Assembly: GCF_016903815.1 (NCBI RefSeq)
Contig: NZ_CP069973.1
Source of the DNA: Escherichia coli
GTDB lineage: Bacteria > Pseudomonadota > Gammaproteobacteria > Enterobacterales > Enterobacteriaceae
Direction: 5' to 3' (one strand)
Length of the DNA: 64,000 bases
The notes beneath the pieces were generated by a model, which saw nothing but the letters and a program-made list of their open reading frames with translations, ran no database searches and was not told where the DNA came from. Each line of letters begins with the position of its first letter. Within the stretch, counting starts at the first letter, position 1. The position numbers were made by a program, and so were the translations under genes. Of the stretch, positions 1 to 64,000 are shown piece by piece.

Positions 1-386
1 ACACCAGGCGCGTCAGCCCGAGGATGCGCTTCTATACCCAGTTCAGCCAGGGTATTCACCACTGTTTGCTCAAGCAAGGTCACCAGTTCACGCACACCGA
101 GTTTACGGCGTTTCAGGTTAAGCAACACATACATCACCTGTTGCCCCGGCCCGTGATAAGTCACCTGCCCACCGCGATCGCTCTGAATCACCGGAATATC
201 ACCCGGCATTAAAATGTGCTCCGCTTTTCCTGCCTGCCCTTGGGTAAATACCGGATAGTGCTCGACCAGCCAGATTTCATCAAGGGTACTTTCATCGCGG
301 GTATCGGTGAATTCATGCATAGCCTGGGAGATTGGCTCGTAAGGCTGAAGACCGAGCTGGCGGACAAGAATTTTATCCTGATACAA
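1..386 (-). CDS. lipB: Octanoyltransferase LipB, partial (3' end lies beyond window start); TTG start at 386
   Basis: Manual minus-strand translation from TTG(386..384) gives [51 protein letters not shown]..., matching LipB as recalled. Absent from the ORF track because it runs off the window edge. Confidence 0.8.
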
Positions 387-486
387 AACGGCATCTCCGT
401 GGAGAATGAGTAAAAGTGGGGGAAAAGTATATCACAGCGAGGAGAGGGGAGTTACCCGACCAGGAGCCGGGTAACGGAGAAGCGAG

Positions 487-750
487 TTACAGAACCATGC
501 GGACAATATCGATTTTGCCCAGTTCTTCATACAGTGTTTCAACCTGCTCGATATGAGTAGCGTTGATAGTGATAGATACCGAGTGGTAGTTGCCTTTGCT
601 GCTTGGTTTTACCGTTGGGGTGTAGTCACCTGGCGCATGGCGCTGTACCACTTCAACCACCTGATCAACCAGCTCAGGTAACGCCTGCCCCATAACTTTG
701 TAAGTAAAAGGAGTAGGGAATTCAAGCAGTTCGTTAAGTTTGGTTTTCAT
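487..750 (-). CDS. ybeD: UPF0250 protein YbeD (87 aa)
   Basis: Track ORF of 87 aa; sequence and position between lipB and dacA match YbeD. Confidence 0.85.
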
Positions 751-782
751 GTCAGCTCCGGCGTAACGTAATTAAATAGCAA

Positions 783-808
783 CTCCCGCCAGAAGGCGGG
801 AGTTTTTT
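783..808. terminator. Rho-independent hairpin (ctcccgcc-agaa-ggcgggag) with flanking T/A runs; likely dacA terminator, possibly bidirectional
   Basis: 8-bp GC stem directly visible, followed by T6 on the plus strand. Confidence 0.5.
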
Positions 809-859
809 ACTGATGCTTAGTATATGGGGACGGAAATTACACTTTCAAGTGTTCGATTT

Positions 860-2071
860 TTAACCAAACCAGTGATGGAACATTAATTTAATGTAATCAA
901 TGATTTTGCCGAAGAAGTTGCCTTCCGGGATTTCTTGCAGCACAACCAGCGGGCGTTGTTCGATCGTTTTGCCATCAAGCTGGAAGTTGATAGTACCGAC
1001 GACCTGATTCTTTTGCAGCGGCGCATGCAATTCACTGCTGTTCAGCACATAGCTGGCTTTCAGATCTTTCATGCGGCCACGCGGAATGGTCAGATACACG
1101 TCTTTATCAACACCTAACGAAGCGCGATCAGAATCACCAAACCAAACCGGTTCAGAGGCGAACTCTTTACCTACTTTCAGTGGGTTAACGGTTTCGAAGA
1201 AACGGAAGCCCCAGGTCAGCAGTTTTTTACTTTCGGCTTCACGGCCTTTAAAAGTACGTCCGCCCATCACCGCAGAGATCAAGCGCATCTGGCCTTCAGT
1301 CGCAGAAGCAACAAGGTTGTAACCTGCTTTGTCAGTGTGTCCGGTTTTGATGCCGTCGACATTCAGGCTGTTATCCCATAACAGACCGTTACGGTTCAGC
1401 TGGCGAATACCGTTAAACGTAAATTCTTTTTCTTTATAGATCGAGTATTCATTCGGTACGTCACGGATCAACGCCTGGCCGATCAGCGCCATATCTCGCG
1501 CGGAGCTGTACTGACCATCAGCATCCAGACCATGTACCGTCTGGAAGTGGGTATTTTTCAGTCCCAGTGCGTTAACGTAGCTGTTCATCAAGCCAACAAA
1601 AGCGTCCTGGCTACCAGCGGCAAAATCGGCCATGGCGACACAAGCATCGTTACCCGATTGCAGGTTAATACCGCGGATCAGCTGAGAAACCGGAACCTGC
1701 ATGCCCGGTTTGAGGAACATCAGCGAAGAACCTTTAAACACCGGGTTACCGGTAGCCCATGCGTCGTTACCGATGGTGACTAAATCAGTTTCTTTAAATT
1801 TACCGGCTTTCATTGCCTGGCCGATAACGTAACTGGTCATCATTTTGGTCAGGCTGGCAGGATCGCGGCGGACATCTGCGTTCTGTTCGGCGAGCACTTT
1901 GCCGGAGTTATAGTCAATCAGGATGTAGGACTCCGCATCGATCTGCGGTACACCCGGGATCATAGTTTTGATATTCAGGTCATCGGCATGTGCAGCAGAG
2001 ATAAAGGCTGTGCAAAGAGCCGTGGTGAGCGCCAGGCGCTTCATGATACGAGCGGAAAAAATGGTATTCAT
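860..2071 (-). CDS. dacA: D-alanyl-D-alanine carboxypeptidase PBP5 (403 aa)
   Basis: Track ORF of 403 aa with signal peptide and an SLTK-type active-site serine motif; synteny. Confidence 0.9.
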
Positions 2072-2210
2072 GGTCTGAACTACGACATCCGTGATGGAAT
2101 TAAAAAAAGTGCCCTACTATAGCAAATGCACTACCGGCAGGCATCTGACTTTCCGCGTGACTTTGTTAACGTCATTTACAGAAATTGACACATCAGATGC
2201 CTGCTTTACG

Positions 2211-3299
2211 CTACTGCGCGGTGGTAATAAATGACTGTAATTGGGCTTCGGTTTGCAAACGTTGCTGCAAGGTACTGGCTTCGGCTTTGCTGGCGAATGG
2301 GCCAAGCTGGATCCGCCAGACTGCGCCATTTTGAGTTACGCGACCGGGGACGCCGAACTTCTGTCCCAGTTGCTGTTGGTACTGTTGCGCACGAGCCTGA
2401 TCGCTAACGGCTCCGACTTGCACCATAAAGTTGCCGCTGGCGCTTTGCGAGGTGGCTTGCGGTGTCACCATTGCAGGCGTGGTTGCAGGCGTTGTCGCCG
2501 GAGCTGTAACAACGGGCTGTGGTGCAGGTGTTGGTTCGCTGCCTTCCAGAACACCAGGCGCTAAGGTCGTTGGTGCGCCGAGGAAACCGCTGCTGGTTAC
2601 CGGCGCGCCGGTCGGATCTTCGCTTTTTAGCGTCGAATTACTGACCGGAAGAATGTCACCCTGCGGGCCAGACACTGAATTTGTTCCCGCGCCGCCGCTT
2701 AAATCGGGAGGTGCAGGCAGGGCGTAAGTCTGTTTGGCAACTGTGGTACAGGCCATACCAGGACCAGAAAGCGAACCATCCTGGGCGACAATAATCGGAT
2801 CGATACGAACTTTGGTGTTGTTTGACGTGTTAAGACGGTCAGCTGCCGCGCGAGAAAGCGAAATAACGCGGTCGTTGCCGTAAGGACCGCGATCATTAAT
2901 GCGCACCACGATCATTCGCCCGTTAGCCAGGTTAGTGATTCTGGCGTAGCTGGGGATCGGAAGCGTTGGATGGGCCGCTGTCAGCTGTGTCGGATCGAAT
3001 GCTTCGCCAGAGGCCGTCAGGTTACTGCCGGGTTCGGCATCATAGATTGCCGCCAGTCCCGCCTGGCTAAATCGAGACGGATCCTGCACGATTTTGTAGC
3101 TTTTACCGTCGCGCTGGTAATCCTGATTTGCCGTCGCGTTCAGTGGTTCGAAACGCGGGTCCGCCCCGCTAATTTCAACTATGGGGCCGTTACATACCGC
3201 AGGCTGCGGTACACTTACCGTCTGTTGCTGACCATCATCGCTTGTACATGCCGCGAGCATTCCTGCCGCGATGCAGATCCCGAGCCACTGCTTACGCAT
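2211..3299 (-). CDS. rlpA: Septal ring lytic transglycosylase/lipoprotein RlpA (362 aa)
   Basis: Lipobox (LAACTS), Pro/Thr/Ala-rich linker and C-terminal SPOR-like region; synteny downstream of mrdB. Confidence 0.85.
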   Translation of the reverse strand: MRKQWLGICIAAGMLAACTSDDGQQQTVSVPQPAVCNGPIVEISGADPRFEPLNATANQDYQRDGKSYKIVQDPSRFSQAGLAAIYDAEPGSNLTASGEAFDPTQLTAAHPTLPIPSYARITNLANGRMIVVRINDRGPYGNDRVISLSRAAADRLNTSNNTKVRIDPIIVAQDGSLSGPGMACTTVAKQTYALPAPPDLSGGAGTNSVSGPQGDILPVSNSTLKSEDPTGAPVTSSGFLGAPTTLAPGVLEGSEPTPAPQPVVTAPATTPATTPAMVTPQATSQSASGNFMVQVGAVSDQARAQQYQQQLGQKFGVPGRVTQNGAVWRIQLGPFASKAEASTLQQRLQTEAQLQSFITTAQ

Positions 3300-3309
3300 T
3301 GCGCACCTC

Positions 3310-4422
3310 TTACACGCTTTTCGACAACATTTTCCTGTGGGTGTGGATTGACATTACAATCCCGAACCCAGCCATCAGCACAATTAGCGCCGATCCTCCA
3401 TAACTGACCAGTGGGAGCGGAACCCCTACAACCGGCAGAATACCGCTTACCATACCAATATTTACGAAGACATAAACGAATAATATCAGCATTAAGCCGC
3501 CAGCCATGACGCGACCAAAGGTGGTTTGCGCTCTGGCGGCTATCCACAGCCCGCGCATGATCAGCAGAATGTAGAGAGCGAGCAGAATCAAAATGCCCAC
3601 TAATCCCAGCTCTTCCGCCAGTACCGCGAAGATAAAGTCGGTATGGCGTTCGGGGAGAAATTCAAGTTGTGACTGAGTGCCATGCAGCCAGCCTTTGCCG
3701 CGTAATCCGCCGGAGCCAATAGCAATTTTAGACTGAATAATGTGATAGCCCGCGCCGAGTGGGTCTGATTCCGGGTCCAGGAGCATCATTACGCGCTGGC
3801 GCTGGTAATCATGCATCAGGAAGAACCACAGAATCGGAATGAACGCCGCTACCAGCACTACTGCGACGCCAATCAGACGCCAGCTAAGGCCAGAGAGGAA
3901 CAGTACAAACAGACCGGAAAGCGCAACGAGGATTGATGTCCCCAGGTCAGGCTGTGCAGCCACCAGCAGCGTGGGCATAAATATCAGCACTAGCGCGATG
4001 CCAGTGTTCTTCAACGATGGCGGGCAAACGTCGCGGTTGATAAAGCGCGCAACCATCAGTGGTACGGCTATTTTGGCAATTTCCGACGGCTGAAAACGAA
4101 CAATACCGAGGTCCAGCCAGCGTTGAGCGCCTTTAGAGATGGCACCGAAAGCATCTACCGCCACCAGCAAAATAATACAGATGATATAGAGATAGGGGGC
4201 CCAGCCTTCATAAACGCGTGGAGGAATTTGCGCCATCACCACCATGATGACCAGACCCATCGCGATTTGGCCGATTTTACGCTCCATCATGCCAATATCC
4301 TGACCGCTGGCGCTCCAGATAACCAGGGCGCTGTAAACCAGCAATGCCAGTAAGATCAGCAGCATTGTGGGATCGAGATGGACTTTATCCCAGAATGTTT
4401 TTTTATTCGGATTATCCGTCAT
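3310..4422 (-). CDS. mrdB: Peptidoglycan glycosyltransferase RodA (SEDS family, 370 aa)
   Basis: Polytopic membrane protein of 370 aa, translationally adjacent to mrdA. Confidence 0.9.
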
Positions 4423-4424
4423 GA

Positions 4425-6326
4425 TTAATGGTCCTCCGCTGCGGCAACCGCTGGATTTTCCGCAGGCAGATCGGTGTTGTTATCACCCAGCATAATGTGG
4501 TCGAGGATCTGGCGCATCAGCGTACCAACCGCCGGACCCGCACCGCCGTTCTCCAGAATCATGGCGACAGCGACTTGCGGATTGTTGTATGGCGCAAAGG
4601 CGGTCATCAGTTTGTGGTCACGTAAACGCTCGGCAATTTTGTGCGCATTATAGGTTTCGTTCGCTTTCAGACCGAAGACCTGAGCGGTACCGGATTTCGC
4701 CGCAATTTTGTACGGTGCGCTGGCAAAGTATTTATGCGCCGTACCGTTAGGGCGGTTAGCAACACCGTACATACCGTCTTTCGCCAGCTCCCAGTAACCG
4801 GAATGAATATCGCCGACGGGCGGTTCATGCGGTTGTACCCATGGCACCTGTTTGCCGTCTTCGGCGGTGCTCATCAGCAAATGCGGAACCTTCACGATAC
4901 CGTCATTAATCAGGATCATCAGTGCCTTACTCATCTGGATTGGGGTCGCTGTCCAGTAACCCTGACCGATACCAACCGGAATGGTGTCACCCTGATACCA
5001 CGGTTTTTTAAAGCGTTTCTGTTTCCATTCGCGGGTAGGCATGTTGCCGGAACGTTCTTCCGCCAGGTCGATACCGGTGTAATGACCATAACCGAATTTA
5101 CCCATCCATTCGGAGAGGCGATCGATTCCCATATCGTAGGCCACCTGATAGAAGAAGGTATCCGCAGATTCTTCCAGCGATCTTGTGACATTCAGACGCC
5201 CGTGGCCCCATTTTTTCCAGTCACGATAACGTTTTTCCGAACCTGGCAGTTGCCACCAGCCTGGGTCAAACAGCGTCGTATTGCGCGTGATCACTCCGGC
5301 GCTCAATGCCGAAACCGCCACATAGGGTTTAACTGTAGACGCGGGAGGATAAACCCCCTGTGTAGCGCGGTTCACCAGCGGTGTATTCGGGTCGTTCAGC
5401 AAGGCGGAATAATCTTTGCTGGAGATACCGTCAACAAACAGGTTTGGGTCATAACTAGGCGTGGAAACCAGCGCCAGCACCCCACCTGTACGCGGATCGG
5501 TGACTACCACCGCTGCGCGGCTACCCGCCAGCAGCGTTTCAATATATTGCTGGAGTTTGAGATCCAGCGTCAGGTAAATATCGTGTCCGGCTTGCGGTGG
5601 GACTTCTTTTAACTGGCGGATAACACGCCCACGGTTGTTAACTTCAACCTCTTCATAACCGGTCTGACCGTGCAGCACGTCTTCATAGTAACGCTCAATG
5701 CCCAGCTTACCGATATCATGCGTTGCCGCATAGTTGGCCAGTTTGCCGTCATTATTCAGGCGTTCGACGTCTTTATCGTTGATTTTCGACACATAGCCGA
5801 TGACGTGGGTCAACGCCGAACCGTAAGGATAGTAACGACGTTTATAGCCTTTAACTTCAACACCCGGAAAACGGTACTGATTGACGGCAAAGCGAGCTAC
5901 TTGTACTTCGGTCAGGTTAGTTTTCACCGGAATGGAGGTGAAACGGTGTGAACGTGCGCGCTCTTTTCGGAATGCAGCAATATCGTCATCGGTCAGATCA
6001 ACCACGCTGCGCAAAGCGTCCAGCGTTTGCTGCACGTTATCGACTTTCTCCGGCATCATTTCTATCTGGTAGATAGTGCGGTTGAGGGCCAGAGGGATAC
6101 CGTTACGGTCGTAGATAATGCCGCGGCTGGGCGCGATAGGCACCAGCTTAATGCGGTTTTCATTAGAGCGGGTCTGGTAGTCGGTAAAGCGAACAATTTG
6201 CAGATTATACAGGTTGGCGATAAGCACGCCGGTCAGCAGCAAAATCCCCAAAAAGGCGACCAGCGCCCGGCGCACAAACAGCGCGGACTCTGCCGTATAG
6301 TCGCGAAAAGAGTTCTGTAGTTTCAT
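4425..6326 (-). CDS. mrdA: Peptidoglycan D,D-transpeptidase PBP2 (633 aa)
   Basis: 633 aa with N-terminal TM segment and transpeptidase STVK-type motif; synteny. Confidence 0.9.
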
Positions 6327-6356
6327 CCGCTGCGTTTTCTACTCAAAGCTCCCTTA

Positions 6357-6824
6357 TCACTCACGGTGATAAGGATGGTTGGTGGTGATGCTCCACGCCC
6401 GGTACAGACTCTCTGCGACCAGCACGCGAACCAACGGATGGGGGAGGGTAAGCGCCGACAGCGACCAGCTCTGCTCCGCCGCCGCTTTACAGGCAGGCGA
6501 CAACCCTTCAGGCCCGCCAATCAGTAGACTGACGTCGCGACCATCCAGCTTCCAGCGTTCCAGCTCAGCGGCTAACTGCGGCGTATCCCAGGGCTTGCCT
6601 GGAATATCGAGGGTGACAATGCGGTTTTTGCCTGCGGCCGCCAACATCTGCTCACCCTCTTTGTCGAGTATGCGCTTGATGTCCGCATTCTTGCCGCGTT
6701 TTCCGGCCGGAATTTCAATCAGCTCGAAGGGCATATCTTTCGGAAAACGACGCAGGTACTCGGTAAAACCGGTTTGTACCCAGTCCGGCATTTTCGTTCC
6801 CACGGCGACAAGTTGCAGCTTCAC
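6357..6824 (-). CDS. rlmH: 23S rRNA (pseudouridine1915-N3)-methyltransferase RlmH (155 aa)
   Basis: 155 aa SPOUT-family sequence; synteny. Confidence 0.88.
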
Positions 6825-6827
6825 GCA

Positions 6828-7163
<336 letters not shown>

Positions 7164-7404
7164 TCAAATAGATAAAAATGGTCTGTCAGTATACCTGAAC
7201 CAGAGGCGATTTCGGGACAATTGTCGCCGAATCGGCTTTCGAAAGTGGGCTATCATCCCACCCCGCGCCGCAGATTGCATCGTCATTTTTGTAAAACAAT
7301 TTCTACAAAGTCGTGTCTGGCGAAAAAAGTCTGGCTGCGGAGAATATCAGCCTGCCCGGGGCTGTCAATGGTCGTTGCGGCTTACCCGTAAAAAAACAGA
7401 AAAG

Positions 7405-8016
7405 TCATGCATTCTCGACCCCGATGGCACGGCTATTGAGGACGCGTAGCGTCGCGAATTTTTGGTTGATATCAATGGCGCTCCAACACCCCTGGTCAAC
7501 GCGAAAATGCCACATAGCTTCGGCAGGCATACCAATTAAACGGGCGATTAACAGACTCAGTACACCCTGATGGCTGACGACTAAAATATTCTGATAGTGC
7601 TGAAATTCACTAAGCCTTGCGATAAACCGTTCCACACGTTGTGAAAATGCCTGAAATCCTTCACCGTTCGTGGGGATAGCATGCTGCCAGTCATTGCACC
7701 ACGCGCTATAGTTTTCGGCATCTTCTTGCATGAGGTCGCGATGATGTCGCATCTCCCAGTCGCCAAAAAACATTTCGTTGAGTTCAGGGATGATTTGCAC
7801 GGGGAGCTGGCGATCACTGAGAACCCGTCGCGCGGTATGCTGTGCCCGTTCCAGTTCACTGCATAAAACCAGGTCAAAGGAAACACCATGTAGCAGCGTA
7901 TGCAGATTTTGCGCTTGCTCAATACCGCGCGCAGTCAGGGGGGTGGGCGCATGACCGCTGTAAAGACCATCGATATTCGCTTGCGTTTCATCATGACGAA
8001 TTAACCACAGTCGCAT
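7405..8016 (-). CDS. cobC: Adenosylcobalamin/alpha-ribazole phosphatase CobC (PhpB); start taken at the second Met of the track ORF
   Basis: Histidine phosphatase RHG motif (MRLWLIRHDETQ...); the track ORF begins one codon earlier, at 8019. Confidence 0.8.
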   Translation of the reverse strand: MRLWLIRHDETQANIDGLYSGHAPTPLTARGIEQAQNLHTLLHGVSFDLVLCSELERAQHTARRVLSDRQLPVQIIPELNEMFFGDWEMRHHRDLMQEDAENYSAWCNDWQHAIPTNGEGFQAFSQRVERFIARLSEFQHYQNILVVSHQGVLSLLIARLIGMPAEAMWHFRVDQGCWSAIDINQKFATLRVLNSRAIGVENA

Positions 8017-8039
8017 CATGCCCTCCGTAACGACAGGTA

Positions 8040-8681
8040 TCAGCGATACAAGCCTTGTTGGTTAATGTAAGTCAGTACCGGTTCCGGCAATAAATCCTCA
8101 CACGATTCACCGTTTTGCAAACGTTCGCGGATGATGGTCGCCGAGATGTTAAACCACGGCGTTTCAGCCAGATAAATTTTACCGGCAGGCTGAAGGTGAA
8201 GATCTTCCGGGTTATGTGTCAAATGATCTTCCAGCCATTGCTGGTATTGCGGTTGCGCCATTTCAAGTGGGTAACCTGGACGCCGACAGACGATCAAATG
8301 TGCATTGTCGAGTATCGTTTCGTATTCGTACCAGGTCGGAAAGGTCAGCAGTGAATCCTGACCTATAATAAACGCCAGCGGCACGTCCGGCCCTTGTTCC
8401 TGCCGCCACTCTTTCAGTGTTTGCGCAGTGTAAGAGGGGGCATTGCGCTTTAGCTCGCGTTCATCAAGAGTAAATAATGGCTTGTCGGCAATCGCCAGTT
8501 CAAGCATGTGTTTACGCTGCACGCTGTTCGCTTCCGGCTGGGGACGATGCGGAGGAACATTATTAGGGATGATTGTGACCCGCGTCAGACCAATCAAATT
8601 CGCCAGCGTTTCCACGGGTTTAAGATGACCATAGTGCACCGGATCAAAGGTGCCGCCAAACAGAGCCTGTAAAGATTTCAT
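8040..8681 (-). CDS. nadD: Nicotinate-nucleotide adenylyltransferase NadD (213 aa)
   Basis: [11 protein letters not shown] nucleotidyltransferase motif near the N-terminus. Confidence 0.9.
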
Positions 8682-8682
8682 A

Positions 8683-9714
8683 TCAACCGTCGATAAATAC
8701 GTCCGCCAGGGGTTTATGGCACAACAGAAGAGATAACCCTTCCAGCTCTGCCCACACTGACTGACCGTAATCTTGTTTGAGGGTGAGTTCCGTTCGTGTC
8801 AGGAGTTGCACGGCCTGACGTAACTGCGGCTGGCTTAAGCGATTTAACGCCTCGCCCATCATGCCCCGGCGGTTCTGCCATACCCGATGCTTATCAAACA
8901 ATGCACGCAGTGGCGTATGGGCAGACTGGCGTTTCAGGTTAACCAGTAACAACAGTTCACGTTGTAATGTGCGCAACAAAATAACCGCTTCGCTGCCTTC
9001 CAGACGCAGTTGCTGAAGAATATGCAACGCGCGCTTACTTTTTCCCATCAACAAAGCATCAACCCAATGAAAAGGGGTGAAATGCGCGGCATCATTCACC
9101 GCCTGTTCAACGCGAGGTAATGTCAGTTTGCCGTCTGGCCAGAGTAGCGATAAACGCTCCAGTGCCTGGGCCAGCGCCAGCAGGTTACCTTCATAACAGT
9201 AGCAGAGCACTTGGTTTGCCGCGTCATCCAGTTCTAAGTTGAGCTGTTTTGCACGCGCAGCAACCCAGCGGGGAAGCTGAGCCTGCTCCGGTGTCTGACA
9301 GGTCACCTGCACGCTGCGATTCGCAAGAGCAGTAAACCAGGCGGCATTTTCTTGCGCTTTGCTTAATTTATTACCGCGGACGATCAACAGCAGGTCGTCA
9401 TGCAGAAGTCCGGTGAGTGTGAGAAGTTGTTCATTGATCGCCGCATTCGGTCCGTTTTCGGGTAACAACAGCAATAGCGTTTGTCGACTGGCAAACAGGC
9501 TCATGGCCTGGCATAACGAAAAAATCGCATTCCAGTCGGTGTTGGGATCAATGGAAAAAGTGTGGTGTTCTTCGAACCCTTGCGCCGCAGCGACCTGACG
9601 AATAGCGTCCTGGCTTTCCTGCAATAACAGAGGATCGTTACCAAGTAAAAGATACGCCGCGCGCAGCCCTTCATTGAGCTGCGCGCGGAGTTGTTCCGGG
9701 TACAACCGAATCAT
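8683..9714 (-). CDS. holA: DNA polymerase III delta subunit HolA (343 aa)
   Basis: 343 aa; sequence and synteny between nadD and lptE. Confidence 0.88.
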
Positions 9715-10295
9715 CAGTTACCCAGCGTGGTAGAGACGCGTGCAGGCGTTGCCGGAGTATCCGTTGTGGTCGACGTCTGTTCTTCGTCGGAACGAATATC
9801 CGCAGCACGGATGCTTGGCAGCTTACGAATCAGCTGTTCGGCAGCACGGTCGTACATCTCTTTTACGATCATGTCTTGTTCGTTATCTTTCGCTAACGCC
9901 ATTTGCGGGTTATCGAAGAACGAACGGAAGACTTTGGCGCTAATCGGGTAGATGTCACGGCCGGGGATCAACACGGTCGCATTGACCGTCATGATCATCT
10001 GATACTCTGCTGTTTGACCGTTACGGAATACCGATGCGGTATCTTTCGCGATGCTCACTTTACCCAAACGCAGGGATGGAACGTCCTTACGCGTGGTTTC
10101 TTTATCAAGCAACTCGACACCATTCAGACGTAACTGGTTACGCACCGCACGGCTTAATGGCCCGTTCGGATCGCCTGAGTCCAGGATCATGACCTTCATA
10201 GTGGAAGGAACCTGCGTGGTATCACGCAGATGCCAGCCACACCCGGCGGTGATTAACACCGCCAGAGATAACAACAATGTTGCCAGATATCGCAC
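9714..10295 (-). CDS. lptE: LPS assembly lipoprotein LptE (193 aa)
   Basis: Lipobox (ITAGCGW); 193 aa; immediately downstream of leuS. Confidence 0.88.
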
Positions 10296-10309
10296 GCTTC
10301 CTCCCGCGC

Positions 10310-12892
10310 TTAGCCAACGACCAGATTGAGGAGTTTACCGGGTACGTAAATCACTTTACGCACGGTAACGCCATCAAGATATTTTGCTACCAGATGTTCC
10401 TGGCCAGCACGTTCGCGAACCTGTTCTTCCGTTGCGTCCACCGGAACGGTGATTTTTGCACGGACTTTACCGTTAACCTGCACCACGACCAGCGTGGAGT
10501 CTTCCACCATCGCTTTTTCGTCAGCAACCGGCCACGGTGCGTTGTCGATATCGCCTTCGCCTTTCAGTTCCTGCCACAGCGTGAAGCAGATGTGCGGGGT
10601 GAACGGGTTAAGCATACGGACTACCGCCAGCAGCGCTTCCTGCATTAGGGCGCGGTCCTGCTCGCCATCGGTCGGTGCTTTCGCCAGTTTGTTCATCAGC
10701 TCCATAATCGCCGCAATTGCGGTGTTGAAGGTCTGACGACGGCCGATATCATCGGTCACTTTAGCGATCGTTTTATGCACATCGCGACGCAGCGCTTTCT
10801 GATCTTCAGTCAGCGCATCAACGTTCAGTGCCGCAACATCACCTTTCGCTGTGTGCTCGTAAACCAGTTTCCAGACACGTTTCAGGAAGCGGTTAGCCCC
10901 TTCCACGCCGGATTCCTGCCATTCGAGAGTCATATCAGCCGGAGAAGCAAACATCATAAACAGACGAACGGTGTCCGCGCCGTAACGTTCAACCATCACC
11001 TGCGGGTCGATACCGTTGTTCTTCGACTTGGACATTTTGCTCATGCCGGTATAAACCAGTTCATGGCCTGCCGCATCTTTCGCTTTCACGATACGGCCTT
11101 TCTCGTCACGTTCAACGATAGCATCAACCGGGGAAACCCAGTTACGTTCGCCGTTTTCGCCAACATAGTAGAAGGCATCTGCCAGCACCATACCCTGACA
11201 CAGTAACTGTTTCGCTGGTTCGTCAGAGTTCACCATGCCTGCATCACGCATCAGTTTGTGGAAGAAGCGGAAGTAGAGCAGGTGCATAATGGCGTGTTCG
11301 ATACCACCAATGTAGATATCCACCGGCAGCCAGTAGTTAGCCGCTTTGGAATCCAGCATACCTTCTTTGTACTCCGGGCAAGTGTAGCGCGCATAGTACC
11401 AGGAGGACTCCATAAAGGTGTCGAAAGTGTCGGTTTCACGCAGCGCTGGCATACCGTTAACGGTAGTTTTTGCCCACTCCGGATCTGCTTTAATCGGGCT
11501 GGTAATACCGTCCATCACCACATCTTCCGGCAGGATCACCGGCAGCTGGTCGTCCGGGGTCGGCATTACGGTACCGTCTTCCAGCGTCACCATCGGAATC
11601 GGCGCGCCCCAGTAACGTTGACGGGAAACACCCCAGTCGCGCAGGCGGTAGTTCACTTTACGCTCGCCAACGCCCATCGCAGTCAGTTTATCGGCGATAG
11701 CGTTGAAGGCCGCTTCATGGTCAAGACCGTTGAACTCGCCAGAGTTGAACAGAACGCCTTTTTCAGTCAGGGCTTGCTGAGAAAGATCTGGCTCAGAGCC
11801 GTCAGCTGCCAGGATAACCGGTTTGATGTTCAGGCCGTATTTAGAGGCAAACTCGTAGTCGCGCTGGTCGTGACCCGGAACCGCCATAACTGCGCCCGTG
11901 CCGTACTCCATCAATACGAAGTTTGCTGCCCAAACGGGAATTTCTTCGCCCGTTAATGGGTGAACCGCTTTAAAGCCAGTATCGACGCCTTTTTTCTCCA
12001 TCGTTGCCATTTCAGCTTCGGCAACTTTGGTGTTACGGCATTCGTCAATAAAGGCCGCCAGTTCAGGATTATTTTCCGCCGCTTTCTGCGCCAGCGGATG
12101 ACCCGCCGCTACCGCCAGGTAGGTACAACCCATAAAGGTGTCCGGGCGGGTAGTGTAAACGGTCAGCGTGTTGTCATAGTCGTTAACGTTGAAGGTGATT
12201 TCCACGCCTTCGGAACGACCGATCCAGTTACGCTGCATTGTTTTAACGGTGTCTGGCCAGTGATCCAGTTTATCCAGATCGTTGAGCAGCTCGTCAGCGT
12301 AAGCAGTGATTTTGATAAACCATTGCGGGATCTCTTTACGCTCAACTTTGGTATCGCAGCGCCAGCAGCAGCCGTCGATAACTTGTTCGTTCGCCAGTAC
12401 GGTCTGGTCGTTCGGGCACCAGTTGACTGCAGAAGTCTTCTTATATACCAGGCCTTTTTTATACAGCTCGGTGAAGAATTTCTGTTCCCAACGGTAGTAT
12501 TCCGGTGTACAGGTTGCCAGCTCGCGGCTCCAGTCATAACCAAAGCCCAGCATTTTGAGCTGGTTTTTCATGTACGCGATGTTGTCGTACGTCCACGGTG
12601 CCGGTGCGGTGTTGTTTTTCACCGCCGCGCCTTCCGCAGGAAGACCAAACGCGTCCCAGCCGATCGGCTGCAGGACGTTTTTGCCCAGCATACGCTGGTA
12701 GCGGGCGATCACGTCACCAATGGTGTAGTTACGTACGTGGCCCATGTGTAGTCGACCAGAAGGATAGGGAAGCATAGACAGGCAGTAATACTTCTCTTTG
12801 CTCTCGTCTTCGGTTACTTCAAATGTGCGCTTCTCATCCCAATGAAGCTGTACTTTGGATTCTATCTCTTCCGGGCGGTATTGCTCTTGCAT
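10310..12892 (-). CDS. leuS: Leucine--tRNA ligase (860 aa from ATG at 12892)
   Basis: HMGH and KMSKS class I aaRS motifs present; the track ORF extends 8 codons upstream of [11 protein letters not shown]. Confidence 0.92.
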
Positions 12893-13127
12893 GGCAGCCA
12901 GTGGTCCTGTTTTCATTACGGCTACAAAAGTAGCGTTTGAGGTGGTTTTTCAGATCCGCATAGCATAGCCCAAACGTCCGCGTCAAAACAGCCTTTCGCG
13001 CACTCGACGTTGAAATGATGCCCGGATTATTCATACATTAATTTACAGAGTTTGTGGGCGTATTAGCAAAGCAAGGAACAAAGAACGTCTATTATTATAG
13101 TCAGTTAACGACCCGGGAGATGAAACG

Positions 13128-13610
13128 ATGAACAAGGTTGCTCAATATTACCGTGAACTGGTCGCGTCACTGAGCGAACGCCTGCGCAATGGCGAACGTG
13201 ATATCGACGCACTGGTGGAACAGGCGCGCGAGCGCGTAATAAAAACAGGGGAGTTAACGCGAACCGAAGTCGATGAGCTGACGCGAGCTGTCAGACGTGA
13301 CCTGGAAGAGTTCGCCATGAGCTATGAAGAGAGCCTGAAAGAAGAATCTGACAGCGTCTTTATGCGGGTGATTAAAGAAAGCTTGTGGCAGGAGTTGGCA
13401 GACATCACCGATAAAACGCAGCTTGAATGGCGCGAAGTTTTCCAGGACCTCAATCATCACGGGGTTTATCACAGCGGAGAAGTGGTAGGGCTGGGTAATC
13501 TGGTCTGCGAGAAATGTCATTTCCATCTCCCGATCTATACACCGGAAGTGCTGACGCTATGCCCGAAATGTGGTCATGACCAGTTCCAGAGACGCCCGTT
13601 CGAGCCGTAA
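13128..13610 (+). CDS. ybeL: DUF1451 zinc-ribbon protein YbeL (160 aa)
   Basis: 160 aa with C-terminal CxxC...CxxC pairs (CEKCHFH...CPKCGH). Confidence 0.8.
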   Translation: MNKVAQYYRELVASLSERLRNGERDIDALVEQARERVIKTGELTRTEVDELTRAVRRDLEEFAMSYEESLKEESDSVFMRVIKESLWQELADITDKTQLEWREVFQDLNHHGVYHSGEVVGLGNLVCEKCHFHLPIYTPEVLTLCPKCGHDQFQRRPFEP

Positions 13611-13654
13611 TGAAATGAGTGGTGCCGGATGGCGTGATGTCATCCGGCGAGTGA

Positions 13655-14590
13655 TTAAGCGTAAAATTTCAGACGATCAGCCAGTAAATCAACAAAGCCC
13701 TGACGATCAACATCGACCATTACAGTGGCATTCGGTTTATTGCCGGTCAGATAATAATAATCAACAACCGTCATACCCTGGGTATATTTCCCTTGTGTTT
13801 CCACGCCAACCCAGCGCTCAACAGTGGTAAACAACTCCGGTTTTAACAGCCAGGCGATGGTACATGGGTCATGCAGCGGTGCGCCGACAAAGCCCCATTT
13901 TTCGTCTTTATGATATTCGAGGAAGAAATCCAGCAGTTCGGCAACAATGGTTGAAACAGGGTTGCCAATCGCGCGGAAACGCTCGGTGTCTTCAACGTGG
14001 ATTTGCGCTTTATGAGTAACATCCAGACCGCCCATCACCACCGGGATCCCTGACTGGAAAACAATTTCTGCCGCTTCCGGGTCAACGTAAATATTAAATT
14101 CAGCCGCAGGCGTCCAGTTACCAAGCCCCATTGCGCCGCCCATAATCACGATACGAGCAATTTTGCTATGCAGTTCCGGATGGCTATTGAGCAGCAAGGC
14201 AACGTTAGTTTGCGGCCCGGTAGAAACAATCGTGACAGGTTTCGCACTTTCACGCAGCGTTTTCGCCATCAGCTCCACCGCCGTACAGTTTTGCGGTGCG
14301 AACGTCGGTTCCGGTAATGCCGGGCCGTCGAGACCGCTTTCGCCGTGCACATTGTCCGCGATAATCAACTCACGCATTAACGGTTTTACCGCGCCGCCTG
14401 CTACCGGAATATCGGTGCGATTAAGCAAGGTCAGCATACGCAGAACATTGCGTAAGGTTTTTTCTGGAGTCTGGTTTCCGGCGGAAGACGTAATTGCTTT
14501 GACATCAAGCTCTGGTGAGGCGAGGGCAAGAACTATTGCGATAGCGTCGTCATGACCTGGGTCGCAATCTAACAGAATTGGCAGTGCCAT
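13655..14590 (-). CDS. rihA: Pyrimidine-specific ribonucleoside hydrolase RihA (311 aa from [15 protein letters not shown])
   Basis: DCDPGHDD nucleoside hydrolase motif; the track ORF starts 11 codons upstream. Confidence 0.88.
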
Positions 14591-14707
14591 TGTTGCTCCT
14601 TGTTGTGTGCTTCTTTGCGACAAGGGTAACGCCAGGATGTAACAGATACGAGGAGCGAAACGATAAAGCGTGAGATGGCGCGCACTTGGGTATGCGCGCC
14701 AGAGTGA

Positions 14708-15433
14708 TTAATGCAGGATTTTCGCGAGGAAGTCTTTTGCGCGGTCCGATTTCGGATCATCGAAGAAAGCGTCTTTCGGCGAGTCTTCGACAATTTTACC
14801 CTCGTCCATAAAGATCACCCGATTCGCCACTTTACGGGCAAAGCCCATTTCGTGGGTCACCACCATCATGGTCATTCCTTCGTTCGCCAGTTCGACCATT
14901 ACGTCCAGCACTTCGTTGATCATCTCCGGATCCAGCGCCGATGTCGGTTCGTCGAACAGCATGGCAATAGGATCCATACACAATGCGCGAGCGATCGCCA
15001 CACGCTGTTGCTGACCGCCGGAAAGCTGCGCCGGAAATTTATTGGCATGTGCGGAAAGTCCCACGCGCTCCAGCAATTTCAATGCTTTTTCACGAGCGGG
15101 TGCTTTATCGCGTTTAAGCACTTTCACCTGCGCCAGGGTCAGGTTTTCAATAATCGACAAATGGGGGAACAACTCGAAATGCTGGAACACCATCCCGACG
15201 CGGGAACGCAGCTTTGCCAGATCGGTTTTCTTATCGTTAACCACGATGCCATCGACGGTAATTTCACCTTGCTGCACCGGTTCGAGGCCGTTGACGGTTT
15301 TAATCAGCGTTGATTTGCCGGAACCAGACGGGCCGCAAACCACCACCACTTCGCCTTTTTTCACTTCGGTTGAGCAGTCGGTCAGCACCTGAAAGTGACC
15401 ATACCATTTTGAAACATTTTTCAGGGTAATCAT
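14708..15433 (-). CDS. gltL: Glutamate/aspartate ABC transporter ATP-binding protein GltL
   Basis: Walker A (GPSGSGKST), ABC signature (LSGGQQQR) and Walker B motifs. Confidence 0.9.
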
Positions 15434-16107
15434 TATGCTGTCCTTCTTTTCAAGTAGCTGACCAACAACGACGCGCTAAGGCTAATAACGAAATAAACAA
15501 ATCCGGCAAACAGGATCATCTCAACCTGCGTACCATCACGCTCACCAATGGTTGAGGCGGTACGGAAGAAATCGGCCAGAGATAACACATACACCAGTGA
15601 GGTATCCTGGAACAGTACGATGCCCTGAGTGAGCAGCAGCGGCACCATCGCGCGGAAAGCCTGCGGCAGAATAATCAGTTTCATCGACTGCCAGTGAGTC
15701 ATCCCCAACGCCAGCGCGGCGCTCGACTGACCACGGGAAATACTTTGAATACCGGCACGGATAATCTCTGAATAGTAGGCCGCTTCAAACATCGAAAACG
15801 CCACCATCGCCGAAATTAAACGGATATCATTTTTTGGCGATAATCCCAGCACGTTTTGCAGAAAACCCGGCACAATCAGGTAAAACCACAGCAAAACCAT
15901 AACTAAAGGAATCGAGCGGAATACGTTAACGTAGGCTTTGGCAAACCACGCTACGGGCGCAAAGCTGGACAAGCGCATCACCGCCAGCATGGTGCCCCAC
16001 AAAATACCAATCACGACTGCCGTGACGGTGATTTTCAGGGTGATCACCAGCCCATCCAGCAGATATGGCAGGGAAGGGACAATGGAACTCCAGTCAAACT
16101 CGTACAT
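15433..16107 (-). CDS. gltK: Glutamate/aspartate ABC transporter permease GltK
   Basis: Polar amino-acid permease with multiple TM segments; start overlaps the gltL stop. Confidence 0.88.
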
Positions 16108-16847
16108 TATTTGCCCCCCATGTTGCCGGGCAGGCGAACTTTACGTTCAACCAGCGTCATCACCAGCATGATAAAAGCGTTAATCAACACATACGCAAGC
16201 GTAATGGCGGTAAACGACTCCCAGGCGTGGGCTGAGTAATCAAGCAATTTACCGGCCTGCGCTGCCATATCCACCAGACCGATGGTCGAGGCGATGGCGG
16301 AGTTTTTCACCAGGTTCATCATCTCGGAGGTCATCGGCGGGACGATAACGCGATAAGCATTAGGCAACAGTACATAGCGGTAAGCCTGCGGCAGCGTCAG
16401 ACCCATCGCCAGCGCGGCATTCTTCTGCCCACGCGGCAGCGACTGGATCGCGGCGCGTACCTGTTCGCAAACACGGGCGGCGGTAAACAGCCCCAGGCAA
16501 AGCATGGATGAAAGGAAAAACTGAATATTGGGATCCAGCTCGGCCTTAAACCACATGCCGATTTTCTCCGGCAACAGCTCCGGGATCACCAGATACCAGG
16601 TAAAGAATTGCACAATCAACGGCACGTTGCGGAACAGTTCGACATACAACGTACCCAGACCGGAGAGAAAACGGTTTGGAACGGTACGTAAAATGCCGAA
16701 AAATGAACCGACGAGGAAAGCGATAATCCAGGCGCAGATCGACAAAGCGATCGTCACCTGAAAACCACTCCAGATCCAACCAAGATAGGTGGTGTTGCCG
16801 AACGGGGCTTGTTGTAAAAAAATACCCCAGTTCCAGTCTATAGACAT
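16107..16847 (-). CDS. gltJ: Glutamate/aspartate ABC transporter permease GltJ
   Basis: Permease paralog; overlapping stop/start with gltK. Confidence 0.88.
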
Positions 16848-16849
16848 AA

Positions 16850-17016
16850 ATCTACTCCAGAAAAAAGAGGGTAGCAGCGTTAACTGCTACCCTCGAAGAT
16901 TGTTACCCAGCGTATTGCGGTTTTCAGGCCCGATGGGGAACGACCATCAGGCGTATAGTCTGTCCGTGCTACGTAACAATCGAGAGGGCTGGAATTTCCG
17001 CCCCTGGTTCTTGTAA
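16850..17016 (-). ncRNA. sroC: Candidate SroC sRNA, processed from the gltI–gltJ intergenic part of the gltIJKL mRNA
   Basis: Established knowledge that SroC derives from this intergenic spacer; structured GC-rich segments visible (gggtagcagcgttaactgctaccc); boundaries approximate. Confidence 0.4.
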
Positions 17017-17925
17017 TTAGTTCAGTGCCTTGTCATTCGGTTCTTTGAACAGTGCTTTCATTTCGTCTGACAGTTCGAAATTCATGTTCAGGTTTTTCGG
17101 CGGAATTGGGTTTTTGAACCATTTATCAAACCATTTTTCCGCTTCACCGGAGGTCTGCACCTGAGCGATAGTGTCATCCATCAGCTTTTTGAACTGCGGA
17201 TCGTCTTTACGCAACATGCAACCGTAGGCTTCCTGAGACTGCGGCTTGCCGACGATTTCCCAGTTGTCTGGTTTCTTCGCTTTCGCACGTTCACCAGCCA
17301 GCAGAGCATCATCCATCATAAAGGCAACGGCACGACCGCTTTCCAGGGTGCGGAAAGAGTCACCGTGATCTTTGGCGCTGATAATTCGCATATTCATTTT
17401 TTGCTCTTCATTCAGTTTGTTGAGCAAAACTTCAGAGGTAGTGCCGGAAGTGACGACTACGGCTTTGCCTTTCAGATCGGCGAAATCTTTGATATCGCCA
17501 CCCTTTTTGGTCAACAGGCGCGTACCGACCACGAAAATAGTGTCAGAGAAAGCCGCCTGTTTTTGGCGTTCGACGTTGTTGGTGGTAGAACCACATTCAA
17601 AATCGAAAGTGCCGTTTTGCAGCAGTGGAATACGGTTTTGTGAGGTGATCGGAATCAGTTTCACCTGCAAGTCCGGTTTGTTGAGTTTCTTTTTCACTGC
17701 TTCAACAATGGCGTTGGAGTAATCCTGCGAGTAACCCACCACTTTTTGCTGATTGTCGTAATAAGAGAAAGGTACTGAAGATTCACGGTGACCGACGACA
17801 ATCACACCGTTTTTGGCGATTTTGTCCAGCGTACTGCCCGCTGCCGGGGCGGCGTCATCTGCCTGTGCCAGTCCTGCGGAAAGCGCCAGGGCGAGGATTG
17901 CTGTGGCAGGTTTACGTAATTGCAT
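17017..17925 (-). CDS. gltI: Glutamate/aspartate periplasmic binding protein GltI (from MQLRKPATAIL)
   Basis: Signal peptide followed by a substrate-binding protein fold sequence; the track ORF extends 25 codons upstream. Confidence 0.88.
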   Translation of the reverse strand: MQLRKPATAILALALSAGLAQADDAAPAAGSTLDKIAKNGVIVVGHRESSVPFSYYDNQQKVVGYSQDYSNAIVEAVKKKLNKPDLQVKLIPITSQNRIPLLQNGTFDFECGSTTNNVERQKQAAFSDTIFVVGTRLLTKKGGDIKDFADLKGKAVVVTSGTTSEVLLNKLNEEQKMNMRIISAKDHGDSFRTLESGRAVAFMMDDALLAGERAKAKKPDNWEIVGKPQSQEAYGCMLRKDDPQFKKLMDDTIAQVQTSGEAEKWFDKWFKNPIPPKNLNMNFELSDEMKALFKEPNDKALN

Positions 17926-18321
17926 ATCCAACTCCTTTATCTTCTGCGTTAAGAACGCATGGATACCCGTTGTGAGTGTTTGTGTTGTTATCGTCTGCAA
18001 CTTTATTGTGCAGTGTTGTGCCTGTTAGGTAACATTTAGTTTGGCTAAATGTAAAGATATTGCTGTTTTATTGTTTGTTTTTGCGAGATGCGCCGCACCA
18101 TTCCGAAGCAAAATTCTTAAAATGCACTCTTTTGGTGCTACCCGTGGATTGCTGTGGTGCAACCGGGTTGTACTGATGCTGGTTCAAGCTTTGCCTTGTA
18201 TAACAAAGCAATAGATGTGCCAAAGTTGGATAGGGGAATTTTGTTATCCGGATAACGCACTGATGCCGCATCCGGTGAGCGTGCCGAAATACGGGATGTA
18301 TTCCGGCACGATAAGAAGGGA

Positions 18322-19860
18322 TTATTTACGTCGTTGACGCAGGCTCATCAGCACAGCAGCAAAACCAAACAATGCCGTCAGTACCCACAGCGGCCAGTTG
18401 CCGGTACGTGCGTACGGTGTAAGTCCGGTAGTCGGCGTCACGTTAGTGGTCAACACTTCGCGGGTGAACTGCGGGATCATTGCCTGAATCTCACCCTGCG
18501 GGCCAATCACCGCCGTAATACCGTTGTTGGTGCTACGCAGCAATGGGCGCGCCAGCTCCAGCGCACGCATTCGCGCCATCTGGAAGTGTTGCCATGGACC
18601 AATAGATTTACCAAACCACGCATCGTTGGAGATAGTCAGCAGGTAGTCGGTATCCGGGCGGAAGTTATCGCGCACTTGCTCGCCGAGAATGATCTCATAG
18701 CAAATGGCCGCAGTAAGCTCAATACCATTCACCGACAGCGGCGGCTGGATATATGGCCCACGGCTGAACGACGACATCGGCAGATCAAAGAACGGTGCTA
18801 ACGGACGCAGAATCGACTCCAGCGGGACAAACTCGCCAAACGGCACCAGATGGTTTTTGTTATAGCGATCGGCTGATTCGTAGCTGTACGGTGCACCTTT
18901 ACCCAGCGTGATGATGGTGTTGTAGGTATCGTAGCGGTTCTGCTTATTGAGACGCGCGTCAACAATTCCGGTTACAAGCGTACTCCCTTTATCGCGCAAC
19001 TCACCGTCCAGTGCTTTGAGGAACGGTTGCTGATTAATTTCCAGATCGGTTATCGCCGACTCCGGCCAGATAATCAACGATGATTTGCCCATCAGCGGTG
19101 CCGTCGCGTTGTAATAAATTTTCAGCGTATTAAGAAGCTGGCTTTCGTCCCACTTCAGCGATTGCGGAATATCGCCCTGAACCATCGAAACCTGAATGGT
19201 TTTCTCCGGTTGCGGGGTAAACCACTGGATGTAACGCAGCGGGAAGGGAAGGGCAAACAGCACGACGGCCACTACCAGCGGACGCCAGTTGCGTTTGACC
19301 AACGCCAGTGCCAGCAGGCCACTAACCATCATCAGCAGGAAGTTAATGGCTTCCACGCCCATTATCGGTGCCAGCCCTTTTAACGGGCCATCAATCTGGC
19401 TATAGCCGAACTGTAACCACGGGAAGCCGGTCAGCACCCAACCGCGCAGAAACTCGGTCACTTGCCAGAGAGCAGGGGCGGCAATCGCCACGCGCAGCCA
19501 GGTGGTTTTCGGCCATAGACGCGACAGCACGCCAGCAAACAGTCCGGTATACAGCGACAAATACGCCGCCAGCAGCACCACCAGGAAGATGTTAACCGGG
19601 CCAGGCATTCCGCCAAAAGTCGCGATGCTGACATAGACCCAGTTAATACCGCTGCCAAAGAGGCCAAATCCCCAGCAAAAGCCAATAGCGGCAGACTGGA
19701 GTGGACGGCGGTTAAAGGTCAGCGCCTGAAGCCCCATCAGCGAAATAATCGCCGCAGGCCAGACGTCGTAAGGAGAGAAGGCCAGCGTTCCGCAGGCACC
19801 GAATAATAACGCCAGCAGCAGGCGAATGCGCTGGCGTTCAATTAATGAGGCAAAAGCCAT
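18322..19860 (-). CDS. lnt: Apolipoprotein N-acyltransferase Lnt (512 aa)
   Basis: N-terminal TM region plus C-terminal nitrilase-like domain; 512 aa. Confidence 0.9.
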
Positions 19861-19884
19861 GTAGTTATCTATCCAGTTTCGGTT

Positions 19885-20763
19885 TTATTCATCCAGCTTC
19901 GGCTGGGGTGAGTCATCCGGGATTTTGACATGAACCTGAATAATACGCCGACTGTCGGCCATCGCCACTTTGAACTGGTAACCGTCGATGTCGATGGTTT
20001 CGCCACGCGCCGGAAGATGCCCAAATGCCTGCATCACCAGACCACCGATAGTGTCAACCTCTTCATCGCTAAAGTGGGTGCCGAACGCTTCGTTGAAATC
20101 TTCGATGGAAGCCAGTGCGCGCACGGTCCAGGTGTGGCGGCTAAGTTGACGGAAGTCGATATCATCTTCTTCGTCATACTCGTCTTCAATCTCACCAACA
20201 ATCAGTTCCAGGATGTCTTCAATGGTCACCAGACCGGAAACTCCACCGAATTCGTCAATGACGATCGCCATGTGGTAACGCTGAGAGCGAAACTCTTTCA
20301 GCATCCGGTCTACGCGCTTACTTTCAGGAACGACAACTGCCTGACGTAACACTTTGTCCATGCTGAAGGCTTCAGCATCGCTGCGCATAAACGGCAGCAA
20401 GTCTTTCGCCATCAGAATCCCTTCAATGTGATCTTTGTCTTCGCTAATCACCGGGAAACGTGAGTGGGCGGACTCGATGATGACATCAAGGCATTCGTCC
20501 AGCGTCTGGTTGCGTTTCAGGGTAATCATCTGGGAGCGGGGGATCATGATGTCGCGGACGCGTTGGTCTGCGATGTCCATCACCCCTTCGAGCATATCGC
20601 GCGTATCTTCGTCGATAAGGTCGTTCTGCCCGGAATCACGGATCAGCGCCAGCAGTTCGTCACGGTTTTTCGGTTCACCGTGGAAAAGTTGGCTGAGTAA
20701 CAGGGAGAAAAATCCCTTCTTGTTGCTTATCGTGTCACTACTGTGTGAATTGTCGTCGCTCAT
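19885..20763 (-). CDS. corC: Magnesium/cobalt efflux-associated protein CorC (YbeX), CBS-pair plus CorC_HlyC domains
   Basis: 292 aa; synteny in the ybeZYX–lnt operon. Confidence 0.88.
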
Positions 20764-20852
20764 GGCGTCGTATGGGTTCTCATGTTAGTTAATCAAAACG
20801 CCGTCGTTAATCACCAACGGCGGGGACGTCTGCCAGTCAAATGCCTGGCAAA

Positions 20853-21320
20853 TTATTCTTTCTCGGCAATGTACGGATCCTCATAGCCCAGAGCAAGCAT
20901 AATCTCTGTTTCGAGGGCTTCCATTTCTTCTGCTTCGTCATCTTCGATGTGATCGTAACCTAACAAATGCAGACTGCCGTGCACCACCATATGCGCCCAG
21001 TGCGCCTCCAGTGGTTTGCCTTGCTCCTGAGCTTCCTTCTCAACCACCTGACGGCAGATAACCAGATCGCCCAGTAGCGACATTTCCATGCCAGGCGGCA
21101 CTTCAAACGGGAAGGAGAGCACGTTGGTCGGCTTATCCTTACCGCGATAGGTCAGATTCAGACTGTGGCTTTCGGCGGTATCGACCACGCGAATAGTCAC
21201 TTCCGACTCTTCCTGAAACTGCGGGATCACCGCATTCAGCCATGTTTGAAACTGGCTCTCTTCCGGTAACCCGGAATTATCTTCACATGCCAGTTGTAAA
21301 TCGAGGATCACCTGACTCAT
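20853..21320 (-). CDS. ybeY: Endoribonuclease YbeY (155 aa)
   Basis: [11 protein letters not shown] zinc-binding motif. Confidence 0.9.
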
Positions 21321-22357
21321 TTTTGTTCCTGTTCTTCGCGCTTGCGTTCTGCTGCCAGCGCCGCTTTACGTTTTTGTTCTGCTTCTTCCCAGGCTTCATA
21401 AGCGTTAACGATACGCGCCACCACCGGGTGACGAACCACGTCTTCGCTGTGGAAGAAGTTAAAGCTGATCTCTTCAACATCGGCCAGCACTTCGATGGCG
21501 TGACGCAAGCCTGACTTGGTATTACGCGGCAGGTCGATCTGTGTGACGTCGCCGGTGATAACCGCTTTTGAGTTAAAACCGATACGGGTCAGGAACATCT
21601 TCATCTGTTCGATGGTGGTGTTCTGGCTCTCATCGAGAATGATAAACGCGTCGTTCAGCGTACGACCACGCATATAGGCCAGCGGCGCGACTTCAATAAC
21701 GTTGCGCTCAATCAGTTTCTCGACTTTCTCAAAGCCCAGCATTTCAAACAGCGCGTCGTACAGTGGGCGCAGATACGGGTCTACTTTCTGGCTTAAATCG
21801 CCAGGCAGGAAGCCCAGTTTCTCACCGGCTTCGACCGCCGGACGAGTCAGCAGAATACGGCGAATTTCCTGACGCTCCAGGGCATCAACTGCCGCAGCCA
21901 CTGCCAGGTAGGTTTTACCCGTACCCGCCGGGCCAACGCCGAAGGTGATGTCATGGTCGAGAATATTGGCAATGTACTGCGCCTGGTTTGGCGTGCGCGG
22001 CTTGATTACGCCGCGTTTGGTTTTGATATTGACCGCTTTGCCGTACTCCGGCACGCTCTCCGCGCTTTGCTCCAGTACCCGCGCTTCTTTAATCGCAAGG
22101 TGGATCTGTTCCGGTTCGATATCCTGAATCTGGCCGCGCATCGGGGCGGTATCGACATACAGGCTACGCAGAATGTCTGCCGCAGCGGTGACGCAAATCG
22201 GACGGCCGGTCAGTTTAAAGTGGTTATCGCGGCGATTGATCTCGATGCCGAGACGGCGTTCGAGCTGCTTGATGTTGTCATCAAACGGGCCGCACAGGCT
22301 CAACAGACGCGCATTGTCTGCTGGCTCCAGGGTGATTTCGCGAGTGTCTATGTTCAA
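21317..22357 (-). CDS. ybeZ: PhoH-like ATPase YbeZ; probable TTG start at 22357 (track ORF extends to 22396)
   Basis: Walker A (GPAGTGKT); start choice is from memory of the protein N-terminus ([11 protein letters not shown]) and is uncertain. Confidence 0.82.
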
Positions 22358-22509
22358 ACCGTTCCTCTTATCTGTATGCCGCCGGAAGCTGAACATTCAC
22401 CGGCCTATAAGGAAATTATTCACGCCACAGGAAAAAGGCGCAAGCATTGCGATAAAGATGGGGATAAAGAGAGAAAAAACAAGGCCCACCGGAACGGCGG
22501 GCCTGAGAA

Positions 22510-23934
22510 TTACGGCTGATAATAACCCACGCCAAGGTCGTTTTCTTTGCGGGTACGGGCAATCACCGATTCCGGTGTTTCTGCCACGCGCAGACCCATT
22601 TCATCTTCAGTTCGCACCACTTTACCGCGCAGAGAGTTCGGGTAGACGTCGGTAATTTCTACATCGACGAATTTACCGATCATATCCGGTGTACCTTCGA
22701 AGTTAACCACTCGGTTATTTTCAGTGCGACCGGAAAGCTCCATGATGCTCTTACGCGATGTACCTTCTACCAGAATACGCTGGGTGGTGCCGAGCATTCG
22801 GCGGCTCCATGCCATCGCTTGCTGATTAATGCGTTCTTGCAGAATATACAGACGCTGCTTCTTCTCTTCTTCCGGAACATCATCAACCATATCGGCGGCT
22901 GGTGTACCTGGACGAGCGGAGAAGATAAAGCTGTAGCTCATGTCGAAATTGACGTCGGCAATCAGCTTCATCGTTTTCTCGAAGTCTTCGGTGGTTTCGC
23001 CAGGGAAGCCAACGATGAAGTCAGAACTGATCTGAATATCCGGACGCGCCGCACGCAGCTTACGGATGATCGCTTTGTACTCCAGCGCTGTATGGGTACG
23101 TCCCATCAGGTTCAGAATGCGATCGGAACCGCTCTGTACCGGCAGATGCAGGAAGCTCACCAGCTCCGGCGTGTCGCGGTACACTTCGATGATATCGTCG
23201 GTGAATTCGATCGGATGGCTGGTGGTAAAGCGAATACGATCGATCCCGTCGATCGCAGCAACCAGACGCAGCAGATCGGCAAACGATCCGGTGGTGCCGT
23301 CGTAGTTTTCACCACGCCAGGCGTTCACGTTCTGACCGAGCAGGTTGACTTCACGCACGCCCTGAGCCGCAAGCTGGGCGATCTCAAACAGAATATCGTC
23401 GGACGGACGGCTTACCTCTTCACCACGGGTGTAAGGCACTACGCAGTAGGTGCAATATTTATTGCAGCCTTCCATGATGGAGACAAACGCGGTCGGCCCT
23501 TCGGCACGCGGTTCCGGCAGACGGTCAAACTTCTCGATTTCCGGGAAGCTGATATCTACAACCGGGCTGCGGTCGCCGCGCACGGAGTTGATCATCTCCG
23601 GCAGACGGTGCAGCGTTTGCGGCCCAAAAATAATATCGACATAGTGGGCGCGCTGGCGAATGTGCTCGCCTTCTTGCGATGCCACGCAGCCGCCGACGCC
23701 GATAATCAGGTCTGGATTCTTCTCTTTTAACAGTTTCCAGCGACCCAACTGATGGAAGACTTTTTCCTGAGCCTTCTCGCGGATTGAGCAGGTGTTCAGC
23801 AGCAGCACATCCGCTTCTTCCGCCACGTCGGTCAGTTGATAGCCGTGGGTGGCATCCAGCAGATCGGCCATCTTCGATGAATCGTACTCGTTCATCTGAC
23901 AGCCCCAGGTTTTAATATGGAGTTTTTTGGTCAT
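22510..23934 (-). CDS. miaB: tRNA-2-methylthio-N6-dimethylallyladenosine synthase MiaB (radical SAM, 474 aa)
   Basis: N-terminal Cys triad and radical-SAM CxxxCxxC (CNKYCTYC) motifs. Confidence 0.92.
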
Positions 23935-24079
23935 CGACTTGCTCTTGCGAAATAGTAGCCAGGAATGCAGGGCGCATAGTGTAATGCTTTGCTGCCGTTG
24001 TGACCAGTATGAGCGTTATCAGCCCTTGGGGGTAAAAATCCTGTAAACTTAAAGCATATTGCTAACAGGATGATTGACC

Positions 24080-25255
24080 ATGACAAATCAACCAACGGAA
24101 ATTGCCATTGTCGGCGGAGGAATGGTCGGCGGCGCACTGGCGCTGGGACTGGCTCAGCACGGATTTGCGGTAACGGTGATCGAGCACGCAGAACCTGCAC
24201 CGTTTGTCGCTGATAGCCAACCGGACGTGCGGATCTCGGCGATCAGCGCGGCTTCGGTATCATTGCTTAAAGGATTAGGGGTCTGGGATGCAGTACAGGC
24301 TATGCGTTGCCATCCTTACCGCAGACTGGAAACGTGGGAGTGGGAAACGGCGCATGTGGTATTTGACGCAGCCGAATTAAAGTTGCCGTTGCTTGGCTAT
24401 ATGGTAGAAAACACTGTCCTGCAACAGGCATTGTGGCAGGCGCTGGAAGCGCATCCGAAAGTAACGTTACGTGTGCCAGGCTCGCTGATTGCGCTGCATC
24501 GCCATAATGATCTTCAGGAGCTGGAGCTGAAAGGCGGTGAAGTGATTCGCGCGAAGCTGGTGATTGGTGCCGACGGCGCAAATTCGCAGGTGCGGCAGAT
24601 GGCGGGAATTGGCGTTCATGCATGGCAGTATGCGCAGTCGTGCATGTTGATTAGCGTCCAGTGCGAGAACGATCCCGGCGATAGCACCTGGCAGCAATTT
24701 ACCCCGGATGGACCGCGTGCGTTTCTGCCGTTGTTTGATAACTGGGCATCGCTGGTGTGGTATGACTCTCCGGCGCGCATTCGCCAGTTGCAGAATATGA
24801 ATATGGCGCAGTTACAGGCGGAAATCGCGAAGCATTTCCCGTCGCGTCTGGGTTACGTGACACCGCTTGCCGCTGGCGCGTTTCCGCTGACGCGTCGCCA
24901 TGCGTTGCAGTATGTGCAGCCGGGGCTTGCGCTGGTGGGCGATGCCGCGCATACCATCCATCCGCTGGCGGGGCAGGGGGTGAATCTTGGTTATCGTGAT
25001 GTCGATGCCCTGATTGACGTTCTGGTCAACGCTCGCAGCTATGGCGAAGCGTGGGCCAGTTATCCGATACTCAAGCGTTACCAGATGCGGCGCATGGCGG
25101 ATAACTTCATTATGCAGAGCGGTATGGATCTGTTTTATGCCGGATTCAGCAATAATCTGCCACCACTGCGTTTTGTGCGTAATCTTGGTTTGATGGCGGC
25201 GGAGCGTGCTGGCGTGTTGAAACGTCAGGCGCTGAAATATGCGTTAGGGTTGTAG
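24080..25255 (+). CDS. ubiF: FAD-dependent ubiquinone biosynthesis hydroxylase UbiF (391 aa from ATG at 24080)
   Basis: GGGMVGG FAD-binding motif; the track ORF starts at an upstream TTG (24074). Confidence 0.9.
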   Translation: MTNQPTEIAIVGGGMVGGALALGLAQHGFAVTVIEHAEPAPFVADSQPDVRISAISAASVSLLKGLGVWDAVQAMRCHPYRRLETWEWETAHVVFDAAELKLPLLGYMVENTVLQQALWQALEAHPKVTLRVPGSLIALHRHNDLQELELKGGEVIRAKLVIGADGANSQVRQMAGIGVHAWQYAQSCMLISVQCENDPGDSTWQQFTPDGPRAFLPLFDNWASLVWYDSPARIRQLQNMNMAQLQAEIAKHFPSRLGYVTPLAAGAFPLTRRHALQYVQPGLALVGDAAHTIHPLAGQGVNLGYRDVDALIDVLVNARSYGEAWASYPILKRYQMRRMADNFIMQSGMDLFYAGFSNNLPPLRFVRNLGLMAAERAGVLKRQALKYALGL

Positions 25256-25289
25256 CCTTACAACATTGCCGGATGCATGCCAACCGTAG

Positions 25290-25325
25290 GTCGGATAAGA
25301 CGCGTCAGCGTCGCATCCGACTTTG
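25290..25325. repeat. REP (repetitive extragenic palindromic) element downstream of ubiF
   Basis: gtaggtcggataagacgcgtcagcgtcgcatccgac matches the REP/BIME palindromic-unit pattern. Confidence 0.6.
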
Positions 25326-25375
25326 AAGGATAAGACGTGTCAACATCGCATTCGACATTGAATGAACGCAGAAAA

Positions 25376-25404
25376 GCAAAAAGCTCGCCGAAGCGAGCTT
25401 TTTT
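25376..25404. terminator. Bidirectional rho-independent terminator (aaaagctcgcc-gaa-gcgagctttttt) shared by ubiF and the tRNA operon
   Basis: Perfect 8-bp stem flanked by an A-run and a T-run. Confidence 0.7.
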
Positions 25405-25408
25405 AATG

Positions 25409-25483
25409 TGGCTGGGGTACGAGGATTCGAACCTCGGAATGCCGGAATCAGAATCCGGTGCCTTACCGCTTGGCGATACCCCA
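25409..25483 (-). tRNA. glnX: tRNA-Gln (anticodon CUG)
   Basis: 75-nt cloverleaf ending in CCA; anticodon loop ttCTGat read from the reverse complement. Confidence 0.9.
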
Positions 25484-25520
25484 ACTGGGTGCACTTACGA
25501 TGTAAGCGTCTTGAATAAAT

Positions 25521-25595
25521 TGGCTGGGGTACGAGGATTCGAACCTCGGAATGCCGGAATCAGAATCCGGTGCCTTACCGCTTGGCGATACCCCA
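25521..25595 (-). tRNA. glnV: tRNA-Gln (anticodon CUG)
   Basis: Identical copy of the preceding tRNA-Gln(CUG). Confidence 0.9.
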
Positions 25596-25643
25596 ACAAA
25601 TTGGTTTTTGAATTTGCCGAACATATTCGACACATTCAGAATT

Positions 25644-25720
25644 TGGTGGCTACGACGGGATTCGAACCTGTGACCCCATCATTATGAGTGATGTGCTCTA
25701 ACCAACTGAGCTACGTAGCC
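25644..25720 (-). tRNA. metU: tRNA-Met elongator (anticodon CAU)
   Basis: 77 nt; anticodon loop ctCATaa; ends in CCA. Confidence 0.9.
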
Positions 25721-25735
25721 AGATTGTTTCTTCGA

Positions 25736-25810
25736 TGGCTGGGGTACCTGGATTCGAACCAGGGAATGCCGGTATCAAAAACCGGTGCCTTACCGCTTGG
25801 CGATACCCCA
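25736..25810 (-). tRNA. glnW: tRNA-Gln (anticodon UUG)
   Basis: 75 nt; anticodon loop ttTTGat. Confidence 0.9.
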
Positions 25811-25844
25811 ATAACCGGGCGGTGAACCGCTTACTCGAAGAAGA

Positions 25845-25919
25845 TGGCTGGGGTACCTGGATTCGAACCAGGGAATGCCGGTATCAAAAACCGGTGCCTT
25901 ACCGCTTGGCGATACCCCA
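25845..25919 (-). tRNA. glnU: tRNA-Gln (anticodon UUG)
   Basis: Identical copy of the preceding tRNA-Gln(UUG). Confidence 0.9.
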
Positions 25920-25942
25920 TCCGTACAACGCTTTCTGGTGAA

Positions 25943-26027
25943 TGGTGCGGGAGGCGAGACTTGAACTCGCACACCTTGCGGCGCCAGAACCTAAATCTGG
26001 TGCGTCTACCAATTTCGCCACTCCCGC
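25943..26027 (-). tRNA. leuW: tRNA-Leu (anticodon UAG), long variable arm
   Basis: 85 nt; anticodon loop ttTAGgt; ends in CCA. Confidence 0.9.
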
Positions 26028-26035
26028 AAAAAAGA

Positions 26036-26112
26036 TGGTGGCTACGACGGGATTCGAACCTGTGACCCCATCATTATGAGTGATGTGCTCTAACCAACTG
26101 AGCTACGTAGCC
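26036..26112 (-). tRNA. metT: tRNA-Met elongator (anticodon CAU)
   Basis: Identical to the metU copy. Confidence 0.9.
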
Positions 26113-26151
26113 ATCTTTTTTTCGCGATACCTTATCGGCGTTGCGGGGCGC

Positions 26152-26180
26152 ATTATGCGTATAGAGCCTTGCAGCGTCAA
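26152..26180 (-). promoter_or_regulatory. Candidate sigma70 promoter of the metT tRNA operon (-35 TTGACG, 17-bp spacer, -10 CATAAT, GC-rich discriminator)
   Basis: Hexamers read on the minus strand about 40 bp upstream of metT; the GC-rich discriminator is typical of stringently controlled stable-RNA promoters. Confidence 0.5.
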
Positions 26181-26456
26181 CCTCTTTTTCAAGGAAAATT
26201 GCTCGAAAGTGACTGTTTGGTTAGGTTGCGAACAGCGTGGCGCTATATTCGTCAATTATTGTTTACTTTGTGTTTTTTCCCCACCCTACAGCCATTCTTT
26301 TGTCATACAGGATGAAATTCGGAATTCAACAATAGTGGTGGGAAATTAATCAATGAAATACTGGCCTACAGTGATGAGTTGTCAAACAGTGATGTGGCAA
26401 ACCCGGAACATTTCCTTACTGCATATCAGAATCAACAAGCAGCTCAATAACTGAAA

Positions 26457-26480
26457 CTGCCCCGGATTTCTCCGGGGCAG
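26457..26480 (-). terminator. Hairpin downstream of asnB (ctgccccgga-tttctc-cggggcag)
   Basis: 8-bp GC stem just past the asnB stop codon. Confidence 0.4.
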
Positions 26481-26491
26481 TACCGCATTTC

Positions 26492-28156
26492 TTACTTATA
26501 CGCCGACTGGTGAACACCAACCGCACGACCAGACGGATCGTCCATTTTCTTGAACGCCTCATCCCACTCGATCGCTTTAGCGGAAGAACACGCGACGGAA
26601 GGGCCGCCCGGCACGCACTCAGCGGCGCTCGGAAGCGGGAACAGTTCTTCAAAGATCTCCCGGTACAGATACGCTTCTTTGGACGTCGGCGTGTTGTACG
26701 GGAAGCGGAAGCGGGCAGTTTCCAGCTGTTGATCAGAAACCTGCTGCGCCGCTACTTCTTTCAGGGTGTCGATCCAACTGTAACCGACGCCATCGGAGAA
26801 CTGCTCTTTCTGCCGCCAGGCAACACTTGCAGGCAGATACGCTTCAAAACATTCACGCAGGATGTGTTTTTCCATTTTGCCGTTACCGCACATTTTATCC
26901 TGTGGGTTAATACGCATCGCCACATCAAGGAATTTTTTGTCGAGGAACGGAACGCGTGCTTCCACGCCCCAGGCTGACATCGCTTTGTTGGCACGCGCGC
27001 AGTCATACATATGCAGGGCCAGCAGTTTACGCACCGTCTCTTCATGCAGTTCTTTGGCATTCGGTGCTTTGTGGAAGTAAAGATAACCGCCAAACACTTC
27101 ATCAGAACCTTCACCGGACAGCACCATTTTAATGCCCATCGCCTTGATCTTACGCGACATTAAATACATCGGTGTTGAAGCGCGAATAGTGGTCACATCA
27201 TAGGTTTCGATGTGGTAAATCACGTCGCGGATGGCGTCCAGACCTTCCTGTACAGTGAAGTGAATTTCGTGATGCACAGTGCCCAGATGGTTTGCCACTT
27301 CCTGGGCTGCCTTCAGATCCGGTGAACCCGGCAGACCTACAGCAAAGGAGTGTAACTGCGGCCACCAGGCTTCAGAACGTTCCTGATCTTCCACGCGACG
27401 GGCGGCGTATTTCTTGGTGATCGCGGAAATAATTGAGGAATCCAGACCACCAGAAAGCAGCACACCGTAAGGCACATCAGACATCAAATGGCTTTTAACG
27501 GAATCTTCCAGTGCCTGACGCAGCTCGTTTTTGTCGGTCACGTTATCTTTCACTGCATCAAAGTCGAACCAGTCGCGGTGATAATAAGAACGGATTTCGC
27601 CGTCCTGACTCCACAAATAGCTCCCCGCCGGGAACTCTTTAATCGTGCGGCATACCGGCACCAGGGCTTTCATTTCTGAGGCCACATACAGCTGACCATG
27701 TTCGTCATAGCCCATATACAGTGGGATGATCCCCAGATGGTCGCGACCAATCAGATACGCATCTTTTTCGCTGTCGTACAGGGCAAAGGCAAACATGCCC
27801 TGCAAGTCGTCGAGAAATTCCGGCCCTTTTTCCTGATACAGCGCGAGGATAACTTCACAGTCAGACCCGGTCTGGAACTGGTAACGATCGCCATATTCAG
27901 CGCGCAATGCCTGGTGGTTGTAGATTTCACCGTTTACTGCCAGCACGTGGGTTTTTTGTTGGTTGTAGAGAGGTTGCGCCCCCGCGTTAACGTCAACAAT
28001 GGACAGACGTTCGTGGGCGAGAATGGCGTTATCGCTGGCATAAATACCGGACCAGTCCGGGCCACGATGACGCATCAGGCGTGACAGCTCGAGTGCTTTC
28101 TTGCGCAGCTCAACTGCGTCTGTTTTGATATCGAATACGCCAAAAATTGAACACAT
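26492..28156 (-). CDS. asnB: Asparagine synthetase B, glutamine-hydrolysing (554 aa from MCSIFGV)
   Basis: N-terminal Cys2 (MCSIFG) class-II amidotransferase nucleophile; SGGLDSS PP-loop motif; the track ORF extends 27 codons upstream. Confidence 0.92.
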   Translation of the reverse strand: MCSIFGVFDIKTDAVELRKKALELSRLMRHRGPDWSGIYASDNAILAHERLSIVDVNAGAQPLYNQQKTHVLAVNGEIYNHQALRAEYGDRYQFQTGSDCEVILALYQEKGPEFLDDLQGMFAFALYDSEKDAYLIGRDHLGIIPLYMGYDEHGQLYVASEMKALVPVCRTIKEFPAGSYLWSQDGEIRSYYHRDWFDFDAVKDNVTDKNELRQALEDSVKSHLMSDVPYGVLLSGGLDSSIISAITKKYAARRVEDQERSEAWWPQLHSFAVGLPGSPDLKAAQEVANHLGTVHHEIHFTVQEGLDAIRDVIYHIETYDVTTIRASTPMYLMSRKIKAMGIKMVLSGEGSDEVFGGYLYFHKAPNAKELHEETVRKLLALHMYDCARANKAMSAWGVEARVPFLDKKFLDVAMRINPQDKMCGNGKMEKHILRECFEAYLPASVAWRQKEQFSDGVGYSWIDTLKEVAAQQVSDQQLETARFRFPYNTPTSKEAYLYREIFEELFPLPSAAECVPGGPSVACSSAKAIEWDEAFKKMDDPSGRAVGVHQSAYK

Positions 28157-28370
28157 AACCTTCTCCGTTAACCTGGTATTTGTTGCTTGTTGTGTTTGCT
28201 TGTTTAAAAAAATGCCGCAAAGCAGCACTGTGCGCAAGCGATTTGGCAGGGGGTAAATAAAAAACGTAATGGTGATTGCTGATTAATGAAAAAGGGTAGG
28301 GTGTGGAGGTGTATTTATTGATGAATCGATAATTTTTGGCGGGTTTTATTGAATGGGCGAATTTTAGTGA

Positions 28371-28407
28371 TGGGTAAAAATAAGAAACCACGCCCTGAGG
28401 CGTGGTT
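28371..28407 (-). terminator. Rho-independent terminator after umpH (aaccacgcc-ctgag-ggcgtggtt plus T-run on the minus strand)
   Basis: 9-bp stem with a minus-strand T-tract. Confidence 0.55.
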
Positions 28408-28412
28408 GCTAT

Positions 28413-29165
28413 TCAGATAACGTCGATTTCGGCGACCGATGGGTAAATCCAGCTGGGGCGGAATGGCATACTGTCGATATCGTCGAGCGACGAAACACCG
28501 GAGAGTACCAGAATCGTCTCCAGACCGGCCTGGAAGCCCGCCAGAATATCGGTACGCAGGTTATCGCCAACAATCACCGTTTCTTCCGAATGCGCCTGCA
28601 TTTTGTTTAATGCTGCGCGGATGATCCACGGACTCGGCTTACCAACATAGAACGGTTTACGTCCGGAGATTTTTTCGATCCCCGCGCATAGCGCGCCACA
28701 GGCCGGATAAAAACCGCGCCCGTGGGTGTCCGGGTTGGTGGCGATAAAGCGTGCACCGTTAGCGACGAAATAGGCTGCTTTATGCATCATGTCCCAGTTG
28801 TAGGAACGCGTTTCGCCAACAATCACAAAATCAGGGTTCACATCGGTAATAGTGAAACCGGCTTTGTACAGTTCATGAATCAGTGCGCCTTCGCCCACCA
28901 CATATGCTTTCTTGCCTTCCTGGCGACGCAGGAAATCGGCGGTTGCCATCGCGGAGGTATAAAACACGCTGTCCGGCACATCGACACCCGCAGTGGCAAA
29001 GCGATTCGCCAGATCTTGCCCGGTCTGTGAAGGATAGTTGGTCAGCAACACCAGCGGCAGGCCTTTATCCATAATCCCGTGCAAAAATTCCGCTGCACCC
29101 GGTACGGCGACGTTATCGTGCATCAGCACGCCGTCGATATCGCAAATTACATTTTTAATGGTCAT
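28413..29165 (-). CDS. umpH: UMP phosphatase UmpH (NagD), HAD superfamily (250 aa)
   Basis: HAD motif I (DIDGVL) near the N-terminus; last gene of the nagBACD cluster. Confidence 0.9.
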   Translation of the reverse strand: MTIKNVICDIDGVLMHDNVAVPGAAEFLHGIMDKGLPLVLLTNYPSQTGQDLANRFATAGVDVPDSVFYTSAMATADFLRRQEGKKAYVVGEGALIHELYKAGFTITDVNPDFVIVGETRSYNWDMMHKAAYFVANGARFIATNPDTHGRGFYPACGALCAGIEKISGRKPFYVGKPSPWIIRAALNKMQAHSEETVIVGDNLRTDILAGFQAGLETILVLSGVSSLDDIDSMPFRPSWIYPSVAEIDVI

Positions 29166-29212
29166 GGACTACCCAGAATATTGACAACAATAAGCGCCAC
29201 TATAAAAGCACA

Positions 29213-30433
29213 TTAATTTTCCAGCAAATGCTGGAGCAAAATACCGTTGAGCATGGCGCGTTTTACCAGCGCAAAAGCGCCGATTGCCGAGCGGTGATCC
29301 AGCTCAGAACGTACCACCGGCAGATTAGTGCGAAACGCCTTCAGCGCCTGGGTATTAATGCAGCTTTCAATAGCAGGGAGCAGCACTTTATCGGCTTCGG
29401 TGATTTCTCCGGCAATAACAATTTTTTGCGGGTTAAACAGGTTGATGGCAATGGCGATGGTTTTGCCCAGATGACGACCGACATACTCAATCACTTCCGA
29501 CGCCAGGCTATCGCCTTTGTTCGCAGCTTTGCAGATAGTTTTTATGGTGCAGTCGTCCAGCGGCACGCGGCTCTGGTAGCCCTGCTTTAACAGATTCAAC
29601 ACCCGTTGTTCAATAGCGGCGTTGGCAGCGATAGTTTCCAGGCAGCCAAAGTTGCCGCAGTGGCAGCGTTCACCCAGCGGTTCGACCTGAATATGGCCAA
29701 TTTCACCGACGTTACCGTTGCGGCCAATAAAAATGCGCCCGTTAGAGATAATCCCGGCCCCGGTTCCGCGATGTACACGCACCAGAATGGAGTCTTCGCA
29801 ATCCTGACTTGCACCGAAGTAGTGCTCCGCCAGCGCCAGACTGCGGATATCGTGGCCGACAAAACAGGTCACTTTAAAACGCTCTTCCAGTGCTTCTACA
29901 AGCCCCCAGTTTTCCACCTGAATATGCGGCATGTAATGAATTTTGCCGCTGTCCGGGTCAACAAGCCCCGGCAGGATCACGGAAATGGCGATCAGCTCGC
30001 GCAGCTTGCGCTGGTAGCTATCAATAAACTGAGCAATGGCATTCAGCAGGGCATGTTCCAGCGTCTGCTGGGTACGTTCCGGCAACGGGTAATGTTCTTC
30101 TGCCAGCACTTTGCTGCTGAGATCAAACAGGGTGATGGTGGCGTCGTGACGACCAAGCCGTACGCCGATTGCGTGGAAATTGCGGGTTTCGGTGACGATA
30201 GAGATAGCGCGGCGGCCCCCGGTGGAGGCCTGCTGATCAACTTCTTTAATCAGCCCGCGTTCGATAAGCTGACGCGTAATTTTGGTTACGCTGGCGGGGG
30301 CAAGCTGGCTTTGCTCGGCAATCTGAATCCGCGAGATTGGCCCATACTGGTCAATCAGGCGATAAACCGCCGCGCTGTTAAGCTGTTTTACGAGATCAAC
30401 ATTACCTATCTGAGCTTGTCCGCCTGGTGTCAT
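29213..30433 (-). CDS. nagC: N-acetylglucosamine repressor NagC (ROK family, 406 aa)
   Basis: N-terminal HTH followed by a ROK sugar-kinase-like domain with a Cys/His zinc motif (CHCGNFGC). Confidence 0.92.
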   Translation of the reverse strand: MTPGGQAQIGNVDLVKQLNSAAVYRLIDQYGPISRIQIAEQSQLAPASVTKITRQLIERGLIKEVDQQASTGGRRAISIVTETRNFHAIGVRLGRHDATITLFDLSSKVLAEEHYPLPERTQQTLEHALLNAIAQFIDSYQRKLRELIAISVILPGLVDPDSGKIHYMPHIQVENWGLVEALEERFKVTCFVGHDIRSLALAEHYFGASQDCEDSILVRVHRGTGAGIISNGRIFIGRNGNVGEIGHIQVEPLGERCHCGNFGCLETIAANAAIEQRVLNLLKQGYQSRVPLDDCTIKTICKAANKGDSLASEVIEYVGRHLGKTIAIAINLFNPQKIVIAGEITEADKVLLPAIESCINTQALKAFRTNLPVVRSELDHRSAIGAFALVKRAMLNGILLQHLLEN

Positions 30434-30441
30434 ACTTTCTC

Positions 30442-32450
<2,009 letters not shown>

Positions 32451-32782
32451 TATTCACCTCAATAAGTAAAATGTAAGCCGTTGGCGGATTAGGCATCTTT
32501 AAGCGTAACCTGGATTTGCGCAGACAGGCGTCAATCCGACCTGATTTTTTGAATGATAAAATAAGTTTTCTGGTTTAGCCAGTAAAAGGGAGTGATGATA
32601 ACGATATTTGGTGACAAAACTCACAAAAGACACGCGTTTAATTTGCGATACGAATTAAATTTTCACACACTCTGTAGCAGATGATCTAACAATCTGATTA
32701 CAGAACATCGGCAGTACAATTTGCAGCAAAATAAAAATACGGCTTTAAACGAGCCAAATAGGGTTCTCGTAGGGGGAATAAG
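32451..32782. promoter_or_regulatory. Divergent nagE / nagBACD control region; NagC operators and a CRP site are expected here
   Basis: Established knowledge of the nag regulon; individual operators were not located by eye. Confidence 0.55.
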
Positions 32783-34729
32783 ATGAATATTTTAGGTTTT
32801 TTCCAGCGACTCGGTAGGGCGTTACAGCTCCCTATCGCGGTGCTGCCGGTGGCGGCGCTGTTGCTGCGATTCGGTCAGCCAGATTTACTTAACGTTGCGT
32901 TTATTGCCCAGGCGGGCGGTGCGATTTTTGATAACCTCGCATTAATCTTCGCCATCGGCGTGGCATCCAGCTGGTCGAAAGACAGCGCAGGTGCGGCGGC
33001 ACTGGCGGGTGCGGTAGGTTACTTTGTGTTAACCAAAGCGATGGTGACCATCAACCCGGAAATTAACATGGGTGTACTGGCGGGTATCATTACCGGTCTG
33101 GTCGGTGGTGCAGCCTATAACCGTTGGTCCGATATTAAACTGCCGGACTTCCTGAGCTTCTTCGGCGGCAAACGCTTTGTGCCGATCGCCACCGGCTTCT
33201 TCTGTCTGGTGCTGGCGGCCATTTTTGGTTACGTCTGGCCGCCGGTACAGCACGCTATCCATGCAGGCGGCGAGTGGATCGTTTCTGCGGGCGCGCTGGG
33301 TTCCGGTATCTTTGGTTTCATCAACCGTCTGCTGATCCCAACCGGTCTGCATCAGGTGCTGAACACCATCGCCTGGTTCCAGATTGGTGAATTCACCAAC
33401 GCGGCGGGAACGGTTTTCCACGGTGATATCAACCGCTTCTATGCCGGTGACGGCACCGCGGGGATGTTCATGTCCGGCTTCTTCCCGATTATGATGTTCG
33501 GTCTGCCAGGTGCGGCGCTGGCGATGTACTTCGCAGCACCGAAAGAGCGTCGTCCGATGGTTGGCGGGATGCTGCTTTCTGTTGCTGTTACTGCGTTCCT
33601 GACCGGTGTGACTGAGCCGCTGGAATTCCTGTTCATGTTCCTTGCGCCGCTGCTGTACCTCCTGCACGCACTGCTGACCGGTATCAGCCTGTTTGTGGCA
33701 ACGCTGCTGGGTATCCACGCGGGCTTCTCCTTCTCTGCGGGGGCTATCGACTACGCGTTGATGTATAACCTGCCGGCCGCCAGCCAGAACGTCTGGATGC
33801 TGCTGGTGATGGGTGTTGTCTTCTTCGCTATCTACTTCGTGGTGTTCAGTTTGGTTATCCGCATGTTCAACCTGAAAACGCCGGGTCGTGAAGATAAAGA
33901 AGATGAGATCGTTACTGAAGAAGCCAACAGCAACACTGAAGAAGGCCTCAATCAACTGGCGACCAACTATATTGCTGCGGTTGGCGGCACTGACAACCTG
34001 AAAGCAATTGACGCCTGTATTACTCGTCTGCGCCTGACCGTGGTTGACTCGGCTCGCGTCAACGATGCGATGTGTAAACGGCTGGGTGCTTCTGGGGTAG
34101 TGAAACTGAACAAACAGACTATTCAGGTGATTGTTGGCGCGAAAGCGGAATCCATTGGCGATGCAATGAAGAAAGTTGTTGCCCGTGGTCCGGTAGCCGC
34201 TGCGTCAGCTGAAACTGCGCCTGCAACTGCCGCGCCTGTAGCAAAACCGCAGGCTATACCAAACGCGGTGTCTGTCGCGGAGCTGGTATCGCCGATTACC
34301 GGTGATGTTGTGGCACTGGATCAGGTTCCTGACGAAGCATTCGCCAGCAAAGCGGTGGGTGACGGTGTGGCGGTGAAACCGACAGATAAAATCGTCGTAT
34401 CACCAGCCGCAGGGACAATCGTGAAAATCTTCAACACCAACCACGCGTTCTGTCTGGAAACCGAAAAAGGCGCGGAGATCGTCGTCCATATGGGTATCGA
34501 CACCGTAGCGCTGGAAGGTAAAGGCTTTAAACGTCTGGTGGAAGAGGGCGCGCAAGTAAGCGCAGGGCAACCGATTCTGGAAATGGATCTGGATTACCTG
34601 AACGCTAACGCCCGTTCGATGATTAGCCCGGTGGTTTGCAGCAATATCGACGATTTCAGCGGCTTGATCATTAAAGCTCAGGGCCATGTTGTGGCGGGTC
34701 AAACACCGCTGTATGAAATCAAAAAGTAA
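32783..34729 (+). CDS. nagE: PTS N-acetylglucosamine-specific EIICBA component NagE (648 aa)
   Basis: N-terminal polytopic EIIC, EIIB Cys motif (CITRLR) and C-terminal EIIA domain. Confidence 0.92.
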   Translation: MNILGFFQRLGRALQLPIAVLPVAALLLRFGQPDLLNVAFIAQAGGAIFDNLALIFAIGVASSWSKDSAGAAALAGAVGYFVLTKAMVTINPEINMGVLAGIITGLVGGAAYNRWSDIKLPDFLSFFGGKRFVPIATGFFCLVLAAIFGYVWPPVQHAIHAGGEWIVSAGALGSGIFGFINRLLIPTGLHQVLNTIAWFQIGEFTNAAGTVFHGDINRFYAGDGTAGMFMSGFFPIMMFGLPGAALAMYFAAPKERRPMVGGMLLSVAVTAFLTGVTEPLEFLFMFLAPLLYLLHALLTGISLFVATLLGIHAGFSFSAGAIDYALMYNLPAASQNVWMLLVMGVVFFAIYFVVFSLVIRMFNLKTPGREDKEDEIVTEEANSNTEEGLNQLATNYIAAVGGTDNLKAIDACITRLRLTVVDSARVNDAMCKRLGASGVVKLNKQTIQVIVGAKAESIGDAMKKVVARGPVAAASAETAPATAAPVAKPQAIPNAVSVAELVSPITGDVVALDQVPDEAFASKAVGDGVAVKPTDKIVVSPAAGTIVKIFNTNHAFCLETEKGAEIVVHMGIDTVALEGKGFKRLVEEGAQVSAGQPILEMDLDYLNANARSMISPVVCSNIDDFSGLIIKAQGHVVAGQTPLYEIKK

Positions 34730-34777
34730 TCTGCTTTATACCTGATGCGACACGGCAGCGTCGCATCCAACAATGAC

Positions 34778-34809
34778 AAGCGGTGGAGATCTTCTCTGCC
34801 GCTTTTTTT
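34778..34809 (+). terminator. Probable native nagE terminator (aagcgg...ccgcttttttt), preceded by a REP-like palindrome at 34744..34767
   Basis: 6-bp stem plus T7 run; the palindrome gatgcgacacggcagcgtcgcatc sits immediately upstream. Confidence 0.45.
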
Positions 34810-35518
34810 GTGCACAGAAAACCCCCAGCTAGGCTGGGGGTTCCGGAAAGCTTTCAGCTTTAAGCCAGTTATTAAAACCCCTTTTGATTTGTTAAAACAC
34901 CTTGCGGTCTGGCAACTGCAAGTGTCAAACAAGAAATCAAAAGGGGGTCCCAATGGGGAACGAAAAGAGCTTAGCGCACACCCGATGGAACTGTAAATAT
35001 CACATAGTTTTTGCGCCAAAATACCGAAGACAGGTGTTCTACAGAGAGAAGCGTAGAGCAATAGGCAGTATTTTGAGAAAGCTGTGTGAGTGGAAAAGTG
35101 TACGGATTCTGGAAGCTGAATGCTGTGCAGATCATATCCATATGCTTGTGGAGATCCCGCCCAAAATGAGCGTATCCGGCTTTATGGGATATCTGAAAGG
35201 GAAAAGCAGTCTGATGCTTTACGAGCAGTTTGGTGATTTGAAATTCAAATACAGGAACAGGGAGTTCTGGTGCAGAGGGTACTACGTCGATACGGTGGGT
35301 AAGAACACGGCGAAGATACAGGATTACATAAAGCACCAGCTTGAAGAGGATAAAATGGGAGAGCAGTTATCGATTCCCTATCCGGGCAGCCCGTTTACGG
35401 GCCGTAAGTAACGAAGTTGGATGCAAATGTCAGATCGTGTGCGCCTGTTAGGGCGCGGCTGGTAAGAGAGCCTTATAGGCGCATTTGAAAAACCTCCGGC
35501 TATGCCGGAGGATATTTA
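34808..35518 (+). mobile_element. IS200-family insertion sequence (IS200/IS605 family); boundaries approximate (about ±15 bp)
   Basis: Contains an IS200-type tnpA; left-end hairpin aaaaccccc-agctaggct-gggggtt (34817..34842) and right-end hairpin cctccggc-tatg-ccggagg (35493..35511); length about 710 bp fits IS200; flanked by the nagE terminator and the glnS promoter. Confidence 0.8.
34953..35411 (+). CDS. tnpA: IS200 transposase TnpA (HuH Y1 transposase, 152 aa from MGNEKSLAHTRWNCKYHIVF)
   Basis: HuH motif (HIHMLVEIPP) and catalytic-Tyr region (GYYVDTVG); near-identical to IS200 TnpA as recalled; the track ORF starts 17 codons upstream. Confidence 0.88.
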   Translation: MGNEKSLAHTRWNCKYHIVFAPKYRRQVFYREKRRAIGSILRKLCEWKSVRILEAECCADHIHMLVEIPPKMSVSGFMGYLKGKSSLMLYEQFGDLKFKYRNREFWCRGYYVDTVGKNTAKIQDYIKHQLEEDKMGEQLSIPYPGSPFTGRK

Positions 35519-35559
35519 TTTTTCATCAATCATCCCCATAATCTCAGTGAGATTTTCGA

Positions 35560-35643
35560 TTTTCACTAACTAACAGTTGTCAGCCTGTCCCGCTTATAAG
35601 ATCATACGCCGTTATACGTTGTTTACGCTTTGAGGAATCCACG
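35560..35643 (+). promoter_or_regulatory. glnS promoter and 5' leader, retained downstream of the IS200 right end
   Basis: Sequence ttgtcagcctgtcccgcttataagatcat offers candidate -35/-10 elements about 60 bp upstream of the glnS ATG; inference. Confidence 0.4.
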
Positions 35644-37308
35644 ATGAGTGAGGCAGAAGCCCGCCCGACTAACTTTATTCGTCAGATCATCGATGAAGAT
35701 CTGGCCAGTGGTAAGCACACCACAGTACACACCCGTTTCCCGCCGGAGCCGAATGGCTATCTGCATATTGGCCATGCGAAATCTATCTGCCTGAACTTCG
35801 GGATCGCCCAGGACTATAAAGGCCAGTGCAACCTGCGTTTCGACGACACTAACCCGGTAAAAGAAGATATCGAGTATGTTGAGTCGATCAAAAACGACGT
35901 AGAGTGGTTAGGTTTTCACTGGTCTGGTAACGTCCGTTACTCCTCCGATTATTTTGATCAGCTCCACGCCTATGCGATCGAACTGATCAATAAAGGCCTG
36001 GCGTACGTTGATGAACTGACACCGGAACAGATCCGCGAATACCGCGGCACCCTGACGCAGCCGGGTAAAAACAGCCCGTACCGCGACCGCAGCGTTGAAG
36101 AGAACCTGGCGCTGTTCGAAAAAATGCGTACCGGTGGTTTTGAAGAAGGTAAAGCCTGCCTGCGTGCGAAAATCGACATGGCGTCGCCATTTATCGTAAT
36201 GCGCGATCCGGTGCTGTACCGCATTAAATTTGCTGAACACCACCAGACTGGCAACAAGTGGTGCATCTACCCGATGTACGACTTCACCCATTGCATCAGC
36301 GATGCGCTGGAAGGTATTACGCACTCTCTGTGTACGCTTGAGTTCCAGGACAACCGTCGCCTGTACGACTGGGTGCTGGACAACATCACCATTCCTGTTC
36401 ACCCGCGCCAGTACGAATTCTCGCGCCTGAATCTGGAATACACTGTGATGTCCAAGCGTAAGCTGAACCTGCTGGTGACCGACAAGCACGTTGAAGGCTG
36501 GGATGACCCGCGTATGCCGACCATTTCCGGTCTGCGTCGTCGTGGTTACACTGCGGCTTCTATTCGTGAGTTCTGCAAACGCATCGGTGTGACCAAGCAG
36601 GACAACACCATTGAGATGGCGTCACTGGAATCCTGCATCCGTGAAGATCTCAACGAAAATGCGCCGCGCGCAATGGCGGTTATCGATCCGGTGAAACTGG
36701 TTATCGAAAACTACCATGGCGAAGGCGAAATGGTCACCATGCCGAACCATCCGAACAAACCGGAAATGGGGAGCCGTCAGGTGCCGTTTAGCGGTGAGAT
36801 TTGGATCGATCGCGCCGATTTCCGCGAAGAAGCTAACAAGCAGTACAAACGTCTGGTGCTGGGTAAAGAAGTGCGTCTGCGTAATGCTTACGTCATTAAG
36901 GCTGAACGCGTGGAGAAAGATGCCGAAGGCAATATCACCACCATCTTCTGTACTTATGACGCCGACACCTTAAGCAAAGATCCGGCAGATGGTCGTAAAG
37001 TCAAAGGTGTTATTCACTGGGTGAGCGCGGCACATGCGCTGCCGGTTGAAATCCGCCTGTACGATCGTCTGTTCAGCGTGCCGAACCCAGGTGCTGCGGA
37101 TGATTTCCTGTCGGTGATTAACCCGGAATCGCTGGTGATCAAACAGGGCTTTGCTGAACCGTCTCTGAAAGACGCGGTTGCGGGTAAAGCATTCCAGTTT
37201 GAACGTGAAGGTTATTTCTGCCTCGACAGCCGCCATTCCACTGCCGAAAAACCGGTATTTAACCGCACCGTAGGGCTGCGTGATACCTGGGCGAAAGTAG
37301 GCGAGTAG
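35644..37308 (+). CDS. glnS: Glutamine--tRNA ligase GlnS (554 aa)
   Basis: HIGH (HIGHAKS) and KMSKS-like (VMSKR) class I motifs. Confidence 0.93.
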
Positions 37309-37321
37309 TTTTAAGTTCTAC

Positions 37322-37353
37322 CAGGCCGGGTGAGGTATTCACGCCGCATCCGG
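37322..37353. repeat. REP element downstream of glnS
   Basis: aggccgggtgaggtattcacgccgcatccggc matches the REP pattern. Confidence 0.55.
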
Positions 37354-37374
37354 CAAGAAATATGCAAACAATCC

Positions 37375-37400
37375 AAAACGCCGCGTTCAGCGGCGTTTTT
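37375..37400 (+). terminator. glnS rho-independent terminator (aaacgccgc-gttca-gcggcgtttttt)
   Basis: 7-bp GC stem plus T6. Confidence 0.7.
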
Positions 37401-37755
37401 TCTGCTTTTCTTCGCGAATTAATTCTGCTTCGCAATTTATCCATAAAATAAATTTAAAATCACAAAACATAATTAAATAAAATGTAACCGCTTTCATCTT
37501 GCTGGAAATTCACGCTTTTATTCTTCTGCAAGCCTTTCAACCGCAAACTTAAGCCTTGTAACAAAAATCATCAAAATATGTGCGGTTGCTCATGTTCTTA
37601 CATTCTGGTTACAGAAAGAGATTGATAATTCGCGTCGCGAAAAATAGTCTGTTCCTGTAGTCAGCGAGACTTTTCTCAACGCTACTTTTTTAATTTTTAT
37701 TTTTTTCGCTGTTCACCTTTGGTGCAGCAATTTATACGTCAAAGAGGATTAACCC

Positions 37756-39162
37756 ATGCGTACGTTTAGTGGCAAACGTAGTACGCTGGCGCTGGCTATC
37801 GCCGGTGTTACAGCAATGTCGGGCTTTATGGCAATGCCGGAGGCTCGCGCCGAAGGATTTATCGACGATTCAACCTTAACCGGCGGTATCTATTACTGGC
37901 AGCGTGAACGCGACCGTAAAGATGTTACCGACGGCGACAAATACAAAACCAACCTTTCTCACTCCACCTGGAACGCCAACCTCGATTTTCAGTCTGGTTA
38001 TGCTGCTGATATGTTCGGCCTTGATATTGCTGCGTTTACGGCGATTGAAATGGCGGAAAACGGTGACAGCTCTCACCCGAACGAAATCGCGTTTTCAAAA
38101 AGCAATAAAGCCTATGACGAAGACTGGTCCGGCGACAAAAGCGGTATAAGCCTGTATAAAGCAGCGGCCAAATTTAAATACGGTCCGGTGTGGGCGAGGG
38201 CAGGTTACATTCAGCCAACTGGTCAGACGCTGTTAGCGCCGCACTGGAGCTTTATGCCGGGTACTTATCAGGGGGCGGAAGCCGGGGCGAATTTTGATTA
38301 CGGCGATGCTGGTGCGTTGAGTTTCTCCTACATGTGGACCAACGAATACAAAGCACCGTGGCATCTGGAAATGGATGAGTTTTATCAGAACGATAAAACC
38401 ACCAAAGTTGATTATCTTCACTCCATCGGTGCGAAATACGACTTCAAAAATAACTTCGTACTGGAAGCGGCATTTGGTCAGGCGGAAGGGTATATCGATC
38501 AATATTTTGCCAAAGCCAGCTACAAATTTGATATCGCCGGTAGCCCGTTAACCACCAGTTACCAGTTCTATGGTACGCGCGATAAAGTTGACGATCGCAG
38601 CGTCAACGATCTTTATGACGGCACCGCCTGGCTGCAAGCGTTGACCTTTGGTTACCGGGCGGCTGACGTAGTGGATTTGCGCCTCGAAGGCACCTGGGTT
38701 AAGGCTGACGGTCAGCAGGGATACTTCCTGCAACGTATGACTCCAACCTACGCTTCCTCCAACGGCCGCCTGGATATCTGGTGGGATAACCGTTCCGACT
38801 TCAACGCTAACGGCGAAAAAGCGGTCTTCTTCGGTGCGATGTATGACCTGAAAAACTGGAATCTTCCAGGCTTCGCCATCGGCGCTTCCTACGTTTACGC
38901 ATGGGATGCTAAACCCGCTACCTGGCAGAGCAATCCGGATGCGTACTACGACAAGAACCGGACTATTGAAGAGTCTGCATATAGCCTGGATGCGGTTTAC
39001 ACCATTCAGGACGGCCGCGCCAAAGGCACGATGTTCAAACTGCACTTCACCGAATACGACAACCACTCCGACATCCCAAGCTGGGGCGGTGGTTACGGCA
39101 ACATCTTCCAGGATGAGCGTGACGTGAAATTTATGGTAATCGCACCATTCACCATCTTCTGA
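37756..39162 (+). CDS. chiP: Chitooligosaccharide-specific outer-membrane porin ChiP (468 aa)
   Basis: Signal peptide, beta-barrel sequence with C-terminal aromatic residue; synteny with chiQ. Confidence 0.9.
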
Positions 39163-39211
39163 TGCCCGACGCGGCAGGTTTTGTGCCTGCCGCACGTTTG
39201 AGGAATTTGCT

Positions 39212-39538
39212 ATGAAAAAACTGATTCTCATCGCCATGATGGCATCGGGGCTGGTGGCTTGTGCGCAATCAACCGCGCCACAGGAAGACAGCCGTCTGAA
39301 AGAGGCATACAGCGCCTGTATCAACACCGCACAAGGTTCGCCAGAAAAAATTGAAGCCTGCCAGAGCGTGTTAAACGTGCTGAAGAAAGAGAAACAACAT
39401 CAGCAGTTTGCCGACCAGGAAAGTGTACGCGTACTGGATTATCAGCAGTGTCTGCGCGCAACGCAAACCGGAAATGATCAGGCGGTAAAAGCCGACTGTG
39501 ATAAGGTCTGGCAGGAAATTCGCAGTAATAACAAATAA
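39212..39538 (+). CDS. chiQ: Lipoprotein ChiQ (108 aa)
   Basis: Lipobox (LVACAQ); directly downstream of chiP. Confidence 0.85.
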   Translation: MKKLILIAMMASGLVACAQSTAPQEDSRLKEAYSACINTAQGSPEKIEACQSVLNVLKKEKQHQQFADQESVRVLDYQQCLRATQTGNDQAVKADCDKVWQEIRSNNK

Positions 39539-39540
39539 GT

Positions 39541-39608
39541 GAGAGCTGTAACTCTCGCTTTTCTTATTTCCCGTGTATAAAAAAGCCAACCCGCAGGTTG
39601 GCTTTTCT
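39541..39608. terminator. Convergent terminators between chiQ and fur (gagagctgtaactctc plus T-run; aaaaagccaacc-cgcagg-ttggctttt)
   Basis: Two hairpins with appropriately oriented T-tracts. Confidence 0.6.
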
Positions 39609-39621
39609 CGTTCCGGCTGGC

Positions 39622-40068
39622 TTATTTGCCTTCGTGCGCGTGCTCATCTTCGCGGCAATCGCCTTCGGCACAGTGACCGTAAAGATAGAGACTGTGGTTA
39701 GTCAGGCGAATGCCATGTTTTGCGGCAATTTCACGCTGACGCGCTTCGATGGAATCATCACTAAATTCGATTACCTTGCCGCAGTCGAGGCAGATCAGGT
39801 GATCGTGGTGATGTTGCTGTGTCAGTTCAAATACGGATTTACCGCCTTCAAAATTGTGGCGGGTGACGATACCAGCGTCGTCAAACTGGTTCAGTACGCG
39901 ATATACCGTAGCCAGACCAATTTCTTCACCCATATCGATCAGACGTTTGTATAAATCTTCCGCACTGACGTGATGGTTGTCCGGCTCCTGAAGAACTTCC
40001 AGGATTTTTAAACGAGGAAGCGTTACTTTCAGGCCAGCTTTCTTTAGGGCGGTATTGTTATCAGTCAT
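39622..40068 (-). CDS. fur: Ferric uptake regulator Fur (148 aa)
   Basis: MTDNNTALKKAGLKVTLPRLKILEVL N-terminus; HHDH and CxxC metal sites. Confidence 0.93.
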   Translation of the reverse strand: MTDNNTALKKAGLKVTLPRLKILEVLQEPDNHHVSAEDLYKRLIDMGEEIGLATVYRVLNQFDDAGIVTRHNFEGGKSVFELTQQHHHDHLICLDCGKVIEFSDDSIEARQREIAAKHGIRLTNHSLYLYGHCAEGDCREDEHAHEGK

Positions 40069-40147
40069 GCGGAATCTGTCCTGTTACTAAGCGGTTCACT
40101 TCATTAGGAGAAGTGACAGAATTTGCTCTTGAGATAATGCGTATCAT
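40061..40147 (-). CDS. uof: uof, upstream ORF of fur (28 aa; MIRIISRANSVTSPNEVNRLVTGQIPHD), translationally coupled to fur
   Basis: The 28-codon ORF overlaps the fur start by 8 nt; established leader-peptide arrangement. Confidence 0.7.
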   Translation of the reverse strand: MIRIISRANSVTSPNEVNRLVTGQIPHD

Positions 40148-40356
40148 TATAGAATTGCCACGCCTAAATGAAAACCACAAGTCCCTGGCAAATATTGTTA
40201 ATAAAAACGTGGCACAGCTTACATTTACAACGGCAAGGCCACTTGAACACCGGGACATTGTACAGGTACAACAGCAAAAGTTACAAATTTGTAGCAATTA
40301 TTTTGATTGGCATTATCTATTAATACGGCGTAGACATGAGTCTACGCCGCATCACA
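40148..40356 (-). promoter_or_regulatory. fur promoter region (Fur autoregulation; OxyR and CRP inputs expected)
   Basis: Established knowledge; individual sites not mapped by eye. Confidence 0.4.
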
Positions 40357-40887
40357 TCAGGCATTGAGAATTTCGTCGAGATGCAACTCTTCAGAAATCT
40401 GTTTAACCCATTTTTCTACACGTTCAGCGGTCAGTTCCGGCTGACGGTCTTCGTCGATAGCCAGACCGACAAAGTGGTCGTCATCTGCCAGACCTTTTGA
40501 TGCTTCGAAATGATAGCCCGCAGTTGGCCAGTGACCAACAATGGTTGCACCGCGCGGTTCAATGATGTCGCGGATGGTGCCCAATGCGTCACAGAAGTAT
40601 TCAGCGTAATCTTCCTGGTCACCACAACCAAACAGCGCAACCAGTTTGCCATTGAAATCAATCTCTTCGAGAGTCGGAAAGAAGTCATCCCAGTCACACT
40701 GCGCTTCGCCGTAATACCAGGTTGGGATGCCCAGCAGCAGAATGTCATATGCTTCCAGATCTTCTTTGCTGCTTTTTGCAATGTCATGGACATCGGCAAC
40801 GTCTTTACCAAGCTGTTTTTGAATCATTTTTGCGATATTTTCGGTATTACCGGTGTCGCTGCCGAAAAAGATGCCAGTGATAGCCAT
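40357..40887 (-). CDS. fldA: Flavodoxin 1 FldA (176 aa from [16 protein letters not shown])
   Basis: Flavodoxin FMN-binding signature (GSDTGNTE); the track ORF extends 39 codons upstream. Confidence 0.92.
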
Positions 40888-41026
40888 GAGTGAAATAACC
40901 TCTTGAAACTTATTGAAATGGGGGTGGAAAATTGCCCACGGATAAAGGCAATCATAGCAGAACAGGCAGTCTTGCGGAATCAGCAAACGAGCAGGACTGC
41001 ACACTGTGCTACATGAAAGTGGAAAT

Positions 41027-41320
41027 TTAAACGATGCCCTGACTACGCAGCGCCGCCAGTTGCTGCATTAACATCTCTTCGATCAGTTCGCTACGGCTCA
41101 TATTGCGCGATTCCGCCAGCTCGTTCAGCGCCTCGACAGCTTCCGCGTTCAGCTTCAGTTCGACACGCTTAAGGCCACGTACTTTATCGCGTTTTAGCTG
41201 GTTGCGTTTATTAATACGCAGCTGTTCATCGCGCGAAAGCGGATTAGTTTTCGGTCGTCCCGGTCGACGCTCGTGCGCGAACAGATCTAATGTCGTACGG
41301 TCCGTTTGTTCTTTGGCCAT
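41027..41320 (-). CDS. ybfE: CopG/RHH-family protein YbfE (97 aa from MAKEQTD)
   Basis: C-terminal ribbon-helix-helix-like segment ([11 protein letters not shown]); start chosen by recalled protein length. Confidence 0.7.
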
Positions 41321-41459
41321 GATCTTGGTGACTTCGGGGGAAACAATCAGCCAGGCCTCTGCCCGGATGGATAGCGCGCCATAATACATCAGCGCGATGA
41401 GTCACGCCAACGCCCACGCGCGGAAAGCGACGCGGACGCTGGGTTTTTAATCAGTTGCG

Positions 41460-42224
41460 TTAATCATTGAGATAGCGACGGATAGCGCGTAATACCGCAT
41501 CCGGTTTTTCAGCATGGACCCAGTGACCCGCGCCTGCAATCACATGCGCCCGTGCCTGTGGAAATTGTGCCAGTAAATCATCGCGGTACTGCTCGCTAAC
41601 ATACGGAGAATTGCCGCCAGGGATAAACAGGGCAGGGTGATCCCATGCCGGGATTTTCTCCCAACCCACAATATGCGGATACTGATCCCACAATACCGGC
41701 ACGTTAAAGCGCCACTCCCCGTCAACAAAAGATTTCAGCAGAAACTGAATCACCCCTTCTTCATTAAGATGCTGGCGCATTATTGCCGCTGCTTGCTGGC
41801 GAGTTTGTGCGTCCGATTCACTGACTGCGTTGATGGCCGCGAAAATCTCATCATGCCGGCGAACGTGATAATCGACCGGAGCAATATCAATTGCCACCAG
41901 CTTGTCAATCCGATCGGGGGCCAGTGCAGTAAGTGCCATTACCGCTTTACCGCCCATGGAGTGACCGATAAATGTTGCTTTGTCGATCTGCAGTGCATCC
42001 AGGGTATCAACAAGATCCTGGGCCATCGCCGGGTAATTCATTACCGGATCTCTCGGTGAAAGACCGTGGTTACGCATATCAACCTGGATGATATTGTGAT
42101 CGTTTACCAGATCGCGAGCCAGTACGCCAAGGTTGTCTAGGCTACCAAACAGACCATGGACAAGAACGATGGGAGAATTATTGTGCTGGTTTTGTGCAGT
42201 TTGCGCGCGGATATTCAATTTCAT
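41460..42224 (-). CDS. ybfF: Alpha/beta-hydrolase esterase YbfF (254 aa)
   Basis: GHSMGG nucleophile elbow. Confidence 0.88.
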   Translation of the reverse strand: MKLNIRAQTAQNQHNNSPIVLVHGLFGSLDNLGVLARDLVNDHNIIQVDMRNHGLSPRDPVMNYPAMAQDLVDTLDALQIDKATFIGHSMGGKAVMALTALAPDRIDKLVAIDIAPVDYHVRRHDEIFAAINAVSESDAQTRQQAAAIMRQHLNEEGVIQFLLKSFVDGEWRFNVPVLWDQYPHIVGWEKIPAWDHPALFIPGGNSPYVSEQYRDDLLAQFPQARAHVIAGAGHWVHAEKPDAVLRAIRRYLND

Positions 42225-42408
42225 GGCAAAGTTCTTTTTTTCGCGTTGTCGGGTTAGGGTATTATGTTGACCATTGTGCCACAGGGCTGCAACAAATAAG
42301 GTTTATTCCGAGTTTTTCTGCAAGCCAGGCTTGACGCTATCCGCTGCCGGGATTTATTCATATACTCCTGGCGACTTGTATTCAGCTAAGACACTGCACT
42401 GGATTAAG

Positions 42409-42954
42409 ATGAAAACGATTGAAGTTGATGATGAACTCTACAGCTATATTGCCAGCCACACTAAGCATATCGGCGAGAGCGCATCCGACATTTTACGGCG
42501 TATGTTGAAATTTTCCGCCGCATCACAGCCTGCTGCTCCGGTGACGAAAGAGGTTCGCGTTGCGTCACCTGCTATCGTCGAAGCGAAGCCGGTCAAAACG
42601 ATTAAAGACAAGGTTCGCGCAATGCGTGAACTTCTGCTTTCGGATGAATACGCAGAGCAAAAGCGAGCGGTCAATCGCTTTATGCTGCTGTTGTCTACAC
42701 TATATTCTCTTGACGCCCAGGCGTTTGCCGAAGCAACGGAATCGTTGCACGGTCGTACACGCGTTTACTTTGCGGCAGATGAACAAACGCTGCTGAAAAA
42801 TGGTAATCAGACCAAGCCGAAACATGTGCCAGGCACGCCGTATTGGGTGATCACCAACACCAACACCGGCCGTAAATGCAGCATGATCGAACACATCATG
42901 CAGTCGATGCAATTCCCGGCGGAATTGATTGAGAAGGTTTGCGGAACTATCTAA
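42409..42954 (+). CDS. seqA: Replication-initiation negative regulator SeqA (181 aa from [11 protein letters not shown])
   Basis: Matches SeqA as recalled; the track ORF starts 45 codons upstream. Confidence 0.9.
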
Positions 42955-42979
42955 AACGTTGCAGACAAAGGACAAAGCA

Positions 42980-44620
42980 ATGGCAATCCACAATCGTGCA
43001 GGCCAACCTGCACAACAGAGTGATTTGATTAACGTCGCCCAACTGACGGCGCAATATTATGTACTGAAACCAGAAGCAGGGAATGCGGAGCACGCGGTGA
43101 AATTCGGTACTTCTGGTCACCGTGGCAGTGCAGCGCGCCACAGCTTTAACGAGCCGCACATTCTGGCGATCGCTCAGGCAATTGCTGAAGAACGTGCGAA
43201 AAACGGCATCACTGGCCCTTGCTATGTGGGTAAAGATACTCACGCTCTGTCCGAGCCTGCGTTCATTTCCGTACTGGAAGTGCTGGCAGCGAACGGCGTA
43301 GATGTTATTGTGCAGGAAAACAATGGCTTCACTCCGACGCCTGCCGTTTCCAATGCCATCCTGGTTCACAATAAAAAAGGTGGCCCGCTGGCAGACGGTA
43401 TCGTGATTACACCGTCCCATAACCCGCCGGAAGATGGTGGTATCAAGTACAATCCGCCAAATGGTGGCCCGGCTGATACCAACGTCACCAAAGTGGTGGA
43501 AGACAGGGCCAACGCACTGATGGCCGATGGCCTGAAAGGCGTGAAGCGTATCTCCCTCGACGAAGCGATGGCATCCGGTCATGTGAAAGAGCAGGATCTG
43601 GTGCAGCCGTTCGTGGAAGGGCTGGCCGATATCGTTGATATGGCGGCGATTCAGAAAGCGGGCCTGACGCTGGGCGTTGATCCGTTGGGCGGTTCCGGTA
43701 TCGAATACTGGAAGCGCATTGGCGAGTATTACAACCTCAACCTGACCATCGTTAACGATCAGGTCGATCAAACCTTCCGCTTTATGCACCTCGATAAAGA
43801 CGGTGCGATCCGTATGGACTGCTCCTCCGAGTGTGCGATGGCGGGCCTGCTGGCACTGCGTGATAAGTTCGATCTGGCGTTTGCTAACGACCCGGATTAT
43901 GACCGTCACGGTATCGTCACTCCGGCAGGTTTGATGAATCCGAACCACTACCTGGCGGTGGCGATCAACTACCTGTTCCAGCATCGTCCGCAGTGGGGCA
44001 AAGATGTTGCTGTCGGTAAAACGCTGGTTTCATCTGCGATGATCGACCGTGTGGTCAATGACTTGGGCCGTAAGCTGGTAGAAGTCCCGGTAGGTTTCAA
44101 ATGGTTTGTTGATGGTCTGTTCGACGGCAGCTTCGGCTTTGGCGGCGAAGAGAGCGCAGGGGCTTCCTTCCTGCGTTTCGACGGCACGCCGTGGTCCACC
44201 GACAAAGACGGCATCATCATGTGTCTGCTGGCGGCGGAAATCACCGCTGTCACCGGTAAGAACCCGCAGGAACACTACAACGAACTGGCAAAACGCTTTG
44301 GTGCGCCGAGCTACAACCGTTTGCAGGCAGCTGCGACTTCCGCACAAAAAGCGGCGTTGTCTAAGCTGTCTCCGGAAATGGTGAGCGCCAGCACCCTGGC
44401 AGGTGACCCGATCACCGCGCGCCTGACTGCGGCACCGGGCAATGGTGCTTCTATCGGCGGTCTGAAAGTGATGACTGACAACGGCTGGTTCGCCGCGCGT
44501 CCGTCAGGCACGGAAGACGCGTACAAGATTTATTGCGAAAGCTTCCTCGGTGAAGAGCATCGCAAGCAGATCGAGAAAGAAGCGGTTGAGATTGTTAGCG
44601 AAGTTCTGAAAAACGCGTAA
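42980..44620 (+). CDS. pgm: Phosphoglucomutase Pgm (546 aa from [10 protein letters not shown])
   Basis: Phosphoserine-loop motif (TPSHNP); seqA–pgm operon arrangement. Confidence 0.92.
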
Positions 44621-44635
44621 ACACATTAAATAAGA

Positions 44636-44667
44636 AAAAGGGCGGTCGGAAGATCGCCCTTTTTTGC
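44636..44667. terminator. Bidirectional terminator between the convergent pgm and potE genes
   Basis: aaaaagggcg-gtcggaagatc-gccctttttt. Confidence 0.6.
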
Positions 44668-44676
44668 TTTTCTTAA

Positions 44677-45996
44677 TTAACCGTGTTTATTTTTCAGTTC
44701 AAAGCGTGGTGAGACCAGACCATACAGTGTCCAACCGAGGAAGGTCACGATGGAACCGTATAGCATGGCTTCTTCCCCGGATGAGTACAGCGCATAAAAG
44801 CTGTACATCGCGCCAACAAAAGCAACAAAGTTTGCAACTTTCGCTTTTGAGGGGGGCACATTAGCGACCTTCTGAATAATGACTAATGCCGCCATTGACA
44901 GAATATACGGAATGATATTGGTCACCACGGCCAGGTTAACCAGCACGTTGAACTGACTGTTTAGCGACGGGCTAATCGTCATCAGCGCCAACCCGCTCTG
45001 GATAATCACAATGGTCAACATTCCCTGCACCGGTGCATCCACTTTGGTTACACGGGAGAAAATTTTAGGGAAGTAGCCTTCATCAGATGAAGATTTAAAC
45101 ACCTGGGCAATGGTGAACTGCCAGCCAAGCAGCGAACCGCAGCAGGACATCACCATCAGCGCCATAATGACTTTACCCACTTCTGGCGTGAACATCTGTG
45201 CGAAGGCCAGGCCAAATGGTGCCGTTGAATTTGCCAGCTCCATATTAGGCACAATCCCTGCAATCACGTTGGTGGAGACGATATAAATCACCGCCGCACC
45301 TAACGTACCGCCGAGTACCGCGATTGGCACATTACGTTCCGGGTTTTCCACTACATCAGTATTCGCACACGCAGACTCCAGACCAAGAAAAGCCCACAGC
45401 GTCATAGCGATGGAAGAACCTACCGCACTGAAGAACGGTGCATGATGCGGATTCCAGGAATCAACGTAAAGCGTCGGGCTAAACCAGAACCAGCCGATAA
45501 CGCACAGGCCTACCACCGGAATAATGACCCCCCACACGGTAATGCTACTGATTTGCCCGGTAATGCGCGCACCACCAAAGTTAGCCACGGTACAAATCCA
45601 CAGCACCCCGATGGTCGCAAGACCAATCTGCACTGGCGACAAACTCGCGCCGAGCAGTTCGGTGCCGTAACCAACCGCCGAAATAGCAATCGCGACGTTA
45701 GCAATTAGCAGTGAGACGCCGTAGGTATAGTTCGCCATAAAGTTCCCGGATTTACCGAAAGCATACTCCGCATAACCGCCCATACCGCCTGATTTACGGC
45801 TGAACATACCGCATTTTGCGAATGCCCATGCCAGTGCCATTGAGCCTACGGCTGTCACCAGCCAGGAAATAATTGAGATTGTCCCGACTTCGGCAAGCTT
45901 TGTCGGCAGCATGATGATACCGGAGCCCATCATGTTGACCATCGTCAGTATGGTTAACTGAACGACGCCCATTTTGTTCGATTTAGCCTGACTCAT
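44677..45996 (-). CDS. potE: Putrescine–ornithine antiporter PotE (439 aa)
   Basis: APC-family permease; stop/start overlap with speF. Confidence 0.92.
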   Translation of the reverse strand: MSQAKSNKMGVVQLTILTMVNMMGSGIIMLPTKLAEVGTISIISWLVTAVGSMALAWAFAKCGMFSRKSGGMGGYAEYAFGKSGNFMANYTYGVSLLIANVAIAISAVGYGTELLGASLSPVQIGLATIGVLWICTVANFGGARITGQISSITVWGVIIPVVGLCVIGWFWFSPTLYVDSWNPHHAPFFSAVGSSIAMTLWAFLGLESACANTDVVENPERNVPIAVLGGTLGAAVIYIVSTNVIAGIVPNMELANSTAPFGLAFAQMFTPEVGKVIMALMVMSCCGSLLGWQFTIAQVFKSSSDEGYFPKIFSRVTKVDAPVQGMLTIVIIQSGLALMTISPSLNSQFNVLVNLAVVTNIIPYILSMAALVIIQKVANVPPSKAKVANFVAFVGAMYSFYALYSSGEEAMLYGSIVTFLGWTLYGLVSPRFELKNKHG

Positions 45997-48191
45997 AATT
46001 TTTCCCCTTTCAACAGGGTGCTTTGCGCATCACGAGGCTTGATGACATAGCACCAAACTTGCTTACGACCATCATGTTCTTCGATATAGACACCCTGCAG
46101 CTCCGGTGCAAAACCTGGCAGCAGGTTGATCCCTTCTTCCAGAGCGCTGAAGTAACGCAAAACAGCACCACCCCAGATTTCACCCGGAACAACACACAGC
46201 ACACCCGGAGGATAAGGAAGCGCACCTTCGGCAGCGATACGGCCTTCTGCATCCGGCAGACGAACCAGCTCCACTTCACCGCGTAAATAGGCGTAGTTAG
46301 CTTCTTGCGGATTCATGCTGACGCGTGGGAAGTGTTCCTTACGGAACATCTCTTTTTGCAGTTGTTTCACGTTGTGGCGGGCATACAAATCATGCATTTC
46401 CTGGCACAACTGACGAAGGGTATAACCGGCGTAGCGCTCTTCATGCTGTTTGTAGATGGAAGGTAGCACTTCCGCCAGCGGCGCATCAGATTCCAGCAGT
46501 TTTTCGAAGCGTACCAGCAGGGCAACAAGTTGCTGAAGTTTGGCCATATCCTCCGCCGGAGTCAGCAGGAAGAGGATGGAGTTAAGATCGCATTTTTCCG
46601 GCACTACGCCATTTTCGCGCAGGAAGTTAGCAAGAATCGTCGCGGGTACACCGAATGTTTCATATTCGCCGTTACGTGCATCAATACCTGGGGTTGTCAG
46701 CAACAGTTTGCAAGGATCGACAAAGTATTGATTCTCTGCATAGCCTTCAAAAGAATGCCAGTGTTCCCCTGGTACAAACTGGAAGAAGCGCAGATCAACC
46801 GCAATTTGCGCTGTTTCATACGACTGCCAGGGTTTACCATCCACCAGTTCAGGTACGAACGGACGAATATGCTGACAGTTATCGAGGATCAGTTTGCGGG
46901 CATTAATGCCATTTACCACACAATCCATCCACATATTACGACCGCTGACACCTTCATGCATTTTGGCGTTGATATCCAGTGCGGCAAACAGCGGATAGAA
47001 CGGGCTGGTGGAGGCGTGCATCATAAAGGCGTTGTTCATGCGTTTGTGCGGTACATAACGCTGTTGCCCTTTGATGTGGCTGTCTTTTTTATGGATTTGT
47101 GAAGTTTGAGAAAAACCAGCCTGCTGTTTATGTACGGATTGCGTAACCAGAATACCCGGATCGTTCTCATTAAGATCCAGCAACAGCGGCGAACAGTCAG
47201 CCATCATCGGGATAAATTGCTCATAGCCGACCCATGCGGAGTCAAACAGAATGTAGTCACACAGATGACCAATTTTATCCACCACCTGGCGGGCGTTATA
47301 AATCGTACCGTCGTAGGTGCCTAACTGAATCACAGCGAGGCGGAAAGGACGAGCCTCTTTTGCCCGCTGCGGTGCGACTTCCGCGATCAGCTCACGCAGG
47401 TAACTTTCTTCAAAACAATGCGCATCAATGCCACCGATAAAGCCATACGGGTTACGTGCCGTTTCCAGATAAACCGGTGTTGCACCAGCCTGTAGCAACG
47501 CTCCGTGGTGGTTAGATTTGTGGTTATTGCGATCAAACAGCACCAGATCACCCGGTGTTAGCAGGGCGTTTAAAACCACTTTGTTAGAAGATGAAGTGCC
47601 ATTTAGAACGAAGTATGTTTTATCGGCATTAAACACTTTTGCCGCATGTTGCTGTGCAATGCATGGCGCGCCTTCGTGAATCAGCAGATCGCCCATTGCC
47701 ACATCCGCGTTGCATAAGTCGGAACGGAACAGCGTTTCTCCGAAGTACTCCACGAACTGATTCCCTGCCGGATGACGACGGAAAAACTCACCTCCCTGAT
47801 GACCCGGGCAGTCAAAAGCGCTATTGCCCTGATTGACATAATCGACCAGTGCGCGGAAGAAGGGCGGGCGCAGTTGCGTTTCATAATGGCTAGCAGCGGT
47901 TTCTAACTGACGTCCATAAAACTCTTTCCGTGATTCGCAATGCTCGAAGACACCAGAAATACGTGGCAGATATTCTGCTGGTACACGTTCTTCATTTGCC
48001 GTTGCAATAAAAACAGGAATGCCATAGCCAGTAGCGTCTATTTCATCGAGTTTTCCACGTTCAACATCATTGACTGATAAAATAATGGCGGCAACGTCAA
48101 TATAATTACTTTCGTCAATATTCACGCATGCACGATGAGTGGAAAAACAATCCGGGCAAGAACGGCTAACGGCAATTTTTAATTCTGACAT
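45993..48191 (-). CDS. speF: Inducible ornithine decarboxylase SpeF (start MSELK at 48191 or MNKMSELK at 48200)
   Basis: Fold-III PLP decarboxylase; PLP-lysine region (SVHKQQAGFSQTSQIHKKD). Confidence 0.92.
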   Translation of the reverse strand: MSELKIAVSRSCPDCFSTHRACVNIDESNYIDVAAIILSVNDVERGKLDEIDATGYGIPVFIATANEERVPAEYLPRISGVFEHCESRKEFYGRQLETAASHYETQLRPPFFRALVDYVNQGNSAFDCPGHQGGEFFRRHPAGNQFVEYFGETLFRSDLCNADVAMGDLLIHEGAPCIAQQHAAKVFNADKTYFVLNGTSSSNKVVLNALLTPGDLVLFDRNNHKSNHHGALLQAGATPVYLETARNPYGFIGGIDAHCFEESYLRELIAEVAPQRAKEARPFRLAVIQLGTYDGTIYNARQVVDKIGHLCDYILFDSAWVGYEQFIPMMADCSPLLLDLNENDPGILVTQSVHKQQAGFSQTSQIHKKDSHIKGQQRYVPHKRMNNAFMMHASTSPFYPLFAALDINAKMHEGVSGRNMWMDCVVNGINARKLILDNCQHIRPFVPELVDGKPWQSYETAQIAVDLRFFQFVPGEHWHSFEGYAENQYFVDPCKLLLTTPGIDARNGEYETFGVPATILANFLRENGVVPEKCDLNSILFLLTPAEDMAKLQQLVALLVRFEKLLESDAPLAEVLPSIYKQHEERYAGYTLRQLCQEMHDLYARHNVKQLQKEMFRKEHFPRVSMNPQEANYAYLRGEVELVRLPDAEGRIAAEGALPYPPGVLCVVPGEIWGGAVLRYFSALEEGINLLPGFAPELQGVYIEEHDGRKQVWCYVIKPRDAQSTLLKGEKL

Positions 48192-48500
48192 TTTGTTCAT
48201 CTCTTTATTTCAGGTAATAGCAGGTCCTCAATTTCTCAAAGGAGAAATTGATCACGCCGGAAAAAAGCAAAACCCCACCGCTGATAAATAAATCAGTAGT
48301 TTGCTTTTTGTAGATGCAATAACCCAGACCAGCCCGGTAACTGGCTATACTCGTCATACCTCAAGTTGCAAGTGCTGCGACTCGAATTATTTAGAGTTTA
48401 AAAGGGTTAGCAGTATATGAGCACCGAGGAATACAGGTATTAACCTGTAATGCTTAAAGTCAGGGAGACCTGTACGTTGGGGTGCCCTTTAGTCAGAAGA

Positions 48501-48605
48501 CTAGCGGGCATTAAAGAAATGAAAGTCAAAACTATTACGATGGGCAAACTTCATGATATGGGTTGTCCGCCTTATATGAGGCATTAAGCGGTTATTATTT
48601 TCCAT
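48501..48605 (-). CDS. speFL: speF leader arrest peptide SpeFL (34 aa; MENNNRLMPHIRRTTHIMKFAHRNSFDFHFFNAR)
   Basis: Manual minus-strand translation; matches the ornithine-sensing leader peptide as recalled; sits about 300 nt upstream of speF. Confidence 0.75.
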   Translation of the reverse strand: MENNNRLMPHIRRTTHIMKFAHRNSFDFHFFNAR

Positions 48606-48879
48606 TTACCTTTACCTCTTGCTGTGTCAGTTGAAGGTAGAGTTATTCTATCCATGAAATGGCTATAATCTGTGAAGAAGATCAACAAAAAACGATCATA
48701 CCCCAGATAATAAATCATTAATTATGAATATTGCCATATTAGATGCTGTTTTGTTACTTAAATGTTGTAATTTTGTGTTTTATATTTGCGTTAAGAAATT
48801 AAACCTGCCAAATAATAATATTTGGAGCAGGTTTAATAATAAATTAATCACTATTAAAGCGAATTTATTGAATAACAAT

Positions 48880-49557
48880 TCAAAGCATAAACCGATACCC
48901 AATACCGGTTTCAGTAATGAAATGGCGGGGGCGAGCGGGATCCTGTTCCAGTTTTTGTCGCAGATGTCCCATATAAATACGCAAATAATGACTGTGTTCG
49001 ACCGCGTTTGGCCCCCACACCTGGTTAAGGAGCTGGCGCTGGGTGAGCACTTTTCCGGCATTGTTGAGCAGCACCGCCAGCAGGCGAAACTCAATTGGTG
49101 TGAGATGCACCTCTTCCTCACCGCGATGGATCACGCGGGCGGCTAAATCGACGGTAACATCGGAAAATTTCACCAGCGGATCGGGCGCAGCGGTGGCGGA
49201 GTGGCGACGTAAAGCGACGCGCAGACGGGCCTGCAATTCGCCAATGCCAAACGGCTTACTCAGGTAATCATCCGCTCCGGCATCCAGCGCGGCGATTTTG
49301 TCGCTCTCTTCGCTGCGTGCGGAAAGCACAATCACTGGCACTGCGCTCCACTGGCGCAGGTCGCGGATAAACTCAATCCCATCACCATCGGGCAGGCCGA
49401 GATCGAGAATAATCAAATCTGGCTTACGGGTAGCCGCTTCCAGCAAGCCGCGTTGCAGCGTTTCGGCCTCATAGACGCGCATCCCGTCGCCCTCCAGCGC
49501 CGTGCGCAGAAAGCGACGAATAGCCTGTTCATCTTCAACAATCAGAACGTTTGTCAC
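48880..49557 (-). CDS. kdpE: Response regulator KdpE (OmpR family, 225 aa)
   Basis: Receiver domain (Asp in LIILDLGLPDGDG) plus winged-helix output domain. Confidence 0.93.
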   Translation of the reverse strand: MTNVLIVEDEQAIRRFLRTALEGDGMRVYEAETLQRGLLEAATRKPDLIILDLGLPDGDGIEFIRDLRQWSAVPVIVLSARSEESDKIAALDAGADDYLSKPFGIGELQARLRVALRRHSATAAPDPLVKFSDVTVDLAARVIHRGEEEVHLTPIEFRLLAVLLNNAGKVLTQRQLLNQVWGPNAVEHSHYLRIYMGHLRQKLEQDPARPRHFITETGIGYRFML

Positions 49558-52238
49558 ATATCCTCATGAAATTCTTCAAGTTCAGGGGCTGTTTGCTGGG
49601 GAAGTGTAACACGAAAACAGGCACCACCTTCCGGTCGGTTGAATGCGGTAATGGTGCCGCCGTGTACATCCACTATCGCCCGACAAATTGCCAACCCAAG
49701 CCCTACACCCGGTACCGCCGACTCTTTATTCCCGCGAGCAAACTTATCAAATATCGTCTGCTCCTGGCCTGGTGGAAGACCGGGGCCGTTATCCCAGACA
49801 TCCAGTTGTAGATTTTCGCCCTCAACGTGGGCATTGATACCAATTTCGGCCTGCGCCCCCGCGTATTTCACCGCGTTCTCCAGCAGATTAATCAGCACCC
49901 GTTCAAAGAGTGGCCCGTCAACGTGGATTAAGGTCAGCGGTTCTGGCAGAGAAAGATTGATGGTCGACGATAAACCCGGTTCCAGCATTTGCAGCGCGCT
50001 GCCGACCACTTCTTCCAGCGTTAACCACTCTTTCTTCAAATTAAAGCCGCCGGACTGAATTCGTGCCATATCCAGTAGATTATTCACCAGTCGGGTGGTG
50101 TTCAGCACATGCTGACGAATCTCGCTGGCCTGGCGGGCGTGGGGCGATCCTTCGCTCGCCAGATCGAGCGTTAAGATTTCTGCCTGACCGAACAGCACCG
50201 TGAGCGGAGTGCGTAAATCATGCGAAAGCGCCGCCAGCAGGGCGTTGCGGATCTGTTCACGTTCGCTTGCCATCCGCGCCTGTTCTTCGCTGGCGGTCAG
50301 TGTCAGCCGCTCAAGGGCATTGGCGACTAACAACGTAAATGTCTCCAGCAGGCGCTGCTGTTCCGGGATCATCAACTGGCGCAGATTCCCCGGTTCCACC
50401 ACCACCAGTCCGTAGGTTTTCTCGCCGCTTTTTAGCGGCAAAATCTGGTACGGTACACCGGGTAACGTGTCGGTGCCCGCGCCCGCAGGCAGACCTTTAT
50501 CAAAACTCCACTGCGCGATGGCATCGTCCCACGGGGTCATTCCTTGCGGATGTGTTAACGGCTGCAATTTACCGTTGTCATCGGGTAACAGCACCTGACT
50601 GCGGGCATGAAACGTGGAGGCAATAAACTGTTCGCTGGTGGCGGCGATGTCCTGCGGACTGCGGCCCACCGCCAGAGCTTTCGACATTTCATATAAGTGC
50701 CGTGTGCGTTGCTCGCGGTAACGGGCTACCCGCGCCTGATAACGCACGCCCGCAGTAAGGTTCCCGATCACCAGCCCGACGGTTAACATCACCGCGAAGG
50801 TCAGCAGATATTGCACATCAGAGACGGCAAGCGTGCCGCGTGGGGCGATAAAAAAGAGATCGAAACTCACCACATTAATGACGGTGGCGACCACCGAAGG
50901 CCAGCGCCCATAAAACAGTGCCACCACCACCACGCCAAGCAGATACAGCATCACCAGGTTGGCGGCATCAAACGCCATCAGCCACTGCATGGCAATTAAG
51001 GTGATAACGGCGCATAACGCGGCGGCAACCACGCATCCCTGAATCTGTACCCGCCACTTGTCTTTAAAAGAGCGGCTATCCGGCGCGTTGTTAATCGTGC
51101 GGGCGGGTGGTTCATCAAGCGCGACCAGCACCTGATCGAGATCGGGGGCGATGCGCGCCAGTCGGTCAGCAAACGTTTCCCGACGCCACCAGCGGCGCGA
51201 GGCTGGGCGACCGAGAATAATCTTGCCGAGATTATGTTCACGGGCATAACGCACTACCGCTTTCTCTTCCGCTGGATCAGAAAGTGTTGCCGTCTCTGCG
51301 CCCAGCTCCTGCGCCAGACGTAAGGCGCTGAGAATTGCCCGACGTTTTTTCTCCGGTAAGCGATGCAGGGTAGGGGTTTCAACATACACCGCGTGCCAGA
51401 CGCTACCCAGCCGTGACGCCAGCCGCGCCGCCGCGCGGACCAGTTTCTCACTACCAGTGTTATGGCCGATGCATAAAAGGATCGCGTCGCGCGTGTGCCA
51501 GACTTTCTCTTCGCCAGGATGCCCCCGCCAGGCGCGCATTTGCTCATCTACGCGATCGGCAGTACGGCGCAGTGCCAATTCGCGCAGGGCGATCAGATTA
51601 CCTTTACGAAAAAAATGTTCAATGGCGCGTTCCGCCTGCCCGGCAATATAGACTTTACCTTCTTTCAGCCGTTGACGCAGATCGTCCGGGGGCAAGTCCA
51701 CCAGCACCACGTCGTCGGCGGCATCGAAAAAAGGATCGGGCACGGTTTCTCGTACCTGAATTCCGGTGACGCCACTGACCACATCATTCAGGCTTTCCAG
51801 ATGCTGAACGTTGACGGTAGTGAAAACATCAATGCCCGCTTCCAGCAGTTCTTCGATGTCCTGCCAGCGTTTAGGATGACGAGAACCTGGCGCATTACTG
51901 TGCGCCAGTTCGTCCATTAAGATCAGCGCCGGACGGCGGGCGAGGGCGGCATCGAGATCAAACTCGCTGATATGCCGCCCACGGTACGCCTGGCGTTTGG
52001 GCGGCAGAACAGCCAGCCCTTCCAGCATTGCGGCGGTATCTTTCCGCCCGTGGGTTTCAACCACGCCAACCACAATATCCAGCCCTTGCGCCCGCAGTCG
52101 CTGGGCCTCTGCCAGCATCGCCCAGGTCTTTCCGACGCCTGCGCAGGCACCGAAGAAAACTTTCAGCTTCCCCCGATGCGGCGCGGCAGTTTGTTCCAGC
52201 AGACGATCGGGGTCGGGACGTAAAGGTTCGTTATTCAT
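49554..52238 (-). CDS. kdpD: Sensor histidine kinase KdpD (894 aa from [11 protein letters not shown])
   Basis: N-terminal KdpD/Usp domains, four TM helices, HisKA (HDLRTPL) and HATPase_c; overlaps kdpE by 4 nt and kdpC by 8 nt. Confidence 0.92.
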
Positions 52239-52803
52239 CAAGTTTATCCAGCGCCAGATTGAGTTCGACAATGTTGACGACCGGCTGGCCGATATATTTC
52301 ACCAGCGGTTGTTGGCTGTATTTTGCGATCAGCTGCGTGAGCTGTTCAACGCTGAGATTGCGCGCTTTCGCCACGCGTGGGATCTGCCAGGCTGCCGCTT
52401 GCGGGGTGATGTTATTGTCCAGCCCGCTTGCCGATGCCGTCACCAGTTCAACCGGAACGTTCGCGCTGGCATCCGGGTTAGCGGCCCGTAATGCAGCAAC
52501 GCGTGCGGCTATTAGTTTATCCAGCTCAGGGTTACTGACCGCCAGGTTGCTCCCGCCAGAAGCCTGTGGATTATAGGGCATTTCTGCCGTTGCCGACGGG
52601 CGACCCTGAAAATAGCCGTTGCCGGTAAAATTCTGCCCGATTAATGCCGAACCGCGCACCGTATCACCTTCACGAATCAACGAACCGTTGGCCTGCCAGG
52701 GAAACCACCATTGCCCCAGCACGGTGGTTAGCAGCGGGTAAACGCCGCCAGTAATCAATAACAGAAAGAGAAATGTCGATAATGTCGGACGTAATCCACG
52801 CAT
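52231..52803 (-). CDS. kdpC: Potassium-transporting ATPase subunit KdpC (190 aa from MRGLRPTL)
   Basis: Single N-terminal TM helix followed by a periplasmic domain; synteny. Confidence 0.9.
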
Positions 52804-52811
52804 GGTAAACC

Positions 52812-54860
52812 TCACACCAGACCGCAAACGGTCAGCAGTAAATCAATGACTTTGATACCGATAAACGGCACCAGCAGCCCACCCAGACCGTAAATCCATA
52901 AGTTACGGCGCAACATGGCAGAAGCGGTAAGCGGTTTATAACTCACGCCTTTTAACGCTAGGGGAATCAAAAAGACGATAATCAAGGCGTTGAAAATCAC
53001 CGCACTGAGGATTGCGGAGTCGGGCGAATGCAGGCGCATGATGTTCAGCGCATTTAACTGTGGATACGTTGCCGCGAACGCCGCCGGAATAATGGCGAAG
53101 TATTTCGCCACATCGTTGGCAATGCTGAAGGTGGTCAGCGAGCCACGGGTCATCAGCATCTGTTTGCCAATATGTACCACCTCGATCAACTTGGTCGGGT
53201 TAGAGTCGAGATCCACCATATTGCCCGCTTCTTTCGCCGCCTGAGTACCGGAGTTCATCGCCACCGCGACATCTGCCTGCGCCAGCGCCGGAGCATCGTT
53301 GGTGCCATCGCCGGTCATCGCCACTAAACGGCCTTCTGCCTGATACTGACGAATCAATGCCAGCTTGGCTTCTGGTGTCGCTTCGGCGAGGAAATCATCG
53401 ACGCCCGCTTCCGCAGCAATGGCGGCGGCAGTCAGACGGTTATCGCCGGTAATCATCACCGTTTTAATGCCCATTTTGCGCAGTTGGGCGAAGCGCTCTT
53501 TAATACCGCCTTTGACGATATCTTTTAGCGCAATAACGCCCAACACGCGGGAACCTTCCACCACGACCAGCGGTGTTGCCCCCAGGCGTGCTACTTGATC
53601 GACTTTTTGATCGACGTCGGCAGGGAAGTGACCACCATTAGCCTCAACATGGCGGCGAATGGCATCGACAGAACCTTTACGGATCATGCGGTTGTCGATG
53701 TTGATCCCGCTCATCCGGCTTTGCGCAGTAAACGGTACAAAGGTGGCATGGAGCGACTGCACATCGCGCTCGCGCAGGTTAAAACGCTGCTTGGCGAGGA
53801 TCACAATACTGCGGCCTTCCGGCGTTTCATCAGCCAGTGAAGCCAGTTGTGCGGCGTCAGCCAGCGTTTTTTCATCCACGCCCTGCGCGGGGATAAGCTC
53901 CGACGCCTGACGGTTACCGAGTGTGATGGTGCCGGTTTTATCCAGTAGCAGAACGTCAACGTCACCTGCCGCTTCAACTGCACGTCCGCTGGTGGCAATC
54001 ACATTCGCGCCCAGCATCCGACTCATCCCGGCGACGCCGATCGCTGACAACAGGCCGCCAATAGTGGTTGGGATCAGACAGACCAGCAGCGCCACCAGTA
54101 CCGTTACACTCACTGCATTACCGCCCCACGCGGAAAACGGCCACAGCGTGGCGGTTGCCAGTAAAAAGACGATAGTCAGGGCAATCAGGAGAATGGTCAG
54201 GGCAATCTCGTTCGGCGTTTTGCGTCGCTGTGCGCCTTCCACCATCGCGATCATCCTATCCAGAAATGTCTCGCCGGGGTTAACGCTGCACTCAATCACC
54301 AGCCAGTCAGAAAGAATACGCGTGCCGCCAGTGACGGAGGCAAAATCGCCGCCGGATTCACGGATCACCGGTGCCGATTCCCCGGTGATGGCGCTTTCAT
54401 CGACCGATGCGCCCCCTTCAATGACTTCACCATCGCAGGGGATAATATCGCCAGCTTCTACCAGTACGATATCGCCTTTACGCAGTTGATCGGCGGGAAC
54501 TTTGTCCGCCGCAGCGCCATATTTCGGCTCACACAGCTTGCGGGCAAAGGCAGTTTTTTTCACCCCTTTCAGGCTGTTGGCCTGCGCTTTACTGCGGCCT
54601 TCTGCCAGCGCCTCGGCGAAATTAGCGAACAGTACGGTGATCCACAGCCAGCCGCTAATGGCCGCGCTAAACAGCGCATTGCCAGGCATCGCACCGCTTG
54701 CCATCGCGATGCTAATACAGGTGGTCAGCAGACTGCCGATCCAGACGATAAACATCACCGGATTGCGCCATTGCGCCTGCGGGTTTAATTTTTTCACCGC
54801 TTCTTTCAGCGCCTGAACGACAAGTGTTGGTTCGAATAGCGCCAGTTGTTTACGACTCAT
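52812..54860 (-). CDS. kdpB: Potassium-transporting P-type ATPase catalytic subunit KdpB (682 aa)
   Basis: DKTGTIT phosphorylation motif and [10 protein letters not shown] hinge. Confidence 0.93.
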
Positions 54861-54882
54861 ATTCAGTGCTCACTCAATATCA

Positions 54883-56556
54883 TCAGGAGAGATATTCCGC
54901 CACCGGACCAAGCGCCAGGGCAGGGATAAAGGTCAGTGCGCCAACCAGCAACACGGTGCCGATTAACAGGCCAACAAACAGCGGGCCGTGCGTTGGCAGC
55001 GTGCCGGAGCTGGCGGGTTGGCTCTTTTTACTCACCAACGAACCGGCAATTGCCATCACCGGGATAATCACCCCGAAGCGACCGACAAACATGCAGAACG
55101 CCAGTAAACAGTTCCAGAATGGGGAGTTGGCGCTTAATCCGGCAAAGGCGCTGCCGTTGTTGTTAGCGGCGGACGACACGGCGTACAGCACTTCGCTAAA
55201 ACCATGCGGGCCAGGGTTGAGCATGGCGCTACGTCCGGCGTCGGTCATCATTGCCAGCGCCGCGCCCATCAGCACCAGTGTTGGAGTAACCAGAATCGCC
55301 AGTGCAGTCAGTTTCATCTCGCGTACGTCGATTTTTTTACCCAGATATTCCGGTGTACGACCAATCATCAGCCCGGCAATAAACACCGCCAGCAGAACAA
55401 ACAGCATCATGCCGTAAAGACCAGAACCGACACCGCCGAATACCACTTCACCAATTTGCATCAGCCACATCGGCACCATGCCACCGAGAGCGGTAAACGA
55501 ATCATGCATCGCAATCACCGCGCCACAGGACGCCGCCGTAGTCACGACCGCAAACAGGCTACTGACCAGCACGCCGAAACGGCTCTCTTTACCTTCCATA
55601 TTGATGCTGCTGTCCGCACCCAGCGCCAGCAGATGAGGATTACCCTGAACTTCTGCCCACATCACCACGCCTACGCAGATGACAAAAATCACTGACATCG
55701 CCCACAGCAACATGCGCCCCTGGCGGCGATCGCCCGTCACTTCACCAAAGGCAAAGCACAGCGCTGTTGGGATCAAGAAGATCGCCAGCATCTGCACGAA
55801 GTTGGTCAGTGCGGTTGGGTTTTCAAACGGATGCGACGAGTTGGCATTAAAGAAGCCACCGCCGTTAGTACCGAGCATCTTGATCGCTTCCTGAGAAGCC
55901 ACCGGACCCATGGGTAACAGCTGTTGCGCTCCTTCAACGGTATTCACCGCCTGATAGGGCAGAAAGTTTTGCAGTGCACCTTGTTGAATAAAAAACAGTG
56001 CGATCAACAACGCCACAGGGACTAGCACCCATAACGTGATGCGTAGCAGATCGACCCAGGCATTCCCGAGTGTGCTCATGCTCTGGCGGGTAAATGCACG
56101 GATGAGGGCAAAAATCACCGCAATCCCGCTGGCGGCAGAAAGAAAGTTTTGCACCGTTAAGCCCGCCATCTGGCTGAAATAGCTCAACGTGGTTTCACCG
56201 CTATAAGATTGCCAGTTGGTATTGGTGACAAAGCTGACGGCGGTATTCAGCGCCAGATCCCACGACAGCCCTGGCAACTGCTGTGGATTAAGCGGCAGAT
56301 AGTGCTGACCGAGCAACATAAAAAACAGCACCGCCAGCCCCAGCATGTTCAGGCCGAGAATGGCAGAGAGATACTGCTTCCAGTTCATCTCACTGTCAGA
56401 GACGCCAGGTAAACGAAAAAGTACGCGTTCAACACCCGCTGTACCGGGAAGAGGTATGTCGTTAATCAGCCGCGCCAGCCCGCTGCCTAAAGGACGCGCC
56501 AGCACCATTAACACCAGTAAAAACGTGGCAATCAGTAAGAACCCTTGCGCAGCCAT
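54883..56556 (-). CDS. kdpA: Potassium-transporting ATPase channel subunit KdpA (557 aa from [12 protein letters not shown])
   Basis: SKT-superfamily membrane protein; the track ORF extends 65 codons upstream across kdpF. Confidence 0.9.
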
Positions 56557-56645
56557 CAGAACGCCTCCGCATTGATCAGGGCATAAACCAGATAACCCAG
56601 TAATAAAAACACCAGCAACACGCCGGCTATCACGTCTGCACTCAC
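56556..56645 (-). CDS. kdpF: KdpF small subunit (29 aa; [29 protein letters not shown]), GTG start, stop overlapping the kdpA ATG
   Basis: Manual minus-strand translation; single hydrophobic helix; TGATG overlap with kdpA. Confidence 0.7.
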
Positions 56646-56760
56646 AGTGCACCTCCAGTGGCCTAAAAGTGATACCGGAAGGGTAGAATTCTGGCTGCAA
56701 AGATTTCGCAAAAATCTTCGGGCGGGATGTAAAAAAAGTATAAAATGGCAAAAGCCATGA
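56646..56760 (-). promoter_or_regulatory. kdpFABC promoter with expected KdpE-binding site
   Basis: Established knowledge; AT-rich region upstream of kdpF. Confidence 0.4.
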
Positions 56761-56956
56761 TTTAACTGATGGTTAGTATTAATTTAACTTTTGTGTAACT
56801 TAATTACACGATGAATGTAAATAAACCATCAATAAGCAAAAATAAGTGGTCGGATGAGTAGTAAAATTACACAAAAGGCGGTACTATTTTCATCAGATAA
56901 ACAAATTCATTTTTCCGGTGCCATTCACCGGGTAGATACAAAAGGGGGAGAAAAGT

Positions 56957-57163
56957 ATGGAACTCTACAGAGAATATCCTGCATGGCTTATCTTTTTACG
57001 CCGTACTTATGCGGTTGCAGCGGGCGTTCTGGCGCTGCCTTTCATGCTTTTCTGGAAAGACCGCGCCCGCTTTTACAGCTACCTGCACCGCGTCTGGTCG
57101 AAAACCAGCGAGAAACCGGTGTGGATGGATCAGGCAGAAAAGGCAACTGGTGATTTTTACTGA
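56957..57163 (+). CDS. ybfA: Small membrane protein YbfA (DUF2517, 68 aa)
   Basis: 68 aa with a hydrophobic core segment; conserved position upstream of rhsC. Confidence 0.75.
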
Positions 57164-57192
57164 TTGCTAAATATTACGTTCAAAGAAAAGAA

Positions 57193-57223
57193 AACCGCCA
57201 GCGGAAACGCTGGCGGTTTTTTT
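57193..57223 (+). terminator. ybfA rho-independent terminator (aaaaccgccagcg-gaaa-cgctggcggttttttt)
   Basis: 11-bp stem plus T7. Confidence 0.7.
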
Positions 57224-57410
57224 GTCGGGAAGACGTTCAGGTAAGTATTTATACATCGCATTACCCAACCGAAATATATATTCATGAAATATATATAAAT
57301 ATTTTCCTAATTGTTCTTATCTGACAGATATCTCACTTAAGGCTTTCTTATAAATCTGTAGGGTTTCGCCTGTCAGCAGACAAATAACCCGATAAAACAA
57401 GGATGAGCAG

Positions 57411-60400
57411 ATGAGTGGAAAACCGGCGGCGCGTCAGGGCGACATGACGCAGTATGGCGGTAGCATTGTCCAGGGTTCAGCCGGGGTGCGCATCGGTGCC
57501 CCCACCGGCGTGGCCTGTTCGGTGTGCCCCGGCGGGGTGACGTCCGGCCATCCGGTCAATCCGCTGCTCGGCGCGAAGGTCCTTCCCGGAGAAACCGACC
57601 TTGCCCTGCCCGGCCCGCTGCCGTTCATCCTCTCCCGCACCTACAGCAGTTACCGGACAAAAACGCCCGCGCCGGTGGGGAGCCTCGGCCCCGGCTGGAA
57701 AATGCCTGCGGATATCCGCTTACAGCTGCGCGATAACACACTGATACTCAGTGATAACGGCGGCAGAAGCCTGTATTTTGAGCACCTGTTTCCCGGTGAG
57801 GACGGTTACAGCCGCAGCGAGTCACTCTGGCTGGTGCGCGGCGGTGTCCTGAAACTGGATGAAGGTCACCGGCTGGCCGCACTCTGGCAGGCGCTGCCGG
57901 AAGAACTCCGCTTAAGTCCGCATCGTTATCTGGCGACGAACAGTCCGCAGGGGCCGTGGTGGGTACTCGGCTGGTGTGAGCGGGTGCCGGAGGCGGATGA
58001 GGTGCTGCCTGCGCCGCTGCCGCCGTACCGGGTACTGACCGGGCTGGTGGACCGCTTCGGGCGCACACAGACGTTCCACCGTGAGGCTGGCGGCGAAATC
58101 ACCGGCGTGACGGATGGTGCCGGGCGTCACTTCCGGCTGGTACTGACCACGCAGGCGCAGCGGGCAGAAGAAGCCCGGCAGCAGGCCTCTTCCGGCGGGA
58201 CGGAACCGTCCGCTTTTCCTGATACCCTGCCGGGTTACACCGAATATGGCCGGGACAACGGCATCCGTCTGTCTGCCGTGTGGCTGACGCACGACCCGGA
58301 ATACCCGGAGAATTTACCTGCCGCGCCGCTGGTGCGCTATGGCTGGACGCCACGCGGCGAACTGGCGGCGGTGTATGACCGCAGCAATACACAGGTGCGC
58401 AGCTTTACTTACGATGATAAATACCGGGGCCGGATGGTGGCGCACCGTCACACGGGCCGGCCGGAAATCCGTTACCGTTACGACAGCGACGGGCGGGTGA
58501 CAGAACAGCTAAACCCGGCAGGCTTAAGCTACACGTATCAGTATGAGAAAGACCGCATCACCATCACCGACAGTATGGACCGCCGTGAAGTGCTGCACAC
58601 GCAGGGCGAAGGCGGGCTGAAGCGGGTGGTGAAAAAGGAACACGCGGACGGCAGCGTCACGCAGAGTCAGTTTGATGCGGTGGGCAGGCTTAAGGCACAG
58701 ACGGATGCCGCAGGCCGGACGACTGAGTACAGCCCGGATGTGGTGACGGGACTCATCACGCGCATCACCACACCGGATGGCAGGGCATCGGCATTTTACT
58801 ATAACCACCACAACCAGTTAACGTCAGCCACCGGGCCTGACGGGCTGGAAATACGCCGGGAATATGATGAATCCGGCCGTCTGATTCAGGAAACCGCACA
58901 CAACGGCGATATCACCCGCTACCGTTATGATAATCCACACAGTGACTTACCCTGCGCAACGGAAGATGCCACCGGCAGCCGGAAAACCATGACATGGAGC
59001 CGTTACGGTCAGTTGCTGACCGTCACTGACTGTTCCGGTTATGTAACCCGTTATGACCATGACCGTTTTGGTCAGGTGACGGCGGTGCACCGCGAGGAAG
59101 GGCTGAGTCAGTACCGCGCATACGACAGCCGTGGACAGTTAATTGCGGTGAAAGACACGCAGGGCCATGAAACGCGGTATGAATACAACGCCGCCGGTGA
59201 CCTGACCGCCGTCATTGCCCCGGACGGCAGCAGAAACGGGACACAGTACGATGCGTGGGGAAAGGCCATCCGTACCACACAGGGCGGTCTGACGCGCAGT
59301 ATGGAATACGATGCTGCCGGACGGGTCATCCGCCTGACCAGTGAAAACGGCAGCCACACCACCTTCCGTTACGATGTACTCGACCGGCTGATACAGGAAA
59401 CCGGCTTTGACGGCCGCACACAGCGTTATCACCACGACCTGACCGGCAAACTTATCCGCAGCGAGGATGAGGGGCTGGTCACCCACTGGCACTATGACGA
59501 AGCAGACCGCATCACACAGCGAACGGTGAATGGTGAAACCGCAGAACAGTGGCGGTACGACGAACGCGGCTGGCTGACACAAATCAGCCATCTCAGCGAA
59601 GGCCACCGGGTGACGGTGCATTACGGGTATGATGAGAAAGGCCGCCTGACCGGTGAGCGCCAGACGGTGCATCACCCGCAGACGGAAGCACTGCTCTGGC
59701 AGCATGAAACCAGACACGCTTACAACGCGCAGGGACTGGCGAACCGCTGTATACCGGACAGCCTGCCCGCCGTGGAATGGCTGACTTACGGCAGCGGCTG
59801 GCTGGCAGGCATGAAACTCGGCGACACACCGCTGGTGGATTTCACCCGCGACCGCCTGCACCGGGAAACGCTGCGCAGCTTCGGCCGTTATGAACTCACC
59901 ACCGCTTATACCTCTGCCGGGCAGTTACAGAGCCAGCACCTGAACAGCCTGCAGTATGACCGCGATTACACCTGGAACGACAACGGCGAACTCATCCGCA
60001 TCAGCAGCCCGCGCCAGACCCGGAGTTACAGCTACAGCGACACCGGCAGGCTGACCGGCGTCCACACCACGGCAGCGAACCTTGATATCCGCATCCCGTA
60101 TGCCACGGACCCGGCGGGCAACCGCCTGCCCGACCCGGAGCTGCACCCGGACAGCCCCCTCAGCGCATGGCCGGATAACCGTATCGCCCGTGACGCGCAC
60201 TATCTTTACCGGTATGACCGTCACGGCAGGCTGACGGAGAAAACCGACCTCATCCCGGAAGGGGTTATCCGCACGGATGATGAGCGGACTCACCGGTACC
60301 ATTACGACAGCCGGCACCGGCTGGTGCACTACACGCGGACACAATATGCAGAGCCGCTGGTCGAAAGTCGCTATCTTTACGACCTGCTGGGCCGCAGGGT

Positions 60401-61550
60401 GGCAAAACGGGTATGGCGGCGTGAACGGGACCTGACGGGCTGGATGTCGCTGTCATGGAAACCGGAAGTGCCCTGGTACGGCTGGGACGGCGACCGGCTG
60501 ACCACAATACAGAACGACAGAACCCGCATCCAGACGGTTTATCAGCCGGGGAGCTTCACGCCACTCATCAGAGTTGAAACTGCCACCGGTGAGCTGGCGA
60601 AAACGCAGCGCCGCAGCCTGGCGGATGCGCTTCAGCAGTCCGGCGGTGAAGACGGTGGCAGTGTGGTGTTCCCGCCGGTGCTGGTGCAGATGCTCGACCG
60701 GCTGGAAAGTGAAATCCTGGCTGACCGGGTGAGTGAGGAAAGCCGCCGCTGGCTGGCATCGTGCGGCCTGACGGTGGAGCAGATACAAAACCAGATGGAC
60801 CCGGTGTACACGCCGGCGCGAAAAATCCACCTGTACCACTGCGACCATCGCGGCCTGCCGCTGGCGCTTGTCAGCACGGAAGGGGCAACAGAATGGTGCG
60901 CAGAATACGATGAATGGGGCAACCTGCTGAATGAAGAGAACCCGCATCAGCTGCAGCAGCTCATCCGCCTGCCGGGTCAGCAGTATGATGAGGAGTCCGG
61001 CCTGTATTACAACCGCCACCGCTATTATGACCCGCTGAAGGGGCGGTATATCACTCAGGATCCGATTGGACTGAAGGGGGGATGGAATTTTTATCAGTAT
61101 CCGTTAAATCCGATCTCAGAGATAGACCCACAAGGGTTAAATCCGTTAATTCTTAGTGTTGTAGCACTGATGAGTTGCGGTTTGTTTTCATCAGGTGGTG
61201 TTATCCAAAGTGGGCAACAACGCAGAGATCAATATGGCCGTAAAGTTAATCCAGAAGCCGACAAATTAACAGATGAACATAAGTCAGGTGTAAATCCTGG
61301 TGGTAACTGTAGTCCCCAGAACCTGAGTGACTTACAAAATGAAAAAAACAGATTATGTAACCAGTCTAGAGCTTGCGCTCCTCAGATGCTGAGAAAAGAA
61401 ATATTGAGACGGTACGAGATAAATTTGGCGTGCGCTTCGGTCAGAAAGCAGATTAATAATCAGTGCTTTGGTGGTGGAGATAAGGCCCATATGGAAGAAG
61501 AGAATAAAGCATATAAAACAGCAGCTGATTGCAGTGGCTTAATAAAATGA
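57411..61550 (+). CDS. rhsC: PAAR-domain RHS-repeat polymorphic toxin (RhsC-type, 1379 aa) with a variable low-GC C-terminal toxin tip
   Basis: N-terminal PAAR-like segment ([11 protein letters not shown]...), many YD/RHS repeats ([27 protein letters not shown] and others), core-end motif PxxxxDPxGL (DPIGLKGG...EIDPQGL) at about 61080–61140, then an AT-rich Cys-rich tip of roughly 135 aa. Confidence 0.9.
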
Positions 61551-62050
61551 AAAAAATAATTTTCTCTAACGAGAGTGCAGTCTATGATGAACTTATGATT
61601 CATTTCCCATGCCAGCCATTACCTCATATTTCAAATGATATTACAGGGCTGGAGGAACTGGATATTGTATATAATTTTTTCCAAAAGAAACAATGGAATG
61701 AAATAGCCAACAATTTTAAAATAAAGGATGACTCTTATGCTTTAGAGTTAGGAATTACATTCCTCCCTGAGAAAGTATTCTGCTATTACATCCCTCTGTA
61801 TATTTATGCCTCGTTGTTTAATAAGAATGATTTTTGGGTTTTTGAATCCGATTTTATTCAACAATATTTATGTCCTGAGTATCGGGATCACGATGATTTT
61901 TTGAATTTTGTTTTTAATTTTTCAGATATACAACTATCTATTATTGCACAGTTTATGTCTTATGAATCAGACGCTGGATTCTTTTATGCAAGTAAAGCTT
62001 GTATGGATTTTTGGGAAGATTATTCACCTCTATTACATAAGAAAATTTAA
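61547..62050 (+). CDS. Putative cognate immunity protein for the RhsC C-terminal toxin (167 aa from [10 protein letters not shown]); no family I recognise
   Basis: Start overlaps the rhsC stop (ATGA); strongly AT-rich like the toxin tip; position is canonical for Rhs immunity genes; the track ORF starts 6 codons upstream. Confidence 0.6.
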
Positions 62051-62102
62051 TCGTAAAAGGTATAAATGGTTTAATAAAAAACTTGTCTACTCGTTGGAGT
62101 AG

Positions 62103-62720
62103 ATGAAAAATAAGATGACGTTGGCATATAGATCACTGCGAATAATCCACCTCTACCACTGCGACTATCGCGGCCTGCCGCTGACGCTTATCAGCCCTGA
62201 CGGGGCAACAGAATGGTGCGCAGAATATGATGAATGGGGCAACCTGCTGACTGAAGAGAACCCGCAGCACCTGCAGCAGCTTATCCGTCTGCCGGGGCAG
62301 CAGTATGATGAGGAGTCCGGCCTGTATTACAACCGCCACCGCTATTATGACCCGCTGCAGGGGCGGTGTATCACTCAGGATCCGATTGGGCTGGAAGGCG
62401 GGTGGAATCAGTATGTATATGCTTCCATACATCCAACCTATTCTATTGATCCGCTGGGCTTAATTGATAAACCTGCTCCAGTATTCAATCGAGAACTAAA
62501 TTCAGATGCGTATTATCTTGCCGTAAATAATTGCTATTCATATGCTCTAAATAGGTATGGAAATCCTGGGAGTAGGATTTTTGGCGGCGGAGGATTACAA
62601 CCTGGAGAATTATCTGGAAAAGAGTTTTCTAAACTCACTTGTAGTAGTATTTTTGAAGCGTCAAAAAATGATGGTGCCAAGGACAGGGAAAGATCATCAG
62701 AAGTACACTTTTTGTACTAA
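62103..62720 (+). CDS. Orphan Rhs C-terminal module: conserved core end ([10 protein letters not shown]...DPIGLEGG...DPLGL) plus a distinct short toxin tip of about 85 aa; possibly truncated or pseudogenic
   Basis: About 90% nucleotide identity to the rhsC core end over roughly 260 bp, followed by unrelated AT-rich sequence; lacks the Rhs N-terminus. Confidence 0.65.
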
Positions 62721-62827
62721 ATAATTCGCATTTTATGTTTAAAAATTGAGATATTCCTCATTACCTGAAGCTGTTTTTTATTGCTTATACATGATCAAAT
62801 ACTCCTTACATAATTAAGGAGAACAAA

Positions 62828-63651
62828 ATGGAACTTAAAAAATTGATGGAACATATTTCTATTATCCCCGATTACAGACAAGCCTGGAAAGTGGAACATA
62901 AATTGTCGGATATTCTACTGTTGACTATTTGTGCCGTTATTTCTGGTGCAGAAGGCTGGGAAGATATAGAGGATTTTGGGGAAACACATCTCGATTTTTT
63001 GAAGCAATATGGTGATTTTGAAAATGGTATTCCTGTTCACGATACCATTGCCAGAGTTGTATCCTGTATCAGTCCTGCAAAATTTCACGAGTGCTTTATT
63101 AACTGGATGCGTGACTGCCATTCTTCAGATGATAAAGGCGTCATTGCAATTGATGGAAAAACGCTCCGGCACTCTTATGACTAGAGTCGCCGCAGGGGAG
63201 CGATTCATGTCATTAGTTCGTTCTCAACAATGCACAGTCTGGTCATCGGACAGATCAGGACGGATGAGAAATCCAATGAAATTACAGCTATCCCTGAACT
63301 TCTTAACATGTTGGATATTAAAGGAAAAATTATCACAACTGATGCGATGGGTTGCCAGAAAGATATCGCAGAGAAGATACAAAAACAGGGCGGTGATTAT
63401 TTATTCGCTGTAAAAGGAAACCAGGGGCGGCTAAATAAAGCCTTTGAGGAAAAGTTTCCGCTGAAAGAATTAAATAATCCAGAGCATGGCAGTTACGCAA
63501 TGAGTGAAAAGAGTCACGGCAGAGAAGAAATCCGTCTTCACATTGTTTGCGATGTCCCTGATGAACTTATTGATTTCACGTTTGAATGGAAAGGGCAGCC
63601 ATGGACAGAAACTACCTGACGTCAGTCCTTGCGGGGAGCGGGCTTTCGTAA
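62828..63651 (+). pseudogene. H-repeat-associated (ISAs1-family) transposase remnant with an in-frame TAG and an internal deletion
   Basis: Two track ORFs (62828..63184, 63230..63619) lie in the same frame, separated by TAG at 63182; recalled intact homologs have Lys there. The body ends at ...[11 protein letters not shown] and the conserved C-terminal peptide [16 protein letters not shown] reappears out of frame at 63601..63651. Confidence 0.75.
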
Positions 63652-63736
63652 TCTTGCCCTGCTACAACAGGATTAACTTCACAAATATCATTTCCCAACG
63701 TCTACACTTACTCCTGTAAACCGTTCAGGAGCAGTA

Positions 63737-64000
63737 ATGAATCAGCAACGATTTGATGACAGCACCCTAATCCGTATCTTCGCCCTTCATGAGTTACATC
63801 GACTGAAAGAACATGGCTTAACGCGCGGGGCACTCAACGATTATCACAGCCGCTATAAACTCGTCTTTCTGGCCCATTCCCAGCCCGAGTACCGCAAACT
63901 TGGCCCGTTTGTGGCTGATATTCACCAGTGGCAAAATCTGGATGACTATTACAACCAGTACCGCCAACGCGTAATTGTTTTGCTTTCTCACCCTGCCAAC
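63737..64000 (+). CDS. ybgA: DUF1722-family protein YbgA, 5' portion (runs off the window end)
   Basis: ATG at 63737 preceded by an aggag Shine–Dalgarno; open frame to the window end; identification by synteny and is tentative. Confidence 0.5.
   Translation, partial: MNQQRFDDSTLIRIFALHELHRLKEHGLTRGALNDYHSRYKLVFLAHSQPEYRKLGPFVADIHQWQNLDDYYNQYRQRVIVLLSHPAN

Follow-up and report, generated by a model that had tools for sequence, protein, structure and literature searches.

The metT (supB-E) tRNA operon of Escherichia coli: a known seven-gene transcription unit and its gene number among complete genomes

The window analysed here is a stretch of 64,000 nucleotides of Escherichia coli DNA. When ARAGORN is run over the whole 64-kb window, seven tRNA genes are found in all, every one of them on the minus strand between positions 25409 and 26112. 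In the direction of transcription, the array begins with metT (26112-26036), which encodes an elongator tRNA-Met with the anticodon CAU and is followed by leuW (26027-25943), encoding tRNA-Leu(UAG) and representing the sole gene copy for this anticodon. Two genes for tRNA-Gln(UUG) come next, glnU (25919-25845) and glnW (25810-25736), and a second gene for tRNA-Met(CAU), metU (25720-25644), then precedes glnV (25595-25521) and glnX (25483-25409), which both encode tRNA-Gln(CUG). The CCA end is encoded in all seven genes. An independent search with the Rfam model RF00005 recovers the same seven genes at 57.6-71.1 bits, where the gathering score is 29, and with E-values between 4e-11 and 7e-15. 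Gene names and order match those annotated in K-12 MG1655, from glnX (b0664) through metT (b0673). The seven-gene array listed in a preliminary description of this DNA is thus borne out by ARAGORN, by Rfam and by the K-12 annotation. That description gave no strand; the array being on the minus strand, its gene order runs from right to left in window coordinates.

Three pairs of genes in the array consist of identical copies, as had also been claimed at the outset: metT and metU agree at 77 of 77 bases, glnU and glnW at 75 of 75, and glnV and glnX at 75 of 75. The two types of Gln gene, with anticodons UUG and CUG, differ from each other at 7 of 75 positions. Pairwise identity ends 0-2 nt from the borders of the tRNA genes, and the six spacers, which measure 8, 23, 34, 15, 48 and 37 nt in transcription order, are mutually unrelated, no two of them being alike. 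Other Rfam matches in the region all lie far below their gathering scores: those to Plastid-ycf2 are antisense look-alikes of tRNAs, those to rsmX, isrB and istR are overlaps with the terminator or with a tRNA, and the match to naRNA4 lands on REP elements. The short ORFs that run over the array are mechanical and show no sign of coding.

The array is located between ubiF and asnB, as in the K-12 reference annotation, within the local order ybeZ, miaB, ubiF, the seven tRNA genes, asnB, nagD and nagC. Over the 1.2 kb around it, the sequence matches the chromosome of E. coli strain 7/2 at 100% identity, and the array region, adjoining ubiF, is found in 5,425 of 5,426 complete E. coli genomes. 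Alignment with the K-12 chromosome (NC_000913.3) shows that all seven tRNA genes are identical to their K-12 counterparts. From promoter to terminator, the only differences are one A fewer in an A-run of the leader (position 26123), a metT-leuW spacer that is one T shorter (8 versus 9 nt), and changes at four spacer positions (25631, 25609, 25501 and 25499). The metT operon of K-12 has the same gene content in the same order, lies on the same strand with respect to ubiF and asnB, and has the same tRNA sequences, promoter and terminator. With a probability of about 0.97, the array is therefore read here as the long-known E. coli metT (supB-E) tRNA operon, transcribed as a single unit. This operon, classically named supB-E, was reportedly first sequenced by Nakajima, Ozeki and Shimura in 1981-82; the metT operon and its seven-gene layout are already known and ordinary.

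Upstream of metT, a promoter scan detects a sigma-70-like site on the minus strand (26180-26152), in which a -35 hexamer TTGACG (26175-26180) is separated by a 17-nt spacer from a -10 hexamer CATAAT (26152-26157) that ends 39 nt ahead of metT. The site agrees with the consensus at 10 of 12 positions and is the only one in 2.2 kb on both strands. Such a match to the consensus is no better than chance, as 1 site is seen where 1.8 are expected in shuffled sequences, and support for the promoter therefore rests on its position and its conservation. To the downstream side, the -10 hexamer is followed by a GC-rich discriminator, GCGCCCC (26145-26151), while an A/T-rich region GAGCAATTTTCCTTGAAAAAGA (26183-26204), directly upstream of the -35 hexamer, has the appearance of an UP element.

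Conservation was evaluated on 120 loci from species other than E. coli, which were pulled with a pattern for the leuW anticodon arm, by considering what precedes the first Met gene of complete arrays. The resulting alignment of 16 taxa includes Escherichia, Citrobacter, Enterobacter, Superficieibacter, Pantoea, Acerihabitans, Photorhabdus and an Enterobacterales MAG, and also takes in Orbaceae, Haemophilus, Rodentibacter and three Vibrio. Among the non-coding columns of this alignment, conservation is highest at the -35 hexamer, the -10 hexamer and the discriminator, while the flanks diverge. In particular, the invariant columns correspond to an AAAAA tract in the A/T-rich region (26189-26185), to TTGAC in the -35 hexamer, to G.ATAAT at the -10 hexamer and to CGC..CG at the discriminator, including the G at 26144. 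The candidate promoter that had been proposed about 40 bp upstream of metT, with these two hexamers and a GC-rich discriminator, is hence supported by its position and by conservation across the 16 taxa.

A close parallel is offered by the E. coli promoter of tyrT (tyrTV), the textbook case of a tRNA promoter under stringent control. The metT discriminator and the two bases that follow it form the string GCGCCCCGC (26151-26143), and the K-12 tyrT promoter has this same string immediately downstream of its -10 hexamer. The likeness extends into the leader, as CCGATAAGG, found at 26138-26130 in the metT leader, is shared with the tyrT leader at about 6-8 nt into the transcript. The two promoters differ, however, in the -35 hexamer (TTGACG in metT, TTTACA in tyrT), in the -10 hexamer (CATAAT versus TATGAT) and in their upstream regions. 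The 5' end of the tyrT precursor is pppGCUUCCCGAUAAGG and, by analogy with it, transcription of the metT operon is predicted to start at the invariant G at 26144, which would give a 5' leader of 32 nt (26113-26144). The leader has no significant structure (z -0.96). The motif CCGATAAGG, common to tyrT and partly kept as far as Vibrio, might be a functional element of this class of promoters.

Sequence traits of the rrn P1 and tyrT class of stringently controlled stable-RNA promoters are found here, namely near-consensus hexamers, an A/T-rich upstream region and a discriminator that is rich in GC and separates the -10 hexamer from the start. The label of a stringent-type promoter, applied in the preliminary description, holds as a sequence class, given a conserved, GC-rich discriminator equal to that of tyrT, whereas control by ppGpp is a prediction from that likeness. 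On these grounds the metT promoter would be expected to be under stringent (ppGpp/DksA) control, and the A/T-rich region upstream of the -35 hexamer probably works as an UP element. A search of the accessible literature for direct data on ppGpp or stringent control of the metT promoter returned none of relevance, one paper mentioning the metT operon for gene dosage only (PMC1183518), and no mapping of the start site of this promoter was found in the accessible literature either. Published reagents and RNA species are consistent with the predicted start. Indeed, the primers used to produce the full precursor in vitro map to window positions 26145 (forward) and 25357-25377 (reverse) (PMC3985628), so that the forward primer begins one base off the predicted start. 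In addition, a species of about 125 nt that is seen in an RNase P mutant corresponds to metT with its unprocessed leader (PMC2241853), in agreement with the length of about 117 nt expected from the predicted start to the 5' end of leuW.

The same species bears on the possibility that the array is transcribed largely by read-through from asnB, which lies immediately upstream on the same strand, and not from the proposed promoter. Against this possibility, the band of about 125 nt agrees with transcription starting near 26144 (PMC2241853), a GC-rich hairpin with a T-rich stretch behind it lies just past asnB (about 26480-26437), and the promoter core is invariant across taxa whose upstream sequence differs completely. 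Read-through from asnB as the main source of transcripts is therefore considered the least probable of all the explanations weighed here.

At the other end of the array, the stem of a Rho-independent terminator begins 5 nt past glnX. The terminator (25366-25403, minus strand) comprises an 11-bp stem (25403-25378) closed by a UUCG loop and, behind it, a U-rich tail, and folds at -17.9 kcal/mol (z -4.1); a stable, GC-containing hairpin is followed by a U-run, as is proper to intrinsic terminators. The span given in the preliminary description (25409-26180) leaves out this terminator at 25403-25378. Within the array, the 48-nt metU-glnV spacer (25596-25643) contains a hairpin (25638-25609), the fold of the spacer reaching -11.4 kcal/mol (z -3.5) with none of 200 shuffles as good. 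In the two spacers inside the Gln pairs, structure is marginal or not significant.

These elements can be placed alongside what has been established for the RNA of this operon, which is a standard substrate for studies on RNase E and RNase P. Northern blots reveal one full-length transcript with the seven tRNAs; RNase E takes off the terminator, which belongs to the primary transcript, and the tRNAs are separated by RNase P, whose activity is inhibited if the terminator is retained (PMC2241853). RNase E also cleaves 2 nt and 39 nt after metU (PMC4191395), and the hairpin at 25638-25609 sits exactly between these two sites. Cleavage after metU is allosterically activated by the upstream glnW tRNA (PMC9841416).

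An intermediate composed of metU, glnV and glnX, known as band III, builds up in an RNase E mutant (PMC2241853). This species, together with the resemblance of the array to two Met-led modules, would be compatible with two or more transcription units, in which an internal promoter, for instance before metU, drives the Gln(CUG) half. However, band III does not extend upstream of metU and is gone in RNase P mutants, and it is therefore a processing product (PMC2241853). Furthermore, the spacer between glnW and metU has just 15 nt, a single promoter-like site is present in 2.2 kb on either strand, and the full-length transcript of seven tRNAs has been observed (PMC2241853). More than one transcription unit is thus very improbable, if marginally less so than read-through from asnB.

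With the array as a single unit, its expression would proceed as follows. The sigma-70 promoter at 26180-26152, with its GC-rich discriminator, would fire at about 26144, and the polymerase would cross the 32-nt leader and the seven CCA-encoding tRNA genes before halting at the hairpin at 25403-25378. RNase E then strips the terminator and cuts after metU, while RNase P cuts at each mature 5' end and thereby separates the tRNAs, whose tails are trimmed by 3' exonucleases. A single promoter, encoded CCA ends and a Rho-independent terminator are shared with other polycistronic tRNA operons of E. coli that RNase E and RNase P process (argX-hisR-leuT-proM, glyVXY and secG-leuU), as is the sequence of endonucleolytic separation and exonucleolytic trimming. 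Unlike in those operons, most of the separation in the metT operon is carried out by RNase P, RNase E acting mainly at the terminator and after metU.

The metT transcription unit is among the essential ones in a systematic deletion study (PMC11480407; see also PMC6265465). It holds all the cellular copies of elongator tRNA-Met, tRNA-Leu(UAG), tRNA-Gln(UUG) and tRNA-Gln(CUG) (PMC11480407), and it is essential because every copy of these four tRNAs comes from it.

The identical copies in the array had been put forward as recombination substrates that could change the copy number of tRNA-Gln, with a comparison of copy number across strains as a check. The potential substrates for exchange are identical stretches of 75 bp (glnU and glnW), 75 bp (glnV and glnX) and 77 bp (metT and metU), set 109, 112 and 392 bp apart, respectively. 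Junction sequences were built as predicted from exchange between repeats and searched in 5,426 complete E. coli genomes. A genome was counted only with a single near-full-length alignment to a junction, at an E-value cut-off of 1e-120 that is out of reach for the wild-type layout; query coverage of at least 80% was unusable for counting junctions, since neighbouring pieces are joined and wild-type loci reach 100% too.

At least one deletion junction is present in 193 of the 5,426 genomes. The junction expected from the collapse of glnU and glnW into one gene occurs in 71 genomes, the collapse of glnV and glnX in about 140, a figure obtained by subtraction, and both Gln collapses together, which leave five genes, in 20. 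Expansion junctions are likewise found in 71 of the 5,426 genomes; among 60 expansions listed, 34 have three Gln-UUG genes, 24 have three or more Gln-CUG genes, and 2 are duplications of the metT block. Overall, exact junctions of unequal recombination are found in about 260 of 5,426 genomes (about 5%, which is an upper bound), with 5, 6, 8, 10 or 11 genes in the array. Single genomes illustrate these forms: EcPNK006 has six genes with a clean glnU/W collapse junction, E24377A (NC_009801) has six with a single Gln-CUG gene, GM4792 has ten, five of them Gln-CUG, CT29 has eleven through duplication of metT-leuW-glnU-glnW, and GF8 has eleven arranged as Met-Leu-Gln three times plus Met-Gln. The proposal that the duplicates act as recombination substrates is supported by these results, as the junctions predicted for glnU/glnW, glnV/glnX and metT/metU all occur, and the comparison across strains yields arrays of 5, 6, 8, 10 or 11 genes in about 260 of 5,426 genomes, of which a part is assembly artefact.

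Indeed, leuW is missing anywhere in 13 assemblies classified as complete, even though it is essential. The MC1061 assembly has a two-gene array that lacks leuW, glnU and glnW, and the TUM1223 assembly has a four-gene array in which essential genes are missing. A real two-gene operon in MC1061 and similar assemblies is ruled out, since the essential genes leuW, glnU and glnW would be missing. Batch effects are also apparent. BL21(DE3), TOP10, XL1-Blue, XL10-Gold and Stbl4, which are commercial strains of two unrelated lineages (B and K-12), all have three Gln-UUG genes and near-consecutive accession numbers, and of the 60 glnU/W collapses listed, 22 come from the GF and AVS projects. The copy-number signal is, then, in part assembly artefact, and the collapsed loci without essential genes that RefSeq holds in assemblies labelled as complete are a warning for tRNA gene counts taken from assemblies.

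Extending this reasoning to its limit, all variants could be errors of assembly or polishing at short tandem repeats, the array being fixed at seven genes and the identity of its copies due to purifying selection only. The 13 assemblies without leuW, the two-gene and four-gene arrays, which cannot be viable as assembled, and the batch effects in the five laboratory strains and in the GF and AVS projects are all in keeping with this explanation. It is at odds, however, with the distribution of some of the variants. The six-gene form of E24377A, an early reference genome, recurs in O111:H8 and O26 strains and in pig ETEC, which come from different laboratories; the genome of E24377A (NC_009801) presumably dates from the Sanger era, and these six-gene carriers belong, as we assume, to phylogroup B1. 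In parallel, LY180, AQ15 and SL112 have the same collapse, with coordinates that are equal or nearly so, and this points to a common lineage.

Evidence from other genera points in the same direction. The same array sizes occur as fixed forms across genera, with four genes in Pasteurellaceae, six in Pantoea, Photorhabdus, Acerihabitans and one Enterobacter, seven in Citrobacter, E. albertii and Enterobacter, eight in Superficieibacter and up to eleven in Vibrio, and the fixed six- and eight-gene versions argue against artefact as the sole source of variation. In addition, where paralogues have moved 4-10 nt away from those of E. coli, they are identical to each other within the genome in 13 of 17 diverged sets, a result not expected from purifying selection alone. 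Among the exceptions are Citrobacter werkmanii and an Enterobacter MAG, in which the Gln(CUG) copies differ by 5 nt. This pattern is a signature of concerted evolution, the paralogues of the array evolving in concert across genera. Some of the copy-number variation is real, given a form common to strains from several laboratories and variants that are fixed in other genera, and the explanation of all variants as artefact is held to be unlikely, though less so than the alternatives on transcription discussed above.

The reading preferred for the variants is that of exchange between the copies. The identical tandem genes would serve as short direct repeats, at which unequal homologous recombination or gene conversion would keep the copies identical and would now and then drop or add a unit of 109, 112 or about 392 bp (283 bp where glnU and glnW are already one gene). 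It is a tentative proposal, put at somewhat short of even odds, that gene number in the metT array is naturally polymorphic within E. coli, about one in twenty complete genomes carrying 5, 6, 8, 10 or 11 genes by unequal exchange, and that the supply of tRNAs for Gln, Met and Leu might be tuned in this way. The survey suggests that an essential array changes its gene number at percent-level frequency and at junctions predicted from its repeats, and such changes may have adaptive value.

The idea that tRNA genes are flexible in copy number is an established one (PMC7661048, PMC10954465). In Pseudomonas fluorescens SBW25, tRNA gene dosage likewise shifts by duplication, and populations show flexible gene sets, the events being large-scale tandem duplications that were selected after deletion of a tRNA gene (PMC7661048, PMC10954465). 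In the metT array, by contrast, the units measure 109-393 bp, exchange takes place at the identical tRNA genes, and the evidence comes from comparison and not from experiment. A survey of copy number at the metT locus was not found in the literature searched, and the locus is not discussed by McDonald et al. 2015. The survey of 5,426 complete genomes is thus the sole addition made here to what is known of the operon, a small addition rather than a discovery.

The array also offers a view of what duplication can allow. The classical supE and supB suppressors derive from the metT operon. In the laboratory strain TUM22199, the last gene of the array (the glnX slot) has the anticodon CUA in place of CUG and corresponds to an amber suppressor of the supE type. 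The twin of this gene keeps its normal function, which shows one value of having two copies.

The leader of the metT operon carries the motif CCGATAAGG (window 26138-26130, minus strand), which is also present in the leader of K-12 tyrT (locus L009), where the distance from the start to the motif is nearly equal to that in metT and the discriminator, GCGCCCCGC, is identical. In a cross-taxon comparison, CCGATAAGG is retained in Enterobacterales; in Pasteurellaceae the motif takes the form GCCGATATGG, and two of the three Vibrio species compared have it as CGATAAGG. Since folding of the metT leader did not return a significant fold, CCGATAAGG, if of any importance, would work as a primary-sequence element. 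Two homopolymers differ from K-12: the A-run at window 26123, in the leader, counts 7 residues vs 8, and the T-run at 26034, in the metT-leuW spacer, differs in length, this spacer being 8 nt vs 9 in K-12.

The metU-glnV spacer contains a significant hairpin (25638-25609, minus strand; -11.4 kcal/mol, z -3.5), with none of 200 shuffles folding equally well. RNase E cleaves 2 and 39 nt 3' of metU (PMC4191395), and the hairpin is located exactly between these two published sites. At the end of the operon, the terminator stem (25378-25403) has an A-run next to one arm and a T-run next to the other, and could therefore be bidirectional, also ending the convergent plus-strand transcript of ubiF; the terminator scan called it only for the minus strand. 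The interval separating this terminator from the ubiF end contains REP-type palindromic elements (25262-25360), whose weak Rfam match to naRNA4 is sub-threshold (30.9 bits vs a gathering score of 59.5).

Identity of the copies within a genome is otherwise general, but exceptions include Citrobacter werkmanii (L032) and an Enterobacter MAG (L120), where the two Gln(CUG) genes of one array differ by 5 nt and look like two alleles still awaiting homogenisation. In the Vibrio arrays at L017 (Vibrio hannami), L028, L067 and L096/L097, the Met-Leu(UAG)-Gln(UUG) set is strongly amplified, reaching up to 11 genes, among them six Leu(UAG) genes of identical sequence, and Gln(CUG) is missing from the array.

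Within E. coli, leuW is absent altogether from 13 of the 5,426 'complete' assemblies, and in some of these the array is reduced to Met plus Gln or Met plus three Gln with essential genes missing, as in the RefSeq entries of MC1061 (L004, NZ_CP195014.1) and TUM1223 (L005, NZ_CP135722.1). Such arrays most likely arose when the 77-bp and 75-bp repeats were collapsed during assembly. Five commercial laboratory strains of B and K-12 lineage, with near-consecutive accessions (NZ_CP080620.1, NZ_CP081007.1, NZ_CP081008.1, NZ_CP081009.1 and NZ_CP081489.1), all have Gln(UUG) in three copies, which points to an artefact of the pipeline and not to a separate duplication in each of the five. In the laboratory strain TUM22199, the gene in the glnX slot (L003, 510-584) has its anticodon changed from CUG to CUA; this gene, which has no annotation in RefSeq and is labelled 'Pyl' by ARAGORN, is a supE-type amber suppressor.

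Follow-up and report, generated by a model that had tools for sequence, protein, structure and literature searches.

Insertion sequences of the IS200 group have been brought into connection with transcription terminators before. In Yersinia pestis, Odaert et al. (1998, J Bacteriol 180:178) reportedly found terminator-like stem-loops at 8 of 14 sites occupied by IS1541 and proposed them as hot spots of insertion. A comparable habit is ascribed to group IIC introns, which are said (Robart, Seo and Zimmerly 2007, PNAS) to insert just downstream of intrinsic-terminator stem-loops by recognising the stem-loop in the DNA. Together with the 1998 proposal, the statistical signal contained in a preprint of 2025-26 means that the terminator-proximal habit of these elements is already known in kind (10.1101/2025.07.22.666184). 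As to the chemistry of target choice, transposition in the IS200/IS605 family places the left end 3' of a target of 4-5 nt, which is read by a guide situated 5' of the left-end hairpin (PMC6006769; PMC5027513), and the family prefers the lagging-strand template (PMC5027513).

Here we describe an IS200 insertion in the 64-kb stretch of Escherichia coli DNA that was analysed (the window). The region concerned is the nagE-glnS intergenic region of E. coli with an IS200 element inside, and its features are as follows.

32783..34729, + strand: nagE CDS, the gene upstream of the IS and in the same orientation as the IS (open reading frame list; RefSeq annotation of the identical locus in strain 7/2)
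34744..34767, no strand assigned: REP-like perfect palindrome, 8-bp arms at 34744-34751 and 34760-34767 with an 8-nt loop, predating the insertion
34778..34804, + strand: putative intrinsic-terminator stem-loop of nagE, 12 pairs counting G-T, 6 of them G:C, with a 3-nt loop
34803..34809, + strand: T7, the left part of the terminator T-run and the tail of the target; the insertion point lies between 34809 and 34810
34810..35521, + strand: IS200C element, 711-712 bp, GTGCAC...ATATTTATT plus one ambiguous T (end at 35520 or 35521)
34817..34821, + strand: A-rich leader end GAAAA, directly 5' of the CCCCC hairpin core, a candidate guide for the T-rich target by analogy with IS608
34820..34842, + strand: IS200 left-end subterminal hairpin (folding; Rfam), the bidirectional terminator of PMC4513863
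[quoted passage not shown]
34953..35411, + strand: tnpA, encoding a 152-aa Y1 HUH transposase (Pfam Y1_Tnp; RefSeq annotation)
35493..35521, + strand: IS200 right-end hairpin (35493-35511) and its T-rich tail, ATATTTATT(T)
35522..35523, + strand: TT, the right part of the split T-run, followed by CATCAAT as in the empty site
35577..35605, + strand: promoter-like site upstream of glnS, a consensus match only, intact and 56 nt downstream of the IS
35644..37308, + strand: glnS CDS, the gene downstream of the IS (open reading frame list and RefSeq)

This element is a typical IS200-group member; every defining feature that could be tested was found in it. Residues 11-129 of TnpA match the Pfam family Y1_Tnp (PF01797, E = 3.8e-38), the HIH motif is visible in the segment CADHIHMLVEIPP, and at the identical locus RefSeq names the product 'IS200/IS605-like element IS200C family transposase'. 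Between the two ends of the IS, GTGCAC... and ...ATATTTATT, there is no inverted repetition; a subterminal hairpin is present at each end. The left-end hairpin, AACCCCCAGC-TAG-GCTGGGGGTT, has a perfect 10-bp stem, forms the first 23 nt of a full-length match to Rfam STnc490 (34820-34943, 146 bits vs a gathering score of 56) and equals the bidirectional terminator published at nts 12-34 of IS200, and the whole layout of the 5' region, comprising the left-end terminator hairpin, the 5'UTR stem and art200/STnc490, agrees with the published one (PMC4513863). The right-end hairpin, CCTCCGGC-TAT-GCCGGAGG, is followed by a tail ending in TTATT and was scored as terminator-like by the terminator scan. 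The boundaries were fixed at the yccU-hspQ site of another copy, where the IS stands between GGGGATTTGTT and CAGGGATT and the ends can be read unambiguously as GTGCAC...ATATTTATT. The nagE-glnS site is filled in 93 of 5426 complete E. coli genomes, and the filled site of strain 7/2 is 100% identical to that of the window. A search for a second IS200 copy within the 64-kb window found none.

The position of the insertion was read directly from the empty sites of K-12 and strain EFF60, both of which have GCCGC-T9-CATCAAT (in K-12 ...CTCTGCCGC-T9-CATCAATCATCC...). The NagE and GlnS proteins of EFF60 are the same as in strain 7/2, and the flanks are identical as well. Since the filled site reads T7, then GTGCAC...ATATTTATT(T), then TT-CATCAAT, the IS has split the T-run of the terminator without target duplication, entering after the 7th T, 7 nt past the last G:C pair of the terminator stem. 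Because the flank and the right end both finish in TT, the insertion register is ambiguous by 1-2 nt. The same picture emerged from eight pairs of filled and empty sites, all of which show simple insertion with 0 or +1 T and without target-site duplication; one extra T is present in about half of the filled sites. Both the REP-like palindrome and the terminator are intact in the empty sites of EFF60 and K-12, and the hairpin was thus in place before the IS arrived. We also considered that the hairpin and the T-run could have been carried along with the IS; this was rejected, as they are different at each site and present in empty sites.

The initial annotation had noticed three hairpins within 100 bp at this junction and suggested that their stacking could record a preference of the transposase for REP or terminator-like structures, naming empty sites and other junctions as the places where this could be seen. 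All three structures were found where it had placed them, although two of the descriptions needed correction. The predicted nagE terminator, AAGCGGTGGAGA-TCT-TCTCTGCCGCTT followed by the T-run, was detected by the terminator scan on the sense strand, its stem beginning 49 nt past the nagE stop codon; however, the T7 that had been assigned to it is the left piece of an original T9 divided by the IS. The left-end hairpin of IS200 is likewise present, but the IS begins at 34810 (GTGCAC...), 10 nt ahead of this hairpin. The arms of the palindrome, GATGCGAC and GTCGCATC, show full 8-bp complementarity. When positions 34730-34960 were folded as single-stranded DNA, the energy was -56.6 kcal/mol vs -29.9 +/- 3.5 for shuffled sequences (z = -7.7). 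The third hairpin is part of the IS itself, which makes the stacking of three hairpins incidental.

Other copies of the same element in E. coli were examined through loci encoding the exact transposase protein, of which 10 were listed; these provided 9 further distinct sites, or 10 with nagE. A G+C-rich hairpin with a T-rich tail directly abutted GTGCACAGAA at all nine further sites. Seven of them could be aligned to K-12 empty sites (guaA, uhpT after the 3'UTR sRNA UhpU, galU, fabF, pheP, yccU and kdsA), and each of the seven is a simple insertion (0 or +1 T) that falls within the T-tail of a hairpin already present or at the tail's end. No structure was seen in the right flank at 9 of the 10 sites in E. 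coli. The copies at these sites differ by 0-5 SNPs, which indicates that the expansion is recent. Six distinct sites of Salmonella IS200F, obtained separately, all fitted the pattern as well.

To see how general this arrangement is, species-representative genomes were scanned with the 19-nt left-end hairpin, which gave at least 120 stretches; after removal of duplicates and of matches in other contexts and addition of the E. coli sites, 110 distinct left junctions were available among the matches listed. They come from E. coli, Y. pestis (IS1541), Vibrio, Brenneria, Edwardsiella, Pluralibacter, Budvicia and Oxalobacter, as well as from Mailhella/Desulfovibrio, Bacillota, Peptococcaceae, Saccharibacteria and Elusimicrobia. 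Among these listed matches, the left end of IS200-group elements abuts a conserved target of 4-5 nt with the consensus TTnTT, T being found in the flank at position -1 in 110/110, -2 in 109/110, -3 in 72/110, -4 in 94/110 and -5 in 105/110 junctions. The last 45 nt before the IS, folded as DNA, had a median energy of -10.75 kcal/mol among the matches listed vs -3.1 at T-rich control sites. The flanking hairpin that the initial annotation had expected to recur was accordingly found at 10/10 E. coli sites, at 6/6 sites of Salmonella IS200F and, as a structure of -5 kcal/mol or lower within these 45 nt, at 105/110 junctions (95%) among the matches listed, compared with 25% of the T-rich controls. 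Only one junction among those listed (L035) was without an evident hairpin.

The distance between hairpin and insertion is regular as well. From the last G:C pair to the IS it amounts to 6 nt at 35 sites, 7 at 29, 8 at 13, 9 at 13 and 5 at 8 among the matches listed, so that the usual spacing from stem to insertion in this set is 6-7 nt. A hairpin combined with a spacing of 5-9 nt was present at 85% of the junctions among the matches listed, including 10/10 E. coli sites, vs 20% of the controls, for which TTnTT sites between genes were taken from 160 kb of E. coli sequence (binomial p about 2e-48). Long T-runs in the reconstructed empty sites offer registers of 5-10 nt and yet 6-8 are used, and the position therefore seems to be measured from the stem. 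The target hairpins share neither a common sequence nor a common loop, and an A-tract 5' of the target hairpin was not significantly enriched in comparison with generic terminators (49% vs 41%, p = 0.07). Nearly all leaders of the 110 elements among the matches listed end in an A-rich run such as GAAAA, while a few Mailhella variants end in C. In tandem IS1541 elements of Y. pestis and in tandem Mailhella elements, the right end of one copy serves as the left flank of the second. The tandem right-end/left-end junctions of Y. pestis are compatible with a single-stranded circular intermediate, although they do not prove it.

About 72% of the junctions among the matches listed lie downstream of a co-oriented ORF, at a median distance of 63 nt from its end. 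This evidence was used weakly, since naive calling of the longest upstream ORF gave many divergent upstream genes in G+C-rich genomes, most of which were reversed by a codon-position-aware call. To tell targeting from selection, insertions breaking long ORFs were sought among 33 complete copies, and no convincing case was found. Intragenic insertions of the IS200 group, such as hisD984 and inv::IS1541, are known, which means that a terminator is not obligatory.

Taken together, we consider it rather probable that the nagE junction reflects the normal target choice of the IS200 group, namely structure-assisted targeting of terminator-like hairpins in single-stranded DNA. The natural insertions suggest that the hairpin itself may be read by the transposase, beyond the adjoining T-rich motif. 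[quoted passage not shown] At the locus described here the nagE terminator would have supplied the hairpin and the T9 run the motif, with the IS entering after the 7th T. By analogy with the IS608 guide, the T-rich motif may be read by the A-rich leader GAAAA lying 5' of the left-end hairpin; with an A-rich leader and a T-rich target, the TTnTT requirement would fit the guide logic. The folded stem directly 5' of the target may in turn keep the T-tail accessible, as work on IS608 suggests: there, the reaction tolerates a duplex on the 5' side, which brings back part of the cleavage and strand transfer under Ssb (single-strand binding protein), and is hampered by a duplex 3' of the target (PMC5027513). 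A terminator stem with a free T-tail would thus have the geometry that is favourable in IS608 assays. Counting against a role of the hairpin, an adjacent duplex gave no stimulation of IS608 integration when Ssb was omitted (PMC5027513).

Another way in which the hairpin could act, alternatively or in addition, is that a hairpin with a T-rich tail and TTnTT mimics the right end of the element. The own right end consists of a G+C-rich hairpin and ATATTTATT and is reused in tandem copies, and in this respect a terminator resembles it. On this basis IS200-group transposases may use a target composed of structure and sequence, a G+C-rich hairpin and then TTnTT 6-7 nt further on, and integration would amount to a swap of the true right end, present in the circle junction, with a pseudo right end. 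We regard this as a tentative idea that is rather doubtful at present. Full mimicry of the right end is counted against by the A-tract, which is unenriched, and by the target hairpins, which share no sequence; the latter also makes it doubtful that they are bound by the sequence-specific hairpin pocket of TnpA.

All junctions analysed here are fixed natural insertions, so that survivorship may have shaped them, and this speaks against the targeting reading. The IS might be inserted after any TTnTT by sequence alone, with copies being kept where they are harmless or where tnpA is shielded from read-through. The location of most junctions shortly after a co-oriented ORF (about 72% at a median of 63 nt among the matches listed) is a neutral one, and terminator-like sequences were found in a preprint to be over-represented upstream of IS, most strongly in IS200/IS605, which was read as limiting transposase expression (10.1101/2025.07.22.666184). 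However, a hairpin at 5-9 nt is present at 20% of intergenic TTnTT sites and at 85-100% of junctions among the matches listed, a fourfold excess, and the spacing of 6-7 nt is kept even inside long T-runs; selection leaves such single-nucleotide spacing unexplained. Moreover, the left-end terminator of the element already stops about 85% of incoming transcripts, as stated in PMC5435999, and the near-identity of the E. coli copies leaves little time for weak selection to act. We therefore judge selection after sequence-only targeting to be unlikely, although it deserves to be kept in mind.

The orientation of the insertions points to the source of the single-stranded target that structure-assisted targeting would need. 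Nine E. coli sites were placed on the K-12 map, and at 9/9 both the IS and the upstream gene are co-directional with replication, the direction being assigned from the positions of oriC and dif.

+ strand, 0.25-1.29 Mb: nagE, pheP, prfH region, yccU, fabF, kdsA and galU
minus strand, 2.63 and 3.85 Mb: guaA and uhpT

In addition, the GC skew of the upstream flank, taken in the orientation of the IS, was positive in 66 of 80 loci among the matches listed (p = 3e-9). The GC skew inside the 64-kb window was too noisy to give the direction of replication, which is why the sites were mapped to K-12. This orientation bias fits the lagging-strand-template preference, while being partly confounded with gene-strand bias, and as a replication-related bias it speaks for single-stranded DNA coming mainly from the fork.

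Transcription could provide single strands as well. A polymerase pausing or terminating at the U-tract would expose the T-run of the non-template strand, in which case the hairpin would be one of the RNA and the insertion would mark the site of termination. Intrinsic terminators release the RNA about 6-9 nt after the stem, and the insertions, at 6-9 nt after the stem, coincide with this release point; the T-run is mostly on the sense strand of the upstream gene. Insertions of IS608 are, furthermore, enriched in the highly transcribed rrn operons (PMC5027513). Against this, the bias with respect to replication looks stronger than the gene-strand bias alone (9/9 in E. coli, and a positive skew in 66/80 loci among the matches listed). 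About 55% of E. coli genes are co-directional with replication. A minority of sites also appears to be without a co-oriented upstream ORF, which is weak evidence. An insertion coupled to transcription has, in our estimation, a small chance of being the correct explanation.

The proposal that the junction records a preference for REP or terminator structures is supported for the terminator, by the empty sites and the junction counts, but not for the REP-like palindrome, which nothing implicates and which appears to be a bystander. The label 'REP-like' is a fair one. The 5' half of the palindrome, CCTGATGCGACAC (34741-34753), matches the REP 5' motif, which has 10 occurrences in the window vs 1.6 expected; the outer arm of the 3' half has diverged from REP (GCATCCAAC) and the inner stem is perfect rather than imperfect. 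No repeat or REP feature is listed at the position of the palindrome in the K-12 record. That the palindrome attracted the element, as happens with other IS families or with REP-associated Y1 transposases, would agree with the presence of this motif and with the fact that the ends of IS200/IS605 elements resemble REPs, on which related Y1 enzymes act (PMC3333891). Nevertheless, 43 nt separate the end of the palindrome from the insertion point, with the terminator between them, and at all other junctions among the matches listed it is a proximal hairpin with a T-rich tail that abuts the IS. In a published survey only 1 of 25 Salmonella IS200 copies was next to REP, and the IS known to target REP belong to other families, namely IS3, IS110, IS4, IS256 and IS5 (PMC1525189). 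REP-directed insertion is for these reasons highly improbable. In structure-assisted targeting of the terminator, neither the REP-like palindrome nor the IS's own hairpin is likely to have had a part in the choice of the target. Finally, a chance meeting of three unrelated hairpins, conceivable because a REP and a terminator are often found together in the short intergenic regions of enterobacteria and one of the hairpins belongs to the IS, is refuted by the junction survey, in which 10/10 E. coli sites and about 95% of the 110 junctions among the matches listed show the arrangement, and can be given practically no weight.

The insertion in the window matters little by itself, being a neutral one between the nagE terminator and the promoter-like site of glnS. 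The general rule, in contrast, accounts for the frequent harmlessness and long persistence of IS200 copies, predicts the places where new copies will land, and turns the left flanks of IS200 into a catalogue of terminator-like hairpins. It also raises the question of whether an HUH transposase can read the structure of its target DNA, which bears on the steering of such enzymes and of their TnpB-carrying relatives to harmless sites. [quoted passage not shown]

In comparison with the described systems, the element is closest to IS200 and IS1541, with which it shares a length of about 710 bp, a single Y1 HUH gene, the left-end hairpin and terminator, the 5'UTR stem-loop, the right-end hairpin, the lack of target duplication and the location close to a terminator; nothing essential is different. 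The tighter rule that emerged here, with a hairpin at about 95% of sites among the matches listed, TT at the junction, a spacing of 6-7 nt and validity across several phyla, may go beyond the published statements. IS1397, ISKpn1, IS621 and the REP-associated Y1 transposases are similar in that palindromic extragenic hairpins are their targets or Y1 substrates, but the REP-targeting IS belong to other families (those of IS3, IS110, IS4, IS256 and IS5), and at the nagE locus the palindrome lies away from the insertion point. Group IIC introns have in common with IS200 a harmless site after genes, which is a resemblance of strategy and not of ancestry, as they are retroelements that rely on ribozyme and reverse-transcriptase chemistry and have no HUH transposase. 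With IS608 and ISDra2 the IS200 group shares the 'peel and paste' transposition of single strands, the guide-read target of 4-5 nt and the preference for the lagging-strand template. However, the targets of those two elements, TTAC and TTGAT, have been described as sequence-only, whereas IS200 almost always has a hairpin nearby, at a fixed short distance, as a second feature, and the target motif is the motif of the element's own right end, TTATT.

Among the E. coli loci that carry the IS (filled sites), about half contain one T more than the corresponding empty site (position 35521 in the window and the right junctions of the E. coli loci L005, L006 and L007). Thus, the right end of IS200C is ...TATT or ...TATTT. 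The cleavage register may slip where IS200C lies within a T-run, which would account for the additional T.

When the E. coli sites were compared with K-12, we observed that in other E. coli strains (L005 versus K-12 3845730-3845995, L137) IS200C is located directly 3' of the terminator common to uhpT and UhpU, a small RNA derived from the uhpT 3'UTR. At the pheP site (L008 versus K-12 at about 603340, L138), the 13 nt AACCATCCGAAAC lie just 5' of the pheP terminator hairpin in K-12 and are missing from the strain in which IS200C follows pheP. About ten REP-motif matches were detected in the window, including the following one:

37341-37353, - strand, canonical REP motif CCGGATGCGGCGT, just 3' of glnS

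Head-to-tail tandem IS copies were found in Y. pestis NCTC5923 (L108, L109, L111 and L125) and in Mailhella massiliensis (L087). In these the right end joins the next left end without a gap, ATATTTATT(T)|GTGCCCAG. Such a tandem either arose by insertion at the right end of an existing copy, taken as a terminator-like target, or is a dimer with a circle-junction-like joint. In Dickeya undicola (L085), the match to the left-end hairpin at 699-717 (- strand) lies in a lone perfect palindrome of 45 nt, TGTCTATAGAAAA-CCCCCAGCTAGGCTGGGGG-TTTTCTATAGACA, in which the hairpin stands between the left-end leader and an inverted leader. The palindrome lacks tnpA and is positioned directly 3' of a terminator-like hairpin and a short T-run. 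This palindrome could be a remnant or a mini-element made of the hairpin only.

Among the matches listed, the identical 19-nt hairpin CCCCCAGCTAGGCTGGGGG was also present in the Ruminococcus MAG RUG14215 (L096-L106) and at L040, L043, L076 and L083. In these MAGs, which belong to Firmicutes and Elusimicrobiales, a 9-nt tail (ATGCTTATT and similar) follows the hairpin, and the flanks beyond this tail are variable. The hairpin therefore seems to form the right-end hairpin of an IS200-like element of another kind.

The following Rfam matches overlap the IS200C copy of the window:

34820-34943, tnpA-sense strand, STnc490, beginning at the left-end hairpin
35488-35573, - strand, Ysr202 (a Yersinia small RNA), weak and partial

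At 29.7 bits, the Ysr202 match falls far short of the gathering score of 315. It overlaps the right-end hairpin of IS200, and the family model probably includes an end of IS1541, the IS200-group element of Y. pestis. According to the literature, the small RNA art200 is antisense to the tnpA 5'UTR, whereas the STnc490 match in the window lies on the tnpA-sense strand.

Follow-up and report, generated by a model that had tools for sequence, protein, structure and literature searches.

Insertion sequences of the IS200/IS605 family insert into single-stranded DNA, preferentially the lagging-strand template, and their left end is placed 3′ of a tetra- or pentanucleotide specific to each element (PMC5027513). 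The closest described system to the locus considered here is IS200 of Salmonella. Its 5′ end holds two structures that act on the transposase gene tnpA: the palindrome at nt 12–34 is a bidirectional transcription terminator that shields tnpA from external transcription, and a stem-loop in the 5′UTR, published at nt 69–138, sequesters the tnpA Shine–Dalgarno sequence (PMC4513863). The antisense RNA art200 is expressed by the IS1541 element of Yersinia (PMC4513863), and in Salmonella, invF and more than 70 genes are under the control of the processed 5′ end of tnpA (PMC5435999). Terminator-like sequences are enriched just upstream of IS200/IS605 elements in general (preprint 10.1101/2025.07.22.666184); on terminator targeting by IS200/IS1541, a literature search returned only this general enrichment, and the mechanistic IS608 papers are silent.

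The window analysed here is a stretch of 64,000 nucleotides of Escherichia coli DNA (contig NZ_CP069973.1). It includes an IS200-type element between two co-oriented genes, both present in the ORF list and in the RefSeq annotation: the upstream nagE, for the PTS GlcNAc transporter IIABC (32783–34729, + strand), and glnS, for glutamine–tRNA ligase (35644–37308, + strand). With a probability of ∼0.9, the element is a complete, apparently functional and normally silent copy of IS200C that goes back to a single insertion in an ancestor of the ST405 clade (E. coli phylogroup D) and is probably neutral in cis.

Extent, coding content and control region of the element

The nagE–glnS spacer measures 914 bp in the window and 202 bp in K-12 MG1655. 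In the alignment with K-12, the extra DNA is one unbroken block that begins within the T-run past the nagE terminator hairpin, and the net gain in the spacer is 712 bp both against K-12 and against EFF60, an E. coli genome with an empty site. The initial annotation had described K-12 as lacking an insertion here and had proposed the spacer comparison as the means of defining the junctions; the alignment bears out the former and delivers the latter. The empty site reads GCCGC-T9-CATC in K-12 and EFF60, and the filled site in the window reads GCCGC-T7-[IS]-T3-CATC, where comparison with the empty site and with other copies places the last three T's of the split nagE T-run at 35521–35523 (+ strand). 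The T7 and T3 of the filled site add up to 10 T's against 9 in the empty site, so that the junction is not perfectly reconstructed; homopolymer slippage or a T10 ancestor must be assumed, either of which could account for the excess base. These T's are the only direct repeats flanking the element, and their one-base excess (T7 + T3 against T9) is indistinguishable from homopolymer slippage. Precise excision was considered as the origin of the empty site in EFF60: starting from the present allele, it predicts T10 where T9 is observed, which is not decisive but slightly favours an ancestral, never-occupied site.

Elements of the IS200 type have neither inverted repeats nor a target duplication, so their ends have to be defined by comparing copies. 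The reference set was eight independent E. coli copies with unrelated right flanks, neighbouring lacZ/lacY, ydcL, yfeX, a prophage ail/lom gene, uhpT, plaP, fdnI and araE. All eight start with GTGCACAGAAAACCCCC and end with GGAGGATATTTATT; seven are 711 bp long, and the frameshifted araE copy has 712 bp. The same ends recur in ∼50 IS1541 copies of Yersinia pestis and in copies of Edwardsiella, Dickeya and Vibrio. By comparison with other copies, and by its PGAP name, the window holds a complete IS200C insertion sequence of 711 bp at 34810–35520 (+ strand), starting GTGCACAG and ending GGATATTTATT. The size of about 710 bp first given for it stands, but the coordinates (34808–35518) were displaced by 2 bp. 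RefSeq labels the identical locus ‘IS200/IS605-like element IS200C family transposase’, with the protein WP_000526135.1. The termini, GTGCACAG at the left and ATATTTATT at the right, are not inverted repeats, and both ends have subterminal hairpins. A search with the left-end hairpin, allowing up to 3 mismatches, found no further IS200 copies within the window; for this 23-nt hairpin, 0 matches are expected in shuffled sequence.

The sole long sense ORF of the 711-bp element is tnpA (34953–35411, + strand), intact and identical to WP_000526135.1, which encodes a Y1 HUH transposase of 152 aa followed by a stop; there is no tnpB, and RefSeq marks tnpA only. The antisense ORFs of the element were discarded as mechanical listings without family support. 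TnpA matches the Pfam family Y1_Tnp (PF01797) at E=4.4e-38 over model positions 2–121 of 121, and the NCBIfam equivalog NF033573, transpos_IS200, at 147.7 bits (cutoff 55). It carries the HUH motif as D-H61-I-H63 and a tyrosine helix as QD-Y125-IKH-Q129. Against PDB 2ec2 (E=4e-23), DHIH and Y-x3-Q are aligned; in the alignment with 2ec2 and 2f4f, DHIHMLV falls on DHIHLFV and QDYIKHQ on KKYIEEQ. TnpA also aligns with 2f4f/2f5g, 2a6m (IS608) and 2xm3 (ISDra2), with HUH and Tyr in register. The catalytic Tyr is thus Y125 of QDYIKHQ, which aligns with the solved structures, and not one of the YY pair at 110–111. Together with the Rfam match described below and the RefSeq label, these matches confirm that the element at 34810–35520 belongs to the IS200 group of the IS200/IS605 family. 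The initial annotation had claimed a complete IS200-type element in the nagE–glnS spacer, with HUH and catalytic Tyr motifs in tnpA; both claims hold, the residues being H61/H63 and Y125-x3-Q129, and the ORF is of the IS200 family and the site is empty in K-12-like genomes.

The terminal hairpins that it had also reported lie at 34820–34842 on the left and at 35440–35483 and 35493–35511 on the right. The left-end hairpin is a perfect palindrome (IS200 nt 12–34; inverted repeat of 10+10 nt, 100% complementary) with a predicted fold of −18.7 kcal/mol. It is followed by the 5′UTR stem-loop, IS200 nt 70–138, at 34878–34946 (+ strand; inverted repeat, fold −40 kcal/mol, z=−3.7), and the published tnpA transcription start near IS200 nt 40 corresponds to about 34848 in the window. 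The right end (35440–35520, + strand), delimited by inverted repeats, folds and a terminator scan, consists of the two hairpins and a 9-nt tail, ATATTTATT; in the scan it resembles an intrinsic terminator on both strands. A match to the Rfam family Chlorobi-1 was dismissed as chance (14.7 bits against a gathering score of 50, E=0.72); it reads a hairpin and T-run on the minus strand. Four features would keep tnpA switched off, namely the left-end terminator, weakness of its promoter, the Shine–Dalgarno-sequestering stem-loop and the art200 antisense RNA, and the copy is probably silent.

The leader of tnpA matches Rfam RF01405, STnc490, in sense orientation at 34820–34943 (+ strand; 146.1 bits, gathering 56, E=1.4e-31, model 1–124 of 124). 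The Rfam model is tnpA-sense and takes in the left-end terminator (IS nt 12–135); art200, the name to which STnc490 was changed, is antisense and runs from nt 153/154 down to ∼nt 65, so that the orientation and extent in Rfam mismatch the published sRNA. Since the model is sense but art200 is antisense, the match certifies the region and not any transcript. Coordinates transferred from PMC4513863 place a predicted, putatively expressed art200 of ∼90 nt at 34872–34962 (− strand). Its start, given as IS200 nt 153/154 by Ellis et al. 2015 (PMC4513863), falls on 34961/34962, where codon 3 of tnpA ends, in agreement with that description; a −35-like TTTACA lies upstream at 34997–34992 on the − strand, and the predicted region folds with z=−5.1. 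The 5′ 200 nt of IS200C, including the art200 promoter region, are almost identical to those of Yersinia IS1541. The initial annotation had pointed out that the 5′ region of Salmonella IS200 produces regulatory RNA, in agreement with PMC4513863 and PMC5435999, and transcription of a small RNA from the copy at nagE–glnS is plausible judging by its sequence. With ∼20 identical copies per genome, such RNAs are not attributable to this copy.

Terminator tails as the insertion target

The intrinsic terminator of nagE occupies 34778–34809 (+ strand) and was identified by terminator scan and RNA fold as a 12-bp stem-loop (34778–34804) with a T-run (34803–34809). The element had been described as lying after this terminator; the location is right, and it can be refined to the inside of the terminator T-tract, which is the standard target of the element. 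The T-run has 9 T's in the empty site and 7 after insertion, and the stem is the same with and without the IS, folding at −17.5 kcal/mol in the empty site.

The other copies of the element are found in similar positions. From species-representative genomes of other taxa, 116 distinct left flanks were drawn, and the bases next to the junction were compared in 66 enterobacterial flanks. A fold of −10 kcal/mol or better lies within 45 nt in 97% of the 116; random 45-mers reach this value in 27.5% of cases and 45-mers with T-rich endings in 17%. In the enterobacterial set, 56 of the 66 have TT(T/A/G)TT directly before the left end (TTTTT in the window), T occupies position −1 in all 66 and position −2 in 65, and the distance from the last G/C pair of the hairpin to the junction is 6–9 nt in 51. 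The right end of the IS has the same geometry, a hairpin followed by 9 nt ending in TTATT. Each of the eight independent E. coli copies adjoins a hairpin with a TT(T/A/G)TT tail. Seven of them lie 35–55 bp past the stop codon of a co-oriented gene; the eighth is at the lacZ–lacY intergenic hairpin, on the opposite strand, where no gene ends, a hint that sequence and structure attract the IS, and not terminator function. Head-to-tail IS1541 dimers were seen in Yersinia pestis NCTC5923, where the right end ...GGATATTTATT abuts the GTGCCCAG of the next copy; a dimer junction at TTATT indicates that the element's own right end serves as a target.

A mechanism can be proposed in which the IS200 transposase, as a Y1 HUH enzyme, would move one DNA strand (‘peel and paste’) and join the left end to single-stranded DNA, 3′ of a short target peculiar to the element, without target duplication. 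For the IS200/IS1541 subgroup, this target would be TT(T/A/G)TT at 6–9 nt past a GC-rich hairpin, an arrangement that amounts to an intrinsic terminator's tail. Such a target may mimic the right end of the element, with its hairpin and ATATTTATT; this mimicry is the present analysis's own suggestion. The nagE terminator would have supplied a site of precisely this kind on the + strand. The top strand of the IS lies on that strand at K-12 0.706 Mb, in the right replichore, a map position at which the + strand is expected to be the lagging-strand template and which is consistent with lagging-strand insertion. The GC skew of the window (−0.002) is noisy and gives no signal for a replichore, and the K-12 map position was used for the assignment in its place.

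A broader and tentative idea, doubtful as a whole, is that TnpA recognises single-stranded intrinsic terminators as mimics of the right end (GC hairpin, 6–9 nt, TT(T/A/G)TT), and that the ancestor of ST405 went through a burst in which copies landed at the 3′ ends of ∼20 operons, that of nagE among them, as well as at the non-terminator lacZ–lacY hairpin; the copies might then jointly alter termination, polarity or sRNA dosage in this epidemic lineage. If true, the requirement for a hairpin, beyond a T-run, would be a mode of target recognition undescribed for IS608 and ISDra2. Part of the association with terminators could stem from the loss by selection of insertions at other places, and not from a targeting mechanism.

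Distribution and effect on glnS

Among 5,426 complete E. coli genomes, the occupied site (the IS and both flanks together) is present in 93, and the best 30 of these 93 sites are 100% identical over 1,151 bp. When the IS is left out of the query, the 12-kb right flank reaches 99% identity or more in 94 records only, and the next genomes have at most 98.4%; the clade is therefore discrete. It probably consists of the 93 carriers and the empty EFF60, given the matching numbers and overlapping top matches. PEC1020, a clade member at 99.9%, is a carrier. Another carrier, WCHEC96200, belongs to ST405, phylogroup D (PMC5762679), and WCHEC4533 figures in an ST405 comparison; a literature search for a link between IS200 and ST405 returned incidental co-mentions only. 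The survey of E. coli genomes suggested at the outset thus gives 93 of 5,426 complete genomes as occupied, a figure that fits one clade and agrees with the proposal that the insertion marks the lineage of the strain.

EFF60, the closest relative free of the IS, and the window are 99.98% identical over 14.5 kb to the left of the site and 99.67% over 25.5 kb to its right. The mismatches to EFF60 within 20263–60962 are very unevenly spread, with 3 in the 14.5 kb on the left and 71 in the 25.5 kb on the right, and their pattern suggests a recombination patch on the glnS–kdp side, in the lineage of the window or of EFF60.

Of the 5,426 genomes, 2,063 contain near-complete IS200C copies; the median is one place per genome, and no genome has more than 35. 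Genomes of the carrier clade have ∼17–30 places each, which against a median of one indicates a lineage-specific burst of IS200, in an element usually called dormant. In a second genome of the clade, E. coli strain 7/2 (NZ_CP023820.1, 383744–384454), an IS200C copy in the opposite orientation to the lac operon separates lacY from the stop codon of lacZ and adjoins the lacZ–lacY intergenic hairpin with GGTTATT; the terminator-like hairpins on both strands of this copy could be polar on lacY and lacA. Beyond E. coli, the exact 23-nt left-end hairpin, AACCCCCAGCTAGGCTGGGGGTT, also occurs in Bacillota, Peptococcaceae, Mailhella/Desulfovibrio, Oxalobacter, Saccharibacteria, Elusimicrobiaceae and Vibrio (MAGs and genomes). 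It is usually found there 15–220 nt from a contig end and nearly always beside a hairpin and T-run, and the 10 nt preceding it vary by taxon (GTGAAACGAA, GTTAAAAGAA and GTATAGAGAA). These occurrences point to a very wide horizontal spread of an element with this left-end hairpin, whose repeats would break assemblies.

Downstream of the insertion, a consensus scan finds a single sigma-70-like promoter on the + strand, that of glnS (35577–35605). It reads TTGTCA-17-GATCAT, its −10 contains a Dam site, it is identical in K-12, intact, and lies 57 bp downstream of the IS. The distance from the IS end to the glnS ATG (35644) is 123 nt, close to the roughly 125 bp of the initial annotation. In agreement with this promoter, PMC11741368 attributes a dependence of glnS expression on the Dam site to Plumbridge & Soll 1987; a literature search found no direct description of a mapped glnS promoter beside nagE. 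Just upstream of the promoter, at 35544–35570, the window differs from K-12 by about ten substitutions in ∼28 bp (CTCAGTGAGATTTTCGATTTTCAC versus CCTTGTTAGATTATCAATTTTAAAA). The same patch is present in EFF60, where the site is empty, and is thus a lineage allele unrelated to the IS.

A different insertion occupies this spacer in ST131 (B2), where an islet of nine genes and ∼9 kb lies between nagE and glnS. Its left junction is directly past the same nagE T-run, and homology resumes ∼28 bp upstream of the −35. In the ST131 strain MB1159 (NZ_CP174273.1), the islet encodes a D-threonate kinase, a D-threonate dehydrogenase, a DeoR regulator, an alcohol dehydrogenase, a DHDPS-like protein, TerC, an exo-alpha-sialidase, a YhcH-family protein and an SLC13 permease. 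The B2 islet probably explains the ∼1,050 genomes that cover less than 80% of the empty-site query. An islet at the same spot also implies that glnS tolerates a far more drastic upstream change than the one in the window.

The initial annotation had suggested that the element could insulate glnS from nagE read-through or alter its promoter context; the sequence evidence points instead to an insertion that is probably neutral in cis for glnS. The nagE terminator retains its stem and seven U's, the IS brings its own left-end terminator and a right-end hairpin with T-run, and the glnS promoter is untouched, as are 91 bp of native upstream sequence, measured from a probable transcription start near 35612. 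It is very unlikely that a cis effect on glnS aided the fixation of the insertion, be it through insulation from nagE read-through, through displacement of an upstream element by 711 bp or through outward transcription from the IS. The IS is fixed in 93 of ∼94 genomes of the clade, two more terminator-like hairpins now stand between nagE and glnS, and the U-tract of the nagE terminator has gone from 9 to 7, all of which would suit such an effect; a neutral marker, however, is also expected to fix in a clonal lineage. The core promoter and the 57 bp upstream of its −35 are native and identical to EFF60, the consensus scan detects no outward sigma-70-like promoter in the right end of the IS, and the hairpin and T-run at that end should halt tnpA transcripts. 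Strains of B2, moreover, function with a wholly different upstream context that comes nearer to the promoter.

The remaining rival explanations concern what the copy itself can do. Were it an immobile fossil, intact in sequence but with transposition lost and a mere scar, the identical junction in all carriers would fit, as would the description of IS200 as essentially dormant with transposition seldom observed. This is unlikely: the ORF is intact with conserved catalytic residues, both ends are complete and the same as in other copies, and the clade has ∼20 copies that are 100% identical at different loci, from which recent IS200C activity in the clade follows. It is also improbable that the element is chiefly a trans-acting sRNA gene, acting by the processed 5′ tnpA leader and/or art200, with this copy adding to a regulatory dose in ST405. 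The direct target that is known, invF of SPI-1, belongs to Salmonella, the literature on IS200 RNAs yielded no E. coli target, and among ∼20 identical copies no individual role is identifiable for the one at nagE–glnS. The features that speak for such a role are the full-length match to Rfam STnc490, the near-identity of the 5′ 200 nt, art200 promoter region included, to the RNA-expressing IS1541, the >70 Salmonella genes under IS200 RNAs, and the ∼17–30 copies in clade genomes against a species median of 1, a copy number that a past burst of transposition explains equally well. A complete, apparently functional and normally silent insertion sequence remains the preferred reading.

Significance and comparison with known systems

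Public knowledge or annotation already covers the element and its family, how it is regulated, its affinity for terminators and the nagE–glnS insertion, the last being annotated in 93 RefSeq genomes. As an ordinary catalogued element, it matters little for biology in general. The nagE::IS200C::glnS junction is a clean presence/absence marker of the ST405 clade: 93 of ∼94 close relatives have it and none of the other ∼5,300 genomes does, and it could be of use in PCR typing. The locus also illustrates terminator tails as a safe harbour for insertion sequences: by inserting at such a tail, an IS can come to lie beside an essential gene without harm. The nagE–glnS spacer is a recurrent entry point, for IS200 in the window and for a 9-kb islet in B2 strains.

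A preference for the site immediately downstream of an intrinsic-terminator stem-loop is shared by bacterial group IIC introns, a placement that minimises damage to the host and avoids read-through transcription. Group IIC introns are ribozyme retroelements with a reverse transcriptase, unrelated to IS200 in mechanism and sequence. Homologous transposases are those of IS608 from Helicobacter pylori (PDB 2a6m, E=4e-19) and ISDra2 from Deinococcus radiodurans (PDB 2xm3, E=2e-16), the two elements that serve as mechanistic models for the family. Both elements have subterminal hairpins and insert their left end 3′ to a short specific single-stranded sequence on the lagging-strand template (PMC5027513), but in contrast with the IS200C of the window they carry tnpB, and their targets are TTAC and TTGAT, respectively, in place of a T-run. 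For neither IS608 nor ISDra2 does the literature found describe that the target must adjoin a hairpin.

IS1541 of Yersinia pestis and Y. pseudotuberculosis has ∼87.5% nucleotide identity over the whole length, an identical left-end hairpin, the same right end, the same target of a hairpin and TT(T/A/G)TT, and the same orientation to the upstream hairpin. The first 10 nt differ (GTGCCCAGAA in IS1541, GTGCACAGAA in the IS200C of the window), and in Y. pestis IS1541 has a much higher copy number as well as head-to-tail dimers. The IS200 of Salmonella enterica and E. coli IS200C are the same element, of ∼710 bp with a single tnpA for a 152-aa Y1 HUH transposase. The palindrome, the Shine–Dalgarno-sequestering stem-loop and the art200 start are at matching positions, and inverted repeats are absent from both; apart from T's, no direct repeat flanks the copy in the window. 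There is no structural difference from Salmonella IS200, for which 707 bp are quoted against the 711 bp placed here, and the sole novelty relative to known IS200 and IS200C elements is the insertion site.

Follow-up and report, generated by a model that had tools for sequence, protein, structure and literature searches.

Does the short reading frame that runs into the start of fur in this stretch of Escherichia coli DNA represent the leader ORF uof, and does it keep the arrangement that would couple its translation to that of fur? The window, by which we mean the whole 64,000-nt stretch that was analysed (part of contig NZ_CP069973.1), carries fldA (40357-40887), uof (40061-40147) and fur (39622-40068) one after another on its minus strand, an order that is the same in K-12. 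The flanking genes are readily recognized, with fldA matching NF006735 over its full length (403 bits) and the 148-aa fur of the ORF list matching the NCBIfam equivalog NF006999 at 309 bits. Between them, translation of the minus strand from the ATG at 40147-40145 gives 28 sense codons and a TGA at 40063-40061. The encoded peptide, MIRIISRANSVTSPNEVNRLVTGQIPHD, agrees exactly with the one given in a preliminary description of this DNA, which had also stated that uof ends 8 nt inside fur and that the coupling is intact. The shared nucleotides, 40061-40068, can be read directly from the sequence, and the translation contains neither a frameshift nor an internal stop, the lesions that the description had named as fatal to its claim. 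At the level of sequence the word intact is justified: the ATG, the 28 open codons, the TGA, the UCA at codon 6 and the fur Shine-Dalgarno are all present.

The identity of this frame can be judged from a curated model and from annotation. NF011344, the NCBIfam curated equivalog for the 'fur leader peptide' (PRK14761), admits a sequence that scores above its cutoff over the full length; Uof reaches 81.3 bits against a cutoff of 71 (E = 3.1e-23), with residues 1-28 lying on profile positions 1-28. DNA identical to the window carries the RefSeq annotation 'uof: fur leader peptide' (WP_001695552.1), as in the genome of strain 7/2, which equals the window over the uof stretch. More broadly, the 381 nt around uof were matched in 5424 of 5426 complete E. 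coli genomes, with RefSeq uof annotation under the matches. Because of the NF011344 score and the RefSeq annotation on identical DNA, we do not regard uof as a chance ORF. The element is very likely the E. coli uof leader ORF, an orthologue of K-12 b4637 (YP_001491546.1, 'RyhB-regulated fur leader peptide'), present here in a common minority allele, Ser14Pro. The K-12 gene occupies the same fldA-uof-fur-chiQ locus and shares the 28-codon length, the ATGACTGA overlap and the UCA at codon 6, differing in having Ser14 (TCT) where the window protein WP_001695552.1 has Pro14 (CCT). The matches number 5427 in total, one of them on a plasmid, and two complete E. coli genomes gave no match at all. In strain TW14425 (H30), the match begins only at query position 80 and is joined by a second place, a pattern that points to an insertion or rearrangement in the fldA-uof interval.

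In a mechanical list of ORFs, uof is easily overlooked. It appears there only as the tail of a 78-aa frame (40061-40297, minus strand) that starts at a TTG, and the preliminary description was right to call this longer frame spurious, since its N-terminal extension of 50 codons is not conserved. The TTG at 40297 lies just upstream of the -35 element of the outer promoter and is preceded by no Shine-Dalgarno in the sequence. Upstream of the uof ATG, the frame stays open for 9 to 45 codons in the species whose uof is of the E. coli type, and in E. albertii a stop stands 9 codons upstream. We rejected the 78-aa ORF as a real gene on the grounds that it lacks a Shine-Dalgarno, overlaps the promoter region and meets stops in sister species.

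The alignment to K-12 uof that had been proposed as a check returned one difference, the Ser14Pro replacement. The aligned stretch reaches from 'TAATAG', some 100 nt before the Puof promoter, as far as the fur start, and within it a single base, 40108, separates the window from K-12 MG1655. It makes uof codon 14 (40106-40108, minus strand) CCT (Pro) in the window where K-12 has TCT (Ser), and K-12 Uof, MIRIISRANSVTSSNEVNRLVTGQIPHD, differs from the window peptide at residue 14 alone. The start and stop codons of uof, its UCA at codon 6 and its rare codons ATA and AGA are all unaltered, and so are the AGGA Shine-Dalgarno of fur, both promoter-like sites and the predicted RyhB-pairing stretch. 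Beyond this stretch, fur has four differences in its coding sequence, and a fifth follows immediately after its stop codon; despite the four, the Fur protein is that of K-12, since the same WP_000131702.1 is annotated on genomes with the Pro14 allele.

Codon 14 is also where uof varies within the species. Exact searches with 87-nt alleles in 5424 complete E. coli genomes assigned 4810 to the K-12 allele, 393 (7%) to the window allele and 221 to others, and those of the others that were sampled alter codon 14, to CGT (Arg) in BEC1-S17-ESBL-09 and to TTT (Phe) in SCPM-O-B-8794. Residue 14 is thus Ser, Pro, Arg or Phe in this species; the residues seen there in other genera are Val, Leu, Ile, Ala, Ser, Phe and Arg. 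Pro14 is probably the derived state, since E. albertii has Ser. In folds of the long leader both alleles give the same predicted structure with the same minimum free energy, -51.2 kcal/mol, and the variant base is unpaired in a hairpin loop with a probability of 0.97-0.99. As codon 14 is also found as Arg or Phe and belongs to a hairpin loop, the conserved part of that hairpin across Enterobacteriaceae being its stem, the replacement is probably neutral. We also considered whether the T-to-C change (UUCU to UCCU) creates a better anti-Shine-Dalgarno for the fur AGGA, and rejected the idea: the base is in the loop in every fold and the minimum free energy is unchanged.

What, then, of the junction itself? 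The overlap, 8 nt of ATGACTGA at 40061-40068 on the minus strand, holds the fur ATG at 40068-40066 and the uof TGA at 40063-40061, and read from the sequence the UGA starts 5 nt after the A of the fur AUG, the closeness of stop to start that is looked for in a translationally coupled pair. The stop depends on fur codon 2 being ACT. In 50 sampled Enterobacteriaceae-type fur genes (those with the N-terminus MTDNNTALKK) ending in GA(C/T), the Thr2 codon is ACT except for two with ACA and one with ACC. The fur Shine-Dalgarno AGGA (40079-40082, minus strand) lies 10 nt before the fur ATG, within uof codons 22-23, in a ribosome-binding block, AACAGGACAGATTCCGCATGAC, that is almost invariant in an alignment of 38 Enterobacteriaceae. 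In predicted folds the fur AUG is unpaired with a probability of 0.76-0.94 and the Shine-Dalgarno with one of 0.36-0.65, which is to say half-paired, and none of the leader folds predicts a strong structure sequestering the fur start. From the sequence of the junction, uof-fur translational coupling would appear to be intact in this strain.

The transcripts that reach this junction are of more than one kind. A promoter scan returned two promoter-like sites on this strand, an upstream one (40257-40286; -35 TTGTAA, -10 TACAAT; 9/12), the Puof of the literature, and an inner one (40146-40174; -35 TTTTCA at 40174-40169, -10 TATAAT at 40151-40146; 10/12). The upstream site gives transcripts with the whole of uof. 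The inner -10 shares its last two bases with the beginning of the uof ATG, and because of this overlap the transcripts that it yields are without the uof start codon and stand outside the coupling. A Fur-box-like 19-mer, TATAATGATACGCATTATC, covers 40151-40133 on the minus strand and matches 16 of the 19 positions of the generally known Fur-box consensus, GATAATGATAATCATTATC. The uof ATG is thereby embedded both in the inner -10 and in the Fur-box-like palindrome (40133-40151). No obvious Shine-Dalgarno precedes uof in the sequence, and on long transcripts the palindrome is predicted to fold as an RNA hairpin that pairs the uof AUG, whose predicted unpaired probability is about 0.08-0.10 in the long-transcript fold. 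The published maps place the fur a and b start sites inside uof and a Fur box over the -10 (PMC7867234), and describe a ybfE-fldA-uof-fur operon with three promoters, in which K-12 RNA-seq sets uof-fur apart as a transcription unit still present in stationary phase (PMC4161252). Northern blots resolve two mRNAs, a long one that covers uof and fur and a short one for fur, and Sinha et al. found that the short one falls in response to RyhB and the long one does not (PMC6191717). In the spacer between fldA and uof, 9 nt after the fldA stop, we note a perfect 9-bp inverted repeat, GGCGTAGAC-TCAT-GTCTACGCC (40327-40348, minus strand). It is followed by no T-run and was not reported by the terminator scan; it may act as a stabiliser between the two genes or as a partial terminator.

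From these parts and from the K-12 literature, a course of events can be proposed. Transcripts from the ybfE, fldA and uof promoters would carry the whole of uof, and ribosomes would start at its AUG (40147), read 28 codons including the UCA at codon 6, pass a small hairpin and then the fur Shine-Dalgarno, and stop at the UGA (40063-40061), 5 nt past the fur AUG, where their arrival would promote initiation at fur by translational coupling. Low iron would free ryhB from repression by Fur, and RyhB would pair around the uof start, block uof translation and so lower Fur synthesis indirectly. A second brake has been reported in which MiaB, an Fe-S enzyme, becomes inactive and the UCA codon would be poorly decoded. 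Coupling, RyhB repression and MiaB dependence are all taken from work on K-12, and we infer that they operate unchanged in this strain. A similar logic is known from thrL and ivbL, targets of the sRNA GcvB, where an sRNA likewise blocks initiation at a short upstream ORF and thereby lowers the downstream gene (PMC7534054). These two act by transcription attenuation, whereas uof acts through its stop/start overlap, that is, by translational coupling, and no terminator follows it.

The preliminary description had further cited uof as the site through which RyhB is reported to repress Fur synthesis indirectly, and reviews and later experimental papers bear this out (PMC7534054; PMC12683245; PMC6191717). 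Efficient translation of fur is reported to be linked to the 28-codon uof, and RyhB to block initiation at uof, which leads to less Fur (PMC7534054; PMC12683245); inversion of G44 and C45 of RyhB abolishes the repression of uof/fur (PMC6191717). The UCA at codon 6, here at 40132-40130 on the minus strand, is reported to need MiaB-methylthiolated tRNA-Ser to be read efficiently, which ties the translation of uof and fur to iron (PMC7466049; PMC11448259). The gene for RyhB is absent from the 64-kb window, and in K-12 it lies about 2.9 Mb away. The primary paper on uof, by Vecerek, Moll and Blasi in 2007 (EMBO J 26:965), is said to contain both the mapping of the RyhB site and the coupling experiments.

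Where RyhB would pair in the window can be suggested from duplex prediction with the K-12 RNA. For RyhB nt 30-80, the best predicted duplex uses RyhB nt 37-77 in three helices (-24.4 kcal/mol) and spans the uof start at 40165-40114 on the minus strand, a stretch identical to K-12. In the predicted helix 1, RyhB nt 38-47 face GAGCAA...UGUC (40128-40115), with GAGCAA (40128-40123) opposite nt 42-47 and thus opposite G44 and C45. Helix 2 would join RyhB nt 60-65 to UGAUAC (40146-40141), beginning at the second base of the uof AUG, and helix 3 would join the 5' arm of the RyhB terminator stem to GGCGUGGC (40164-40157). This use of the terminator arm fits the remark that the published RyhB-uof model overlaps the RyhB terminator stem (PMC3018821). 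The variant base 40108 falls outside the predicted duplex. With the seed region alone (RyhB nt 31-62), the duplex reached -14.5 kcal/mol, weaker than the mean for shuffled leaders, and 271 of 300 shuffled leaders were at least as stable; because the seed-only duplex is no better than shuffles, energy by itself gives no ground for calling the pairing significant. When full-length RyhB was folded with the entire leader, only long, meaningless duplexes resulted, and others too have found the RyhB-uof interaction hard to predict (PMC3018821). The RyhB-pairing site at 40165-40114 is accordingly put forward as a prediction only.

How widely the overlap is kept can be viewed from outside E. coli. We scanned one genome per species with a degenerate pattern for fur codons 11-25, which does not condition on the overlap, and in each of the 120 loci returned from Enterobacterales and Vibrionaceae followed the ORF from the conserved TATAATG. 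About 57 Enterobacterales species keep TATAATG, and in 31 of them the ORF from that ATG overlaps the fur start, ending at +6 of fur in 25 and at +2 in 6. The 25 have the E. coli-type 8-nt overlap and an ORF of 28-29 codons, and they come from Escherichia, Citrobacter, Enterobacter, Leclercia, Kluyvera, Pluralibacter, Phytobacter, Pseudocitrobacter, Pseudescherichia, Siccibacter and Superficieibacter. The other six (Cedecea, Mangrovibacter and relatives) have a shorter leader read in another frame that ends on ATGA, with a 4-nt overlap. Since the stop falls on ATGA even after the change of frame, the overlap as such may well be under selection. These ATGA leaders (L068, L106, L011, L099, L020 and L113) belong to Cedecea, Mangrovibacter and some strains labelled Enterobacter or Pluralibacter; their peptide is unrelated after residue 5, with the stop/start overlap retained and the TATAATG start the same.

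Elsewhere the frame is curtailed. In Salmonella enterica subsp. diarizonae and arizonae, a 1-nt deletion in the hairpin loop shifts the frame of uof, and their ORF ends after 16 codons, 30 nt before fur, which costs these leaders the E. coli-type overlap; the truncated frame, MIRIILSAISVTSLMK, is found in L095 (3390-3494, minus strand) and L120 (11529-11633, plus strand), and the returned loci did not include Salmonella enterica subsp. enterica. In Yersinia, Serratia, Mixta and Winslowiella only 4 codons follow from TATAATG, in agreement with the report that Y. enterocolitica is without uof (PMC7867234). Compared with the window, the other Enterobacterales fur leaders have in common the TATAATG/Fur-box start, the hairpin and the fur ribosome-binding block, and differ by the truncation in S. 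arizonae and diarizonae, the ATGA overlap in Cedecea and Mangrovibacter and the 4 codons in Yersinia, Serratia and Mixta. One genome, Enterobacter asburiae INSAq146 (L061, 1563-1668, minus strand), has ACA as fur codon 2 and has lost the uof TGA, and its ORF runs to 49 codons and ends 69 nt inside fur. In several Photobacterium and Vibrio species (L118, L032, L111, L097, L012, L098, L057 and L112), an ORF runs from a TATAATG that lies 53-95 nt ahead of fur to a stop 23-38 nt within the gene; this Vibrionaceae leader ORF may be a counterpart of uof, either independent or very divergent. Across genera, to call uof intact is thus a meaningful statement, and within E. coli it is the rule.

Conservation within these leaders is uneven. 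In the 38-species alignment the conserved blocks are TATAATGA(G/T)ACGCATT at the start, which takes in the promoter and Fur box, and the stretch from AATCGTTTAGCAACAGGACAGATTCCGCATGAC onward, which takes in the fur ribosome-binding site. The middle of uof is variable in sequence and always forms a hairpin. In the window this is a 7-bp stem, UCACUUC / GAAGUGA, with the loop UCCUAAU (40096-40116, minus strand). The hairpin ends 27 nt short of the fur ATG and has a predicted energy of -8.5 kcal/mol (z about -3 against shuffles). Among the 38 Enterobacteriaceae, 21 distinct stems occupy the same place, for example CGCUCA/UGAGCG, UGCUUCG/CGGAGCG, CUCCC/GGGGG and GCCC/GGGC, and their loops are 3-9 nt long and unrelated in sequence. 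RNAalifold on a MAFFT alignment missed the hairpin because its 5' arm is out of register between subgroups. We therefore counted base pairs in 74 leaders realigned to a covariance model; standard pairs filled 81.5% of cells, against 68.5% in shuffles (none of 500 as high) and at most 62% when the partner was slid by 1-3 columns, figures that lean in the hairpin's favour since the alignment is fitted to the structure and the sequences are related, and that come from columns gapped in about one third of rows. The covariation score on the same alignment was 0.141, compared with 0.061 for shuffles and at most 0.069 for partners slid by 1-3 columns, and changes on both sides, that is, compensatory ones, occur in all seven hairpin pairs.

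Codon 14 of uof forms loop positions 2-4 of this hairpin, and it varies freely because of that location. No U-run follows the stem, and no earlier description of a mid-uof hairpin was found in the later uof/fur papers cited here. It is possible, if short of probable, that the amino-acid sequence of Uof is unconstrained and that its conservation stems from three overlapping nucleic-acid elements, with the hairpin among them as a potentially functional cis element. Were this so, the hairpin could set how far fur translation depends on ribosomes arriving from uof, or could instead serve Hfq binding or mRNA stability, and a loop free to vary would explain the Ser/Pro/Arg/Phe polymorphism at codon 14.

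These observations also bear on how much the coupling would matter. A rather doubtful reading is that the coupling is real and contributes little: most fur mRNA would come from the inner, Fur-repressed promoter, the bulk of Fur would be made on messages that have no uof start codon, and uof would be conserved mainly for the DNA and RNA signals it overlaps, namely the promoter with its Fur box, the hairpin and the fur ribosome-binding site. The inner -10 TATAAT (40151-40146) does overlap the uof ATG, the fur a/b starts do fall inside uof, and a separate short fur mRNA responds to RyhB (PMC7867234; PMC6191717). Conservation within Uof falls on the Fur box, the arms of the hairpin and the fur ribosome-binding site, with the loop codons varying freely, and leader DNA is conserved even where uof is truncated (S. 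arizonae and diarizonae) or absent (Yersinia and Serratia). However, a minor role sits poorly with a distinct K-12 uof-fur transcription unit that lasts into stationary phase (PMC4161252), with K-12 experiments in which fur translation is reported to depend on uof (PMC12683245; PMC11448259; PMC7534054), and with the 31 of about 57 TATAATG species that keep an ORF ending over the fur start (25 at +6, 6 at +2).

Two further readings carry much less weight. We think it very improbable that Ser14Pro alters regulation, through the loss of one U-starting serine codon or the gain of a slow proline codon, in such a way that the coupling differs quantitatively in this lineage. The change is non-synonymous, leaves uof with three UCN serine codons in place of four and is confined, as the Pro14 allele, to 7% of genomes, but codon 14 is the most variable position both within E. 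coli and in other genera, it sits in a hairpin loop that varies in sequence and length, folding predicts no difference in structure or energy between the alleles, and the codon reported to be critical is the unchanged UCA at position 6. To the notion that uof is a chance ORF without a role, its overlap an accident of the fur codons ACT GAT, we give almost no credence. The TGA does exist only through the use of ACT for fur Thr2, as the loss of the stop in the one Enterobacter asburiae genome with ACA illustrates, and the peptide is without known function. Against this, the frame passes the curated equivalog model NF011344; 28-29 codons are kept open in 25 species despite a divergent middle; ACT encodes Thr2 in the 50 sampled fur genes ending in GA(C/T), apart from two with ACA and one with ACC; translation from the uof start has already been reported for K-12; and K-12 genetics support a role (PMC6191717; PMC7534054).

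Overall, the uof of this window is a known element, annotated before and found here in its usual state, and what is new is confined to details: the minority Pro14 allele, the side observations on leader evolution and the internal hairpin. The observations on the leader and its hairpin may be of interest to those who work on fur regulation. Short leader ORFs such as uof sit hidden within longer mechanical ORFs, and curated models are needed to call them. For the organism, the elements of the Fur-RyhB post-transcriptional feedback appear from their sequence to be kept in their standard form, and we would expect nothing unusual in the iron regulation of this strain.

Follow-up and report, generated by a model that had tools for sequence, protein, structure and literature searches.

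The 56-bp spacer that separates the convergent genes pgm and potE in the stretch of Escherichia coli DNA analysed here (64,000 nucleotides, hereafter the window) is probably an uninterrupted ancestral junction that serves as a two-way terminator, and E. coli K-12 and its mostly phylogroup-A relatives have probably gained an island at this position. Because outgroups are without the island, its G+C content is low and the two states are spread unevenly over the phylogroups, the compact state is most likely ancestral for both the genus and the family, and the island is most likely a horizontally acquired insertion found mainly in phylogroup A. From the sequence comparison we infer both termination in either direction at the spacer hairpin and insertion instead of deletion.

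The products of pgm and potE score above their NCBIfam equivalog cut-offs, and the two genes lie tail-to-tail (Table 1), with the TAA stop codon of pgm at 44618–44620 facing the stop codon of potE at 44677–44679 (TTA on the + strand). The seqA gene is located directly upstream of pgm, with the ybfF esterase gene farther to the left, while speF lies directly upstream of potE and overlaps it by 4 bp. The coordinates listed for speF are those of the longest open reading frame; the RefSeq start in related strains yields a protein of 732 aa. The junction is 100% identical to that of E. coli strain 7/2, and the spacer measures 55–57 bp in E. coli 7/2, ST131, O157:H7, E110019 and LWY24, and also in E. 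albertii. Two small open reading frames at the spacer, 44504–44626 (−, 40 aa) and 44664–44864 (+, 66 aa), were rejected as genes; both are antisense to well-supported genes and are otherwise unsupported.

Table 1. Features at and around the pgm-potE junction of the window.
Feature	Position	Strand	Evidence
pgm, phosphoglucomutase, 546 aa plus stop	42980–44620	+	TIGR01132 equivalog, 1073.6 bits (cut-off 778), full length; named pgm in strain 7/2
pgm-potE intergenic spacer, 56 bp	44621–44676	none	Sequence and ORF coordinates
Bidirectional intrinsic-terminator-like hairpin	44634–44665	none	Folding of both strands and terminator consensus scan
Flank before hairpin, GAAAAA	44634–44639		
Left stem, GGGCGGTC	44640–44647		
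Loop, GGAA	44648–44651		
Right stem, GATCGCCC	44652–44659		
Flank after hairpin, TTTTTT	44660–44665		
potE, putrescine-ornithine antiporter, 439 aa plus stop	44677–45996	−	NF007938, 856 bits (cut-off 409); TIGR04299, 849.6 bits; named potE in strain 7/2
speF, inducible ornithine decarboxylase	45993–48200	−	TIGR04301, 1436 bits (cut-off 1310); annotation in 7/2 and E110019
kdpE, intact	48880–49557	−	tblastn with KdpE: 99% identity, residues 1–225

Between the two stop codons the spacer reads ACACATTAAATAAGAAAAA-GGGCGGTC-GGAA-GATCGCCC-TTTTTT-GCTTTTCTTAA, and the − strand of the terminator element is CCCTTTTTCTTATTT. The folding energy is −21.4 kcal/mol for RNA of the + strand (z = −5.2), a value reached by 0 of 200 shuffled sequences, and −15.6 kcal/mol for RNA of the − strand (z = −3.3), reached by 1 of 200. 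A consensus scan of the 2.1 kb from 43600 to 45700 found the spacer hairpin as the sole terminator-like site. The initial annotation had proposed a single bidirectional terminator between pgm and potE across 56 bp, and the spacer does hold one hairpin that folds on both strands, at exactly the coordinates given. The element has the sequence features of a bidirectional intrinsic terminator, with a stem-loop on both strands, a U-tract on each strand and a position past both stop codons, between which the hairpin is centred. Since an A-run on one side is matched by a T-run on the other, the form of the hairpin suits termination from either direction, and the most likely function of the spacer, judged from these features and their recurrence in other genera, is that of a bidirectional Rho-independent terminator common to the seqA-pgm and speF-potE units. 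At one stem position the pgm transcript has a G·U wobble and the potE transcript an A·C mismatch, a difference from which a stronger hairpin is predicted for pgm transcripts than for potE transcripts. A small RNA at the hairpin was considered and rejected: an Rfam scan of 44300–49500 (E ≤ 1) returned matches to the Vibrio small RNA MicX on the terminator hairpin, at 44627–44690 (+) and 44607–44674 (−), which score 23.9 and 23.7 bits, below the gathering score of 75, and are almost certainly generic hairpin matches.

K-12 differs at this site. The initial annotation had called for a comparison across E. coli genomes, and when this was carried out K-12 did not prove equally compact: in MG1655 (region b0688–b0692) the stop codons of pgm and potE are separated by 1,747 bp, as compared to 56 bp in the window. 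The flanks are collinear with those of the window (pgm 97.7% and potE 98.1% identical). On the pgm side the alignment breaks off at 44665/44666, and it picks up again before the potE stop codon, where the last ∼17 bp are homologous. In order from pgm, MG1655 carries a terminator copy almost identical to the window hairpin (t1, GGGCGGTC-GCAA-GATCGCCC-TTTTTTAC); a ∼155-bp REP/BIME-type repeat, another copy of which is found between entD and fepA; ybfP, which encodes a 164-aa lipoprotein that matched no Pfam family; ybfG, a DUF2625 pseudogene interrupted by an internal stop; 145 bp from the 3′ end of kdpE; the final ∼45 bp of the BIME-type repeat for a second time; and, immediately before the potE stop codon, a second terminator copy (t2, GGGCGATC-ATTCA-ATCGCCC-TTTTTTAC). 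The G+C content of the island is 43.7%, lower than that of pgm (55%) and of potE (51%). A tblastn search of the 64-kb window found no homologue of YbfP or YbfG, in agreement with the earlier statement that the two K-12 genes are missing here; both are annotated in the MG1655 stretch, ybfG as a pseudogene, alongside a winged-helix fragment.

Several parts of the K-12 island have relatives elsewhere. The kdpE fragment shares 89.7% identity over 145 bp with the 3′ end of kdpE in the window (48879–49023, blastn). At the MG1655 locus (L001) it occupies 6022–6166, between ybfG and potE, with intact kdpE 2.9 kb farther on and in the same orientation; recombination between the two could delete speF-potE. 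A foreign donor for the fragment was rejected, since it is 89–90% identical to E. coli kdpE and less similar to that of every other species, which marks it as E. coli-derived and decayed. The terminator copies t1 and t2 lie at L001 4518–4547 and 6207–6236, as a diverged direct repeat of ∼30 bp around the insert. The BIME-type repeat starts right after t1, and the copy between entD and fepA is without such a hairpin at its ends. To judge from its sequence, the bracketing by t1 and t2 looks like a target duplication at REP/BIME insertion. We also considered that the repeat had brought its own terminator, which would explain t2 without duplication, and rejected it: the entD-fepA copy has the hairpin at neither end, so the terminator duplication belongs to the pgm-potE locus. 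ETEC H10407 (L098 1602–2252) and NRZ105822 (L007 4186–4836) have an intact ybfG (DUF2625, Pfam E = 8e-87); the gene carries the internal stop in K-12 (L001 5249–5899) and a frameshift in GPEC464.

The compact junction is present as a contiguous match in 3,196 (59%) of 5,426 complete E. coli genomes, and 1,850 (34%) carry the K-12-type island at a coverage of at least 80%. The potE gene is absent from 381 (7%, megablast); the 5,045 genomes that have it almost equal the sum of the compact and island-bearing genomes. The compact allele was seen in ST131 and APEC O2:K1, which we take to be phylogroup B2, in O157:H7 (presumably E) and in E110019 (presumably B1). The island was seen in K-12, B derivatives and H10407, all of which we assign to phylogroup A. 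In island-negative genomes, matches to the island query are confined to the BIME repeat or the kdpE fragment. All compact E. coli hairpins examined are of the t1 type, GGGCGGTC-GSAA-GATCGCCC, with loops GGAA, GCAA or AGAA.

At least five alleles occur at the pgm-potE locus. A rare allele of the form pgm-t1-BIME-t2-potE, without ybfP and ybfG, is found in N96 and R32_14_1F (RefSeq) and in E69 (GenBank). In the three potE-less examples inspected, speF-potE and its leader region are gone and pgm lies beside kdpE, with only t1 and the BIME repeat between them in strain 18KM2445 (L002 4501–4663), and with ybfP between them in S1-ESP-03-A and AF39 (L004 and L006, 3447–4256). By gene content, such strains would be without the inducible ornithine decarboxylase/antiporter acid-response pair. 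Insertion sequences are also present at the locus: in GPEC464, IS200C separates the pgm terminator from ybfP (L005 2924–3382), and IS1A lies within the island in one MG1655 record (NZ_CP010440.1 1473154–1475585). A piece of ∼355 bp annotated as potE, 89.9% identical to the 3′ end of the window potE, resides on a 77.9-kb plasmid of the pig strain EC100 (NZ_CP182310.1 25573–25927). In E69 (CP089930.1, L015 3803–7317), potE and speF share ∼88% DNA identity with those of other E. coli and are as divergent as those of E. albertii; its Pgm protein is 100% identical to that of the window and its KdpE 99% identical to KdpE of strain 18KM2445. The E69 speF-potE looks like an imported segment. Mosaic potE genes (93.5–94.7%) are present in GPEC464 (L005) and NRZ105822 (L007).

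We sampled outgroups by a PotE scan with one genome per species, which yielded 80 Enterobacterales loci (E. fergusonii, E. marmotae and E. ruysiae not included), 54 of which hold both pgm and potE. The two genes are tail-to-tail in all 54, nearly always in the order kdpE-speF-potE-pgm-seqA, and none of the 80 loci has a tblastn match to YbfP or YbfG. The spacer has a median length of 109.5 bp and is 57 bp or shorter in nine species. E. albertii NBRC 107761 resembles the window, with a 57-bp spacer that contains a single A-run/hairpin/T-run element and no ybfP or ybfG. Its hairpin, GGGCGATC-ATTC-GATCGCCC, has a perfect palindromic stem, differs from that of the window at 5 of 20 positions and is like t2, not t1: it matches K-12 t2 at 19 of 20 positions and E69 t2 at 20 of 20. 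A qualifying stem-loop (4 or more A on the upstream side and 4 or more T on the downstream side, counted over 8 bases together with A/T at the outer stem ends) occurs somewhere in 45 of the 54 spacers, by a permissive rule applied without a shuffled baseline and with a few long-spacer hits that look weak. The hairpin sequences vary by genus, with GGAGCCGTAAGGCTCC in Salmonella and GGGAGCCTCGGCTCCC in Atlantibacter, and the recurrence of the A-run/hairpin/T-run form across genera suggests selection on structure. The site thus appears as an empty site in three respects: its flanks align collinearly with those of K-12, neither the site nor the rest of the window has the island genes, and the outgroups are uninserted. 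This upholds the initial reading, as do the majority status of the compact allele in the E. coli census, the compact spacer of E. albertii and the lack of ybfP and ybfG at this position in 54 other species.

Under the reading we favour, the spacer would be the uninterrupted junction of the convergent units seqA-pgm and speF-potE, and its hairpin would stop RNA polymerase arriving from either side in a Rho-independent manner. Nothing would have been lost in the window strain; K-12 and mostly phylogroup-A relatives would have gained a 1.69-kb composite of low G+C content (BIME-type repeat, ybfP, ybfG and kdpE 3′ fragment) that landed just after the terminator T-run, and in island strains pgm and potE would each have ended up with its own terminator, the two copies having diverged. 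The spread over the phylogroups favours a site that was never occupied in the window lineage. A secondary deletion, in which recombination between t1 and t2 removed either the BIME repeat alone or the whole island from an ancestor with two copies, is in our estimate unlikely, and it is the t1 and t2 sequences that speak for it. The K-12 island is flanked by direct repeats of ∼30 bp, AAGGGCGnTCnnnnnATCGCCCTTTTTTAC, and the compact allele consists of exactly the t1 hairpin followed by the right flank of t2. The E. albertii hairpin is matched by t2 and not by t1, and a query with a synthetic junction found a compact allele with the t2-type (albertii-type) hairpin in 0 of the 5,426 genomes; over its full length the query matched best, at 95.5% identity, to the t1-type window allele. 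An intermediate form exists in the rare allele of N96, R32_14_1F and E69, and the loops GGAA, GCAA and AGAA are common to compact alleles and to the t1 copies of island alleles. Against this, the compact state is found in B2, E and B1 and the island in A strains, so that deletion needs several independent precise events or extensive recombination, and traces of the island are absent from the outgroups. The ∼88% identity of E69 potE and speF offers another source for t2, which may have come with a foreign speF-potE segment while the native compact allele was never occupied. For K-12 itself, import of t2 with a foreign potE 3′ end was rejected, as sliding 100-bp identity to the window is 95–100% throughout and a foreign potE-speF is found only in E69.

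The direct repeats of the pgm-kdpE interval are nested, comprising the terminator copies (∼30 bp), the BIME-tail copies (∼45 bp) and the kdpE fragment with intact kdpE (145 bp). The interval could accordingly be viewed as a multi-allelic recombination hotspot, where insertion of a BIME-type element at the terminator duplicated ∼30 bp of its target and precise excision between the terminator copies produced the window allele. We regard this as quite unlikely; if true, the locus would preserve in nature the way in which REP/BIME elements insert and are lost. As for the mode of termination, it is highly improbable that head-on collision of RNA polymerases or Rho provides the operative stop, with the hairpin mainly stabilising 3′ ends. 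On the potE strand the A·C mismatch, the shorter U-run and a fold of just −15.6 kcal/mol point that way, but the canonical intrinsic form is present on both strands (an 8-pair G+C stem with A-U extension, a 4-nt loop and runs of 6 T and 5 T), and the same form recurs in many other genera with differing hairpin sequences.

The observation that pgm and potE are separated by a compact spacer is correct but ordinary, as public annotation shows the compact junction in thousands of E. coli genomes. The initial annotation had missed the BIME-type repeat, the kdpE fragment and the second terminator copy of the K-12 insert, as well as the existence of at least five alleles and the small chance that recombination between the terminator copies caused a secondary loss. 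The literature already records ybfP as variably present, with the gene among the orthologous groups enriched in phylogroup A in a published pan-genome comparison (bioRxiv 10.1101/096479). If the compact junction is indeed ancestral, K-12 does not represent the reference state here, and a gene that is “missing” relative to K-12 is one that the K-12 lineage has gained. Two side observations, that ∼7% of complete E. coli genomes are without speF-potE and that duplicated terminators bracket the K-12 insert, are of modest use for pan-genome work, and neither changes the understanding of any system.

Bidirectional terminators between convergent gene pairs are prevalent in E. coli according to a preprint (bioRxiv 10.1101/2022.10.23.513370, citing Ju et al. 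2019), which describes many of them as unlike intrinsic terminators and proposes polymerase collision as the mechanism. That work backs termination at convergent sites, not the hairpin mechanism proposed here. Like the bidirectional Rho-independent terminators of E. coli convergent pairs, the window element is a single G+C-rich stem-loop just past the two stop codons; with the A-U extension included in the stem, it lies 13 nt from pgm and 11 nt from potE. Given the A-run and the T-run at its sides, each transcript would end in a hairpin and a U-tract. The element differs from such terminators in that its stem is asymmetric, and the two directions are predicted from the folding energies of the two strands to be unequal.

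Follow-up and report, generated by a model that had tools for sequence, protein, structure and literature searches.

Sequence integrity of the SpeFL leader peptide gene and its attenuator upstream of speF–potE in an Escherichia coli strain

The speFL reading frame, its operon, and its putative promoter

The window, a stretch of 64,000 nucleotides of E. coli DNA, carries the gene order kdpE–speFL–speF–potE, with kdpE and kdpD lying upstream of speFL. The genes concerned are the following:

48501–48605, minus strand: speFL coding sequence, 34 codons plus TAG, encoding MENNNRLMPHIRRTTHIMKFAHRNSFDFHFFNAR (RefSeq; Pfam PF10940; PDB 6TBV/6TC3)
45993–48191, minus strand: speF, inducible ornithine decarboxylase, 732 aa, intact (TIGR04301, RefSeq)
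44677–45996, minus strand: potE, putrescine–ornithine antiporter, 439 aa, intact

SpeF matches TIGR04301 over its full length (1436 bits, cut-off 1310), and PotE is recognized by NF007938 (856 bits) and TIGR04299 (850 bits). In the list of open reading frames, speF is given 735 aa, with its start set at 48200, 9 nt before the ATG at 48191; the latter start is favoured by RefSeq and by the alignment with K-12.

An earlier note on this DNA had described a minus-strand ORF of 34 codons about 300 nt from speF. Translation of 48501–48605 gives exactly MENNNRLMPHIRRTTHIMKFAHRNSFDFHFFNAR followed by TAG, and the spacer between the speFL stop codon, which ends at 48501, and the speF ATG at 48191 measures 309 nt, in agreement with that description. 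By itself, an open frame of 34 codons is at chance level: the list for 9 kb contains this 34-aa ATG ORF among 132 ORFs of at least 20 aa. Because the open frame alone is uninformative, the evidence must rest on identity and conservation. The earlier note put the absence of this ORF from its ORF track down to a length below 60 aa, a plausible reason, since 60 aa is the default cut-off of the ORF lister.

The identity of the peptide is supported by several resources. RefSeq places “speFL, leader peptide SpeFL” (WP_001312672.1) on the identical ORF, and the exact peptide is present in at least 1000 contigs of the public databases, where it is named “leader peptide SpeFL”. The Pfam family PF10940 SpeFL (formerly DUF2618) matches with 27.9 bits (cut-off 25, E = 2.1e-6), and a PDB search finds the SpeFL chain of 6TBV/6TC3, with 32/34 identities along the full peptide and E = 1.7e-18. 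Several complete E. coli genomes match a 751-nt query over the region at 100% identity. A search of the peptide against NCBIfam returned no family at E ≤ 0.01, possibly since so short a peptide has no scoring model; PGAP names speFL without an NCBIfam match, and the name is evidently given by another route. The RefSeq, Pfam, and PDB matches thus back the identification, made in the earlier note, of this ORF as the arrest sensor SpeFL of speF–potE. The gene is already described and annotated, and nothing about it is new in itself.

Two elements upstream of the ORF could direct its expression:

48609–48618, minus strand: Shine–Dalgarno region of speFL, with GAGG at −13 to −10 and AGG at −6 to −4 from the AUG
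48634–48699, minus strand: inferred promoter of the speF operon, with a −10-like TAGAAT at 48645–48650 and a transcription start at about 48634–48636

An A/G-rich AAGG element before the speFL ATG is conserved in other genera. The promoter is placed by homology to the Salmonella transcription start, mapped 31 nt upstream of the AUG (PMC6386406), and by cross-genus conservation; a −10 element of the form TAGAAT or TAAAAT is conserved across genera at the position of this mapped start. A simple scan for the sigma-70 consensus called no promoter on the minus strand. Further upstream, at about 48665–48699 (minus strand), the motif TGATC-N8-TTGATC-N3-TTCACAG is conserved in Escherichia, Salmonella, Citrobacter, and Kosakonia amid diverged surroundings, which makes it a candidate site for an acid or anaerobic regulator of speF. 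RefSeq also annotates a 44-aa “hypothetical protein” (WP_001299172.1; 48584–48718, minus strand) that spans the promoter and overlaps the start of speFL by 22 nt. Stop codons interrupt this frame in both K-12 and E. coli E69, and Pfam gave no match; the gene call is therefore probably spurious.

The far side of the operon differs from K-12 in its arrangement. In the window, the stop codons of pgm and potE lie 56 nt apart, and the ybfP / ybfG' / ybfI' segment of K-12 is absent (44620–44677). In K-12, the ybfI pseudogene reproduces 145 nt from the 3' end of kdpE at 89.7% identity (window positions 48879–49023; K-12 locus L002, 3413–4871), so that speFL–speF–potE of K-12 is flanked by two kdpE 3' ends. 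The arrangement resembles the trace of an ancient rearrangement or insertion.

Arrest residues and conservation of the peptide

Published work on the K-12 peptide and its ribosome complex (6TBV/6TC3; Herrero del Valle et al, 10.1101/604074, later Nat Microbiol 2020) defines which residues matter for arrest. The recognition motif falls within the ORF as follows:

48558–48578, minus strand: ornithine-recognition loop HIRRTTH, codons 10–16 (HIRRXXH, motif defined in 10.1101/604074)

Nine residues are needed for ornithine-dependent arrest, namely H10, I11, R12, R13, H16, F26, F28, F30, and F31, and point mutations of these residues in the K-12 peptide abolish or impair ornithine-dependent stalling (10.1101/604074). 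The ligand pocket is lined by P9, R12, and R13, while F26 nucleates a hydrophobic core with F20, F28, F30, and F31, and N32 adjoins the peptidyl-transferase centre (10.1101/604074). Removal of residues 1–7, which form an N-terminal hairpin, abolishes stalling, and a double-frameshifted K-12 template loses its ornithine dependence (10.1101/604074).

The window peptide has all nine required residues (9/9), together with P9, F20, and N32, and its effector-domain residues are identical to those of the 6TBV chain. The HIRRxxH core to which the earlier note had pointed is intact, as HIRRTTH at residues 10–16, and the end-to-end alignment with published SpeFL (32/34) leaves both the arrest residues and the frame unbroken. 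Only S5N and T7L distinguish the window peptide from the tested K-12 peptide, and residues 1–7 are all present. The stop codon TAG follows directly after R34. Ornithine-dependent, puromycin-resistant stalling has been demonstrated for the K-12 peptide only (10.1101/604074); given its near-identity to that peptide, the window peptide would be expected to stall in the same way.

The conservation of the peptide was assessed by searching a single genome of each bacterial species for a DNA pattern restricted to the codons of the essential residues. This gave 77 matches, 67 of which are 34-codon ORFs starting with MENN, all in Enterobacterales; the other 10 are chance matches in unrelated phyla, ORFs cut at a contig end, or frames without an upstream ATG. 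At every locus with enough downstream sequence, a speF homologue lies 197–382 nt downstream. The stop codon is TAG in 46 of the 67 loci and TAA in 21. Since the pattern itself demanded H10, I11, R12, R13, and H16, their presence is not independent evidence of conservation. Among the positions that the pattern did not specify, T14 and T15 are T in 28 of the 29 distinct peptide variants, and M8, M18, R23, and N32 are invariant or nearly so across the loci. Position 7 is the most variable of the peptide, with ten different residues across species, and position 5 is either N or S, with N the commoner. S5N and T7L thus fall where the family tolerates change. K19 was found in Escherichia only.

Within E. 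coli, the peptide is encoded by two alleles, of the window type and of the K-12 type, which differ at 15 of the 105 nt of the ORF (about 86% identity). Of these differences, eleven are single changes that leave the amino acid unaltered, and the remaining four give rise to S5N and T7L only. The ratio of 11 synonymous to 2 amino-acid changes indicates purifying selection on the translated peptide.

Some E. coli peptides vary in or near the sensor loop: HIRRKTH is found in at least 1000 contigs, MENNNRKMPHIRRVTH in 593, and S25I in 469. A K-12-type speFL leader with 100% identity is also present on a 2.2-kb contig labelled as a Collinsella sp. MAG (JAIJJM010000551.1; L048), which is almost certainly mis-binned E. 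coli sequence.

RNA features of the leader and the proposed mechanism

The leader RNA carries the elements of the attenuators described in K-12 and Salmonella, listed here in the direction of transcription:

48567–48572, minus strand: rare arginine codons, R12 = AGG and R13 = CGG, the same in the K-12 allele
48512–48534, minus strand: 5' strand of a long-range helix, speFL codons ~24–32 (predicted fold)
48483–48510, minus strand: stop-codon (pause) hairpin, formed by codons 32–34, UAG, and 18 nt downstream
48475–48486, minus strand: pause element G−11 G−10 ... Y−1 G+1 (G48486, G48485, C48476, G48475)
48420–48454, minus strand: hairpin 3' of the stop-codon hairpin, equivalent to the Salmonella “DS” hairpin
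48229–48250, minus strand: conserved hairpin just 5' of the speF ribosome-binding site (RBS), CAAUUUCUC-CUUU-GAGAAAUUG
48181–48213, minus strand: 3' strand of the long-range helix, over the speF Shine–Dalgarno sequence (AAAGAG) and start codon (predicted)

The rare codons are widely kept. At codon 12, 54 of the 67 loci have AGG; at codon 13, 56 have CGG or CGA; and the pair AGG-CGG is unchanged between the two E. coli alleles despite the 11 synonymous changes elsewhere in the ORF. The stop-codon hairpin is stable (−15.8 kcal/mol, z = −3.7) and has a counterpart in K-12. The pause element beside it follows the consensus given in the legend of Supplementary Fig. [quoted passage not shown] For the DS-like hairpin, a 51-nt segment gives −14.4 kcal/mol (z = −2.5).

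The whole leader, from the inferred transcription start to speF codon 10, has a minimum free energy (MFE) of −135.3 kcal/mol (z = −4.5), with none of 100 shuffled sequences as good. The predicted fold reproduces the architecture of the Salmonella leader, in which a long-range helix encloses a ring of hairpins. This helix is predicted in the MFE and centroid folds of both E. coli alleles (z = −4.3 for the K-12 leader), and compensatory mutations have confirmed it in Salmonella only (PMC6386406).

Covariation was scored by counting pairs on the window-sequence structure in 51 Enterobacteriaceae-like leaders. The outer pair of the stop-codon hairpin, 39–66, covaries (UA 20 / CG 20 / UG 9), and in the hairpin adjacent to the RBS the counts are AU 40 / GC 6 / GU 4 for pair 98–117, UA 35 / CG 8 / UG 5 for pair 104–111, and CG 26 / UA 15 / UG 4 for pair 105–110. 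Most species keep canonical pairing in the long-range helix, but its core hardly varies in sequence, and covariation therefore gives no evidence for or against this helix. RNAalifold gave no consensus structure for all 62 distinct leaders, because those of Serratia, Cedecea, and Ewingella are too divergent.

From transcript position ~41 (mid-ORF) onward, each 40 nt contain 1 to 7 more C than G, a non-diagnostic excess that is much the same in K-12 and marks a candidate rut region. A search of the leader against Rfam in E-value mode returned sub-threshold chance matches alone. The isrH sRNA was considered among these and rejected: it scored 17.3 bits against a gathering score of 45, and since its match lies on the ERIC-derived insert described below, it is credited to the repeat and not to an sRNA.

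We consider it highly probable (roughly 0.93) that speFL is the leader ORF of speF–potE in this strain and that the published ornithine-sensing mechanism applies to it, by virtue of the near-identity of the components to those tested. Under this reading, transcription would begin about 30 nt upstream of the ORF, and RNA polymerase would pause at the hairpin that holds the speFL stop codon while the translating ribosome slows at the rare AGG-CGG codons. Ornithine in a pocket of the 23S rRNA tunnel wall would be captured by the nascent HIRRTTH loop together with P9, R12, and R13, and the Phe-rich C-terminal domain (F20, F26, F28, F30, F31, and N32) would then compact and block RF1 at UAG, leaving the ribosome stalled with R34 in the P site. 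The stalled and queued ribosomes would cover the Rho-loading region and allow read-through into speF–potE; they would also keep speFL codons ~24–32 off the speF Shine–Dalgarno sequence, so that speF can be translated. Without ornithine, the ribosome would terminate, Rho would load, and transcription would end ~20–25 nt past the stop codon.

In this scheme, stalling, ornithine binding, and Rho dependence are carried over from experiments in K-12 and Salmonella. The published SpeFL assays used K-12/DH5alpha sequence or Salmonella throughout (10.1101/604074, PMC6386406), and bicyclomycin-sensitive premature termination was demonstrated in both K-12 (10.1101/604074) and Salmonella (PMC6386406).

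Three known systems resemble the window leader to differing degrees. K-12 SpeFL (b4803) lies at the matching chromosomal position, in the order kdpE–speFL–speF–potE, and shares with the window the 34 codons, the UAG stop codon, AGG-CGG at codons 12–13, the pause motif, the hairpin at the stop codon, and the predicted fold of the leader; the peptides differ by S5 and T7 in K-12 versus N5 and L7 in the window, all within the N-terminal hairpin. The Salmonella Typhimurium orf34 (Ben-Zvi et al, 2019; PMC6386406) is an orthologous 34-codon leader ORF with AGG-CGG, whose translation-dependent escape from Rho termination, shortly past a hairpin at the stop codon, has been described; this hairpin, the DS hairpin, the “ring”, and the ORF–RBS helix are all predicted in the window too, and its transcript terminates ~21 nt past the orf34 stop codon (PMC6386406). 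Unlike the window, the sampled Salmonella subspecies have F7 and M19 in the peptide and a spacer of ~380 nt (309 nt in the window), with extra sequence that has no recognizable ERIC core. An additional layer that involves arginine and RNase G has been shown in Salmonella only (PMC6386406).

TnaC of the tnaCAB operon, which responds to tryptophan, resembles SpeFL in its logic: the peptide and a free amino acid jointly keep the release factor from acting at the stop codon, and Rho termination is prevented because rut is masked by the stalled ribosome (10.1101/604074). However, it has an unrelated sequence, another ligand and site, RF2/UGA instead of RF1/UAG, and a different operon. TnaC is an analogue of SpeFL, not a member of its family.

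Two leader alleles in E. coli and alternative readings

The window and K-12 (L002, 8000–9060) are only 57–87% identical per 200 columns across 47,600–48,880, compared with 95–100% in the flanks. This divergent patch of ~1.3 kb takes in the promoter, speFL, the spacer, and 600 nt at the 5' end of speF; ahead of the promoter core, identity falls to 47–61% per 200 columns. The spacer measures 309 nt in the window and 257 nt in K-12, the difference being due to a short repeat derived from an ERIC element:

48348–48394, minus strand: short ERIC-derived repeat with both termini joined and no core, a 51-nt insertion relative to K-12

The left terminus of the insert matches ERIC at 19/20 positions and the right terminus at 22/25. 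The ERIC core (ERIC1R/ERIC2 primer sites, ~75 nt), searched with up to 6 mismatches, is absent at the insert, and no convincing copy was found in the 64-kb window; we therefore refer to the insert as an ERIC-derived short form and not as a full ERIC. It shares with ERIC elements both termini, a transcribed intergenic location, and a hairpin, and it is predicted to fold as its own stem-loop within the leader ring. Shortened ERIC copies have reportedly been catalogued in E. coli by Wilson and Sharp in 2006. A literature search that linked ERIC with speF found nothing relevant. Another short-form copy in E. coli lies between yafP and the rtcB/prfH pseudogenes.

Both leader types are common. Among 5,426 complete E. 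coli genomes, the site is filled in 3,326 (~61%) and empty, as in K-12, in 1,701. The window-type leader is closest to those of E. albertii and of a divergent “E. coli” species representative (86–91%), whereas the sampled species offer nothing close to the K-12-type spacer, for which Citrobacter is the best match at ~84%.

Insertions in the leader extend beyond E. coli. A blastn-short search for the insert in other species gave no match, but looser blastn settings, a look through the spacers, and approximate matching to the ERIC primers revealed copies. A short, core-less insert occupies the same site in E. albertii and in E. coli E69, diverged in both. Kluyvera ascorbata (L075) carries a full-length ERIC at the leader site of the window insert, and Citrobacter, Kluyvera, and Pluralibacter carry full-length ERICs at a second leader site, in the region of the downstream hairpin. 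The leader loci with ERIC inserts are L075, L047, L064, L008, L080, and L034; the core is present in the full-length copies of L075, L064, L080, and L008, and L075, L064, and L008 contain both standard ERIC-PCR primer sites, back to back. As judged from these sequences, the speF leader has repeatedly acquired ERIC elements.

These differences raise the possibility that the window allele is a functionally distinct variant, in which the ERIC hairpin, the divergent promoter-proximal sequence, and S5N/T7L give a different set-point from that of K-12, whether in ornithine sensitivity, mRNA stability, or basal level. Such a variant would fit a divergence that is limited to the regulatory patch and the 5' end of speF, and two alleles that are both common (3,326 versus 1,701 genomes). 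Deletions in the “ring” of the Salmonella leader alter mRNA stability (PMC6386406), and the ERIC insert sits in the equivalent predicted part; the loss of stalling upon deletion of residues 1–7 in K-12 implies that the N-terminus matters somehow (10.1101/604074). On the other hand, the insert is a self-contained predicted stem-loop in a leader whose overall architecture is that of K-12, leaders with 0, ~50, or ~125 extra nt at the same or a nearby site across genera suggest tolerance, and positions 5 and 7 are the most variable of the peptide. We regard a distinct set-point as possible but rather unlikely.

Given the autonomous predicted fold of the insert and the tolerance to insertion in other genera, the difference between the alleles is probably neutral, even if the 51 nt and the two N-terminal substitutions could alter quantitative behaviour. 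E. coli carries two long-diverged versions of the leader, and the more specific suggestion that the common one sets another ornithine threshold or mRNA stability than K-12 is a speculative one that we think improbable. With its sharp bounds, the 1.3-kb patch could stem from horizontal replacement or from selection acting on this regulatory region.

A second alternative concerns the role of the peptide. If speFL served as a translated spacer only, control would lie in the speed of the ribosome at the two arginine codons, and hence in arginine, and not in the sensing of ornithine. In Salmonella, translation of orf34 as such blocks Rho termination and unfolds an inhibitory helix, and the two arginine codons mediate a response to arginine via mRNA stability (PMC6386406); the window keeps the arginine codons, the hairpins, and the predicted helix that this explanation needs. 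However, the strong purifying selection on the peptide reaches well beyond the arginine codons, as the 11 synonymous versus 2 amino-acid changes and the near-invariance of M8, M18, R23, and N32 attest, and in K-12 both the double frameshift and the point mutants lose ornithine-dependent stalling (10.1101/604074). We judge a pure spacer role very unlikely; the response to arginine is a layer on top of ornithine sensing, not a substitute for it.

That speFL is a chance frame in a non-coding leader with a coincidental likeness to SpeFL has a negligible probability: short frames are abundant here, with 132 ORFs of 20 aa or more in 9 kb, but the match to PDB SpeFL at E = 1.7e-18, the synonymous bias of the allele substitutions, the conservation of the 34-codon frame in 67 loci, and the curated annotation already refute it.

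The reading of speFL as the ornithine-sensing leader ORF of speF–potE thus concerns a gene that was described in 2019–2020, whose ribosome complex has been solved, and which RefSeq annotates at the exact position. For the strain examined here, the sequence confirms that sensor and attenuator are intact. It also places the leader of laboratory K-12 as the minority allele in E. coli, which matters when SpeFL regulation as established in K-12 is carried over to pathogenic or commensal isolates: most of them have the 51-nt repeat-derived hairpin and the two peptide substitutions.

Follow-up and report, generated by a model that had tools for sequence, protein, structure and literature searches.

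What occupies the short, strongly AT-rich stretch of DNA that separates kdpE, of the potassium-pump (kdp) operon, from speFL, the leader gene of the acid-inducible ornithine decarboxylase operon, in Escherichia coli? We addressed this question in a 64-kb stretch of E. coli DNA (hereafter the window), in which the relevant genes and the edge of the stretch are arranged as follows.

44677-45996, minus strand: potE.
45993-48191, minus strand: speF.
48501-48605, minus strand: speFL, leader peptide gene encoding 34 aa (MENNNRLMPHIRRTTHIMKFAHRNSFDFHFFNAR), which starts at 48605 and forms the left flank of the spacer.
48880-49557, minus strand: kdpE, with kdpD next.
48880-48882, minus strand: kdpE stop codon TGA, the right edge of the spacer and of a block that varies between strains.

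The spacer (48606-48879) comprised 274 bp, running precisely from the kdpE stop codon to the speFL start codon, and the region was 100% identical to that of E. coli strain 7/2. It is an ordinary control region of an already understood kind, a terminator together with a promoter, and the interpretation given in an earlier note made from the sequence is supported. We consider it probable that the spacer is composite, comprising the end of the kdp transcript and the control region and core promoter of speFL-speF-potE, between two operons on the same strand.

The GC content of the spacer was 27.4%, compared with 52% for the window, and equally AT-rich segments of 274 bp made up 0.09% of the total. 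The minimum of the 64 kb was located in the spacer, in agreement with the earlier note's description of a stretch more AT-rich than its flanks. The lowest value over 150 bp was 21% GC (start 48707), and the distal 180 bp (48700-48879) had 23% GC; speF and potE had normal GC contents. A collection of species-representative genomes was scanned with SpeF, which yielded 80 loci. kdpE was positioned directly upstream of speFL in 28 species, including members of Escherichia, Citrobacter, Enterobacter, Kluyvera, Trabulsiella, Superficieibacter, Pluralibacter and others, and in most of these the spacer was 257-281 bp long with a GC content of 27-33%, indicating that length and AT-richness are conserved properties of the region. 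Judged from these comparisons, the extreme AT-richness appears to be a conserved trait of the control region and gives no sign of foreign DNA. From composition alone, it is plausible that H-NS binding would be favoured here, an effect that upstream activators could counteract.

The part of the spacer nearer to kdpE contains a stable RNA structure on the kdpE strand.

48798-48837, minus strand: bulged stem-loop (about 17 bp, bulge of 2 nt) that may act on the kdp transcript as an intrinsic terminator or stabilise its 3' end, identified by folding against shuffled sequences.
48788-48797, minus strand: U-rich, interrupted tail 3' of the stem, which together with the last stem bases reads ..GGUUUAAUUUCUUAAC, from direct reading of the sequence.

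The arms pair perfectly over 11 nt (48798-48808 and 48827-48837) and are extended by an inner stem; the structure spans 42-81 nt past the kdpE stop, with ..GGUUUAAUUUCUU behind it. The folding energy of the RNA was -17.3 kcal/mol, compared with -5.4 ± 2.3 kcal/mol for shuffled sequences (z = -5.1), and none of 200 shuffles folded as well. The tail (UUUAAUUUCUU) has 7 U in 11 positions, and its interruption accounts for the failure of a consensus terminator scan to call the hairpin. The K-12 allele carries an unrelated canonical terminator hairpin at the same place (AAAGCCGUA-loop-UACGGCUUUUUAUCUU, z -5.6), and most of 30 Enterobacteriaceae spacers contain a stable hairpin of unrelated sequence at a similar distance past the kdpE stop. 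Conservation of position without conservation of sequence is the pattern of a terminator or of a hairpin that stabilises a 3' end. The hairpin described in the earlier note was thus present, and its proposed role as a candidate kdpE terminator is consistent with its position and strand, the U-rich tail and the other hairpins found there in relatives and in K-12. It shares with known intrinsic terminators a stable stem-loop close behind the final gene of an operon and a U-rich tail; it departs from them in its bulged stem, A/U-rich at the base, and in its interrupted U-tract. It is best read as a candidate terminator of the kdp operon with an imperfect U-tract. Transcription of kdpFABCDE would reach the stem-loop (48798-48837) and its U-rich tail, where the structure would most likely terminate the kdp transcript or stabilise its 3' end, insulating the downstream operon. 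In E. coli isolate 11PC, a 45-bp deletion between TTAATTT microhomologies removes the whole hairpin, indicating that it is dispensable, at least in that isolate.

The proximal end of the spacer carries the elements expected of a promoter for the downstream operon.

48645-48650, minus strand: -10 hexamer TAGAAT (5/6 match to TATAAT), assigned from its near-invariance in 30 species and its distance to the ATG.
48638, minus strand: predicted transcription start, 7 nt past the -10, from Salmonella primer extension and the alignment.
48606-48638, minus strand: predicted speFL 5' UTR of 33 nt, with the Shine-Dalgarno sequence AAAGG at 48609-48613.

In the species alignment, the hexamer (TAGAAT or TAAAAT) was located within a near-invariant GGATA(A/G)AAT. 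The same operon, downstream of kdpE, has been studied in Salmonella Typhimurium as orf34-speF (Ben-Zvi et al. 2019, PMC6386406) and in K-12 as speFL (Herrero del Valle et al., bioRxiv 10.1101/604074). Both resemble the window in having a 5' UTR of about 31-33 nt before a 34-codon leader ORF and a conserved -10; the studies dissected the leader peptide, Rho and mRNA decay, and not upstream promoter elements. In Salmonella, primer extension revealed a single start for orf34 (speFL), with the AUG at +32, and deletion of the promoter abolished expression, while a fusion carrying the promoter from -201 to +14 showed no response to arginine or ornithine (PMC6386406). In Citrobacter-like sequences, 37 nt separate the -10 from the ATG, an exact fit to the Salmonella start; the window has 2 extra nt just before the ATG, which would place +1 at approximately 48638 and give a 33-nt 5' UTR. 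The near-invariant -10 and this agreement with Salmonella support the earlier note's placing of the speF promoter (strictly, that of speFL-speF-potE) in the spacer, with a start predicted near 48638 in the window strain. No -35 hexamer close to TTGACA was found, since candidates 16-18 bp from the -10 matched at no more than 2/6 positions and a TTCACA is located 20 bp away, and a sigma-70 consensus scan called no minus-strand promoter in the spacer. RNA polymerase would use the -10 TAGAAT (48645-48650) and start at about 48638, with no usable -35.

The 5' end of the predicted speFL mRNA may itself be structured. Its terminal ACCUU (48634-48638) pairs with a Shine-Dalgarno-like GAGGU (48614-48618), and a 5'-terminal hairpin of 4-7 bp was found in nearly all of 38 species, with stems that differ in sequence (among them CUUUCA/UGAAAG, UUUCC/GGAAA and CCUUU/AAAGG) and are weak, mostly -3 to -6 kcal/mol with a mean z of -1.2. 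As their loop lengths differ and MAFFT misaligns the arms, these hairpins were folded sequence by sequence. The structure could stabilise the mRNA or tune translation of speFL.

Directly upstream, in the place of the -35, the alignment revealed a conserved interrupted palindrome.

48671-48686, no strand assigned: CRP/FNR-family site TGTGAAGAAGATCAAC, 8/10 match to TGTGA-N6-TCACA, centred at about -40.5, assigned from its fixed position and conservation.

At class II CRP promoters, TGTGA-N6-TCACA centred at -41.5 replaces the -35. The site in the spacer resembles these in its half-site spacing, in its fixed position replacing the -35, in its centre near -40.5 and in the adjoining upstream T-rich tract; it differs in its 8/10 core, in its FNR-like left half TTGA and in that the centre is counted from a predicted start. 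In 29 of 30 species, exactly 28 bp separated the centre from the -10 downstream of it (-40.5 from the predicted +1). The core match rose to 9/10 in Enterobacter, Superficieibacter, Cedecea and Serratia, Hafnia and Buttiauxella also have GTGA-N6-TCAC, and the site was invariant among E. coli alleles. Matches with two mismatches numbered 19 in the 64-kb window against 26.5 expected, so that a single match is not above chance; what speaks for a CRP-family activator is not the match score but the unvarying position of the site, its conservation and the lack of a -35. An FNR site at the same place (TTGAT-N4-TTCAC, 8/10) was considered and rejected, because CRP accounts better than FNR for the two halves: on the right TCAC(A) never varies, and on the left many genera have GTGA. 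The literature searched contained no paper linking speF to CRP and no direct transcriptional activator of speFL-speF-potE, and speF is not mentioned in the main text and text supplements of an E. coli K-12 FNR ChIP study. The promoter would most likely be activator-dependent (class II) through the palindrome near -40.5, and a CRP-family protein is predicted to bind there. The region also contains two GATC (Dam) sites 14 bp apart (TGATC-N9-TGATC; 48693-48698 and 48680-48685) that are near-invariant across Enterobacteriaceae, one of which falls inside the CRP-like site.

Further upstream, the alignment revealed an array of direct repeats and four short conserved blocks.

48752-48779, plus strand: three direct repeats, TGTTAC, TGTTG and TGTGT, at 11-bp spacing, about -114 to -141, assigned from conservation of phase.
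48743-48752, minus strand: conserved block AAAACAGCAT, adjoining the repeat array, from the alignment.
48722-48731, minus strand: conserved block ATATTCATAA, consensus ATATGCATAA, from the alignment.
48705-48714, minus strand: conserved block TTTATTATCT, consensus TAATTATTTC, from the alignment.
48693-48698, minus strand: conserved TGATCG, part of a TGATC-N9-TGATC whose other copy is the left half of the CRP-like site, from the alignment.

The phase of the repeats was tested on ungapped sequences anchored on the -10 alone and read on the strand opposite speFL. TGT was present at -114, -125 and -136 in 80%, 84% and 72% of 25 species, respectively, compared with an average of 4.5% elsewhere. Repeats of this kind are recognised by ArcA, and similar ones by PhoP, KdpE and OmpR. 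Within the array, GTTACTTAAATGTTG (48753-48767) agrees with the classical ArcA box GTTAATTAAATGTTA at 13/15 positions, which alone is not significant. Park et al. 2013 (PMC3798270) describe ArcA sites as typically made up of three to five repeats spaced by 11 bp; the window array is similar in its three TGTT(A/G) repeats and exact 11-bp spacing, and dissimilar in lying far upstream (-114 to -141) and pointing away from the promoter. speF-potE is activated by ArcA in Haemophilus influenzae (PMC1974803), and speF expression falls in an arcA mutant of Shewanella (PMC2262068). OmpR has been reported as a repressor of speF in K-12, where the 384-bp EMSA probe "upstream of speF" may miss the present promoter (PMC5686162). 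Because the main text and text supplements of the E. coli ArcA ChIP paper (PMC3798270) do not mention speF, and because the PhoP, KdpE and OmpR repeats are so similar, we assigned the array to the OmpR/PhoB family: it would most likely bind a response regulator of that family, with ArcA as the best guess.

No obvious binding factor was recognised for the blocks AAAACAGCAT, ATATTCATAA and TTTATTATCT or for TGATCG, and an IHF site around TGATCG was rejected, as inspection by eye gave no good match to the consensus. A lack of conservation beyond the known speF promoter was part of what the earlier note would have counted against its reading; several blocks upstream of the promoter are in fact kept across genera.

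The distal end of the spacer, where it meets kdpE, is marked by a second palindrome.

48869-48882, no strand assigned: perfect palindrome TGAATTGTTATTCA (TGAAT-N4-ATTCA) with an ARG-box-like core, about -231 to -244, overlapping the kdpE stop.

Exact TGAAT-N4-ATTCA occurs once in the 64 kb, against 0.08 occurrences expected. In 24 of the 28 kdpE-adjacent species, both half-sites were exact and the centre was freely variable, and two more species had one mismatch. In Phytobacter, genes for an alcohol dehydrogenase and a TetR regulator are inserted after kdpE, and Citrobacter sp. 18056 has, in the place of kdpE, genes for a DcuC-family carrier and an ArgR-family regulator; the exact palindrome is kept in both, at the same distance from speFL. 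The palindrome was absent after kdpE wherever the speFL spacer is missing. As it travels with speFL and is absent without the spacer, it belongs to the speFL region and not to kdpE. The ArgR-family gene of Citrobacter sp. 18056 (1847-2329 of the locus; PF01316 and PF02863) ends 36 nt before the palindrome.

The ARG box consensus is wnTGAATwwwwATTCAnw. The palindrome resembles it in its perfect TGAAT-N4-ATTCA core, in the link of arginine and ornithine to the physiology of the operon and in the ArgR-family gene adjoining it in one Citrobacter; it differs in being a single box about 235 bp upstream of the predicted start, and the K-12 copy is degenerate. Two adjacent boxes 2-3 bp apart over the promoter are the norm for ArgR operators (PMC4381063). 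No second ARG box was found beside the palindrome, the next 18 bp matching at only 5/10 positions and being poorly conserved, and a second box there or a proximal ARG pair at 48705-48731 was rejected as too weak (5-6/10 by eye). Since there is no conserved second box and the palindrome is located about 235 bp upstream, ArgR is only a candidate. The Salmonella fusion that showed no arginine response began at -201 and would not have contained the palindrome (PMC6386406). The palindrome would mark the distal edge of the control region and, less certainly, serve as an ArgR-like site.

The spacer of the window was compared with those of 5426 complete E. coli genomes, which fell into two main types. 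A window-type spacer was present in 3340 genomes at 80-100% identity and a K-12-type spacer in 1765, nearly all at an identity of at least 99%. Identity over the speFL region was bimodal among 5043 genomes, with 3334 at no less than 95% and 1707 at 80-90%. The difference extends beyond the spacer: between 47677, a point some 515 bp into speF, and the kdpE stop, the window and K-12 shared 42-89% identity, compared with 92-100% on both sides. The mosaic block (47677-48879) takes in this first part of speF (~515 bp) as well as the leader, speFL and the spacer. The replaced 1.2-kb block was found in approximately 31% of E. coli genomes, K-12 included. The 5' end of the window speF was 89% identical to that of E. 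albertii, as was the remainder of the gene, whereas the identity of the K-12 block was only 82-83% with the window, E. albertii or strain E69 and 75-77% with Citrobacter. As the window allele tracks E. albertii and the K-12 block is about equally distant from all sampled species, the window allele is native, and the 1.2 kb of the K-12 allele look imported from a lineage that has not been sampled.

K-12 has retained the -10, the CRP-like site and two of the TGT repeats; missing from its allele are the third repeat, the proximal conserved blocks, the perfect palindrome and 51 nt of the speFL-speF leader. Compared with the window, which represents the majority allele, K-12 has a spacer of 233 bp instead of 274 bp, a different hairpin and a leader shorter by those 51 nt. 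The corresponding 51-bp segment of the window (48353-48403) contains a small hairpin, AGTTGCAAGTGCTGCGACT, called on the plus strand by the terminator scan, and a sub-threshold Rfam match to isrH (17 bits against a cut-off of 45), which lies outside the spacer and is probably due to chance. Two further irregularities were seen in single strains. An IS1A element is located inside the K-12-type spacer of strain G8, in which kdpD has an internal stop, and in strain W444 (NZ_CP122507.1) the feature under the spacer match is annotated as "TonB-dependent receptor" and not as the usual hypothetical protein, which may reflect a rearrangement or an annotation oddity.

Taking the conserved sites and the two alleles together, we tentatively suggest that the spacer is a conserved multi-input control region of the acid/anaerobic ornithine decarboxylase operon, in which a class II CRP-family site is combined with an ArcA-type array and an ARG-box-like palindrome, and that in laboratory K-12 and roughly a third of E. 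coli it has been replaced by 1.2 kb of imported DNA. We give this reading less than an even chance.

The speFL-speF-potE operon was missing from 383 of the 5426 complete genomes (~7%); strains 2021CK-01784, GDSC2227PM and MS20675 have pgm, with or without ybfP, followed by REP elements abutting kdpE. The kdpE stop in these three strains is TAG instead of TGA. Such absences raise the question of whether the AT-rich stretch mainly marks, as scar or boundary, a speF-potE islet that was acquired horizontally, is silenced by H-NS and, apart from the core promoter, has no role that depends on its sequence. That the variable block has its right edge precisely at the kdpE stop, and the 23% GC over 180 bp, point in the same direction; however, speF and potE have normal GC contents, and the kdpE-speFL adjacency, the spacer length, the AT-richness and the blocks are conserved in many genera, indicating that the arrangement is ancestral and that its absence in some strains represents loss. 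One 9/10 match to TCGATAAATT, which we take to be the high-affinity motif of H-NS, was found at 48862-48871, but the number of matches to this motif was not above chance (8 found, 4.5 expected), and H-NS occupancy would also be compatible with a terminator and promoter. A mobile-element origin was considered and rejected: there was no phage match, and the plasmid matches were confined to mislabelled, chromosome-sized records. We therefore regard an acquired islet as unlikely.

A second alternative to the composite control region is that, beyond the core promoter, the spacer is neutral filler drifting towards AT and that the apparent motifs are alignment artefacts of low-complexity DNA. The distal 180 bp are essentially unalignable between the two E. 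coli alleles, mean column conservation over 48790-48860 was only 0.43-0.55, and single motif matches are individually not significant. Drift of this kind would not be expected to maintain the TGT phase, which was obtained without gaps from the -10 and holds in 72-84% of species against a background of 4.5%, nor the palindrome, whose half-sites are exact in 24 of 28 kdpE-adjacent species as well as in Phytobacter and Citrobacter sp. 18056 while the centre is free, and which survives replacement of the upstream gene. The spacer length also stays within about 25 bp across genera. We consider neutral filler improbable, somewhat more so than an acquired islet.

Finally, the open reading frames that extend into the spacer were evaluated.

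48584-48718, minus strand: 44-aa "hypothetical protein" annotated by PGAP, judged spurious.
48724-49146, plus strand: 140-aa ORF antisense to kdpE, judged to be no gene.

The 44-aa ORF is annotated by PGAP in thousands of genomes, but stop codons break its frame in K-12 and in almost every other genus, and its own start, at about -80, lies upstream of the predicted transcription start. The antisense ORF was present as the earlier note had listed it. The spacer sequence that makes up its first third is not conserved, and in K-12 the equivalent ORF has 74 aa and starts inside kdpE. Neither ORF matched Pfam, and a coding role was rejected for both; they are not conserved and are probably not genes. 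The earlier note's reserve about the antisense ORF was accordingly well placed, and the conservation of small ORFs that it suggested examining was not found. K-12 also has an 85-aa ORF antisense to speFL (5584-5841, plus strand in the K-12 locus extract), presumably the withdrawn gene model ybfK, which is no longer in the current annotation. That the spacer encodes a product of its own, whether the 44-aa protein, the 140-aa antisense ORF or a small RNA that ends at the hairpin, such as a product of the kdpE 3' UTR, is very improbable: although the stable hairpin could form the 3' end of a small RNA and two weak promoter-like matches occur on the plus strand, these are fewer than the 2.8 expected by chance, the hairpin sequence is not conserved between species, an Rfam search of 47900-49200 gave nothing above threshold, and the two frames are broken or begin at an unconserved start.

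The speFL-speF-potE operon serves as a model of leader peptides that sense ligands, and it has a part in acid and polyamine physiology. To this the present analysis adds a map of conserved candidate regulator sites, in which the conserved blocks are specific and testable, and the placing of K-12 as a minority, imported version. The dimorphism of the alleles is a warning against taking K-12 as typical of most E. coli at the speFL promoter; if the multi-input reading is true, the regulation of speF derived from K-12 may not hold for most E. coli.
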